The notes under the pieces were generated by a model, which saw only the letters and a list, made by a program, of their open reading frames with translations, searched no databases and had not been told where the DNA came from. From NCBI GenBank assembly GCA_964035545.1, contig OZ037765.1, forward strand, positions 21,328,995-21,392,994: a stretch of DNA of 64,000 bases, in the 5' to 3' direction. Positions 1-64,000 of the stretch are shown one piece after another (position 1 is the first letter of the stretch; every line of letters begins with the position of its first letter). Made by a program: the position numbers and the translations under genes. The DNA is from Bugula neritina. Lineage: Eukaryota > Animalia > Bryozoa.

Positions 1-768
1 ATGCTGTTATATTTAGTTAAACTAAAACACAATCACACAACATGTAAATCTTGTTAAGATTATATATAATAATAATCGTCTGGAACATTGCCAAGATGTA
101 TTGTACAGACATTTAGTGACTAATTTACTGCTATTAGCAGAAACATCATGTGATAGTGATAAAGGTATTCAGTCATTTAAATAGAAATCTAAATGATCTA
201 TGCCTTTTGCATAGCTGCCTCACTAGTAAGAATAATTATTTTTGCAGTCAAGTTAAACTTTTAGCTTATAATCCAACAGTTTAAAAGCAACTATAAGGAA
301 ACCATCATGGAAGCAAAATAAATTTAGCTCAAACAATTATAGGTGTATTGTATGCAAATCAATTAATTGTGTAGATATTTATTACTAACAGTATTTTAAT
401 TATGTGGTTACTGAAGTCAATTATCAATTTTGTGAGCTAGCATAGTCTAAACTTTAGAGGCTAGTGGGCTAATCTCATTTTATTCATGTTTGTTAAGTAT
501 GTTTTTATCAGGAAAATATTTTAGAAATGTGGTTACTAGTTTTATTTTGTTTGATAAAACTTCAATTTCAATAAATATAGTTCATTTTTTAATGAAAAGC
601 TCATATTTAATCCCTGGGCAGCATATCAGAGCTATGAAAATATCTTTGGTATTCGCATTAGAATTTTTGGTATGAACTGGGAAACTGGAATATTGATCCA
701 GTAGTAGTTGAACAGTTAGTAGCTTAATATACTTTTCTGTACTTATCAGGGTGATTGTAGTAGAGAGC

Positions 769-3700
769 ATGAGTGCTGTTCAACTGGACACAGAGAAAGG
801 GTTTGGACTGGATCCAGAGAAAGGGTGTGAACTAAATACACTTTCAAAGAAAGGGCATGAGCTAAACACAGAGAAAGGGCATGAATCTGATGAACTAGAC
901 ACAGAGAAAGAGCACAGCTGTGGACAGCAGAAACTTGGAAACAAGCATCGCCTAACAACTTCCTGTGTACAGAGGGCAGGCACAATCGTATCAGAAGGAT
1001 TAGAAAGGTTCTTCTATAAGTGAGTGTTATTATAGAGATGTTATCAAAGCTATATCTTACTTGGCGCCTAAAATACTTTTCAGAAAGTTGAATGTCTGGT
1101 GCTATAGCTCTAGAAACAGTAAGTATTTTGTCACATCCTGTCTGCAAAAATGTCACTGTTTGCTTTAGCACTAGAATGAACAGCTAACTTAAATGTCAAT
1201 ATGCATACTTCATATCTAATAATATCTCTGAACAGTACACGCAGTAGATCTGTACTTTTGCGTCCACAAAAAGTAACAATATTATTATTTACGAAGATAA
1301 CATGAAGTATAACAATTGAATATTGTTTTATCTTCAATCTAATCACTCATCAACATCACTCATTAGCCTATTCAGACTATTCCTATGTTTGTGTTATGTT
1401 ACCCATTGTTAGACTAGTAACAATTACAAATAATGCTTAGTTATTCAGTTGACTTTTGACTTATAACAAATCCGCAAATGTATATTGATTTTTGCCGAAC
1501 AAGTAAGATTTGAGAAACGCAAGTAACTGCAATATATTGTCATAAAATCTTGAGTTTATTGATTTTTGTTGGCTTTAATACATTTGATGCTCTGTAACTT
1601 TGTAGATGCATATACAACGAAATTGCCTATTGCAAGCTAACTAAACAAATAATCAATATCCTTTGGGTATTGCGTACACATATGTCCACATGTACATCTG
1701 CTCAGCTATACTATTAATTACTGTGAAGTCTATAATTCATTGTTATATGTCAAGTAGAACAATTTCTGCCAGGGAACTTTTTAGTAACAAAACTTATAAC
1801 AGTCAGTACACTCTCTCAACTTGCCTGAAAAAATTGCATTTGATGGTCTTGTTATATTTTGATAACTGCTAGAGAGATAGGTGACCATATAAGTATCTAG
1901 TAAGTAAGTTTTGGCCAGATTTGCATTGCATTTTACTTTCACATTATTTTGTTGATTGAGACAATACTGCATCCTTTAGGTTTGGCTATGCTATTGCTAG
2001 CAAGCCATGGACTGTCGTGCTGTGCACATTCTTTGTGTCTGCCTTATTTGGCCTGGGCATGATACGGTTTGAACAGAAAGACAGCTCAGAGCCAATATGG
2101 GTTCCGGAAGACTCCATAGTGCTGAGTAACGAGAAGTGGGTCGAGAGAAATTTTCCAGTTAAACACAGATATAACATGTACATCGTAACTGCTGATAACG
2201 TATTGGAACCAGCAGTCATTAAGCAGGTAAGTTACACCCTCAATTATAATTAGGCTTTACAAAAATTTGCATTAATTTTAAATGTTGATAGCTATTGCCT
2301 GTATAGGGTCTGATTGCCTTAAAATTAGCACTGAACTGCAACAAGTTCTTGCACAGTTCCTTGAGTCTAGTTCTCAGAAAAAAATCCTATAAGCTGTAAG
2401 TCATAAGAAGCTGCAGAAAAATTTCTGTAAACAGTTTATATAAAGCAAAGTTGCCAATTTTTTGTTTAGAGTTCCTCTAAAGCAGGGCTGCCCAACAGGT
2501 GGCCCCAGAGCCAGATGTGGCTCTCAGCCTACATTTTTGTGGCCCTCAAAGACATAACGCATAAAATTATTGTTCACACATTATATGAATTAGAGTGAAA
2601 GAAACCTTTTTAAGTATCTTATTTATACACATTCTACAAAGCATGCAGCCCGTAGTAACTATTTGCACTTTATTGTGTAACAATTCATAATAATTTGGAA
2701 TAAAGAAATTGAAAATTACTGATGCTGTGGCCCCCAGCTCAGACTAAAGCTTACAATGCGGTCTTTGCCATGGAATATATCCTTTCAGTGGCCATCACTC
2801 CAAAAAGGTTGGACACCCCTGCTCTAAAGTCTAACCTTTGGACGTACATCTTTCTATGAACAAGCAATAAGTTTGATTTAAAGGTTGTGTAGCTAGGCTA
2901 TGTTACGGATATACATATATCACAATTTTCCTGCTCTTTTTCTAACTGTTTAACTATACTCTATACTTTATACTTTATAGGCTTTAAAAACAATTATGTA
3001 CAGTAAACATTATTTGCACCAAACCCTTTAAATATGTATACAGTGCTTTCTCACAGTTTCCTTTCTGACAAATTCCCATAGGTCATGAGAAAGGTTTGAA
3101 ACTTCATTTGGATCTTATATATGTGTGTGTATAGAGACAAAATCGCCAACTTTAACATTTCTGTGGGTTAAATCTGGTATTCTACTACTAAGTGAGGTTT
3201 TGGGACCCATATCTTAGTGAGATATGGAGGAAACACTGTATTTGAATATCAATTTTAGCTAGTATAAGTATCATTTAATAAATTATTTAGAAATCAGATA
3301 TAAGCAACCCTATATTAAGGTCAAGGTCGTATCAGTCTATTCAGTGACATAGGAAATTGTAAAGCAAAATTTATTTGCTGAATCTGTGTTAGCCCACTAG
3401 GTGATAATCACCCACAGGACAAATGAAATTATTACATACCTTTGAACATTGTATTGGTTACATAATTTATGAGAGATAATTCGATTTTATAAAAGTGTCA
3501 TTGACTGTTGGTCAAGAGCCATTAGCTTTTTATGATAACTATGCCCTTTGCATTAGAAATATAATTACATGGTATAATATATTATAACGGGTCTTTGCGT
3601 AGGTTAGATGTAGTAGAACTGGTGACTAGTCAATAATATTCCGAAGGTCCATTGCTCCGAATGTGGTTGTTTGAAAAAATAACACTGTTATTGGTTTTGT

Positions 3701-6700
3701 TTTGTTTTGTAGGCCTATATGTATTGTATTGTAATTGGTCAAAAAAGTAACATAATGTTTTTACTTAAACAATTATTTGCTAGTGCTTTATTTCTATTTT
3801 TGAGCTTTTCATTTTTCGCATTACAGTCCAGAACAATTTATACAACTTGGCATTAAATATTCAGCACAAATTGCATTAAAGGATTGCTCAATCTTAGTTT
3901 ATTACAATCACATTATAATTATGAACTATAATTTAATGTGTATGCAAACAATTGGGACTTTGCAAAGGGATATGTGCCTAGGAAACAGCTTTTCAAAATT
4001 CCAATTTTGAGGGCGGTAAAATTTTCAGCCATGAAAAAGAATAGCCTAATACGTGACGTGTGAACGCCAGTAACTATGCTGCACGTGCTAACTATAACGC
4101 TAGTATTCAAGGTTGCTGAGCACAATATCAACCAATAACGCTCAAGCAGTTACAGTGCGCTATATAGGTCAACTTTGGTGCGCCCGTAATATTGCACAAT
4201 CTGACCTAGTTTAGATCGATCGCAGGCATTCATCCTAAAGAATGCATGCTTTTGCAATGCTTTTTTCTAATGGTTACAAGCAAAATATAGCCTAATGTTA
4301 TTACATACATGTTATTGTAATAATTTTATGCGTAGAATGTTATGATTCGCTGCATGCAATTATTGGTGTGGGTTGTTAGCTGATTGAACACAGTGACTCT
4401 TTGTAGGAGGGTATTTATGCACAATAAATAAGAAATGTAATACTCACAATCCCCTTTATTTACTCCATAATATATATAAATCCAAAAATAGCAGTTAGGG
4501 AGGACAACTCCTTACATGTATAGAAAACTTACTAGTAAACTGGTAAACAAAGTATAAGATAATTAACTAAGTGTGTTATTGTCCTGGCTTGGTAGCTCCG
4601 AGATGTGTCCTGTTGTGCTGCTGGCTGAAGACTGACTCTACTGTGTTGAGGGCCTCCTTTTATACGTTGGGAAACATTTCCACTAGAATGTTCCGAGCGA
4701 ATTCGAGGGAATTCGCTCGAATCGCAGGGGATTCGCAGGGCTAGAATAAAAGAATCGCTCGAATCGAGCGAACTTCGCAGGGAAATCCCGGTTATCTTGA
4801 TTATATAAGTGTTCCTGTGAGCCGTCAGAAACAATAGCTAATCCAGTCACGTTAGTAGTAATAAGTAGCTGGGAATAATAGCTAATCCTATCATTGCCAA
4901 CATAACACTTAGCTGTTACAATACTATAGCTATGTAATGATGTATATCTAGGAAAACACGCATTCCATGGGAATGAAGTTAATAAAAATAAGGGAAATAC
5001 AGCCTTAGTTATACTATACACAATTTTACCACACACTCCCCTCCATCAGAAAGTACAACCCCTTTCTGATATAATTAAAAAAGAAATATAATAATAAAAA
5101 AAAGGAAGAAAATAAAAGAAAATACATGTAAGGGAGTTCTGGAATGGCTAATTTAGTCACACAAACAAAAATATATAAGATAGAAAATGTTAAGGGATAA
5201 TGAATTAATACACACAAGAATATATATTTACATAAAGAGAAGTGTCACCATTAGGGTCGAGCGGGCTGCTCCAGGTCCTGCAGTCTGCGTCGTATGCGTC
5301 CTAGTTCCTCAGAGATCCTGTCCAGGCCACGATATACATCCTCCAGACTCTCCGGGGGCCCACGGTGTGTGTGCCTAGTAGTATAGGGAGTGGTACTACG
5401 CGGCCTCGGTGCGCCCTGTCTACGCCGTTCTCTTCTAGTTCGGGCCGTTTCTCGTGGCGTCCAGCGGTCTCCTTCTGCAGTAGCTTCGGCTCGAGTTACC
5501 ACTACCCGGAGAGGCTGGGTGGGTGGCAACTCACAACTTGGGGGGTCTTCTGGCGGTTGCGTCTGACTAGTGGGTCGACAGGCCGGGAACCCTTGGGACA
5601 ACAGCTCCCTCTTCTTGGGATCGCTGATGTGGGGGAGAATCAGGTCCCTGAATTCTAGGTAATTGTCCGCATCTACATCAAAAATTCTGCCCGTGTGGCA
5701 GCGGCCAATACGTTGGTGCTTGAGCACGTAGTCACGCTGGAAGCTAAACTCCCCACACGGACAGAATGAGTTGACGTAATGTTGTTGGACGTGTATCCGT
5801 AGTCGCCTGTGTGAGGTAAAGCTCCGCCCACAGGTGGGGCACTTGGTGTTGCTAGGCTCCCCGCAGGCCTCAGCTATCAGGATCCGCGTCTTGGTGCTGG
5901 TCCAGTGAGACCGGGTGCTGAAAACGCGTGGTAATCCTAGCTCTCCAGCTCCTCCTAGTCCTTGAGGAGGGTCTGTGGTCTCAGATGAGGACAGGATAGA
6001 CTGTTCCTCCCCTTCATCTAGTCCAATATCGACGACAGTGGCAGGGGTCTCCGTATCTCCCTCCATTACTTGCTCCTGGGGTGTCGCGATTTCGGAGGAT
6101 CTTCCGAATGAGGTGAGAGTCGTAGAGGCAGGCTCTACGACTTTGTCGGTGTCTACAACAGAAATAGAGAGTTGAGCTGGTCGAGTCTGACCGATATCTC
6201 CAACTCGTGATGGCTGACTCACTCTATTATTAGTGATATCCTTATATGGCACTCGTCGCGATACTGCGAGCTGCCGGGGTGGGGGTAGAGTGACACTCTG
6301 GATGTCCTGGTCAAGTAGGTAATCTCTGTTGGGTGACTCTGACCCTCCAGAGTTCCAAGTGTGAGTTCTCCACATCTCGAACTTACTCTGGGAATCAGAG
6401 TTCGAGTTCCTACGGTCATCACCACCTAGACAATTCTCCGGTATAGGAGGTAATTCTAGTCTAGTGGACTTACCAGGGTGTGCGCCGGACTCTTCTTCAA
6501 CATTCAGGTGAGTGGGTGTAATATCCATATTTGTTAGATGGCGAGAGATTAAATTCCGTGTGGCGTGTGTGCTTGCTGCGATTGGAATGAACGAAGTATG
6601 CGTTCGTGGTTTATCGCGAGAGTCCCTCGCCTGGGTTTTTCCAACTTCGGGATCGGGTTTTTGTCCGATCTGGGTGAGGAACATCGAAGTGATCCCCTGC

Positions 6701-9700
6701 CGATATCGAGCCTCCCTGGTGGTGTGGTTAGGTGGTGAATAGTTGTAATACAAGGGGGGCCCTTCGTCCTCCGAGCTAAGGTATCCTTTCCCTATCTGGC
6801 CACAGTAATATTCCCCTAAGTACCCAGGAGGTCTTCGAGTCCTCTGGCTACGCCTTAGGCCTTCTGTGTCTGGCAAAGTGGCCTGTCCCCCAGGGTTGGT
6901 GGCTCTACTCTCTCCTACTTCCAGGGTAGGTGGGTCTAACCTCTCTGGTATGGCGGGGGGTGGTCTTACTGGTGGGGGCGCCTGAGGTGCTGGTTGCTCG
7001 GGGGGCTCTTGCACAGTGGGGGGTGGTTCTTGTGCTTCGGGGTTTCTCTCCGGTATGTTATAGGGAAGTTCCCACTCTCGGGTGGGGGGCGCCCTTCCTC
7101 CCCCGGTGGGTCGTCGTGCTGGCTCCAGGAGTGGTGGTGCTTGTCCTACTGCCCCAGGGCTGGCCCAGTACGGTTTTAAGCGTTTCTCGCTTTGGACGGA
7201 AATCTGTCCGGAGCGTTCTACGCGGTACGTGTGATTGGGTAGCACTTCGATGATGCAGTATGGTCCCACGAACTTGGGCTGTAATTTAGCCGACTGTCCG
7301 CGCTTCCTCCTGTAACTAATCATCCATACCCAATCGCCAGCCTGGTAGAGTGGGGGCTCGTCCGAGTCTTCCCCTCGCACTTGCCATTGTTTTTCCCTTA
7401 AGACCTCATGGGCCGTCCGCATCCTATCAACCAGCTCTCTCACGTATTCGTGGACAGGTCCCTCTGGGAGGGGGACGTGGTACGTGAGATGATCCGGGAC
7501 CCGCGTTTCCCGGCCTAGCATTAGGAAATTGGGTGTCTCCTGGGTGCTAGAGTGGGGAGTACTGCGATATGCACGCATGATCTGGGGTAGCACGGCGTCC
7601 CATTCTTCTTGGCTTTTCCCTAGTAGTAGACTTCTCAGGGCGTCCCCCAACATCCTGTTGTTGCGTTCCACTACGCCATTTCCTTGGGGGTGGTAGGGGG
7701 TGGTCCTACTTTGGTTGACCCCCCATACCCGACAGAGGTCCCTCATCAGCTGTGATTGGAACTGTGCCCCTTGATCTGTGTGGATCTGCTCCGGTAGCCC
7801 GAAATAGCAGAAAACGTGCTGATCTAAAGCTCGGGCTACCGTCGGGGCGGAGGCGTCCGGGATTGCCAAGGCATCTGCCCACCTAGTAAAATGATCCGTT
7901 AGTACCAGAATCCAGTTGTTTCCACGAGCGGACGTCGGCATGGGACCCACCAAGTCGACTGCCACTGTCTGCCACGGGCGACCGGCGTACAGCCTGCGCC
8001 GTCCCGTGGTCTCGGTAGAACGGCCATGCTTACTCGCCTGGCAGATTTCACATTGCCGGATCTGTAGCCTCACATCCCTTGTCATCCCAGGCCAGTACCA
8101 CCGCATCTGTAGGCACCGAATCACTCTACTGGTCCCCGCATGGGCCTGCTTGTGAGTCTCCCAGATGAGCTCTCTCCGGAGCGGGTGTGGGCACACAACC
8201 CGCTCCCGTTCCTGGTGTTGCCTGTCTGCTGCCAAGGAGATGGTTAGCAATCCGTCTGAGTTGAATTTGAGGGAGTCCCAGCGGTGGCAGAACTGTTGGA
8301 ATTCAACGCCCTTCTGCCGCTGCTCCTCCTCACCTGGCCGGCGCCCCTCCTTCTTGGCCCTGAATATCTCTCCCACTACCCCCGGCAGGGTTTCCTGTAA
8401 TCGGCACAAGTCCTGGACATTTCTGGCTAAGGTGGGGTTGACCCGAAGGGCCTGGACAGCATCTGAATGGACATCGGATTGCAGTCGGCCTTGTTCCCAC
8501 CTGTAGGCTTCTGTTTCCTTCAGTTGTGTCTCGACTTCCGAGCGGGCGGGTCCCCCGTCCCGCTTCTCTATATGGAGGCATTGCTTGCAGTCTCTCTCTG
8601 GACGACGGCTCAGACCATCAGCATTTCCATGCTTCCGGCCGGCGCGATGTTCAATCCGATATGAGAATTCTGCAAGTATTTCGAGCCACCTGGCGACCTG
8701 GCTGGAGGGTTCGGCCCGTTTGCACAGCCATATCAGTGATGCATGGTCAGTTCGTAATCTGAACGTTCTACCATATAGATATGGCCGGATATGCTTCACC
8801 GCCTTAACTACTGCTAGGAGTTCCTTCCTGGTCGTGCAGTAGTTTCTTTCGGCGGAGGAGAGGGCCTTGCTGTAGTACGCCACCACTACCTCGGTACCTC
8901 CTTGTACCTGGGACAACACAGCCCCCATACTGTGGTCGCTAGCGTCTGTATCCAAGATATACTGTTTGGTCGGGTCGGGGTAAGCCAGGATGGGTGCCTC
9001 CACTAGCCGGGCCTTGAGATGATCAAAAGCCTGTTGTTCTTCCTGAGTCCAACGCCACCGGACTCCTTTGGCGGTTAGCCGATTTAATGGCTGTGCCATA
9101 CCTGCGAATTCAGGGATATACTGCCGGTAATATCCCACCAGTCCTAGGAACGCTCTTAGTTCATGGATATCTTGGGGAACAGTCCAGTCTTGTACGGCCC
9201 GTACTTTCTCGGGGTCGGTGGCAACGCCGTCCCGGCTGACCACATGTCCGAGATATTTGACTTCCTGCTGCAGGAGAGCACATTTCGAGGGTTTAAGCTT
9301 TAGCCCGGCGGCCCGGAGACGGTCAAAGACCTCGCGCAGACGACTGACATGAGTCGAAAAGTCTGGCGAGATAACAATGACGTCGTCCAGATAGACTAGC
9401 AGCGTCTTCCAGTGTAACCCACTGAGGACCTGCTCCATGAGCCGCTGAAAGGTGGCTGGGGCGGATGTCAGCCCGAATGGCAACACCTTCCATCTCCAGA
9501 GGCCATCGCGGGTGATGAACGCGGCCTTGTCCTGTGCATCAGGACTGAGGGGTACTTGCCAGTATCCACTCAGTAGGTCCAGCGTGCTGAAGTATCTACT
9601 TCCCGCGAGGGCATCTAGCGACTCGTCTATCCGGGGGAGGGGGTAGGCATCCTGGATGGTGACGCTGTTCAACTTGCGGTAATCAACGCAGAATCTCCAG

Positions 9701-12700
9701 CTCCCATCCTTCTTTTTGACCAGAACGACTGGTGAGCTCCACGCACCGTGGGCTGGCTCAATCAGGTCCCGATCAAGCAAGTCCTGGACTTGCCGGCTAA
9801 CCTCCCTCTCCTTTTCCGGGCCCAGCCGTCGAGTGGGTTGTCGTATGGGGGCAGTCCCTGTTACTAGGGGTATCTCGTGCCGCACTACGTTAGTCAACCC
9901 CATGTCCTCGTCTCCTTGGCTGAATACATCTTGGTACTCTCGAAGTAACTGGGCCATCCGTTGGCGCTCCACGTTACTTCCACAACCACCACAGGCTCCC
10001 TTGTATAATTCCGCCACATGCTCTGGGACTGGTCCCATGCCAGACTCCAGGGGGCGACTCGGTGTCTCCGACGTCGCATCGAGTGTGGGCCCAACATCAG
10101 TCTCCTGAACCAAGTGATACCTGCCCACCAGTGAACCAGCCGATAACTTCACCGGCTCCGCGTAGGGGTTGATGCACTGCACCAGGAACTCTCCACGGCA
10201 GTCTAGCCGATTCAGGCTGTTTGCCAATTGTACCTTTCCGTGCATGCCCTCCACAACCCCTAGCTCAGAGATCTCCTTGCAGTTGACCCTGCACAGGAGT
10301 GTAGCCTGAGAGCGCCCGGGAATTAGGCTGTCCCGGACCACCTGTACGCCTCCTACCAGAGGCCTGCCGAACTTATCCACGCAGGTAAGTTCCTTGCCAT
10401 CCACCACTATTGCTGACTTGTTGAAGTCCATGTGGCATTGGTGCTCCTCAAGGAAGGGCATGCCAAGAATAGCATCCTCCTTCAGGTGACTCACTATGAA
10501 GGTCTCGTGGATTACGAGATCCCGAACTCTTCCGGGTAGTGAGATGAGGCCGTAAAATGGTATGCTCGATCCGTCCGCCAACGTACCGTGCTCACCATTA
10601 TACGGCTTGAGGCTTTCCCGCTCCCGAGCGCCAAGAGTGTCGAAGAGACGCCTACTCAGAAGGTTTGTGGTGCACCCAGTGTCCAACAGGAAGGTGGCAG
10701 CTTTGCCCGCAATCTTGCCGGGCAGGAAATAGCTGCTTCCGTATGGTTGGGTGTGCTTCGAGTAGTCTGTCTCTGGGGGAGACACTTCCTGGGTCTGGAC
10801 GGTAGGCCTCTTACACGTCCTAGGGACCACGGGGGTTTTCTGAGGTTTGGAGGGCAGTCGGGGGAAATCCCGGTCGGAATCAGTATCCTCCTCCACAACC
10901 TCCTCGGGTAACCCCGCGAACCGGTTGTTGAGTGGCCAAGCTGGAGGTTCGGGCAGGCCTTTCGGCCTCCAAGTTCTCCGGGGAGCTTGCCATTCGGATG
11001 AGGGGGGTTTCGTCTGCGCCTCCCTGGGTGCAGAGTAAACCCTCCTCGGGTGAGTCTGGAGACTCGGCCTGCGGGTGGCGGAGATTACCGCAGGCCTTGG
11101 GTGTTTAACGGACCGCTGCGTCCTCGGGGACAGTCTCGTTGCACATGACCTGTTGTCCCACACTTCCAACACGTGAGAGAAGACCCTTCGGGGCGACTAC
11201 TACGTGGCTGATTCGGCCGGTTAGTAGTTTGGGCCCGTCTCAGGGCCTTAACTTCGGCCTGTAGATCTCGCACCACCTCCAGTACCATGGAGACTTCGGC
11301 TGAGGTCGATGGGGTAGGTGCAGTAGCTGCTACCCTAGGCTCTAACTGAGCGTCCTTGTTGGGCTGACTACCGTATGACCGATCCGGTCTGTCAGTAGTT
11401 TGGGCCCGTCGCAATGTTGCGATCTCTTCTTGCAGTTTGTCCACCACCTCCAATACCATGGAGAGTTCGGGTGGGGTTGGGGGTGTAGTGGCGGCGGCCG
11501 CTACTTGAGGCCTCGGCCGAATGTCTTCGGCAGCCTCTCCCCAGTCTGACTCGACTCGTCGGGCACTGCTGTCACAGTCCTGACTCCCGCCGATCTGGTA
11601 GTACGCCTTTCCTCTGGTCAGAGCAGCCTCAATGGTGTCGACCCCAGCTGCCAAGAGATACCGTTGCAGGCTCAGGTTATTGAGCGATTGCAGGAAGATA
11701 TCAAAGGTGATGGCCTGGCGTGACTCCAGGTCTACGTTACCGTAGGCTACCTGGACTAGCTGCTCCACTTTGTTGGCGTGATCCTGTAGTGAGACCTTAG
11801 GGTCTCGTCGGAGTCCTTGTAGGCGGGCTCTCGCGTCCCGGACGGTAAGTCCGAAGCGGCCGCGCAGAGCCTCAATGATGTGGTCCCTATTCGGGCCTAC
11901 CGCGTAGGGTTTGGCTCGACCTGTCAGGCAGGACCGTAGTTGCAGTAATTCCACCTGGGCCGGCCACTGGGAGGCCACGGCCACCTCGCGGAATTCCTGT
12001 AGAAATTGTTCTACATTTCCTTCACCGTCGAAGACTGGCGCTTTAAGGCGGAACCTGTCACCAGGTGGAGCCTGTACAGCTGCCCTGTCTTCCCAGAGAG
12101 TCCGAATCAATGTCTCTAGGGTGAAGCGTCCTCCTGCTGGTTCATCATCAGGCCCGAGCTCTGGCGCTGGCCTCAATGGATCCATTGTTGTCTCTCCCCG
12201 TAGGGGAGCATCAGCTTAGTCTGTACCAGACGATTATCCCACTGCTGCCACCAGTGTAATAATTTTATGCGTAGAATGTTATGATTCGCTGCATGCAATT
12301 ATTGGTGTGGGTTGTTAGCTGATTGAACACAGTGACTCTTTGTAGGAGGGTATTTATGCACAATAAATAAGAAATGTAATACTCACAATCCCCTTTATTT
12401 ACTCCATAATATATATAAATCCAAAAATAGCAGTTAGGGAGGACAACTCCTTACATGTATAGAAAACTTACTAGTAAACTGGTAAACAAAGTATAAGATA
12501 ATTAACTAAGTGTGTTATTGTCCTGGCTTGGTAGCTCCGAGATGTGTCCTGTTGTGCTGCTGGCTGAAGACTGACTCTACTGTGTTGAGGGCCTCCTTTT
12601 ATACGTTGGGAAACATTTCCACTAGAATGTTCCGAGCGAATTCGAGGGAATTCGCTCGAATCGCAGGGGATTCGCAGGGCTAGAATAAAAGAATCGCTCG

Positions 12701-15700
12701 AATCGAGCGAACTTCGCAGGGAAATCCCGGTTATCTTGATTATATAAGTGTTCCTGTGAGCCGTCAGAAACAATAGCTAATCCAGTCACGTTAGTAGTAA
12801 TAAGTAGCTGGGAATAATAGCTAATCCTATCATTGCCAACATAACACTTAGCTGTTACAATACTATAGCTATGTAATGATGTATATCTAGGAAAACACGC
12901 ATTCCATGGGAATGAAGTTAATAAAAATAAGGGAAATACAGCCTTAGTTATACTATACACAATTTTACCACATTATTTAAAATGTCAAAAAACTATAGAT
13001 TACGATAATTCACATTTGCACTTCTATAAATATACAAATTACGAGCTGAAAGATCACATCTCACAGTCATATTTCTATAGTTATTCATTTGTATAGTCAC
13101 GTGACCAGCAGGAATGCTGGCGCTGTTACGTCACAGTTCCCAGCTCATTTCAAAATCGGCGTTTTGGCTGTTACCAATCTACACCCTCAACTTCAACTAA
13201 CTTTTTCTACCTTTGGTCAAATGCTTTTTGTCAATGCATGCTTAGAAAAACACAATATTATGTGTGTTTGACCTAAATGGCCATTTATTAGACAAGATAG
13301 AGCAATCCTTTAAGCTCAGTATATATGCATGCAATTATGATGGCAAAGAAAGCTTTAATTATAAATTCCGATTCGTAGTAGAGTCTAATTATAAGAAGCT
13401 GTGCAATAGTACCAATGATTTTAAAAGCTATTCTACTTCTATTATAATAATATACTATTATGGTGTAATTTGATAAGCAACTTGTTTCAGTTAGTGCGTA
13501 CTAGGCAAATATTTTCGGGCTAATGAACTTTCGGAGGAATGGGAATAATGATCCGACCCCACATTGTATGCTATATTCTTATATAGTAAGCTGCAAGAAG
13601 ATAAAAAATCATTTCAACAGTGCAAAGAATGCATTTAGGCTTGGGATATTTTGTGTGCTATACAATATATGCCAATATTAAAATCGTATCCCCAACTCTC
13701 TTACTAGTAGTTTGAGTTTGTATTAAACTAAACTCTTCAGGGACATTCTAATTCTCAGTTCCACGTATATAAATAAAGACTAGACAGAAGAAACAAATGC
13801 TTTGAAGGCTAATGCATCTTATTGAAGTAATAATTACTACAAACTATTAAGAATGTATATAGAAGTAACGCTCCTATAAAAATATCATTATAGTCTGGCA
13901 GAAAAATGCCAATTTTTGACTTAGGTTCGCAATCTCGGATAAAGTTTTTTTCTCTCCTGATTATTCAAATATAGGGTCTAGGTAAATGTTTCCAGGTGGG
14001 TGTGGACTTCTTACCCTTGAGCATTTCGAGAAATTCAAGATGGCCGCCAGGCACCAAACGATTTTTTCTAATTCAAATGTACCTACCCATTGGGGCTAAA
14101 TTTAAGGTTCCAATGCTTTGAAATCTTTAGAAATTAATATAATAAAGATGCATGTGCCTTTATTATATGTATTATTATTATTGAGTAATAGGTAAATGAT
14201 ACCCAATGGTAACTAAGCTAAGCCTTAATCATTCATTTTTTAAAGTTTTACCTAGCCTTGCCGTGTTTATAATTTCCTTGCATCTCTGCATCAGTTTGTT
14301 CTAACTTCATGAAAATTTACTATATGGTGTGATTTTATATGCTGATTACAAATATGTCCACCAAATAAAGCTGAAAGGGGTTCTGCAAACTTAAAATGCA
14401 ACGTCATTGCCATATGAGCTAAATAGCAATTTATTTCCAACTGGCATGCCTATCGAAAAGGTTTGTTGAGCTGCCAACTTAATAGTTATTTTCAGTTTTA
14501 AAATTTAGCTATGTTTTTTAAAGTTATAAAAAGGGGTCAACAACCTTAATAACACAGCACCATGGCTTCTTAACATAATTTAATTGCTTTATTATTGACA
14601 CATCATTTATCTAAATATTGACATTTTTGCTTTCGAAAACTATTTCTACAATCACCACATTTCACTTTTCCTCTAAAAGCATTTGTAAATAGTTGTTTAT
14701 GAATGAAAATGTATTTCATGCTAAGGGAAGTAATACATCTATTAGAACAGTGGTTCCCTACCTTTTTCATACCAATCCCCTTTCATTAACGTTTACTATT
14801 AATTTCTCCCTTTTTAATGACCTATGTTGGGTGCACTGGAACACTAATAGCTGAAAGCGATTTGGTAGAAGTAGTTAATTCTACTTTTGGTGGTTTCTCC
14901 AAAATGCTAAATAGAAAAAGTTTCTCCATAATGTACAAGGTCTGAGAATATTGGTGGGAGAACTGTTAAAGCCAGTCTTGATGAAAGTGTAATCACTAGC
15001 ATGAAGAAGCTTAAAAAGATGTTGATTAAGATTGCAGAGAGCTCAAGAACAGCAAAACTGTGGGCCATGTGCTTTATTGGACCAATTTTTACCATCAACA
15101 CCCACATCATAGCTGTTAGAGAATGAGACTGGGCCTTACACCTAGCAATGGAAGAGGAAATGCACTATCTGCATAGCGTGAAGGTCATACCACAAGATGT
15201 AAGGATTTAACTTGCGGCTGGTAACCACACAATGCATCATAAACGCGGCCAGCTCGACGGCATCTGGTCGGACATGACCATTGAGGTGACCTTCGTAAGA
15301 TTTGGTCACAGCAAGGGGGAATCATTGGCATCACCACTAAATCCGAAACTCTCAAGGTGTAGGTGTACAGCACTTTTGCATGCAACAAGATACAGTATGG
15401 CCGCAGTGACATCAGGGATGAGTCTGAAATAAATGCTTTTACTGCTCATAAGGATGAGATGCAATCAAAAATCCAATCTGATTCAAAGGACAGGGAGTCT
15501 GTCAAACGCAAGATTGAACTCTGCAATGACCCACTCAAAGAATGATGCCACCCAGTTGCTCTTGTCAATATTGAAGCAGATAAGTGCAACTGAGATGAGG
15601 ATGCTTCGAAACATTTACAATATGAATTGGGAAGACCATGTAACAAATGATAATATAAAGGAAGAGGCCAAAATAGAAGCTATCGCAATAGACATGAGGA

Positions 15701-18700
15701 GGAGACCTTTTCAATGGTATGGACATGTGCGCAGAAGAGATACGGAGGAAGATATTATAATGGTAGCTGAGATGAAGATACAGAGAAAGAGAAAGAGAGG
15801 GGGGGGGCAAAAAAATGTTAATGGATACAGTGAAGGATGGCATACTGAAATGTGGCTTCTCAGATGAAGATGTTGACAATAGAATCAGATGACACTCTCT
15901 GATAGCACTTGGTGCCCTGCAAAACCGCTACTCATCCTGGACCACAGCGTATACTGGGTGAGAAAGTTCGAGACAAAGTCCTATAATGAACAATTTGCTG
16001 TCTTCCCATGGCCTCTCAGGGGCAACAATGTAAAATATTGGAAAGGGAGTCATACTAAATGTCTTGGTAGAAGGAAAGTGTGATTTGGTGACACTAGTGC
16101 TTTTTTTCAGGATGACTATTCATACAAGCTACCAAGTTTATGCTATGTTGCTACAATTATGCAAAGTGCTCCTCCATGACATCTACAAGACAAAAGGCTT
16201 GGGAAACCAAGGTCAGCAATGCTATTTGCGATGTGCCTTTAACTTATGTACTTTGCCTCCTACAGATGAAGCTATTGGACAATGTCACCAGAGCACACCT
16301 CCAGGTAGCCATATGAAACTGCGGCATTAAACCCACTAGAACATTGGTAGGTGATAGGGAATCTAATAGAATCTCTTTTCCCAAAAGGAGTAGGAAATGA
16401 TGTTGTGCTTACACCAGACAGTATTATGAAGTGGATCATGTTAGTTAATTTGGTGTACACTCGACGACTCTAGCTTTTGGCGATTTTTTACGATTTAGCT
16501 GCTATTGTATATAGATTTTTGCCTCAAACTATCAAAATTTTAACAAATAAAACTGAATAATTTTCAGTTATGCATTATTTTCTATGTCCATTCCTAATTT
16601 ATTATTACATTGGGATATTATATAGGCCGTGATGATTCACAAATGTATATTTAGCTTGTATGACAATGACGCCGCGCTTAAATGTTGCAAGACCTCTTCC
16701 TAGTCATTTTTGTTATGCATAGATAGAATCAGCAAATACTATTACCCCATATAGTAAGTTTTCATGAATTTTGAGCAAACTTTAAAATGTCTGATCATAA
16801 ACTGCTGATGTGTACTAAATAAAGTCAAATGGCCCAAATTCATTAAATGCTCCTGTGGAAGCCAACAATCATGCAAAACAACATGATATGGCTATTCTAG
16901 TACATCTATCCTATGCACAGAGTTCTGCCCTTGTGAAGCAGTAACAGGAGTGTGCTGCAATGAACTAACATTTCTAACAAATGCTAATGATAGAAAAAAA
17001 TGAAAAAGGTGTTTAATATGAACATGAGTGAAAGTTTGTCGCATTTGTACGATTATATATATGTTCAATTTTAACTTTAGCTGAGCAATATGCTGCATCT
17101 GTATCTTTTTTTCACTTTCTATTCACTGGCAATAAGCAATGTTTTTTTTTATATATCTGTCCAGTGTCCAAACAGTTATTCAAAAACTTTGTATCATTTC
17201 TCTGCACCATATGTGATGTTTTATTGAAGCAATTCCGATTTTTGAGCTGAGAAACATGTCTCTTGGCTCTTTACTTTGATTCCTTTTTACTGGCATGGCA
17301 CATATTCATTCTAAAAATGCACATCTATTTTAATCATCAAAAACATTTTGTTTTTGCAACATAATACAGACTTTATGCCGGCTAGATTACGATTTTTTCA
17401 TAATTGGCGGCCATCTTGGATTTCTCGAAATGCTCAAGGGTGACAGGTCCACACCCACCTGGAAACATCTACCTGGACCCTCAAGATAAACAATCAAAAG
17501 AGAAAAAAACTTTATCCGATATTGCGAACCTAACCCCCAGTTCTGCCAGACTATTAGCTAATAGCATTAGTTGACACTAGCTTGTAGACAATTTATTACG
17601 TAACAACTATTTAGGGAATGCTTTACTCAGAGCTGTATTATAATTTCAGTAGATATCTTTCTGCACTGAGCTTTGACACACAATGCTTGGGAAATGTTAT
17701 TATATATTTGTTGACAGATACTCAGTTTTTATTTAAGATACCATTTTCTAACCGCTGGGTACTAAGTTACTGCCAAGTTAGTCCACGCCTGTGATGCATG
17801 CACAGATAATAATATTTTGATAGATTGTATGGAGGGACTTATCAAATTATATTTTAGAACTTTGTATTAGTGAGCAGAGTCATCCAAACTAGAGGCACAT
17901 ATGTTTATGGCATACAATCAAAATTTGCCCTGCCATATTACTGCCAGCATCCAAGTATACCATCTGCTTCATATGTAACACACTGAAGTCTGAACGCTAT
18001 CTATTTGCTGGACAATATCACAATTAGCAGTTTATTTGTCAAAAATGATTATATATCTGTTTTCATGATATTTATTGTTTTGTAGATGTACAGAGTTGAC
18101 AAATCTGTAAAAGACCTGCAAGAAAGGAATAATTCAGAGAGCAGTGTTCTTAACTTCAACTGGACTTCTCTTTGTATTCGGTAAAAACCTTTTTATCAGT
18201 CACGAAGAAAAACGTACATATTTGCAACTTAAGCTTGAATTTTATGTTTGAAAGTATATAACAAGCTCTAATACCATATACGTATTTGTACCTTGCACTC
18301 TACTAAGTTGTTGACAGTATTACAAGTACTATATAGTTTGCATATTGAATGATTATTTGGCCAATATACAGTTTTATTTTGTCTACTTTACATTATTTGT
18401 TGACGGAGCTCTGCTACATGACTTTTTTTAAAATCTTTCAATGTTAGATGTTGATATTTCATTTTCTTGAATATAAGATGCTATCATCTCATATTGAGTA
18501 ACTCCAAAACAACGTAACTTCAAGTTTATGGTTTTTAAAGCTCAGTAAAAATAGTAAAAATAAGACCAGGTACTTTAATAAAAAATTTGTTTGTTGTGTT
18601 TTAGTATATCAGGACAGTGTTGGTCAAACAGCATTTTGCAGCTGTGGAACTACAATGAGTTGGCTATTGACAATATTCAGACCAAAAAGGAAGTATTAGA

Positions 18701-21700
18701 TAGAATTTCCTACTTTACTAGTCAAGGGGCATCTAATTCTGAATTTGTTCCTAGTAACTGGCTAGGTGATATATCATACGATGAAGCTGGTGAAATAATA
18801 GGAGCCAAAGCAGCGAAAATGCTTTACGTTATTCAAGCTACAAGCACCGATGAAATGAATACTAAAATATTGGTAATTATTATTCTGCTCATATCTTTTA
18901 ATGTTTTATTTTATTGTTAACAATAGCATGCCAAAGCTAACCATTCTGTGTGCTTTTGTGGCGGCTGCAGTTTTAATAGCCATGCTTTTTATGAATACAT
19001 GTCAATGTGGAATTTACTTTTACTCATAATTTCAGCAAAAATTAAAGAGTTTTTACTATAGAAGTGCCTTTAGATGTCTACTTTTTAAATTTAGACAAAT
19101 CAAATTGCAGCCATATAAAACTCTGCCTTATTATGTCTTTATGTGCAGCTTTCTCGACAATTAAAATTTCTATAAAAGCATATCTATATACGCATATAAG
19201 CTACGTATTGATTTATGCTAGAGTTAATAGCTGCAGAGTAATACTTTGCCATCTTTGGCTTTAATGCTTAATGCAGTTTCTATTTATATAAATTACATTA
19301 TAAAAAATTTAGCATTTCAAGTGCTGCATACACATAGCTGGTTTCTTAATGGGTTAAGGCTATGTAGGTTTAAACAATTATTGATATAGCAGCTTGCCAT
19401 TTGTCTATGAAACTTTTCAACAAGTCATCTGTATAATAAAATTGCGCTATTCTCTTATTAACTAGGGACCAGACTTGCTTTGGGAGACTAAATTCATAGA
19501 ACTTGGACTAAAATTTGATCGGACAAGTGCTGAACCAATCAGAAACGTGTCTGTGAGTGCAGTCAGAAGGTGCGTATAACAATAACTACAAGATCTGCAG
19601 TTGAAAGCAGTCATGCTTTGAAAACTAGTGACTGGCTTTAAAGTGTCTAATTTTGCATGTTTATAAATATAAAAAATCGATTAGGCTATTTATGTAAAAA
19701 ATGTCTATGTTCATGAGAGTTGTTGTAGGAAGGTCTATGTAGTAAATTACTATTAGACCTACTAACTATTAAGTGATTTTTAGATGCTTTTAAAAATATG
19801 AAACGTGTTTCATACTTTATGTAATAAATTAATCATTAATGAACAATAATTCTAATGAGATGGAAACTGTTGAATTTGATCAGTTTTCTAATCAAATAAT
19901 AACATTTTTCTGAAACTTTATAATACAATTTAGCTGCTGATATACAACGCATCTATATGCTTGAATATAAATTAAGTTTGTTTAGGTTTGGAATAATTTA
20001 GTTCCTTTTGTTCATAAGACAACTATTGATTAATTTTGTGTACCTGTTTAGCTTCAGAGATGAGTCAGACAACTCCTTTGAGAATGATGTGGTGCTGCTC
20101 ATGGCTGGTGTCGGTGTCATAGTCACATATGTCACTATCATACTTGGGAAGTTTAACGAGCTGGAGCATAAGGTTGGTGGCTTGACTTGATATACTATAA
20201 TCTTCATGGTTCATAAAATACAAAAACCACCTTTTAAGTATTCGTTTATTTCAAAAAGTATACAGGGAAAGTTAGTGTTGAAAGTGTTGAAAGGGTGCAA
20301 TAGGCTAAAACTGTTATAATTTTAAAATAATCTTAGGTCTGAAAAGAACCAATGATAGTAAGTGTTAATTGATAATATATACTTAGTTTCAACATACTAT
20401 TTCGCAGAGCTCAAACAAAATATGTTACGAAACTTCCTATTTACTTTTTATGCATAAACTAAACTGCTGGAAATATGTCTAACGTAACATTGTAGCATTT
20501 TCATGCAGGAACTCTGTAGTCTTGGTAAACTGTTATAAAAATTACCATGAACTGAATATTTTTGTAAAGCAATAAAACATCATTTATATTTGATACAAAC
20601 AATGAGTAGCATAAATACTCCTTTATTTGTCAGATTTGATGTGTTCTCTTTTTAATAAAATCCCCTAAACATGGCAAAGATATTCTGTTGCTTTCTGAGC
20701 TAGATTTCTATGCAAAAACTTTGATACTCAGGATTACAATTCAAGAGGAAAGTTTTTGTAACTAGGTAATCTTTGACACATTCACAACAGTCAATGTTTT
20801 ATTCCAGTTCTATACAAATGCAAGTTAATACTACCAGTTATATAAAATAAGAGAGCCAACTATTACACGTATATTTGTGTAGATAAAACATACAACTTAG
20901 ATAACTGAAGCTACCGAAAAAGTGTATGTCTCACACTTGATTATATAAAACATTTAAATTTGATAACAAAATAATTCCATATTTGACTGAAAAACTATGA
21001 ATAATGCTGTTGTCGATTTGATAAAGGTTTACTTGGCTTTAGTTGGAGTGTTTGGCATTGGTTTGGCTAGTTTAGTATCATATGGAATGGCATCAGCTAT
21101 AGGAATGTTCTATGGACCAATACATCCTATTCTACCTTTCTTATTACTCGGTGAGTTTGTTTCATCTGTCTGTGTAGAACATTGAATGGCAGCAACTTTA
21201 ACGGTTTTAGATAACTCATATAATAGGTAAGCTTGTCTAATCAAAGGCTTTATATAGACGATAAAATATTTCATTTGTTGAATGCTGTCGTAATCAATTA
21301 ACTTTTACCTGTTGCACAAAGTGGCTGCAAAAAAATATAGTAACACTAAAAATGTTTAGATTTAAAAAAAAGTTATATTTAACATTAGGTTATGATAATT
21401 TTCTTATTTCGATAATTTGAGTATATATTTTCTCCTTTCAGGTTTAGGGGTTGACGACATGTTTGTGATTATTGAAGCGTGGAACAACTTGACGATTTTT
21501 GAAAGAAAAAAAGATTTGAGAGTGCAAGTAGCTATTGCACTGCAGCATGCTGGGGTTTCCATTACTGTTACTTCTATAACAGATTTTGTAGCCTTCAGTA
21601 TAGGTGCTACCACTGTAAGTGACTAGAGAAACATTATTATAGCGCATTACAATTTGAGTTGTGTTTAAGGGTTGTGTATGTATTACCATTATATATATTT

Positions 21701-24700
21701 ATGTAATACAACATTATTTTGGAATGAGTCATCTGTCTTCATGATCAAATTATCAAATCCCAAAGGTTTGTCAAAAGCACTGCAAGTTTATATATATTTG
21801 GTGTATATATAGCTTTACATTATCCATCTGTACAAACTGTTTAAAATTCAAAATGGCAGCTGAGGCAAGTTTCAAAATTATTTTTAGCAGCTGCTACAAA
21901 AACGGGCAAAGTTAAAAATAAGTCGCTCAATCAGCTGTATTATAACTGACTGAAGTTTATGTATTGTTTATAACTTAATTTTTGTAGACTCTCCCAGCAT
22001 TGAAGTCTTTCTGCGTATACGCAGCACTGGGAATCATAAGTCTGTTTATCATACAGTCTTCTTTCTTTGTTGCTTGGTTAACAATTGACCAACGTCGCCA
22101 GGATACCTCGAGAGATGCCTGCTGTATTTGGATCAAATACGTAAACTTTAAACCAAACCAGTGTAGTCAAAGAGCATTCTTGCCATGGTTTCTGAAAAAG
22201 TACTTTTCTCCAAGTCTTTTATCTCTTCCAATTAAAGTATGTTTATCAAATGTCTGTCAAATTTTGAATTATTGGAAATGTTTTGCAACATCAAAGATTT
22301 TTTAATAGCGTTAGTTCTATCAAAAAATTGTTTGTGTAATAGAACAATCAGGCTCCAAACACAAAATTACACGCTCATGTTAAGCAACAACATCTTTTTG
22401 ATGAACAAAATTTTTATTATAGACATGTTATTTATATTATTTATTAGATAAGCCTCTTCAGATAAACTGCTGAAAACTTGTGTCCCCAAATGACCTTACA
22501 AACGATAGTAAACTAAAACTGGTCAATTATTGATGTTTTGAAAAACTATATTAACTTGTTCTTGCTTTACAAATTGACATCTGGAACATATTGGATGCTA
22601 ATTGTGAGTTATATAACTATAATCTGATGGAAACTAGCAATGCAGCATGCCAGTATTGTATGGCATGTAATAGATTTGAAATGTATTGCATATGTATACC
22701 ATATATGTTTTATTCTCACTATCAATAGCACTTCGTTATTTCTTTTATATCATTACTTGAAATAGGATGAGTAATTTCTCTAAATGTTTCGGCACTTAGA
22801 TGTGTAGCCACATTTATAATGTCTTCTACTTTACATAAATCCTTGTATACATCTGTGTTGCAGACATTTGTAACAAGTCTCCTGATTGGTATGTTGGCCA
22901 TCAGTGCATATGGGACATACATGCTGAAAACTGATTCAGATTTAGCCTGGTTCTTGCCCAGAAATTCTTATCTTACGACGTTCTTAGAAACACAAGAAGA
23001 ATATTTCAACAGAGGAATAATGGCTAATTTATATCTAGGCAAGAGAAATTATATATAAATGCAAATCAACTTAAATACTAACTTGGTTTATCGGGAATAA
23101 ATAAATCAATGTTATTTATTATTTAAAATTTATTTGTTTGATTTATTTACAGGAGAGATCGATTATTTCAGAGCCAATACTGAAATTTATAACATGACTT
23201 CTGAATTGGAAGATAGTAAATTTGTAACAGCCAACAGCATGGCCAGTTGGCAAGCAGAATTTAACATGTGGTTGAAAGATGAAGGTGAATTTGACAAAAA
23301 CCTGATAGACGAGAGTAAGTCCAGACACCGTTTCAAGTTCCAAACCCTCCTCTATGATGTAGATTAAAGTTTCATAATTGACTTCCATGTGACCTAGTAC
23401 AAGCGCTTGTGTTAAATATTTCAAGACTTTTAGGATGTTATTTTTTACTTAATTTCTTATGTTAATATTATATAATTGACGGTTCTCTTTTTTCTTGTAC
23501 TTTAGATTCTTACCCTATTGGGGAGACGGAATATTACTTGCTACTTGACAAGTATTTGATGCATAATGGCCGCCAATATCTTGCGTCAGTCAAATGGAAT
23601 GATACAGACAATAAAAACTTCAGTTATGTTATGGTAATTTCTTTTTTTTATAAATGAAGACTGTTGCATAAATCGCAATAAATTTAGTATAGAAAGATAT
23701 TTTTTAAACAGCTTTACTCATTTTTGTGTAATAAATTAAATCATTATGCTATGTATAATAGTTGGTGCATTATAATTTTAAAACCTGCTTTTATTTTTAG
23801 GCATCTAAGATCAGTTTTATGGTGAAGAAGTTAGACACCTCGGATGATGATACAGAGGCTTTAAATTTTTTTGAAGATTTATGTAAAAGATATTTCCCAA
23901 ATAAGTCATTTGTATGGGCAGTGCAATTTAGAACCTGGGAAACTAATCGTGTAATTCAACGAGAGCTTTACGTCAATATCGGACTAGCATTTGCAGCTGT
24001 GTTCGTTGTGACTTTATTGCTGGTGGCTAATCTTTTCTCTTGCATTCTCGTCTGCGTCTGTGTAATATTTACACTGGTGAGTTCGCACAAGTAGCGGTTC
24101 CTAGATTCAAATGTGTAAAGCCATGCTTTGCTTTAGACTCATTTTTATATCTGAAAGAGTCGTCGCAATGCCTGGTATTATAAATAAAAAATATTACAAA
24201 CGTTCGTATTTAGGTTTATACCCTGAATAAAGCAATAAAGTTATTTTTATATTATGGCATGTTAGGTAAAGTAAATGAACAATTACACAGTTGTAAATGA
24301 CCGTCAAGCATAGGATGTTAGAGCATGGATGTGTGATAATCCTGCAGGCAGTATATGAGATCAGTTGAAACATGTGTGCACTGGTTGCTTTATCCTAGAT
24401 TTTGACAATATATTACTTGATAATTATTAATAATGTAGAGGGATATTGCATGCATTCTGTTCTTTATAGTGCCATGTTTGTTTTCAGGTGAATGTTTGTG
24501 GGTTTATGCATTTCTGGGGATTAACTATTGATACACTTACATCTATCTTATTGATTCTGTCCATTGGCTTGGCTATTGATTACTCAGCGCATATTGGTCA
24601 TAAATTTATGACCATACATGGAAATCGCAATGGTAAGTTATTACTCATTAGCTGTACTACAACTCGTCTATAAATAGCTATATATGCACCATATGAAAAC

Positions 24701-26392
24701 CTATTGAGTAAAAAATGTTTTAAAAAATGAAGGTTTTACGAAAAAACTGTTGAAAGTTACAGTTGTTACTTATCAATGCCAAATACTATAATTGCGCAAT
24801 TATATTATTAAAATGCAACAATTAAAGAGTTTTCATTGGTTATTTTGTTTTTTTTCATTATTTCATTTATTTGCATGTTGTGCTGCTACATTTATTGACT
24901 TGCATCCAAATTATTAATTATAATAATGCTATTCTACCAGTGATGAGTACCATGTTGTATAGCATCTACCCTGAACAATTACTGTATCTCTATTCACATA
25001 ACATTTGAACAAATTTTATAAAACATACATAATAGTGAAACTCAGTAAATTAATTAGTACTATAGGAAGTTGTTTCAAGTGTGCACAATGCTAAATAACA
25101 ATATAATCTATTATGTAATAGTGTTTTTCATTTTGGCACTGTTACATAATAATATGTTGAGGTTGAACAATACCTTTAATTGGTGGTCAATCACCTATAA
25201 ATGTCGTTTGTTGTATTGTTAAATAATATCTTGCAAAGTTTTGATTATATTACAGATAACAAGTTGTTATAACCAATAAAAATTATTAATAAATTGAAAC
25301 TAATTAATTTTAATAGTTTACTGTTTGTTTAACTGCAAATTTGGAAGAAATATTCTAGCTATGCTAATATTGTAGAGCGAGCAAAACATACAGTGACTAC
25401 TATTGGACCGGCTGTTATTAACGGTGGATTCAGCACTTTTTTAGCTTTTATTTTGTTGTCAACTTCTAGTTCATACGTATTCTCAACATTCTTTAAGGTT
25501 AGTAAGAGCATTCTACTACAAATTTGCATAGTAGATTATTGCAAGTAAATGTTTTTTCATTTGCACATAAATAATAATAATATACTAAAGGCTGGTGACT
25601 AACAGAGCCAAACTACAGGAAGTTTTAAAAGCACAGTTCTTGCTTTTTAGACACTTATAGTAATTCTGAGCTGATATCATTATAATATTCAATTAGAGTG
25701 AGTAAGCAAGAGGCATTTCGAAATGTATTTAACAAGCTAATTTTTGATAACAGCATGCAAGAACAATGCTCAATTTTGGCAGCTTTTAAAATTACCATGT
25801 TTGAACATTAAATTGAGTTTTCTTAAAAAATGGCATGCTAAACTGAAATATACATATATATAAAAAATGCGATGTCAAAATTGCTTGAACTGTGCATGCA
25901 AAGTGCGTAAGCATTTTTGGACTTGACATTTTATTTACATTTTAGGTGTTTTTCTTGGTTGTCGTATTTGGCTTATTCAATGGAGTGTGTGTTCTACCGG
26001 TATTATTAAGTTGGATGGGTCCACCTCCCTATCTCAATGCTAAAAGCATGACCCCGTCTGAAGAAAGTAGTGTTAAACTCCATACATTCTCTGCAACACA
26101 TCTTCCAAATGGACTTCCTGCTCCACATTATACTGTAAATGATGTCAGCTCAAAATCTGAATCTCCAGTATTGGATAAAGACATTAAAGAAAAAAACAAT
26201 GATAATTCGATTAGTGTTGATAGGTGTGATCCACAAAGAATGTTAGTTGAGCCCATGAATCATACAGGTCAAGAGTCGTTCCCTCTTCTCAAGGAAAACT
26301 CATTTACACATCATCCGCTCAGCTGTGAACAATTAATAAAAGACTGCGAAGAATATTTAGAGGCAGAGAAAAATGGTAATGATAAAGAGTGA
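769..26392 (+). CDS. Patched domain-containing / NPC1-like sterol-sensing RND membrane protein (PTCHD3-like), 16 coding exons
   Basis: Exons joined in phase by eye: 769-1019, 1980-2226, 18086-18180, 18605-18872, 19466-19569, 20052-20172, 21027-21150, 21442-21614, 21988-22236, 22864-23038, 23153-23314, 23506-23633, 23801-24076, 24488-24632, 25376-25497, 25946-26392. Motifs: LERFFYKFGYAIASKPW, SSD motif LLLGLGVDDMF, GVSITVTSITDFVAFSIG, second GxxxD motif SIGLAIDYSAH, FGLFNGVCVLPVLLS. An acceptor at 748-749 implies a further upstream exon, so the start codon is uncertain. Confidence 0.9.
781..915 (+). repeat. Coding degenerate tandem repeat (L[D/N]TEKG-type units, about 5 copies)
   Basis: LDTEKGFG-LDPEKGCE-LNTLSKKGHE-LNTEKGHESDE-LDTEKEHS in the first coding exon; the DNA core acagagaaag recurs. 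Confidence 0.75.
2483..2821. mobile_element. hAT (Charlie-like) MITE, 339 bp
   Basis: Imperfect TIRs CAGGGCTGCCCAAC / GTTGGACACCCCTG; perfect 8-bp TSD CTCTAAAG at 2475-2482 and 2822-2829. Confidence 0.85.
4316..5033 (-). repeat. 3' LTR
   Basis: Direct repeat of 12255-12972 at constant offset 7939; no differences seen by eye. Confidence 0.97.
5034..5044 (-). other. Polypurine tract
   Basis: Minus strand GGAGGGGAGTG immediately precedes the TG of the 3' LTR. Confidence 0.8.
5251..11109 (-). CDS. pol: Gypsy Pol polyprotein (protease, RT, RNase H, integrase) with long C-terminal C2H2 zinc-finger extension; probably made as Gag-Pol by -1 frameshift
   Basis: FLLDTGCT (aspartic protease); RFCVDYRKLN, LPFGL, YLDD (RT); LDTDAS, ERNYCTTRKELLAVV (RNase H); H-H-C-C, VDLVGP, HTDQGAQF, VERNNR, GPY (integrase); then CPTC..H..H and CPC..H..H fingers. 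The ORF-track start at 11172 is TTG and unlikely to be used. Confidence 0.96.
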   Translation of the reverse strand, partial: VKHPRPAVISATRRPSLQTHPRRVYSAPREAQTKPPSSEWQAPRRTWRPKGLPEPPAWPLNNRFAGLPEEVVEEDTDSDRDFPRLPSKPQKTPVVPRTCKRPTVQTQEVSPPETDYSKHTQPYGSSYFLPGKIAGKAATFLLDTGCTTNLLSRRLFDTLGARERESLKPYNGEHGTLADGSSIPFYGLISLPGRVRDLVIHETFIVSHLKEDAILGMPFLEEHQCHMDFNKSAIVVDGKELTCVDKFGRPLVGGVQVVRDSLIPGRSQATLLCRVNCKEISELGVVEGMHGKVQLANSLNRLDCRGEFLVQCINPYAEPVKLSAGSLVGRYHLVQETDVGPTLDATSETPSRPLESGMGPVPEHVAELYKGACGGCGSNVERQRMAQLLREYQDVFSQGDEDMGLTNVVRHEIPLVTGTAPIRQPTRRLGPEKEREVSRQVQDLLDRDLIEPAHGAWSSPVVLVKKKDGSWRFCVDYRKLNSVTIQDAYPLPRIDESLDALAGSRYFSTLDLLSGYWQVPLSPDAQDKAAFITRDGLWRWKVLPFGLTSAPATFQRLMEQVLSGLHWKTLLVYLDDVIVISPDFSTHVSRLREVFDRLRAAGLKLKPSKCALLQQEVKYLGHVVSRDGVATDPEKVRAVQDWTVPQDIHELRAFLGLVGYYRQYIPEFAGMAQPLNRLTAKGVRWRWTQEEQQAFDHLKARLVEAPILAYPDPTKQYILDTDASDHSMGAVLSQVQGGTEVVVAYYSKALSSAERNYCTTRKELLAVVKAVKHIRPYLYGRTFRLRTDHASLIWLCKRAEPSSQVARWLEILAEFSYRIEHRAGRKHGNADGLSRRPERDCKQCLHIEKRDGGPARSEVETQLKETEAYRWEQGRLQSDVHSDAVQALRVNPTLARNVQDLCRLQETLPGVVGEIFRAKKEGRRPGEEEQRQKGVEFQQFCHRWDSLKFNSDGLLTISLAADRQHQERERVVCPHPLRRELIWETHKQAHAGTSRVIRCLQMRWYWPGMTRDVRLQIRQCEICQASKHGRSTETTGRRRLYAGRPWQTVAVDLVGPMPTSARGNNWILVLTDHFTRWADALAIPDASAPTVARALDQHVFCYFGLPEQIHTDQGAQFQSQLMRDLCRVWGVNQSRTTPYHPQGNGVVERNNRMLGDALRSLLLGKSQEEWDAVLPQIMRAYRSTPHSSTQETPNFLMLGRETRVPDHLTYHVPLPEGPVHEYVRELVDRMRTAHEVLREKQWQVRGEDSDEPPLYQAGDWVWMISYRRKRGQSAKLQPKFVGPYCIIEVLPNHTYRVERSGQISVQSEKRLKPYWASPGAVGQAPPLLEPARRPTGGGRAPPTREWELPYNIPERNPEAQEPPPTVQEPPEQPAPQAPPPVRPPPAIPERLDPPTLEVGESRATNPGGQATLPDTEGLRRSQRTRRPPGYLGEYYCGQIGKGYLSSEDEGPPLYYNYSPPNHTTREARYRQGITSMFLTQIGQKPDPEVGKTQARDSRDKPRTHTSFIPIAASTHATRNLISRHLTNMDITPTHLNVEEESGAHPGKSTRLELPPIPENCLGGDDRRNSNSDSQSKFEMWRTHTWNSGGSESPNRDYLLDQDIQSVTLPPPRQLAVSRRVPYKDITNNRVSQPSRVGDIGQTRPAQLSISVVDTDKVVEPASTTLTSFGRSSEIATPQEQVMEGDTETPATVVDIGLDEGEEQSILSSSETTDPPQGLGGAGELGLPRVFSTRSHWTSTKTRILIAEACGEPSNTKCPTCGRSFTSHRRLRIHVQQHYVNSFCPCGEFSFQRDYVLKHQRIGRCHTGRIFDVDADNYLEFRDLILPHISDPKKRELLSQGFPACRPTSQTQPPEDPPSCELPPTQPLRVVVTRAEATAEGDRWTPRETARTRRERRRQGAPRPRSTTPYTTRHTHRGPPESLEDVYRGLDRISEELGRIRRRLQDLEQPARP
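11066..11109 (-). promoter_or_regulatory. Programmed -1 ribosomal frameshift signal
   Basis: Minus strand: G_TTA_AAC heptamer in gag phase (11109-11103), 6-nt spacer, then 9-bp stem GGCCTGCGG/CCGCAGGCC with a 13-nt loop containing the gag stop; pol is in the -1 frame. Confidence 0.8.
11085..12185 (-). CDS. gag: Gypsy Gag, 366 aa
   Basis: Capsid-like region (PVFDGEGNVEQFLQEF...W...LRSCLTGRA); CCHC knuckle CWKCGTTGHVQRDC; ATG about 50 nt after the PBS. Confidence 0.95.
   Translation of the reverse strand: MDPLRPAPELGPDDEPAGGRFTLETLIRTLWEDRAAVQAPPGDRFRLKAPVFDGEGNVEQFLQEFREVAVASQWPAQVELLQLRSCLTGRAKPYAVGPNRDHIIEALRGRFGLTVRDARARLQGLRRDPKVSLQDHANKVEQLVQVAYGNVDLESRQAITFDIFLQSLNNLSLQRYLLAAGVDTIEAALTRGKAYYQIGGSQDCDSSARRVESDWGEAAEDIRPRPQVAAAATTPPTPPELSMVLEVVDKLQEEIATLRRAQTTDRPDRSYGSQPNKDAQLEPRVAATAPTPSTSAEVSMVLEVVRDLQAEVKALRRAQTTNRPNQPRSSRPEGSSLTCWKCGTTGHVQRDCPRGRSGPLNTQGLR
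12236..12253 (-). other. Primer-binding site, complementary to the tRNA-Leu 3' end
   Basis: TGGTGGCAGCAGTGGGAT, 1 nt from the 5' LTR; its complement ATCCCACTGCTGCCACCA resembles metazoan tRNA-Leu(AAG/UAG) 3' ends recalled from memory. Confidence 0.8.
12255..12972 (-). repeat. 5' LTR with TATA box (TATAAAA, 12603-12597) and AATAAA (about 12399-12394)
   Basis: Copy of 4316-5033; adjacent to the PBS. Confidence 0.97.
13891..17553 (+). mobile_element. Degenerate Academ-like DNA transposon with ~160-bp TIRs
   Basis: Termini TAGTCTGGCAGAA...TTCTGCCAGACTA; TIRs about 13891-14049 and 17405-17553; 3-bp TSD TTA; broken transposase remnants (GIWSDMTIEVTFVRFGHSKG, KIQSDSKDRESVKRKIELCNDPL, TLPPTDEA). 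Superfamily inferred from the TAG..CTA ends, TSD length and remembered motifs. Confidence 0.8.
15575..15900 (+). mobile_element. 5'-truncated RTE-clade LINE fragment nested in the Academ-like element
   Basis: ATEMRMLRNIYNMNWEDHVTNDNIKE...RRRPFQWYGHVRRR...RKRKRG is a typical RTE RT C-terminus; it interrupts the transposase. Boundaries approximate. Confidence 0.75.
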
Positions 26393-27010
26393 AACTAGAT
26401 CTTGTAGAATTGCGATTACTTATTTTCACCTCATCTTCAATTATTTGTTACATTTATTACTAGGAAATTTTTATTGTTTGTAGAGACTTTTTTGAATATA
26501 TATTTTTTAGAAACAATAGCATGACTACCTTACATGCAATACTAAAATAAGTTTTTGAGGACAAGGCCTCAGAAATAGTTCACTAATCAAAACAGAATGC
26601 TGAATGCATCAAAGTCTAATATCTGACAGAATAATATCAACGCTATTAAAAACCTGCAGCTAAAAATTAGACCAATTATAAACATAGAAAGAAAAAAGTA
26701 TTAAATATAATACATAAAACCAAAATGTGTATAAAGAATTATACATGCATAGCAAACTGTGCAAATCAGTGAATAAGAAACACAGCTGGCACCAAAAAAG
26801 TCAGTCATGCTAGAATGAGCTAAAAATCATAAATGGAATGTCTTGTGGACACAGTAAATGGAATGTTGACCAGTAAGTGGAATGTTGACAAGAAGTAACT
26901 AGCACACACCATGGTGTGAAATAAAGACTGCAAATGAGATGCAAATATTCTAAATATTGAAGTTAAAGTAGCAACGTGATAACATCATTATAATAACAGG
27001 GTGTATCTGA

Positions 27011-29134
27011 TCAAACAGAACTGGCATTTACTCCGTAATCCCTGAAATCAGTAGTAGAGACAGATCTCTGCCGATCAGCCAATGACTCGAAGGAGTAAGC
27101 AGTGGACGGTGGTCTGCTGTACGTGGTGATGCTGCCTGTTCTGTAACTCAGACCGAGGTCAAAGTTCCAAACAGCTCTCTTCGTCTTTCGGGCTTTTCCA
27201 AATTCATGCTCTTCAAGTTGTTGGTAGAATGACAGCACACAGATGATAGCCCAAAACTGCATAAATTAATAAAACAGCTACGGGTATTTAGCCTATCAAT
27301 GTCAGTGATGACTATATGGCCTACATCAATAGTACCCTAAACAGCCTAGAAAGTTTTCAACTAACTCAAAAACTCATTTTAGAGCATTAAGCAGTTTCAA
27401 ACTGATAAAATATTCAAGTGATGAAACAGTTTATATAAATTCAAAGATGTTTGTCAAAATATTTTTCTGTTTTTTATATGAAAATAACTTGTGCCTAAAA
27501 CAAAAATTTTCAAAATTATTAAAGAAATCTTAATGCCATCTCCCACAAGTAAAATACTGTGTAAAGTTAAAAAAACACTTCAAACTTTTTGGATAAAACT
27601 GTGGAGACATCGATAGAATTGCTGCCACTAAGCGCTAAAGCACAAGCATATAACATTTCATGAAAGGAAATAACTGGCAGTCTGTAAAGCACACATTATA
27701 TTGTGTGCCGTATTCACCATGTGTTAAAAAAAATGTAATGAATAGTTTTAAAAATTTTGCAAGGCAGACATGGCAAAAGTTGACCTAAAGCATATTTATC
27801 TGCTTGCATCCTGGTATTTAAATCTTGATGTTATTCAGCCAATGCAATGGCTAAAACACTTAACAAATGCATGCTTTATATTCAAATTTTATTTTGAAAC
27901 AGAATGGGAAAGATACTAAGAGTTCAGAATGAGTAGCATGATTGTGAAAGAAAATTTATTGAATACATAATTCAGCTGAACCATTCAATGAGCCATCATT
28001 TCTAATTTCAACCATTATAATCAATTAGCCCCAACCATTATTTAAAATGAAAAAACTTTTGAAAAATTAAGCAATCGCTAATAATCTTTAGTTGGATTAG
28101 AAAACCACAATGCAAAATCTATAAATAAAGATAACATATTTACTTACCATAACAAATGTGTCAATAATTGCCCACCACACTCCAACAACCAGTTCTCGGT
28201 GCATAAAGTATAGATCCTAAAATTCGATAAATAAAAGTGATTGCTTATATCGAGCATGTACAGGACTGTTAACCATTATAGTCTGTAATAAGATTAAGAT
28301 AAGGTAAATTGATAAAGCCAGTTCAATACTTACATATAACCTATAGTACTGTAAATATCCACAGATGTATATCACAACAGTCACAATATACAGCTCAAAT
28401 ATGGCATTCAATACAACCCAGGCCAGTATGTAGTTCTTGCTCTCTAAATAATTTCCCTGAAATCATAAATAAGAAAAAAGAGCATACAATACAATTTTAA
28501 AGTTTTAAAATGAGTGACGCAACTGAAAACCGAATTTAAAAATCACAAACTTTGTATAATCATAAAAAATAGTCTAGACTACGAAAGCAATATAAGCTTT
28601 CATTCACAGTGCCCTAAAATAAAGCATACACATGCATATTTACTATATTTATACAACTTTGAATATATGGTACTTTCAACACGTGGTAATCCAACTTGGT
28701 AATTAGCTTATAATACTATACAATCCACTATCAGATATGTCCTGCTCCTTTATATAACTCTATTAGTATAAACATAAAATGGAACATAAAGGAAAAGAAA
28801 TAATCAACTTACTCTTTGAATTCCGCTCCATAAGAGAATTCCCACTATCAGCTTCACAATGACAAAAATGAAGGATATGTACAAAAAGGCATCAGAACCT
28901 GAAATTGGGGAGACAATGATAAGCATTAGAAAATAATAATATATACAAGTAAATAAAAGTGACAGATATAATGTCACTAAGTGGAAGTAGAGGACCAGTA
29001 TACAGCTTACCAGGTGGAAACCAGTACACAATTTCATTGTCATTCCATCTATCATCCAAGTTTGGCGCATATCTTATCATTACCATTTTATATATAGCCC
29101 AACCAGCCATAATCAACTGGACAGCTCCAACAAC
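27011..29134 (-). CDS. Four-TM membrane protein, LAPTM/DUF4728-like; N-terminal exon not located
   Basis: In-phase exons 29134-29011, 28898-28813, 28456-28334, 28216-28148, 27256-27011 with GT-AG sites; four hydrophobic segments, last followed by ICVLSFYQQL and a Ser/Thr-rich tail ending ASSV. Confidence 0.7.
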
Positions 29135-31721
29135 CTGAAATATTAAATCAAACTTTTCAATGGCCAATCAAAAATGCACAGGTATCAGAGTTGTTTACCC
29201 GTTAGAGCAAGACAAACTCAAAGATAATAAAAAGGCAGTTTAGTGTAAGATGCTTATGGTTAAAATATCACACACTAAACAACTTCCCAATGCTTAAGAT
29301 TAAAAGTGATTGGAGTATAACATGTTTTCAATGTAGATGCAAGACTACCACTATCATACTGAGTATGAGGATGGCAATGTTAATTCTTATAATAAACATA
29401 TAATTGTAAATGCTTATTAGTTATTATACTTGTTATTTATAATAATTAATATAAACTATCAGCATAATTATCAATATTTTCTCATTTATTCTAAATTTAT
29501 GATATTTATATCATAAATGTTATTAAAATATTAACAGCCATGAAGTTCAACTACAACAAATTGAATTATATAACGTGAAAGTTATTTTCTACATTCTATA
29601 AGTGAGACATTTTAGCATAGTTATTATGATTATAATAATATACATATCTGCTTAAAGTGGACAACTCTGGTTTCTATTATTAGCAAAACATTAGTAAAAT
29701 AACATGTCCGCATTAAATTCAAATACTCAGCACTAACATAATAGAATCAACAACACATTTATGCAGCAATACAAAAACCTGCAGAAATTATTATTACTTA
29801 TTATTGAGTAACACCAATTATATTCTGCTACATTATTATACTAATTATTATTCCGATAGGTTGAAAGCAGCAAAATTAATTAGAACCAAGCCAAAGTCCA
29901 ATGAAAGTACCTGACTTTATCAGACACCAGGCAGTCTTTAAACTGAGCTATCAGTCACAAACTTAGGATAAGCATCAGTAAGAGCATGAGCATCACTGAC
30001 TCTAAGTCTTAGACAAAGTATTACTATTACTATTACTATTAGTATTACATTCATTGATTTACTATTGGACTAATGGCAATACTATCACTATTACTGTATT
30101 AGTATAACTTTAGTCTTTAACTTAAACTGTAAGATGTACTTTCACTTTCAGGTGTAGTAACTGTAAGTATAGCAATTTACGCAATAGCCAAGTTGATCGC
30201 ATTATCATTATGATTATGATAACAGTTACCGTTTTATTTACAACGATATCACTAACAGCGACTAGATATTAATTTCAAATTGTTCTTAAAGTTATTAAAA
30301 TTTAATCCTACCGTTGAATATACACACGAAGCATAGCTTCCTTTTTTGATAGAATCCGGGTATTGCCACCAGCAACAGCAACTTTTAAGAAGAACCATAT
30401 CTCAAAGTCAATCTCAATCTGAATCTCAATTTCAAACTTCAAACAGAAATAAAAAAAAAATACAATATGGTTATTGTATTTAGATATCAAGTGAGTTCAT
30501 ATAATGAGTGGCCCACGTAAATTTAAAAAATATAACCAAAACTCAGACTGAAAGTAAAGTTCACTGTTAATTTACAATTACTGTTACACTTGGACTTACA
30601 GTTACTGTTGATAATTATCATAACAGTGGATGTTCCTGTCTATCTAAATGTGTCACACAACCTAAAGGTTTAAAAGCGAACAATTATTTTGACCTATAAA
30701 CAGTTCCTGATATATTTTTTGTTATGCCTTCAATATTAGACATATAGGTCACTATTCAACTGTGCCCAGTTTTACTTGCCAAGAAAGTTTTCAGTTATGA
30801 ATCGCTATGTTCATCTGTAATTATAACCTTAGTGACTTGCAGAATTTAATGTGCACCGTGCGATAATAGTAGCACTGCTGAAAGCAGTTTGTTTTTATTA
30901 ATTCCTTGGGCTAAATCCACTAGGGTTGGTAGAAGCCACTGAATTTTTTTCGATTTAGCATATTTATTTTATTTCAGTAGATACAATCCACTGAGATATA
31001 GTTCTAGTTCAATGGTTAAATCACTAAAATTATATACAACATATCTACAAGTAGAAGCATAATATTTGTGATATTTTATTTTATTTTATGACAAATAATA
31101 TTGATAATATTAATATTTTAATAATATTTATAATTATTAATTATATTATTGGATTTAATTATCATAATAATAATATTAATTATCATCATAATCTATTAGT
31201 ATCATTAGTACTAATAGTAATAGATTACTATTAGTATTAGTATCAGTATTACTATTACTGTATTAGACTTACTAATAATATTATTATTATTATTTTAGTG
31301 GGTAGAACTACAAGAGACTAAAATAAAAATAGAAATAATTATAATAATATAAATATAAAATATTAATATATTTGATATAAATCTTAATCATTATGGTAAT
31401 CATTATGATTGAATAAGTGTAACTAAATTTAATAGTTATTGATTCATTAATTATCATTAAATTTAATGATTACCACTATAATCAATAATGATTCATTATT
31501 ATTATTAATATTATTGTATAAATATGTTAATGTTTCCTAGTTTACCTTTAACTTTATATTTACTTAGCGACTTACTTTTTATCCTATAGTTATTGAAATT
31601 TATATTGATGTCCGCTTCATATCAATATTGAGTTTGATATTGCAAACAATAACTGTAAGTATCAGTATACTGGTAATCTAATTTTATATTATATATCTAA
31701 TTAGGATAATTGCTTTTCAGT

Positions 31722-32510
31722 CTTGGGGCACAATGAATAATATTGTACTAGAGCACACAGATCACTACAAATACCTAGGAGTGATGCTACAGTCAGATAT
31801 GAAGTTCACGTACCACATAGCCAACAAAATATGCAATGCGAGAAACGAAATTGGTATGATCAGGAAAGCTCTCTACTGGGCATCGGAGATAGCCAGACTG
31901 ATTGCTTATAAGTTTCTCTGCGGTCTTCACCTAGAATATGCCTCTTGTGCCTGGGACCCATCTTCAAACAAATAGAAATGGTTCAGAATATGGATAGAAA
32001 TGCCCTAGAAATGGTTCAGAATCAAAGAGTGAGATTAAAGGGATTAAAGGGCAGCAGAGTGGTCACAGAGGCCAAGGAGAAACTCCAAATACAGCAACTG
32101 AATGTTTGGCAGAAGAACTCTTTAGTGAAACTGCTGTATAAGATACTCCCGAAAGAGGAATCACATCCTGCTCTCAGCACATCTTAGGATGAAATTATGA
32201 ATCAGCCTCCGACTTCAGTTCAGACAAGAGCTACTATCAAAAAGGAACCATTTTTTATTTCCACAACTGCTTCCACAACAGTTTTCTCCCTCGTACAATA
32301 CGGAACCTGAAAAAATAGAAGCAACCGATTAGACCTACTGTTACCCCCCTCCCCAACAACTGGAAGGGTTGATGAACCTTCTCTGTACCCAATGCCCAAC
32401 CCATGAGATTGTATTCTGGAACAATGTTCTTGTAATAAAAATATGTCGAAAAATTGAGGCACGCCCCTTACGCCCCCCTAGGCGGTCTACCATGATGATG
32501 CCGTTGATGT
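31722..32510 (+). mobile_element. 5'-truncated, frameshifted CR1/L2-group LINE 3' end
   Basis: KYLGVMLQSDMKFTYHI...LIAYKFLCGLHLEYASCAWDP...LEMVQN...FLPRT, with stops and frameshifts. Confidence 0.8.
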
Positions 32511-32939
32511 AAGTTGGTGTAATATAATTATATCAATATGATAGCTTAAACTCCCACATTATGTATAAATGTTGATATAATTTTATTAATAATTATTATA
32601 TAATAATAATTCAATTTGAAAATCTTCGTTAAATTTTGACTTTAAGCTTAACTTAAACTTGTTTTCTATTAGTATTACTATTAGTATTACTACTACTATA
32701 ATTATTACTGTTTCATTTAGTATAAGATTCTAAGTATTAATATTGTTATTATTACATACTTTAAGTTTAATGATAGATATTTAATAGAATAACCTTATTT
32801 ATACTATGCATATATAATCAATATTATTAGTCTAGATTTATAATAACTAGTAGTTTATAGTTTATAATGATTGGTATTGTATTTATGATTAACACACATT
32901 CGCACACAAATTGTGAATCTTGTCCTTTAGTGAGTTATT

Positions 32940-33775
32940 CAGTATGGCGTCTCCATCCTTACATGTTCTCTTTATGCAATCTGGCAAGCTGTATTTTTTA
33001 ATCCATACACATTCTCTACTTGACATTATTTCTTTTGCTGCCTTCCCTTCTGCTAACATACAGTTTGTCCTCAGCTGCTCTTAGGTGAAGTGTCCATCTC
33101 TTTCAGCTCATCAACAGTGCAGTCAAGTATTCCAGCTGTGTAAGGCACTGCTTTCGCTGCTCATGTATTTATTGCTCTTATGACATTACCTTCATTCAGT
33201 TTTTGAGTCCAGAACTTCTTTTATTGATTTATAATGCTCCTTCTGGATCATATCTTTTATTTATTCAATTCTTCTATCTGCCTCCAAGGTACTTATACAG
33301 CTTCTCACTAAAGTCTTGGTTTACCTGTTCATCAGGCACGCTGATTCCTGCGTCTTCAATTTCCGTCCCTCTTTTCATGCTCAAGTGAAAATCCTAACAA
33401 TGCTTACTCAATCTTCTAGTTCTGACTTGAATCTTCTGTAAAGTTTCAAATCATTCATATGGTTTATTTTCTTTCCTCGTCTGAGCTTGTATTCTTTAAC
33501 AGTTTTTCTTATTAGAATTCATAAAGAAATAAGAGCAGTCAAAAATAGGAGCGGGATAAAGAATCTCCTTTGAAAATTTTGCACTTGATGTTTACTTCTC
33601 CAATCTTTTTGTTAAGGTATTCTAGCTCTATCTTCCAAGACTTTATACTTTTTCTTATCAATCGCATCACATTACTAGCCGTTCTAGTTGGTTGCATTTT
33701 CTCTGATACCCATGAGTGTGGTAGCATGTTATATGTTTTCTGGTAGTCTATCTAGCAGGTTGCTAGGTTAGTACT
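32940..33775 (-). mobile_element. Degenerate non-LTR RT fragment, R4/Dong-like
   Basis: Remnants IDYQKTYNMLPHSWV and NIKCKIFKGDSLS (compare IDYKKAYDxVPHSW and GIFQGDSLSP), with multiple disablements. Confidence 0.65.
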
Positions 33776-34111
33776 TATTTTTATTGATATTAGTATTGAT
33801 TAAGTTTAACACCAATTTGCCCACCAATAGTCTAACTATAATTATAAGTTGAAACATTCTAGGTATTAACTAAAACGTGTAGTACAACATTAGCTTTAAC
33901 TAATTGATTTACATATTTTTATAAGTTTATAAATTATTATAAAGAAAATTAAGTACGTTTTCAAACTTAACTTAGGTGCAAGTGTGTCACTATCAATATC
34001 ATGTATACTCATACTGATAATGTCAATTTCAATGGGCATGGCAATAGCCAATAATTCCCACCGTTGGACTGAGAGCGAAACAATAATTAGTATTAAAGTT
34101 ATTATTTCTCA

Positions 34112-34691
34112 AGAGCTGGGTTCAAGTCGCATGGACTCAAGTACTTTCTAATTAAAGGACATGAAATTCCTTGACTTGAACCGATTTGCTAAAACTTTTG
34201 ACTTGACTCCTTTTGACCCGCTCAACTAATTAATTGAAGTTAAAGTTAAAGATTTTAATTGATTTGCTCAGGTTACAATTTGAGATTTCTGTAATGTGGA
34301 GTAATTAATAGTTTAAGGCTAATTTAGTTTTTATAGCGTAAGTTCACATGAATGTAATGATAATGACTTAATACCAATAATGTGTTAATAGAAGTTATAG
34401 GGATCAACTATACATGTAATTTAATGTAGTTAATCTTTATTTGATTATTCATAGAATATTCAATATATAACTAAAGAACATGAATTCGAAAATAGGTAGA
34501 CCTAGACTTGAAGCTATAACTTTCATTTATTTTTATTTAATGCATGTAACTACTTAACTTCTATTAATAGTATGTATTTTTTTATTGATTTGAAGTTGAT
34601 CAAGTATTTGCAAGTTAGTTCAAGTCATTCAATATTTTGATTTGAAAGTATTTTCCCTTTATTTGACTTACTGTGACTTCAACCCAACTTA
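34112..34691. mobile_element. Possible old MITE
   Basis: Inverted ends AGCTGGGTTCAAGTCGCA / TGTGACTTCAACCCAACT and internal GACTTGA/TCAAGT repeats; no clear TSD. Confidence 0.4.
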
Positions 34692-34828
34692 GATAAGTTT
34701 GCTATAAGTATAGTATGATTATATTGTGAGAAACAGCTATCAATTTTTTTTTAATTCCTTGATATATTTTCAAAACAAAATGAAGTGAAAAAGACTAATT
34801 TCATTATTTGCAGTTGTTTCTCTTGGCT

Positions 34829-35322
34829 ATGTCAACAATTAAACCTGTTAGATCAGCTAAAGAAAAAGCTATAGCCTGCAATACATTAATCTGCCTGCTT
34901 CAAGGACTTATTGGTCAAAGAGCTACAATAGAACTGAGAAATGAGTCTAGCGTCACTGGGCTCATTCTAGATGTAGATATTTATATGAACGTATCTATGT
35001 CCGAGGTTTCTTATACTGGTACAGGGAGTAGCACTGTGAATTTGGAGGCATTTTACGTTCGTGGAAAAAATATTAGATTTGTCTTCATTCCGGACCATGT
35101 AAGTATTCTCATCAAATGTTTTAATGTAAAATAAAACATTTTCTCAAGAGTGTTTTGGCATTTTTCATTAACTTTGAGCTATTCATTTTGTTCTAGATTG
35201 ACATTTTAAGCACTATTAAAAAGCAAGTTACTCCAAGAAGATACATTCGTCCTCATCATTCCAAGAGGGAAAATAGATACAAAATTATATCGGAAGCCCT
35301 TAGTCGCCCAGCATCTTCCTAG
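34829..35322 (+). CDS. LSM10: U7 snRNA-associated Sm-like protein LSm10
   Basis: Exons 34829-35098 and 35197-35322; NTLICLLQGLIGQRATIELRNESSVTG...VDIYMNV...FYVRGKNIRFVFIPD matches the LSm10 Sm1/Sm2 pattern. Confidence 0.9.
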
Positions 35323-35484
35323 AACCCAGCTGATTCCTAGAATTGGTAGGTTATTGTTCTCTGTAAAATTCTTTTTGTAAAGGAGCTTTCAAAATTTTTT
35401 TTCATGTTTTCCATATTTATGGTACTTTTGGTATCTAAATATATGATCTTATAAATCCTGCAGATTCCGCTACCGCTACTGGCT

Positions 35485-37607
35485 ATGTTTTTGGTTGGAT
35501 TAACTGGAGGAATAGCTACTGGCAAGTCTACTGTATCCAGGATACTTAGTAAAGAAGGCTGTGCTATTATAGATGCTGATTCTATTGCCAAACAAGGTAA
35601 GGAACTGTGTAGGTATATGTTATGCAGGTATATATGACGTGAGTGATCCTGTACGAGAAGATTGTATGTTTATTGCCTGCAAATAATTACTACATAAACA
35701 TTGACACTATGGCTTTTGGTAAAACTAAAGTGGAGAGATTATGATAGAATCACTATTTACAAAGCATATTTTCAACTTGTAAATCTAGTTTCCATAGGTT
35801 ATCAATTATATGTTTATGGTTAATGGCTCCAGAAGTCATTTGACAAATCTTGATTTTAGTTACTGGATTAGTTGATTTATTTTATCTTGTTTTGCACTTT
35901 AGTGGTTGCCAAGCACACAAAGGGCTGGCAGCTGGTAAAGCAGCACTTTGGCGATGCTATCTGTGACAGCGAAGGTAACATAGACCGTGCTAAGCTAGGC
36001 GAGATCATATTTTCAGATCCCACTCAAAGGCAGCGTTTAAACTCTATTACACATCCTTTAATATTTCGGAGAATGCTTTGGGAAGCATTATGCAATCTAG
36101 TCAAAGGTTTGAGCTGATGCTTTACTATAACATTGATTAGAAAGAGTAAAAAACTGCCATGAAATCTTACAGGAAACCTGCTATTATTAGTTTTATATTA
36201 TGAATCTGTAGCATTTTCTTATTGTGTTTTACATCAACCATTCTTCAGTAGTGTATAACACCACAAGACCAATAATTATTCTTTTTACTCAATGTACTTT
36301 CAATATGCTATGATTTATTAAGTGGTATATGGTATGTGCATCTTAAGTATGTAGCTATGAATTATATCTTAGTTTATAAAAGTATTCACTCAAAACATTT
36401 TCATCAAAGTTTTTATGCAATTTAAAATAATTTTGTTGTGAAATGAGCAAAAGTAAATATGGCAGGCAAAAATAATGTGGTTATTAATGAGTTATTTTAT
36501 CAAACATTTATTTTCTTCTGTTGAAATATAAAAAATTTATTTGTAGGCAAAAGATATGTAATCCTAGACATTCCTTTACTAAGCAAACACAGTCCTATGT
36601 TCTCCTTCTTGAGTGAAATTGTTGTTGTTCACTGGTAGGTTTTATTTATTTAATTACTCTATTTACATGCATGTGCTAATAATATTAATTATTTGTTGCA
36701 GTAGTGGGACTAAATTTCATAATGTAATTAATTTTCAGTCTTTTGTAAAAAATCAGACTTTAGTACTGCTCTTTAAGATTATTTGTAACCCCCACAGTGG
36801 TGCTTGAATAGAGCAAGGTTTGCAGCAATTACAAGCTATAATTGAGTTATTGCTATGATTCATACTTTCAATCACATTGTCATAGTATCCTAATTTGTAT
36901 TTATTAAACTTTTAGTGATGCTACAATTGCAAACTGTGGCTGTCTTACAATAAAATTGTTGGTGTTTAATTGGAAGTTTGTAGTTTAACTAGTGATCCCA
37001 GAAAAATAGTTTCCCAGTAGTTAGGATGGTTTTCAACTACGATTGTTTTTGAACGTGACACGCATTCAGAAATTATAAAACTCCCAACCTATAGTTTACA
37101 ATACTCATATTAAAACTGTGGCTCTTGTGTTAAACCTGTTGGCTCAAGATTTTCGTTATTCAACTGGAAGTTTGCTATCTCCACTGTTCTTCAGGTTTTA
37201 GAATAGATTGTAGGTGTGAGCACTTTGCATTTGCTAATTTTTATAACCTTAAAGTTTTTAATATAATCTAATGTAGTATATAATCAGCAAATAGATGAAT
37301 AATACTTTTCTGTAACTATATCAGTGAGGAAGACATTCAGATAGAGCGTCTCATGCAGAGGAACAATTATACAGAAACTGAAGCTAAGCAAAGAATTTCA
37401 TCGCAGATGCCAGTTAAAGAGAAGATGAGTCTAGTTACCAATCAGTGCTGTCTAATTGACAACAATGGGAGTTCTTCAGCTACTCAGACCCAAGTCATGA
37501 AACTAAAATGTTATTTAGACTCTAGCTGGCGGCCTGAACTTTTACATTGTGTCTTCCTTAGTACTGTGGTATTAATTGTAATTTCTCTCAGACTGTACAT
37601 GCAATAA
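35485..37607 (+). CDS. DCAKD: Dephospho-CoA kinase domain-containing protein
   Basis: Exons 35485-35596, 35903-36106, 36547-36634, 37325-37607; [16 protein letters not shown] (P-loop), [36 protein letters not shown]-terminal hydrophobic anchor. Confidence 0.93.
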
Positions 37608-37911
37608 TTATATGTACTTGAATTGATTTTCAAGTTGTTGCTTGGGTGTATTATTGAGTGCTATCTTTAAATTCTGCGATTTTTGAAATTGTCATGTTTT
37701 ACTGTGTCCTATCAAAAGCACAATCCATAATTTGTGTTTTCACTGGTAGAAAGTATACAGATAATTTATTGATTGTTTATACACAATACTTAAAATGAAG
37801 ATACGATGTATTAAACAAGCCATAATGCTCTCCTTAGGGAAAAATTACTTGGGATAATACTTGATTGTGTAAAATCTTTCAATATGGAAGCAATATAATG
37901 AATTGAGTTGA

Positions 37912-40900
37912 TTAGGCTTCAACTTCTTCCTTTTCACTTGTAGACTGAGAGTCAGCATTTTGATCTCGCTCCTCACCACTCGGTTTGCTTGTCGTCTCGA
38001 CTTCTTTTTTAGCCTCATTGTCTACCTTGCTGTCGTCTTCTTTTTCATCTGCTATTTCTTTGACACATTCTTTAAGTGCTTTCTTTGAGCCCGGTGTGTT
38101 TTGTAAGTAAGCGAAATAAGCTGCTTTCATGTTTCCTCTGTTTAGAGGGTGCACATCATTCAATCTATGTAATTCCATTCTATAAAAATCTACTTTGGTT
38201 CGTTCGTAATCGCTGTTGGTCTTAGCCTGTCCTTGTGAACTGTATTTTTCTTTCAACTCCTTTCTACAGTAGAAAATGAAAATGAGGTTATTTATATCAA
38301 CAGTTTATGTTAACTATTAAGGTGATTTTACAAAAGCATACGTAAAAAGAATTCGTTTAGCCATCTTTATATATGAAATACAGACAAAACACTAGCTTCA
38401 GCTCACTATTAAATTTAAAATTTAAAACTTAATTTCTATGTAAACATAAACAATAACTTTGTTTGACTTGCTATGATCTTCTAAAAAAAAATTTCGTTTG
38501 TAATTTTCTGCAATAAAAGCTGATCTTGCCTTGTAAGCAAGTATAAAAGTGTAGACTTAAATATATAGGTGTGTTCTGCATGTGATTTTTATAGGGTATC
38601 GTTCATGAATAAATAACAGTGCTAGTTCGTTTTTGCAACTCCTAGCTAGAAATTCCCAAGGTTTTGTCTGACTAAAAGTCATAAATTTTTAATTTTTCAA
38701 CCATTTTATGTTCACTGTTCTATAGTTTTCAGACCTTAGTCCTAAGAAACAGACTTTAAAATACACCTTATTTTGGCACCTCACCTAAGTTTGGGAACAT
38801 CATTGTAGTTCAGTGTCCTGCTTGCTAAGTCTGGTGTATCCATGTCTACATGTGGAAACACTGGTATCATGGTACTACCTTCTCCAACTTTTTTCTCTTT
38901 CTTTGGCCTACCAAAACCAAAAAATAATTTTCCAAACACTATGCATAGAAAACTCTATATGGTTGCAATTCAGTTTGTTAATCAGCAAATAATGTGAATG
39001 CTAATAATTGATTTTTATTCTGAGTAGGAAAAGGCGCTCAGTTTGCATTGATTTTTGTTTTAATTGTCATTAGAATTTTGTCTATCAAAACTGCTTGTTA
39101 TTTATTGATTTTTTTGAAATGGTGAAATTATTTTAGGACAGTATCGTAGCTTACGATTCTTTGAACGGCTGAGGAGTTTTAATTTTTACTGGAGACCCTA
39201 ATTGATGGTCCATTTTATTGCTGACCCATGGATCTACCAGTCCAATGGCTGTGTTTCTTGTAGCATACTCTGCTTTTGCATCTTTCAACTAAAAATTATC
39301 ATCAAAATTTAACAGTTATGTCGTGAAAATAGGTTTAAATAAAAAAAGTTGAATCTGTAAGGTGGAATAAAGACACATATACAGCAATATTTCAGGTTTA
39401 AATACATTAATATATAGTAAGGCATGTGAAAGTGGGTTAATTCTCTTCAATAAATATATAAATGTAAATTTATATGCATTTCATGGCTCTAAATTCATAA
39501 TTCTTCACATATATGCCAATTCAAGAATAGAATTGACTATAAGAACTAGGGTTGAATATATGAAAATTTCATATTGAATAATATATGCACCTTGCCATTG
39601 TCCCCAGTCTTGATAATTACATGCTCTGCTGTTGTAGTGTCATAGTAGGGTTCGAGGCTGTTGAAACAGTAAGGCACGTGCTTTTGTCTAAAACACAATC
39701 TTGCTCTAAAATTTTCTGCTAAATATCTGTGTACTGTGTAGTCTAAGCTATATTAGCTTCTTTGAATTTTTAAACTTGCAATGTTTATGCTAGGGACTAA
39801 GATTTTAAGCATGATTAAAAATATTACAGTAATATAGTATTACCATATGCTGTAATAGACTGTGTGGAGAATAAATTTTTTACTGAACAGTTTAAAGTAC
39901 TTGTTATTTCAAACACCATTGCACTGTTGTTGATACTCAGAAAGTTATCTTCTTAGTTTTTAACTGAGAAGTAATTTTTTCGGGAAAGAATCAACATGAA
40001 AATTGTTTGGTGCATATTTAAATAGTTTAAAAATACTACTTATGATCTCTCTTTTCAAATTTATGTCTTGTGCTTCTTCAACACAAATTAGTTTTACAGC
40101 ACAGTAATACAATATTTAGCACGCATTTTAAAAGATGATTGTTACATTTGCTTCCATAAAATGCATAGTATGGCTAGAAATGTCACTAAAATATGGCTGT
40201 TATGTTAAATATATAAACTAATTGACCAACTTACATTGGTGGTGCTTGAATTTTTGAGGATTTGCTCTTCAGACTTTCTTGCAACCGCTTAAGTTCTTCT
40301 TGGAAAAATTGTTTTTTCTTGTCTCCTGAAAAGCAAAACCAATTTTCACAATAGCTTATGTATATGAATAAACTTGTTTTATTTTGTTTTTATATAACAA
40401 TTATATTCTGTAGAACATAGTTGTAAATTTCATAGGTTACAGTTAGAAACTAAATCAAAATTATACGATCACTTGAAATTCAATTATAGCAAATTATGAC
40501 CACTGAGCTATATGGGCCAATTTATGACTTGATATTAATTTATAAACTTATATTCAATTAATTATCAACTTTTCGAGATGCAGTTACCTTTCTTTGCCTG
40601 CTTTTGCTTAGATTTATCCTCATTTAACTCACTCACCTGTGTGAGTGTCTCATCATCATCTAGTCACAAATAACAACATAACAAAGCAATAAAGTGAACG
40701 TTAGCTAATCTATGTTTTTTATAAGAGAAAAAGCAACACTCAATTAAAAGAAGTTAAATAAACATAGAAATTACACAAACATGTGCAGAATTGAAATGGT
40801 TAGTCTCACTCTATAGTCTAAATGCAAAGAAAACAGTTTCAAATTGGGCAAAGTTAAAAACGGAATAAAGAGAAACAAACAATAATAAAATATTGTGAGT

Positions 40901-41600
40901 CATGGGGGTCACATTTCACAAACACATGCAAGCGTAGAGATTACTTAATGTACTTACCATCCTTTGCTGCACTATCTTCTGTATCTCCAGCTTCTTCCTA
41001 TAAAAATGTGTAACTAAAAGTCATCATCTGAAAAATGCTTTGTGGTTTTTGACAAGCCTTATTTACCTCTTGGAATTTAGATAATATAATATACAATGAA
41101 TAATAGCTACAATAGTTAATAGCAAAGATAAAATTTAAATTAACACTTTAAGGTCCCAGAGCCTTGGAGCATTACATTTTTTATCTTTGTTTAATTGGCC
41201 AAAATTCTTTGTGCTTTGTCATCACTTAACTATTTCTTGCAATTCTTTTTCTGTTGACCTATGATATACGTTTAACTTTGATTAAAAACTTTTGATATTG
41301 AGCCTCAATTGACGTTCAAGCATTTTTTTTAAAAATAAACTTTTTAAAAATAAGAATTTAAATTTTCTGCTTATTTACATATAATTGTTACTGCTTACTA
41401 TTACTTGGAAAAAACAAAATACAGTTGTTGTGGTTAGCCAATTCAACATATCTAATAGGTTGTAAACAATACTAATAATGAAATCTTTTCATTCAGATAA
41501 CATTATAAATATAAACATGTAAGTTGCTGTGTGAAAATAAAAATTGTCAACTTACTGACTGCTGATCACGTGGTGATTTGGTTTCTTCTTCTTCAGCCAT
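37912..41600 (-). CDS. Uncharacterised 8-exon protein (about 330 aa), candidate ciliary/RFX target
   Basis: In-phase exons, approximate: 41600-41556, 40997-40958, 40659-40588, 40325-40235, 39687-39591, 39287-39154, 38907-38785, 38264-37912. Starts MAEEEETKSPRDQQS; conserved-looking block DYERTKVDFYRMELHRLNDVHPLNRGNMKAAYFAYLQNTPGS. Confidence 0.8.
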
Positions 41601-41789
41601 AGCACATACAAGACGTGAAAAGTTCAACCTAGATGTGCTATATAAAATAGGGTAAAGCTATGACACAAATGTGAAGGTATGTAATAATTAAATAGTCTTT
41701 TAGATCTTAAATTATTAATGATGCTGGACACGAAAAGTACGTGCAGCAGGTAACTGAATAGTGTAGCTGCATAGCTAGAGCATTCTACT

Positions 41790-41803
41790 GTTGCCTGAGC
41801 AAC
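41790..41803. promoter_or_regulatory. RFX X-box in a divergent promoter region
   Basis: GTTGCCTGAGCAAC fits GTNRCC-N(0-3)-RGYAAC; 190 bp upstream of ATG 41600; two ATTGG (CCAAT) boxes follow within 25 bp. Confidence 0.7.
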
Positions 41804-43667
41804 AGAATTGGCGCGTTTCATTGGTTAAGATTTTTCGCCCTTGACAAGACTACGCTAATGTTAGGACACGGGTGAAAATTTTACGGCTTTGATAAAATAA
41901 GAAAGAGGAAACAAACGTTAAAGAAATAAAATATTTACTCTACAGATACAAGTGCAAAACCTTTATGCGCATGTGTAAAACTGAGTACCGAGTACGATTT
42001 TATGAGAAAATTATTAGCTTATTGCTATTGGCCTATTGCAGACGAATAGCTTACATAATTAAAGGGATTTGTCGCATAACTCCTCAATTCCCATAGCTCA
42101 AATATCAATATGAACACTTTCGCTTAGACTTAGTCTTACTCTTAGGTTGGTGAAAATAAATAATATTATTGTTTTTATTTTAGACACTAAATATGTTTTT
42201 TGTATTTTTTTTATTTAATATACATGAACATTAACCTTATTTTAATAAATACTTATAAGTTAATGTTATACTTACGTAATACTAATACTAATAGTAATAC
42301 TAAATCTTATACTGATTGAGTGCTAGTAAAACTAAATCAAAATGTAGTAGTTTTAGTTTAAATTGAAATCTTATAGTCACAGTGAGTGTTGCAGCATATC
42401 TCTGACTCTATGAGTATGACTATTGGCATTGCCATAACTATAAGTATAACATTTGATTAGGTTGAACAATAACTGTAACTTAAACTGTAAAACTAAATAT
42501 AACAGCATGAGTATTATAAGAATAACATCAAGTTTAACTAAATCTAATACTTACTTATACTATAACTATAAGTTTAGTATAACTAAGTATTAGATTTTGA
42601 TTAAGTTAAACTGTAGTCTATAACTATAAGTATAACTATTAGTATTAAAGTATTACTATATTTATCGTTAGGCATCTAGTTCTACTTATCATAGTAATGA
42701 GTATTGTAATAACTAAATAATAAATTCATATTGCTAATAATTTTGATTGTTGAAAAATAGTTATAGCTTCAGTTAAATCTAATCACATAAGTAATACTAT
42801 ACGCTTACAGTAATAGTAATATTCATATTGACTCTCAGTGGTTGTAGTTTTTGAACAGATAATTAATACTAACAGTCTAGCAGTAAGTACAAAAACTCAA
42901 TTAGTTATAAGTAATTAGTTTACTAATAGAAAATGATTAGGCGTGGAATTTTTAAACTATTGATAATAATCATTATTACAATTATTTGTGAATTTTAATG
43001 AAAATTATATATTTAGCAAAACTGAATGTACTAGACTAGGTTTATTTTAAGAGACTCATCACAACTCTAGTTCTTAGTATGATACTAATAGTAATACTTA
43101 GATATGGCAATACCACTGTCTTAAATAATAATAATAGCAATGTTTATGATATAAATAGTATTAGTAATTACTGTAACTTAAAAAATCAAGTCGTATCAAA
43201 AATCAATTTAAGACTATTAGTAATACTAGCAATAAAAGTAGTGCACACTGTTATAAGTAGAAGATTAAGCATTCCTTGTGCTGGACTTTAACTTATTAGC
43301 TGTGTCTATTAACTATAGGATGATATCTATTAAACTTAATAAATTAATTTGAGCTATAAATTCTGATAATGGCTCTTTTTTGTTAAGAAGCAGTGCATTT
43401 ATAGGTAACATTAGGTTCTCATGATGTTGAATGCTAATTTTGCCTTAGTCTGAACCAGCTCCGAACAATTTATATGTAGTCACCAAAGTATGCAAGAGAG
43501 TGCCGAGAGTCAGTCAATTTGTCACCCAATATTAAGAAACTGTATAACTTCAAATTGTTATGTATTTCAGTTTTCTATTACAGCCACAGAAATATTCTAG
43601 GATTTTTTTTGCAAATTATCCTTTTGCTAAGTAATCTTATGTTGGTATAATTTCTATAGAGAACAAG

Positions 43668-44955
43668 ATGAATTTTTGCACGTGGGAAAATGAGAAGTTC
43701 AAAGACTTCTTCAAACCAGGTTTGTAAGCCTATATCCTTTTACTTAATTTATATATATAAACATTTTTTATTCTAACAGTTTTGTTCGACTTCTGTTAGA
43801 AAATGAATAATGTTATATATTGCATATTTATGCTAGGTAGTACATAATAATATATGTAGAATAATACGATTAGTCATCTTATTGCTCAATTTATACAACT
43901 GGCTTTAAGTATGCACATTTTGATATGATTTTATACTAATGCATACTAATTATTTAGCTGAGTCAAGTAAAAAATTATGTTGTAAGGTATTAAAAGTTAT
44001 TCGCTTTACTGACTTCTCAAGAGACGTGCTAGAAAACAATATAATAGCAACTATGTATTGTACAACAAACACACTTTGTACCACATTTCAGCTATTCAGC
44101 TATAATTCATTCTTTTGTTGTAGGAAAGTATGTGTGTGTCAAATGTGGTCATGACCTGTTCTCTAGTAATGCTAAATTCAAGCACTCATCGCCCTGGCCG
44201 GCCTTTTCAGAAACTTTAAGACCAGATAGTCTATATAAAAAACCAGAAACTGCAACTGCTTTTAAGGTAAATAAGGTTTTTTTTCAGCTTTTTGTATGGA
44301 ATAAAAATTTAATTTTCATTATTATGTGAATATGTGGTTTTTATTTCCATATGTCGGGTAGCCGCTTTTTAATGTTTTAGCATACATCTGTTGAATATTT
44401 ACCTTGCAATACTTTCAAGAGCATAAGATTGGTTTAAATGGACTCATAGATACTAGTGTATGAGTAGAAATTTATATTGTCAGCTTGGTAAGCTGTCTTC
44501 AGAATTTTCTGTATGTCTTGTATTTGTTCTCTGTGACTGTAGATTCACTGTGGAAATTGTAAGCATCCTCTTGGCCATCAGTTTCTCGGTGATGGTCTGA
44601 AAGGTGGTTCACGTTTCTGAATATTCAGTGACTCCATGAAGTTCGTCCCAAGTGAGTTTTACATAAAGTACTAGCAGCCACAACTGTTAGTTTAGAAACT
44701 TAAACTTAGCTAGCTATTTGCTGCATTTTTCTAATAAAATTAAGAAACACTTCTGTTCAACTTTGATTGAGTTTTAATGACTATTTAATAAAGTAAAATT
44801 CAAGTTCACTTTGAGTTCAGTAGAATTGCAGTTTTTATTTACTACTACATTTGGTAATTCTAGTGCTTATCCTTCATTTAGCAGAAAATGAGGAAAGTTT
44901 CCAAATTGAAGAACCAAAAAAATCTACAAAACAAATTTGCTGTGTTATATTATAA
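43668..44955 (+). CDS. MSRB1: Selenoprotein methionine-R-sulfoxide reductase B1 (SelR/SelX), about 124 aa, Sec91 encoded by TGA 44618-44620
   Basis: Exons 43668-43719, 44124-44266, 44543-44651, 44885(or 44882)-44955 give MNFCTWENEKFKDFFKPGKYVCVKCGHDLFSSNAKFKHSSPWPAFSETLRPDSLYKKPETATAFKIHCGNCKHPLGHQFLGDGLKGGSRF-U-IFSDSMKFVPKNEESFQIEEPKKSTKQICCVIL. Two Zn-binding CxxC, Cys4 and SRFUIFS are collinear with vertebrate MsrB1. Confidence 0.95.
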
Positions 44956-46521
44956 ATGCAGTGAAATTATGTAAAGTATGTTACCTGTGGTGTTATTTCT
45001 GCTTTTGTCTCAAACTGTTAGTTTGATTTATTTTCGTTTGTGTTTATGTTTGAAGTTAATTTAGAATGGAGCTGTGTTCTTTCAGAACATAAACTTTATT
45101 TTTCTTGAAGTTTGTGTCTATTCAAGTAACTTATTTGTAGTTATGAGAAAGTTAAACAGTTTGCAGTGTATACTACCGTAACCCTGAATGTGGTGTTTTT
45201 TACAAGCGGAATCAGAAGTGGTAAACAAACGGCTTCAAACTTACTATAAAAACAAACATTGGTCACTAGTAGCATTTAACTTTTATGTAATGTTGGTATT
45301 CATTTTATGAGCAATGGGCTGTTTTAGGCTCTTTATCTAAAAAGTCTTTATATCTCCATTGATCCTGCTGTCTTGGTGGAGTAATGACTTTAGACGATCA
45401 TGTTTTACACAGCGAGCTGTTATGTATTACCATCTTTTTCTCCCAACACTTCGTAATTGATTCATGAAAATATAACTTTATTATATATTCCAAGGGAAGC
45501 ATTAGCTACATTTACACAATTTTCAGGCTACCAAAACTGATCACTGAAGTTTGAACATAGCTGGGTACAATTTCTAGTTGAAAACTGTCCTTTTTCAATT
45601 ACACCTGAATTATCTGTGCAGCATCATATCTCAAATGACAAAGGAAAATTTGAGCATCTATATGCATTGAGAATTTACATGTTATTTTACAATTCAATCT
45701 TTGTATTCAAAAATGGCACTTTGTAGTGTAGGCTATATATAAAATGCAGTTAGTTTTTCATTGATTACTTCACTGTACTACCAGGATGTGTATTGATGGG
45801 CATTTGGCCTTAGCCTATTCTAGGTAACCCGTTGGTAACATGAATCTTATGTTTATAGCCTCTCTAATTACTACTTAGTGAATATCTGTAAGCTTGAATT
45901 TGATACTATATAATATGCATTAGCAAGATGAGTAGGCAATACTTATTACTAGAATAGATGTTGTGATGAGTCAATAAGATTTATACTTAGTGAAAGTGCT
46001 GATGTCATTGTGAGACTGTAAATTCCTTTAGAGATATAGTAAACTTCTGTTCAAGACCCATAAAGTGTATTACGTGTGACTTTGGAAATCAATTTGGTTA
46101 TATCAGTTGATTTTAAGATGTGACGTAGGTCTTAATACTTAGTGCTAGGCATGACTCATTCAAAACAAGGAAGTGGTTTTGTAATCCCACCTCATGTTAT
46201 TTTGGTGATTCTAGAAATGTTGTAAGTAATTGTTGTATTTTGTAGATTAAAATGGTTGAGAGACATCATGGAGCGTTTAATTTAGCTGAGCTAAAACTTA
46301 GATAATAAAACTGAATTTATCATACTATGACACTTTTATCAGTCAATTGACTTGGAATTAAATGAATATTTTGACCTTAACTTAACTTATTTAAATTATT
46401 ATCACATGCATAAATGTTATCTCTATTAAATTTTGATTATACATTTTTTCAACAGTATTGCTACAATCATGCTTATAAGATGTGATCATATGTTTTTTCT
46501 TGTGTTGCAAAGCCAAATTCT

Positions 46522-46598
46522 GCTGTAGTGATGCCAATGACGTACTTAAGCTCCACTCAATTTGAGCGCTCATGTATTGAAAAAATATATACTACAGT
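46522..46598 (+). promoter_or_regulatory. Candidate SECIS element (type II, CC apical variant) in the MSRB1 3' UTR
   Basis: Helix I GCTGTAGTG/TACTACAGT; core ATGAC...TGAA; helix II GTACTTAAGC/GCTCATGTAT (8 of 10 paired); spacing ATGA-N12-CC-N24-GA; apical mini-helix CTCA/TGAG. Confidence 0.7.
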
Positions 46599-46740
46599 TG
46601 AGTTTGGTTTTTGCAGCGACTTTTTTTGTGCAAGTTTCAAAAATTGTTTTTATTTTTAGACACTAATTTGTTAAAATAGTCAATATTTTAAATTATAGAA
46701 ATGTGCAATTTTTGCCTCTACTAATAATTGAATTACCATC

Positions 46741-46746
46741 AATAAA
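46741..46746 (+). terminator. Candidate distal polyadenylation signal of MSRB1
   Basis: First AATAAA seen downstream of the SECIS candidate. Confidence 0.4.
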
Positions 46747-49663
46747 ACCCAAAGAAATTAAGAAATCAATTAACACTTCTCAATGGTTTGTGTAGACCTC
46801 TTAATTTAATTTCCAGTTACTTTGTTTTACACTCTCAATTCAGCATTCTGTATAAGGGGATGTATTTTTATTAGCAATAGAAAGCTGCATTGTGCTTTAC
46901 TACTTAATAACATTGAAAAGCTTATTCTTCAGGTAAGTATTGAAGCTTAAAGCTTTGCAGATGGTCAATAAATTTGGGCTCACTATACCCGTTGTAGCAA
47001 GTCATATAGCCATAGCAATTGGATTTTCAGGGTCAAGTTATTTGCCATTTAACTCCATTGATTGTATTTATGGCATCTAATGCAATGCCAAGCCCAATGC
47101 AACTCACTTTCAACTTTGTGTAAACTGCAAGTAGTAATGAGTCGAAATTGAGGAAATTGCTCATGAACTTTTAAAGGTGAATATCTCCCTACAGATTTGT
47201 AGAAAGTGTGTTGACCTTGTGGCATTTAGATGCTGGTTTAAGTTATAACTATGCTTATAGATGTACCATTACAGCGGTAACATCCAAAGCAGCTGTAGCC
47301 AGACTACAACAACAAATTATATTTGAGCATCAATGTTTCATACTCATAAAAAGTATATAATATTATAAAACAATTGCAGTTTCTACCATAAAAATATACA
47401 ATAGTTTTAGGATCACTAGCAAGGCTTACATTAAAATTCCACATAAACACATTGTACATATATTTTACATAGGCACGCACTGTTGCAGGAGCTTTTTGAT
47501 TGTTTGAGAAAAGCTTTTGTGAAAGCTTTTGCAATAGCTTTTTACTGGTAGTTTTTGTTTAATGAGTCGGTACAGCTCAATTTTCCTCTTGTTAAAGATG
47601 CAGGCAACTTAAACTTTATTGTCCAAATAATTGTAAGTATTATACTATCTTTTGTTTTTAACTTCATAAATTAAAAGTTCTGTCAGAAATATCTGTTTTG
47701 ATTAATGTTGATTTAACAAGATGCTTTTACGGTTATATGTTACAGTTTTGTAAGAAAAATAAACTGTTGGCATTAGGCAGAAGATTGAGTTGTGGCCTGC
47801 TTTTGTGTCCTCCATCCATTCATCCTGCATCTGTGTAACCAGCATACAACATCCGTGTTGACACAGTAACAATTACTTTGAGAGAGGCATCCGTGCCATT
47901 CAGCATCCATGCTTACATCACTTTCACCTATTGAGAAGGGTTTTAATACCTCTTGATCATTCTATTTGTGCAAAAAGTGCTAATATTATGTGTCTACTCT
48001 GACTATTGCTCTGGTTCGTGACACTTTATTTCCAGATTACTTGACGCTATAAAAAACGACATTAAACCAATGCCAGAAACTGCAATCCTGTGCCTATACT
48101 TAAAAGTCTGAGGTGCACCAGTAATTCAACTCTAGTATTTGGTGTCCAAATTTTTTAACACCCTCAACCAAGCCGCATTACAGACACAAGCATCTCAAGC
48201 ATTTTTTTAATGTGGAAGTTGGAAGTCACTCATGCTAAACCTAAAATTGAGCAATCACCAATGGCATCTACACATATGACAACGTAGAAAAAATATGCTT
48301 TATAAAGTTATCTCGTTTTTATGGATACTGTGTACTATTGCATTAGTATGATTACATAATAATAATAATAATACAGTATAATAATATTATTATACAGAGA
48401 GTTAGAATATACACAGAAGTTGTCTGTCTTCTGTTCGAAACTAAACCATCACACTGTTTTGCTATTTGTTGATTTTTAGTATAGTTGTTTAATTTTTAAA
48501 TTTAATAATAGCTTTATAAATTTAATAATTTTGTTTATTGCATTAAAAGGCCATAAATTTCAAATAGGTAATTCTCCGAATATGGGAGAAACAGCTTATT
48601 CCTATGCATATTGCTCGTTGTTTCCTGTAACTCAACATAACGGATAACTCTACGACAATTAGCACTAAAATTATTAATAATTTAATTTTATTCTAATACT
48701 AATGGTAATACTACAACTTTATATAAATATCGATAATGCTAGTATTGATATATTATATTTGCTATTGATGTAAATACTTAGAATTACCATCTTTTACTAG
48801 TACTAATACTAATTAGTAATTGTAGTCATCTGGGCTTATTTATTAACGCAGGCATTGATTATATTTATTATGAATATGACTTAGTCTTATTCAGTTATTG
48901 ACTAAAAGTCAAAGTAAAATGCAGTTGGAGCTGGACTTAGTGTTACTGTTAGTGTTGGACGTTAGTGTTAGTGTTACACTTACAGGTTGCCGTTAGTGTT
49001 AGAATAAGACTTGCTCTAACTCTTAGTCTTATTCTCAGTCTTGTAGTTGTTGATAGTCTTACTCTTAGTAGTTAGTACTTTAACTTACTCAATAACTTTG
49101 TACTTGTAGTTAAACTTACAGTTACACTTCCAGTGACGGGGTGAGTCTCACTGCCAGTGTAGCAACAAACAAGTAGCAGTGCCACTGTCAGTGTCTGTGT
49201 GAGTGTACTTCCACGATGTCTTTGTTTATGGTCAGCTCACTGGCACTCAGTTTTACACTGACACTGGTGACTCTACACCAGTGAAATTCAAACTCAAAGT
49301 AATGAAATATCAATGTGATATTATAGTTATGCTAAATCATGCAGAATGATTATGTTTATGTTCATTTATCAGGCTACATAGCCAGTTTAACATTAACTAT
49401 CACTATCAGGTTACATAGCCAGCAAAACACAGCTAATGCCATGCTAATAGTTATATATAAACATCAAGAGTGAAGAACTCATATTATTAATATCATTACA
49501 TTTACTCTGAAGTGATACCTTAATAGTAGTATTGAACTAAAACACTGTTGAATACACAATGATATTTATTTCATTACATTTTCACCATACTATCTGTTCG
49601 CATAAAGATGTAGACTGTAACTTTAATTTAAATGGGATAATCTTTTGTTTATATTAATATTTC

Positions 49664-50103
49664 GGTGTCATCCCACTTAGACGTTTCCCGCATGAACGCT
49701 TCCCACTTAGACGATATTTATAGATTTTAGTGTAATATATGTATTTTATGCTATTATTTAGCACATAATAGAAAGCAAAGAAGCCACCAGCAAGCCACTT
49801 AAAGTAAGAATGCTTCTATAAGACACCATCTTGCATAAGCCTTTAACTCAAAGGTAAAAAATAGACAAAATATAATAAGAAAAAGTTGTAATATAGCAGT
49901 ATGTGATATACCATGAAATGCATTTGTGCATTTTATTCTGTTATTCTGAATAAAATAAACTGTAGCTAAATTAGTATTGAGTTAAAGTAAATAGCTGGCT
50001 TGGTAGCTTATTTCATGTTTAGCAGTAAATGCAGCAGTTATATTTGTATATTACTATATATATTGTACCAAAATAAAAAAAATCGTCCAAGTGGGATGAA
50101 ACC
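49664..50103. mobile_element. MITE, 440 bp, 8-bp TSD
   Basis: TIRs GGTGTCATCCCACTTAGACG / CGTCCAAGTGGGATGAAACC; perfect TSD AATATTTC at 49656-49663 and 50104-50111; subterminal repeat CCCACTTAGACG. Confidence 0.85.
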
Positions 50104-51364
50104 AATATTTCATACCCCTGTGACTTAATTTTTCTACTTGATGCTATTTAATTTATTTTTGGTTTCACAGTTGATATTCATATTCTAAGATTCATATTAT
50201 AATTGTTCTGACAAATATAAAAAAACCAACCCTGCACCTTCTTTAATTCAACAGTGTTTAGCATAGTAGTGGAGTAGTACAGTTAGTCACTACAATTATC
50301 ACTCTGACTATAATATTATTATTATTAATTATATAAATATATCAATACGATAGTGACAATAGACAATACAAATACAAATAGATTAGTGAATATGCACCTG
50401 AGTGTATCTTATTCTAAATGTGTTAGCTCCTATAATAATGACCAAGTGTAACCTATGGCTATTGTTTAAGATAAAAATGATTGCCTCAAATAAAACTGAT
50501 ATTGCAAAGTGGCCATCTTTCTGGCTTGTGGGTGTCCAAAAGTTGAATCAAAGTGGTGATAATCATGATGACTATCAGTCAGAATGACACAATAACTGGA
50601 TTAAATCATTATAATGAGCTATATGGGAACTTCTAACAGTTATATCTTGAACCTTCAGTATGCATACATTTATGGCTGGCAACCTCACAGTTGGTAAAGG
50701 CCAAAGTACAGTGTTACAAAGTAATTAGAGCTTCTAGATTGAATAAAATTTTCAAGTTATGAGAGTTTAAAATTTGTTTACAATATACAATATACAATCT
50801 TGCATTTCATCAACAACGCTCAACTATATAAAACTTACTTTAACCTATTTTGCCTATTCATTTGACTATGTTTGCATATTATTGCTTAATTTTAGCATAA
50901 TCTTACAGAGCTCAGTAAGTTTTTAAAATGTGCTATTTAATAAGTGATCATTGCATTATGAATAGTGTAAAAGTAAATAATTAAATTATCACATTATAGT
51001 AATAATACCAGAAATGTAGTCTAGCTCTTATATTCACAAATAGTTTTAAAGGGTTAAAAGTATATTTTATTTATATAATCTGTTTGGACTTTTAACCTGC
51101 AGCATTTATAGTATTAAATTTACTATTTAGAGTTAGTATTTGATAACTAGGAGGAACAGCTCCTTAATTGAAATTGGGATTTGCATATTTAAAGCTTTTT
51201 CTAATTTTGTATTTGGAATATGGATGTATTTTTTCACTTTTTTAGTTGTGAAATGTGAATAAGTGTCCATTTAATTTTGTAGTGTTTGTTAAAAGTATGT
51301 ATATACTACGATATCATTTTATTTGCAGTTGTTCAGTTAATGTTGTTTTCTAATTGGATAAAAA

Positions 51365-54300
51365 ATGGATGATCAAAACACTGACTCTGACTCTCATTCT
51401 GTCACTTCTACTCTATCAGCATCAAGTGCAAGCAGCAAGCAAGTACGGGTTTAATTTTAGTGCTGTATTATTTTTTGAGCTGTATATTCAGCATTTCGTA
51501 ATTAGAACATTTAAGAAATTGTGAAATAGGACTTATAATTGTTTATTTTCTGCTGGCCATGTACTTTGTTTCAAAATTATGCTGTTAATATTTGCTTACA
51601 TGTATATTGTGCTAAGGTTCAATTGCTACCTCAACAATACAGAAAATGTAGGCAGTTTATAATAAGATTATATAATTATGTTTTTACTTAGGATAATTAT
51701 ATATGACAATGACCGTTGACTGCGATAGGTTCTAATTAAAAACTTATACAAATTATATGCTCGTGTAAATTAACAGAATTTTATTGTTGCTTAAAGTATT
51801 GGGTCTATATTGAGCTTGCTCTCTACTCTTTCTTTGTCTTTATTATTTGAAAGAAGTATGGAACCATGCATGCTAAGGATGCTTCTACCAGCTCCTCCAA
51901 ACCATTACCAACCAGCACTAAGCGGAAACCGGAAGATGAAGGCAAAGTAAATTCTACTCCGAAAAGAAAGAAGGGAGAAAGTGCTGATTCTGCTGGAACT
52001 GGTACTGTGACGCCAAATTCCAGCAGTGCCAGGAAAGTACGTATTTATAGTATATTATAGTATAGTATATTATGTAGATATGTAGCATAATTATTTTTTG
52101 TTAAAGCAAGTCTGAATAGTCATATGTATGCACTCACTCCACACTGGTGTGCGCACGAACACACATGCACACTCACGCACACACCATTACTTTCAATAAT
52201 TTTGTCTAGATGCCATGAAATGTCTATTGCTATCATGTTTTGTGAAAAAAATGAAACTTTATAACTCACTTTTTCACGCTTATAATAATTTGTTGAAATT
52301 ACAAAATCTACATCAAAACTAAGTTTTACCATCTTTTTTGAGCATTATTTCAAAATCCACACAAGTGTTCACAATGAAACCCGTTATATATATTTTATCA
52401 TGCTGCTAATTATTAATAGTTATTAGCTTTCTCACTACCTTGTGCTTGAACTTAATATCACACTAGAATCTAGAACATTTAGTCAGTTTTTCGTCATAAA
52501 ATTGCTGTTGAAATTCTTTTAAAATGTTTTCTGCAATTGTTGTTAAGGCAGCACCACTATCAGAGAGACAGCAAATGGCAATTGCTTTGGCGATGTCAGC
52601 ACAAGAGTCAGGGGGGTCATCTCCAGTTCACAACCCTTCCCCAAGTGCTAATGCACCAGATACTACGCCTCGCTCAGCCATGTTGAGGAAAGTGAACAGG
52701 AGAAATGAAAAGGGGGAATCCCCTCTCCATTTAGCCACCATCAGGGGAGATGTGGATGGAATGAAGAAGCTGCTGAAGGCTGGTGCAGGAGTCAATGTTC
52801 CTGATTATGCTGGTCAGTATAGGATTATTCAAATAACTGGAAGTGCGGGAAATTTTGTAGTACCTTGGAAGTCGCGATCTCTAATGTAGTTATGTATGAT
52901 AGTTGCCAGCCGTAGAGTGATGCTTTTGAAAATGTCATCTTTATAATATCCTATAATTATTAAAATATTTATGAATGATCCATATAGAGACAAATTATTT
53001 TATTTGTTTGCCTTTTTTTAATCTTTTATGGTTTGCATAATAATTTCTGCGCATTGAGTGTGCTGGGCAATTTTTACTAATCTGAGGCCTTCATTGCCAT
53101 ATATGCAGTGTGTGGCTGTAGAAAGACTGCTCTGTTAACTATGTGTGTGGGATTTTCTTTGTGTCAGGCTGGACAGCTCTACATGAGGCGTGTAACCATG
53201 GTTTTGTCAATGCCGCCAAGCTACTATTGAGAAAAGGAGCTAATGTGAACGCACAAGGGCTCGATAATGACACTCCATTGCATGATGCTGCCATTAATGG
53301 GCACCCTGAGGTAAGTTTCTACTATGTCAAGGTCATCAGTGGCCATTACCATTCGTTCATAAGTAAATATCTCTCAGCATGTGCCGTGTTCTATGTACTG
53401 CTTACTGCTTGTAGCTGGTGAGCCTGTTACTCAAATATGGAGCCAATGCCAACCAAGCCAACAGCAAAGGTCAAAGTCCGTTGGATGTTGCATTAAATGA
53501 TGACATCACTAAGCTGCTAAAAGGAGAGACTGTCTTCAGAATAGACAGCGATGAAAGTGACCAGTCAGCGTCTTCTCCCGAGGGCATGCTGTCAAAAGAA
53601 GAGGAGGCTAGCACGCCTACGCCGCTGCCTAACTTTGCCCAGTCAGCTTGCAAACCCAGAGAGACGGAATCCTCTCTCGACAACCCACAGCTGCCATCAG
53701 AAGATGCAAAGTCAGCAGAAGTGTCAAGTAGAAAGAGCGCTAGCAGTGCTGCTTTACAAGATACCACAGCTCTTCAATCTAGACCTTCTTCTACTGGCTT
53801 CAGTCAAGGTATGGTAAATTTCCTCTATTGGTGTGTAGCTCAGTTATGTTGTGGCTATGTTTGATAGTAGTTTATTTACACTTTGTACTGAAATAATTAA
53901 AATAGAGTTCATAAATTACATATTTGCTAGATGTTAAGCATAAATCTTTGATTCAATCAATGACTGCAATAGGCATAGTGTTACTTTGCTATCAGTTGTT
54001 GCCACAGTTACGTTAGATTTTGTTATTTTTATCCATATGTGTATACTATTGGGAGTTATTTATCTTCAAAAAATGAGAAAACAACTCCATCATAGATGTT
54101 AGAAGGTTAATGGCCGAACTATCTTAGTCATAACCTAAGTACTACGGTAGAGTTGTATACTCATGCCACTCAGAGCTGTTGATGTTGTATACCACTCTAT
54201 TTCAATATGCTATTGATTTGCAAAACTAATTTATCAACTTGGATTAAAAAAACAATTATAATGACAATATTGGTCAGTTTGAATTGGAAATAAATTTGAT

Positions 54301-57300
54301 TTGAATTCAGTCAATAAATTTTAATTTCACATTTGCTTATACTTGACTAGTGTAATACTCATCACCAGTATCGGTAGGCATAGAATTGGAAAGAGTAGTT
54401 GCCATAGTGATAGTAATGATATACTTTAGTTATTGTATAATTAATTTGCGTTTGTTGCCAGGTGGGTTTGTCTATGAATAGCTAGTGAACTATAAGAATA
54501 GCTGTTTGTAATAACATCCTGTGTAGCCAGAGTTTGTATTCAAACGTTGTTACTGTACTGAGGAAATTGGGAGAAGCCTGTGTTTTTATAAGTTATAAAT
54601 TTAGCAAAAGGAGTTATGTTCTCGTGAGAATTTCAACCAGCTTCAAACAGAAATTTAGTCAAAAAATTAAAGAGCTAGGGCTATTGAAACTTCTCCGCTA
54701 CTGCACCTAAATGATTGACAGTTGTTAAAAATAACTTAGAATTTAGGTTTTTCTCAAGCATACAGCTCTCGTACTGTGTAAGGTAGTAGCTCACATATTT
54801 TGTATATTTGTTACTGCCTGTCAGTTCTCAAGTCATCAAGTCTTGTTGTAGTTATGTTCTAAATTGTGGAAATAGCTGCTATTGCTTATAAATAGAAAAT
54901 TTACTTTCAAAGCTCTTGACTTTTTATTGTGAAAACGTTAACAAATGTGAAATGAGTTGTAGAGGTTGAACTTGCCAGAAACCTACATTTTTATAAAAAT
55001 GGGAAGAAAGTATTTTACTTGTAGAATATATACTGTGCAAGGATCCGTTTAGGACCAGTAGTTCTTCAATTTTCTTATTAATTTTGGTTTGGGGGGGGTT
55101 AAATTCTCGAGAGAACATAACTTCTTTTGCTACATTTCTAACCTCATCTTCTCCATTACTGCACCTACTTTACAAGGATTGGAGCGTCTATGTCATTATA
55201 ATCCCATTAGCCGTTATTTTAGACAAGGTCAGCCATTTGTATGATAACAAATCTTCTGTTGATTCACATTATTAGTTCTAATTATAATTCTGTAACCTGT
55301 TTACTACGTACTAAGTTGTCACCTGCACTCACAAGTAGCTTATTTTCCTTAAAGTCTTCACATTTTTCATATTGGTTTCAATATTTATGCCAGATAAGGT
55401 TATTTATTATACTTTATAGTTTATAGTCTCTAGCCACAATATAATCTCAGTATTCAGTCATAGCAACCTTTTCCACTTGCATCATATGCACATGTTTCAT
55501 AATATTATACATATACCAGCATGTGTAGCTGATAATTATCTATTTCATAAACCTCTCTCTCGCTTAGCCATGCGTTATGCCATTCCCTACAGCTAGCATG
55601 TGAATGAGTGTAAGGCAATATGTGGTTACAAAAGTATTATTGCGAAAAACCATATTTGTTTCTTTGTATACATATTTGCTAGTATGACTAATGAACTAGT
55701 TGTGATTTTGTCAGTTAAGCAAAATTTATTTCAAAATACGATATGATCTCTTTTCCAAACTTCTCAAGTAATTAAATAAGTTTAGTCTCTACTCTCTACC
55801 CACAAAAAGAGCTAAATTTTCGTTTGCAAAATATTTGAAAATACAGAAAATATTTTAGATTACTTATAAAGAAGTTATACTAAAATCATATTATTAATAA
55901 TTCTATTGATTTTATTCCACAAGTTTCATGCTATATCTGCAAGAGTAAACACTGGATGCTGGTTGTTGTAGACAAGCAGACTGGTTCTCGTATATTAAAA
56001 TTATTCAACTTACAAAATATAGTCCTGTAGTTTTTCTCTTTGCTCTTTTACAAGTTTTATATTTACAAAAGCTCAGCAGATTTAGTAAACTATAACCAGT
56101 ATTAGTGGTCTGTTTAGTGGAATGAGTTACAATTGGCTGAAAATTCTAGTCATATTTGTATTTGGATGTCATGAGCTTCTCTATTGGCAGCCTAGTCATG
56201 TATTTCTCCTACACAATATAATATATACTAATGGTAACATAGTTCACTCCATTCTATAGTCAAAAACTCCAATGTAACTCAAATACCAACACTATCAGTT
56301 GCATCATGTTGATATGCGATCAGCAGTTATTTGCTGTGGAAGTTGTTGTTTTTGTGAAAATTATATACATGGAAGATGGAGTTGCTGTCATAAAACAGAT
56401 AACCTCGTAACACTGCGGTTTGTGTTGCTGCAGCCTCCCGTTACTTGCAGATGCTATCTCTACAGTATACAGTATATGTTTTCATTATTAACTTATTGTG
56501 CAATTTTAGTAGATTTATCAACTTTCACTCGCAGCTAGTGAGTTCTTAGCTATCAGTACAGGCCTGCCTGCAAACTGATATTATTATTATAATATTGCGT
56601 ACTAAGCTTCTAACTATATATGAATAGCTTGCATTCGTAATAGTAGTGTGCTGTATAGTAATTAGCAGGTGAGAATAGTAAGAGCTGGTATTGCTGAGCT
56701 GCACAACTGCACTGTACACTGTACTACTGCACAACTGTACTACTACTGCACAACTGTGCTGTACACTGTACTACTACTCAGCTGTACTGTACACTGTACT
56801 TCTACATAACTGTACTATACACTGTACTACTACAAAACTGTACTGTACACTGTACTTCTACATAACTGTACTATACACTGTACTACTACAAAACTGTACT
56901 GTAATACTATTACTGCTGCTGCTGCTACTGTACACTGTGCTACTACTACACAGCTGTACTGTACACTGCGCTACTACTACACAGCTGTACTGTACGCTGT
57001 GCTACTACACAATTGTACTACTAGTACTACTACACAGCTGCACTACTAGTACTACTACACAGCTGCATGTTACTCATGTATCATAGTGCACTGGTGACCA
57101 GAGAAAAGTTGTTATTATGTATAATCATTATGAATATTGGTGGCTGTACACCCTACTGTTATATACATTAACTGCAAGGTGCTGGCACAACTGGCTCAAT
57201 ATGCAATAGTATTATTGTGTCTAGAAATATTTTATTGCTGGGCCAGTTTCAGTGTAACTATTTTATGTTTAGTTTGATGTAGTTATTTGCATAACCTAAC

Positions 57301-60300
57301 AAGATTGGTTCTCAGTATACCCTCATCAATATCTATACTTTGGTATCAGTCAGGGTGGAATACATCACCCTCGCATATGCGGACGTCTGCGCACATCTCT
57401 TGCCCTATCGTGATTCGATGGCATTCCATTGGTTTAACTAATGGAATGCCATCCGCGGGTCGCTAGTATAACAATGTGCTCATCCCGGCGTATGCTGTGA
57501 CTTTTCTGTACAGAGCAAGGTTAGCTCGTGAACTGCTTTATCGGGTGCTTAGCTTCTCCAGATCTTAGTAACAAAAGAAGAGGAAATTGCTGCTGTATTT
57601 AGGAGTAAAATATATATTACAATTAATCTAGTATGCCTTCTGTTTTGTAACCTATTCGTGCCGGTGACAGCTTGGTTTTTTGCCATGCTATAATCATAAA
57701 TAATATTTTGTTTTCTTAGTTTATGCTTTCTGTGCCTGTGAATATGTCGTGGATTACATTATTGTAATGGTGAACAAACGAAATAGATATAATTGTCTAT
57801 TCTGGCTGGTGATTGTGTTATTGAGGCTATCAAGTTTTATGGACCTGTAAATTATTTTGAATTAATTATTGTTTTTTAATTGTCATTTAACTTATTGATT
57901 ACTAAATTGCTGTAGCATATGGTGCTGGTTAAGTTCAGTTTTACTCAATGCCTCGGGCTCAGCTTATTGTACTACTACTTACAGCTACATGTAACTATCG
58001 CACATCTTAGCAGTGTAACTGGTAGTGCAGAGTTCGTAGCTAGTGCAGCTGTAGATAGGTGATGACTGAGGCATGAAGCTGTTGTGTACTAGTTTTCAAT
58101 CTGAATCAGCAAACTAAAACACCTTCACAATCATTCAAGATTTGATTGAAGGGTGCCAGTATTTCCTGAACATTTAATACGAGTATTATACTGCAGTAGA
58201 CTTATATTGTAGTTGACTGAGGTAATGATATTCAAATGAGAGTGAGGGCATTAAGTTAAGGCTGTAATCTAAAACTATAATATAGGCAAAGCAGGTTACA
58301 ATGAGTTGGGTAGCCATTACTTGTAGTCAGTTTCCAAATCAGTATTAATTTTATGGAGAGTGCCTTTTATCTTAATTTATTTGAACACATAAGATAACTG
58401 AAGCTCAGAAAGTCTCAATTTTAGGTTATACTATAGTTTTGTGTAATATAATAATAACAATATATATAAAATAAAGCATTTAAGACACTTGCAGCAGTGA
58501 AGTTCAGTTTTTACTGAGTTATTTTGGGGAGGGAAGAATTACTCAGGATTAGCCTTCCTTGGAAATTGTTTCAAAAAGTATATACATTTTTCTCAAAACA
58601 AGAGTTTTTTTTCAAAATTAAAATGCTTAACTAATATGTAAATGTAGGTTTGTAAAATTCTAAACACATGATTTTTTCAGAAATTTCAGTTAAAGCCTTT
58701 CATATTAAAAGCTAAAAGCTGTTATTGCAGCATTTATGTAAAGTTAAAAGCATTGCTGTTGTTATAAACTCTGCCAGTACTAACAGCTCTTGCATACCTG
58801 CACCTTTACTTTATGGTACAAACATTACCTGTTTCCTGGTATGGGTACAATTAACTTGGAAATCATGAATTTACAGTTTAGTTTGTTTAATGTAGCAGTT
58901 TATTAAATACATGTCGGGGAATCTTGGAATGGGCTGTAAATTGGAAAAGTTTCACATAGGCTGTGTTCTGTGAAACTTCTCTCATAGAAAAGAGTTATTC
59001 TCTCATGAAAATAACCAAGATCTGTCTGCCAGCTGCTGCCTGTCACTGCTCAGCCCTTGCAGCTGGAAACCACTTCACTCTTTGACTGCATATTATATAT
59101 CTTGTAGGAAGAGAGGGTTTTGCATCTGACCATGCTGTAAACAAGACAATAGAAAACAAGTCCTCAACAGGTGCAGCTTTCAACAGTTCATCGGTTAAGG
59201 ATTGGGATGCCAGTCGGGCAGCAGTTATAGCTAGAGATGAGTGCAAGGATGGCTATTCTAGTGACAGCACCATAACCAAACAGTCTGCTAATACCTCCAG
59301 TGTAGGAGTAAGTTGACTCATCTATTATTAACTGGCTGTCAGCACTTTTAGCTGCATACCACAGTAGGTCTACTAGGGGAGGAGGGGCTTCTGCACCCAG
59401 CCTTCATATGATCTGTGCATTAGCGATGATTAGAACTCAGTGGAATCTTTATTTTCAACTCTGGTGTGCTGCTATTCAAATGATGCTTCAATCACTGCAA
59501 TCAGAAACCAAGAAAATAACATCAGCCATTATATCAGACTTTCTATTAGTAACTAAATATACTCTTAATAAGTATTTCATGTCAGAACTTACTTTTATTC
59601 AACAGTGAGTTGAATGCTCTATAATAGTTCAACAGTGGCAGTAGTGTGAAACACAATTTTCATGAGAAAGCCATTCATCTTGGTTCCTTACTTTGAGTTC
59701 TGTTTCTCAATCTCATTATGATTAACTCACAGGCTACGATGATGGAAACTCAGCTAAAGTTGTCTCCGGAATCTTCCGGAAAATCAGCCCGGCAGTCACT
59801 GAATTTTAAACCAATGAGCGTCTCATTACCTGCTTCTGCTGACAGCACTACTCAGGCTGAGCCTTCACCAGCTTCAGTCACAAAGGAAGGCATATCTTCA
59901 ACCCCAGGTCTGCTATACGTTGCTGTGTGTCATTTCCTATTATTTTTAGAAATCTACTCGCGCTACATAAATATTTTAACTTACGCTTCCTGATACAGCT
60001 AGGGTCACTAAGTCTATGCTACAGCCTCTCAGGAATTGTGCTGAATAATTACTTTTTATGTTTGCAAAATTTGTTTTCTTGTGACTCACAAAAGCAGATC
60101 GTTATGTTGACAGAGTAGCTACAGCCTGGTTAGTATCATAGTCATAGTAGTTGAGTCTCAGTTGAGGTGACGGAAACATATAATTAATTGTTTTATTACT
60201 TTAGTAAATAACTTCAGGAATAACTAGTGAATGCATATATTACTACTAAGTTTGCTATGTTGCTATCAAACATGTGGGCTGTGATGAATTTAGTTGCCTA

Positions 60301-63300
60301 TAGAATAAAGAATGTTATTGTGATTGTATCAGAAAGCATAGATATTTTTATAGATGCCATTACATGCACTTTGACCAAGTTGCACAATCTTATTTAAAAT
60401 ATGTACGTGTTGCTAATTAGTTTTGATATTAGCACTTGTATCCCAGTAAGTATGTTAATCAGCGCCCACTGAATACTGAGACTGCTGCTGTGAGTAATGA
60501 GTAGTTAGTTGTTTTACTCACTGCCCTGTATCTGCCAGTTGATATCCAGTAACTTGTGAACTTGTTGATGTGTAACATAGTTTGCACTATACTGATAGGC
60601 CTACTGGTGATGTAATCAGTGGAACGGAATAGCTAACCTTTAAACTGTTTTGTTGAATCATATATTTATAGAATGCCATTTGTTTATATTATATTTAAAG
60701 AGTTTTAGGTTTTAGTATTGTGGAGTTTAGAAATATTATGTTAGTCAAGCTCCCCTAATGTGTTGATGTAGCAATAATAAATGTTATTCAACAGACTTCC
60801 TTAGTTCTATGAAGGTGGTTCCTAGAGTTTGACTGTCTTCATTTTGTAGACGAACAAAATAATGTGTCCACTGAAAAATCCAGTTCTAGTCCTTCAGCCA
60901 ACACCACATTTGCTAGCAAACCACCCACAACTAGCACCACATTTGCTAGCAAACCACCCACAACTAACACTACATATGCTAGCAAACCAGCCACAGATGC
61001 CCTGAAAGCCACAGGTTAGCAAGTTGTTACTGTTTTGACAGTCAAAAGAAATTTTACCGACCATAGCACCATGTTGCATCATCTGTAAATTGAATATTGA
61101 CATATAATGTATGAGTTGGTTGAAAATCCAAGTGAGGCTAATCTTAGAAGATTATACTCACTTCTGCATATTGCGCAATGCTAGTGAACAGGCAGAGTAG
61201 ATCAGTGGACTTGTATTTATGGCAGGTGATTCATCGGAGTTCATGTCTCTAGTGCCAACCTCGGTCGATGATGTCACAACGCCTGAACCATCCACCGAAG
61301 AGGCGACCCAAAATATACCAAGTGTTGTGGAATTTGCAGCTAAAAAGGAGGTTGATGACTCATCTCAGTTACTCAAATCACTTACATCAGCAGTTGATAA
61401 GAAATCACCAGTGGAGCAAGTAAAACGTATGCATATAGATCTACCTTGTTAAAATTCAGTCTTCAAACATTTAAGGGCGTGAAATTTCCTCATGAAATGC
61501 TATCATACAACTGTATTATCTAGACTCTAGATTCTAGATAATAACTAATAATATCATCTAGAGTTGCTAATTCTTATCATGTGGCACTTGTAGAAGTTGA
61601 GAAGAAGTCTGCTTCAAGACCTGTTTCACCGGCGCCAGATAAGACCGCGAGAGGCCGAACAGGAAGTGTACATAGAAAGAGAAGACAACCAGCAGCTACG
61701 TCATCAACAAATCAAACTGCTGAGCAACCGGTAAGCAGTTTTCCGCACGTCTTCCTTTTGTTGATATTAAACATGCACGTTTTGTTGCTTATTTTGGTCA
61801 TACATTTATGAATTTTTAATTTTGAGTTATTTGATCTACAAATTTGGCATCAATTCTTTTAAACATTATCCATTACCCATTCTTTTACCCACTGAAGAAA
61901 GTACAATGGAATAATAGACCGAAATTGTAATGCCAACTAGCGGCCCTTAACTAGGTTATACAGTGCCAGGTTGCTGAACCTGCCATCAATACATAGTCGT
62001 GTAATGTTCGTTTGAAATGCAATATGGTGGAAGAGCTGCTTGCATTGATTATTCAGGCTCAGGCAGACGGTGACAACTCATCAGATTCTATTAGTTCCAA
62101 CGCGAGTACGACTAGAGCCAGCAGGTCTAGGAACAAACAGAACAATCCTACAAACACACAAACTGATGATGAGCCTCCTCCTGTTAGAGAAACGAGGAGA
62201 AAAGCTATGCTGAAAGAAAGAGTAAGCATCTTTCCTTCTAGTTCAAAGACAAGGTTATGTATTTAACTGATGGCATATAAAGTACAGAGCTTAATTAGCA
62301 TGCTTAACTCTTACTCGTGTAATAAAGGAAATAACGTGAATGTACTTTTTATGGTCAAGTCATTTCCATCATATGCCAATATTTTTGCATTACAATTGTG
62401 TTGTTTGCCTTCAAGCTGTTGCATATGCAAATGCGTAAGCAATGTTTTACATTATGTGTGTTCGCTAACAATACGTTATCTCGTTATAATTTGGAAAGAC
62501 TAACTTGGTAGACTTTTATTAGGCAGCCGCAAACTCTCCTTCAGCTGACAAACTAGTCAAATCTGGATCTCAGAAAGTCCCGCCCCTCACCATTAAACTC
62601 CCGGGAAACAAATCTCCTTCTGCACCAACTTCTAAAGACTCGAGTAATAGTTCCGCAGCAGCTGGCGGTGAACTGCTCTCCAACTTGCAGGATAAGGAAG
62701 CTGAGCGAAATAATAATCCTCCAACTAAAGGTATTTTCTATATGCTGTATAGCCTATTAGGTAAAATGTCATCAACATTAACATAATGTTTGTTCTAATT
62801 GACAGCTCAAAAAGTAATTCTATTCGATTGCCTTCAGGTTTAGCTGTGATTGACAATAAATAATAAGTATTATATAGCTGAAAAATAATTTATTATCTCC
62901 CATTATCTATTGTATGCGTGTCGAGATTTTGTGACTAATAGGTTGCTATCAAGAAACTTTGTTAAATTAACTCAGATAAACTTGCAGCACTGAATCAATT
63001 TTCCCAATTTTATGTTGTATTATTTAATTATTTTATGGTTTTTTCTGATGAAAATATCGACTGCTTTAACTACCTTACAACTGAACTATGTGTTATTACT
63101 AACAGAGCGATCTAAAGACTCGGGCAGTCCTGATGCGGAAGAGAGCTTAGATAAGGGTGACACTACCATTGCACAAGCTAGTCTCGCTCAGACTGTTACC
63201 AGCACTGCAAGTGGCAATGTAGTCACTACCTCCGTCTCCACCGGCGTTACTACAAGACGCACTCTTAGATCTCATACTAACAGAAACCAGAATAATGGTG

Positions 63301-64000
63301 AGTCTGTTTGGCATATATCTATTTCTATTACGTAATTTCTGTTTAATTTGGTCCAGGTGTGCTGAGATGGTGATGATGCCCATTTGCATAATGTCATTTG
63401 TGCATTATCTTGAAACAAGCCAGCATACATCTATTTCAGTTGGAGATAAACTAGAAGATCATGCACCACCTAGAAAAAGTAAGAGAATGATGAAAGCTGA
63501 GCCGCCTGCACCGGCCCCTCAAGCACCCAGTTTTCCTCCACCTCCTGGTCCACTCACCATATTCAACCCATATAATCTTTTTAAAGATGTCCGAGAACAG
63601 GTATGTTTTTGACATTAATATTGAAATAGGTAAAATGTTCACAAATAATAAATGTGTATATACGTAACTTTTTGGCTTATTTTTTTGCATGGAAGTTATA
63701 TATGAATATAATACGAATATCTAAGAAGCTAGAGAAAGTTAGTAATTGTATCGCGTACTTTTTCTAAGTTCCAAATTGAAAATTTGCTGAAAACTATTAC
63801 TTTTTAAAGCCCATTACTCCTTAGACCTTATGTTCAGTTGTTCCTATTGTTGCTCCTATTTATATAGCAGTATTCAATTGTTTATGGTTTAGCTATGTAA
63901 GAAGTGGGAAAGAATAGCAACAGTTGCACCAAGAGCACCAGCAGGTTATCCCAGTTATATGATAAACACTAAAAAGTATTTATTGATGAAAAATGCTGGC
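51365..64000 (+). CDS. ANKRD11: Ankyrin repeat domain-containing protein 11/12 orthologue, 3' end outside the window
   Basis: Exons, central ones approximate: 51365-51442, 51854-52036, 52548-52812, 53168-53310, 53415-53808, 59108-59308, 59733-59907, 60850-61014, 61227-61426, 61594-61730, 62057-62221, 62523-62730, 63106-63297, 63440-63600, 63893 onward. Signatures: PLSERQQMAIALAMSAQES, KVNRRNEKGESPLH, AGWTALHEACN, GLDNDTPLHDAAINGH and the C-terminal NPY...APRAPAGY...YLL block. ANKRD11 versus ANKRD12 cannot be resolved. Confidence 0.88.
56695..57066. repeat. Intronic degenerate minisatellite (CTGTACA/CTACTA units, about 30-bp higher-order period)
   Basis: Recurring ACTGTACTGTACACTGTACTACTACA. 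Confidence 0.9.
60900..60995 (+). repeat. Coding 33-bp tandem repeat x3 (TTFASKPPTT[S/N])
   Basis: CCACATTTGCTAGCAAACCACCCACAACTA repeated with period 33 inside an ANKRD exon. Confidence 0.85.

Follow-up and report, generated by a model that had tools for sequence, protein, structure and literature searches.

A putative selenocysteine-containing MsrB1 gene of Bugula neritina with a CC-type SECIS element and a candidate CaaX-ending segment in its third intron

The MsrB1 gene and its dominant mRNA

The window considered here is the whole stretch of 64,000 nucleotides of Bugula neritina DNA that was analysed (contig OZ037765.1), and positions are counted from its first letter. As judged from its sequence, the locus of interest is a four-exon gene for the selenocysteine (Sec)-containing MsrB1 of this animal, with the following parts:

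43668..43719, forward strand: coding exon 1, with the ATG start; RNA joint 43719 to 44124 in four runs
44124..44266, forward strand: exon 2, with the first CxxC and SSPWP; Pfam and PDB matches, RNA joints
44543..44651, forward strand: exon 3, with the second CxxC and RF-UGA-IFS; RNA joints
44618..44620, forward strand: in-frame UGA, the putative Sec codon from alignment to 2kv1; kept in relatives
46246..47469 (end approximate), forward strand: RNA-supported last exon, which completes an Asn codon and contains the TAA stop (46248-46250) and the 3' UTR

Homology searches were run exon by exon, and the exons were joined locally for a check of the frame only. Exon 2 matches the SelR family of Pfam (E 1e-8) and, among PDB chains, MsrB1 3mao with an E of 2e-16, compared with 1e-4 for MsrB3 and 1e-2 for MsrB2; the best matches of exon 3 are likewise MsrB1. 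Because the part of exon 3 upstream of the UGA aligns with residues 69-94 of the MsrB1 chain 2kv1, the UGA at 44618 corresponds to residue 95, and its position is identical in every relative read. Both CxxC motifs are present (CVKC and CGNC), and Cys4, which is encoded in exon 1, occupies an N-terminal position known from other MsrB1s. The locus consequently has the features by which a Sec-containing MsrB1 is recognised: a SelR domain nearest to MsrB1, two CxxC motifs together with a UGA at the catalytic site, and a SECIS element within the mRNA's 3' UTR (see below). An earlier note, made from the letters of the window, had proposed a Sec-MsrB1 here, and both the SelR match and the placement of the UGA at 2kv1 residue 95 bear this out.

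Mammalian MsrB1 (SelR/SelX; 3mao, 2kv1), which reduces MICAL-oxidised actin (PMC7961861), shares with the Bugula protein the SelR domain, the two CxxC motifs, and the UGA at the residue-95 position followed by IFS. Unlike it, the main Bugula form stops two residues past the FVP-type motif (FVPN), and the Bugula SECIS carries CC at the site of the consensus AA. In addition, only the Bugula gene, of all the MsrB1s read, shows a possible intronic CaaX exon.

The structure of the dominant mRNA is seen in RNA contigs. A joint from 44651 to 46246 is present in all four runs, which come from four studies (depths 318, 447, 243, and 5), and removes a third intron of 1594 nt with GT..AG ends; introns 1 and 2 are also confirmed by contigs of all four runs, and contigs of the last exon extend to 47166 and 47469. 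Because the exon at 46246 contributes just the Asn and the stop, the protein encoded is 102 aa long and ends in FVPN, a C-terminus without a CaaX motif.

A CC-type SECIS element

Downstream of the stop codon, comparison with the relatives brings out a candidate SECIS element:

46537..46581, forward strand: type II SECIS element of the AUGA_CC_GA form, with the flanks of helix I at about 46520-46600
L003:8227, L005:855, L016:2612, L018:3229, and L034:2766: its counterparts at the loci of relatives, conserved with covariation

The element lies within the RNA-supported last exon and would consist of an AUGA core, a helix II of 10 pairs, an unpaired UCCA, a helix III of 4 pairs, and a GA core, with the CC located 12 bases past the AUGA at the site usually held by AA. 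UCCA stands in place of the unpaired AA in all close relatives, none of which has the canonical AA. The element is present at the locus of every close relative that extends far enough, and a whole-genome search finds it once. In an alignment of five sequences 92% of the cells are paired and three pairs show two-sided change; as controls, 13 of 500 shuffles paired as highly, and slid alignments paired at 14-46%. The L034 allele repairs two positions of helix II. (An Rfam scan for SECIS gave no match at E up to 10, and a scan with an AA-type pattern returned one weak candidate, at 47137, which was set aside when the comparison of relatives yielded the present one.) With its covariation, this predicted CC-type SECIS is the firmest of the additional results, and its position, 287 nt past the stop, together with the covariation suggests that it would direct the recoding of the UGA at 44618 to Sec.

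The CC type of SECIS element is on record for the SelM and SelO of mammals, and among vertebrates the form is said to have evolved in mammals (PMC3316567); human TrxR3 is likewise listed with one (PMC2761289). In a survey of invertebrate SECIS elements nearly all were of the AUGA_AA or GUGA_AA form (PMC3473315), and a literature search located no paper on SECIS elements of bryozoans. The Bugula element resembles those of SelM and SelO in its AUGA, the 12-nt spacing, the apical CC, and the GA, and differs from them in belonging to an invertebrate MsrB1. The presence of CC for AA in a lophotrochozoan MsrB1, across several lineages, would mean that the CC form also originated outside the mammals, and the series offers natural material on the role of the apical bases. 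It would also be one reason why standard scans miss this MsrB1 gene.

The CCVIL segment within intron 3

The third intron of the dominant mRNA contains a second possible end for the protein:

44841..44881, forward strand: candidate acceptor, made up of a branch-like TAAT, a pyrimidine tract, and an AG; unchanged between two lineages
44882..44955, forward strand: candidate alternative last coding segment, an open frame ending in CCVIL-stop

Two tandem AG acceptors, preceding 44882 and 44885, are both in frame with the phase-1 donor that follows 44651. From either AG the tail would end ...KKSTKQICCVIL before the TAA at 44953-44955, with the two Cys codons of the tail at 44938-44943. CVIL is a textbook GGTase-I motif. 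The earlier note was right to read it as such and to place it in frame directly before a stop; the same arrangement is seen at the loci L033 and L034 of a second lineage, described below. That note had also joined the donor at 44651 to this segment as a terminal exon. The phase-1 GT donor and the frame are as it described them, while the terminal status is not, given that the RNA joins 46246.

The simplest form of that proposal, in which the last exon is constitutively the CCVIL one and a lipid anchor is carried by all full-length MsrB1, has in its favour that the acceptor of the segment is in frame and is the first acceptor-like AG past the donor. Against this, every joint that leaves 44651 in the RNA goes to 46246 and orthologues take the distal exon; the proposal is barely credible in general and is refuted for the RNA samples examined. 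A joint from 44651 to 44882 or 44885, which the earlier note had named as its check, was seen in none of the contigs from the four runs of four studies, and in 4/4 runs the transcripts use another last exon.

What the RNA leaves room for is an alternative 3' acceptor that is minor or restricted to a stage or tissue. Such an isoform would be 124-125 aa long, would make up no more than about 1.5% in bulk tissue, and would share the SECIS, which lies 1582 nt (1.58 kb) past its stop. The contigs used (Logan) lose rare junctions, and because of this an isoform that makes up about 1.5% or less could go unseen in these data. The absence of its junctions from all four studies nonetheless tells against it, as does the deepest run, X1, in which exon 3 has a depth of about 1700 and no contig covers 44861-45011. 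Contigs of runs X3 and X4 do cover the CCVIL stretch (depths 6.3 and 3.7, or 1.4-1.5% of the main form), but they are unspliced: they begin upstream of the AG by 41 nt or more, and the loose end of the X3 contig is the intron allele of L034. Mismatch counts of 15 and 18 assign both runs to an L034-like lineage, whose CCVIL frame is intact. The onset of coverage near the acceptor was weighed as a sign of an alternative exon and set aside, since the uncovered segments are less than 88% alike in the sequenced lineage; the likeness cut-off of 88% shapes intronic coverage in X3 and X4 and has no bearing on exon boundaries.

Other properties of the sequence are those that a minor isoform would need. 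A branch-like A lies at -25/-28, and the pyrimidine tract matches those of the acceptors in use in quality. The window contains no AATAAA or ATTAAA between 44955 and 46246, so a transcript could reach the SECIS, but L034 carries one AATAAA between the stop of the tail and the distal exon. Genes resembling prenyltransferase beta subunits are present in the genome.

How often such a tail arises by chance was gauged with simulated introns of the same length and composition. At some acceptor-like AG, a strict CaaX tail was found in 0.85% of them; for a loose tail the figure was 3.6%, for CC plus CaaX 0.05%, and this last value speaks for the isoform. A CaaX tail is by this estimate unusual for a single intron, while tens to hundreds would be expected by chance genome-wide, assuming roughly a hundred thousand introns (our own estimate). 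A search of the genome (216,009,554 bases in 321 contigs, with a mitochondrial contig of 15,248 bases) found no second copy of the CaaX stretch, and its origin as a repeat or a fragment of a paralogous gene was rejected on this ground.

The CCVIL segment in a second lineage of B. neritina

A search with the frame of the tail found P0215, on two assemblies (L033 and L034) of a second B. neritina lineage; since these are apparently one sample, the case for conservation rests on one comparison. In the comparison of positions 43779-47460 with L034, public RNA runs and JGI contigs lie about 10% away from the present assembly in introns, with many indels, a divergence that fits cryptic lineages within B. 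neritina. Between the introns of the window and those of the second lineage there are about 10 events for every 100 bases, with 29 indels in 1889 aligned bases. In the second lineage both AGs are nevertheless present, the frame is open, and CCVIL is intact, and this retention of acceptor, frame, and motif across such divergence argues for a minor isoform. From 44841 to 44955 there are 5 substitutions and no indel; three are synonymous (one in the last Leu) and the other two replace Thr with Ser and Ile with Thr. Positions 44841-44912 form an identical run of 72 nt, which is exceeded only in exon 2.

Under neutral change, CC plus CaaX survived with a frequency of 0.12 in simulations (about 12-15%), at most five events within 115 nt had a p of 0.025-0.04 (about 3%), and the two together had a probability of 0.011. 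An identical run of 72 nt anywhere in the intron has a p of 0.07, and the synonymous excess of the CCVIL segment, at p 0.07, is not significant; these two values, with a single independent lineage compared, weigh against the isoform. The conservation of the block between two lineages is accordingly suggestive, not decisive.

The same comparison bears on a different reading, that the conserved block is a splicing-regulatory element or decoy acceptor which would slow or shunt the removal of intron 3 and thereby tune the level of MsrB1, the CaaX motif being incidental. Identity is greatest at the acceptor and through the first 30 coding bases, not at the motif, and the two non-synonymous changes among the five sit near the CaaX, as this reading would have it. 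The intronic coverage in X3 and X4, however, follows the 88% cut-off and gives no sign of selective retention, and we regard a regulatory block as very unlikely. The minus strand of the block contains no long frame to account for its conservation.

The distal acceptor in relatives

The relatives whose loci were compared are taken to be bryozoans, on the grounds of the SECIS that they share and of a 78-89% identity in exon 2. Four spliced mRNAs (L005-L007 and L015) end in FVPK. At the genomic loci L003, L016, L018, and L022 the donor is the same, and AGTAA comes after a distal acceptor; this site is homologous to the ATTAA at 46246 and shares its acceptor context. None of these four loci matched the CaaX stretch significantly, and the absence of the CaaX exon from three more distant related lineages counts against a minor isoform; the earlier note had looked to close orthologues for a CaaX, and what they show is FVPK, reached via the homologous distal acceptor. 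Six more MsrB1 mRNAs also end without CaaX. L016 alone has an AG that would yield a tail ending CHFM-stop, which is lacking in its sister alleles and shows, at the level of sequence, that such tails can originate by chance.

Intron 3 of L016 (1815-1870), L018, and L022 contains two copies of a TGCTGTGT motif that resembles the bases of the window encoding CCV. As a remnant exon it was rejected: its scores lie within the shuffled background (2, 51, 60, and 64 of 200), and no conserved stop follows it.

Interpretation of the two ends of MsrB1

Taken together, these observations argue that the gene probably makes a soluble MsrB1 of 102 aa via the acceptor at 46246, and that the CCVIL frame of intron 3 is probably without functional use. 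With the UGA recoded through the CC-type SECIS, the FVPN protein, which has no lipid anchor, would be expected from its family to be soluble and to reduce Met-R-sulfoxide; the CCVIL frame would have survived in two lineages by chance or via another function of the block. The spliced product of the dominant mRNA does not have a CaaX C-terminus, and because the motif ends no observed transcript, the gene is not shown to be that of a CaaX protein. The proposal that this lineage tethers MsrB1 to membranes thus fails for the main protein, on the evidence of the RNA and of three related lineages. Tethering survives solely as a possible property of a minor isoform, backed by the conservation in the second lineage.

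A geranylgeranylated, membrane-placed isoform of this kind is the lesser possibility, one that we hold open with some doubt; this weighting is a judgement and was not computed: a likelihood ratio of roughly 20-50 is set against the low prior given to a CaaX exon that is confined to one lineage and goes unseen in bulk RNA. It is conceivable, at a similarly guarded level, that CVIL would be geranylgeranylated after Sec insertion, with the neighbouring Cys (as a palmitoyl site) and lysines serving as the second signal. The argument that the anchor needs read-through of the UGA as Sec is logically sound and is relevant to this candidate isoform only. The proximity to cortical actin, MICAL, or NADPH oxidases that the earlier note suggested is a conjecture.

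The nearest model for such a switch is OAS1, in which a CaaX motif with Leu, of the type that is preferentially geranylgeranylated, is found in one splice isoform only and sends p46, and not p42, to membranes (PMC8357416). As in OAS1, a single gene would confine CaaX(L) to one, here putative, isoform. The OAS1 isoform is proven and abundant, whereas its Bugula counterpart has no junction seen and would also depend on recoding of a UGA. A second precedent is MIEN1/Rdx12, a redox protein with a C-terminal CVIL that is geranylgeranylated (PMC6738349) and whose SelW2 relatives carry Sec (PMC3316567). These proteins have the Rdx thioredoxin-like fold and not that of SelR, and the CaaX of MIEN1 is its normal C-terminus, unlike the situation in the dominant Bugula mRNA. 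The novelty that the earlier note suggested for a prenylated selenoprotein is weakened by MIEN1/Rdx12 and SelW2, as well as by an exon of MIEN1 type in the same genome that ends CIIL. Literature searches found no report of an MsrB with a prenyl anchor and no paper joining MsrB1, CaaX, and selenoprotein. If the minor isoform is real, it would be such an MsrB, a membrane methionine sulfoxide reductase gated by both splicing and selenium, and would provide a test case for membrane-local repair of methionine.

The MIEN1/SelW2-like exons lie at about 2280700-2284550 on the reverse strand of contig C9 of the assembly (G000; locus L039), and the last of them ends CIIL-stop. A weak AA-type SECIS candidate is found downstream, and no Sec exon was found in the 9.9 kb examined.

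Other features of the window and the assembly

Elsewhere, the window contains an LTR retroelement on the reverse strand (5251-12185), with long open frames for a gag zinc knuckle, protease, RT, RNase H, and integrase, and, on the forward strand, exons of sterol-sensing-domain (22000-22305), LSM (34808-35134), and ankyrin-repeat (52524-53864) genes. In the assembly, a second SelR match is located at G000:C133:32559-32936; its frame contains TAG and TAA and no TGA, the pattern that a cobiont using a ciliate-type code would show. Several different COX1 sequences are also present in the assembly. On a chromosome lies a full-length COX1 copy (G000:C6:11174072-11175412) whose score is near that of the mitochondrial one and which is probably a recent nuclear insertion.
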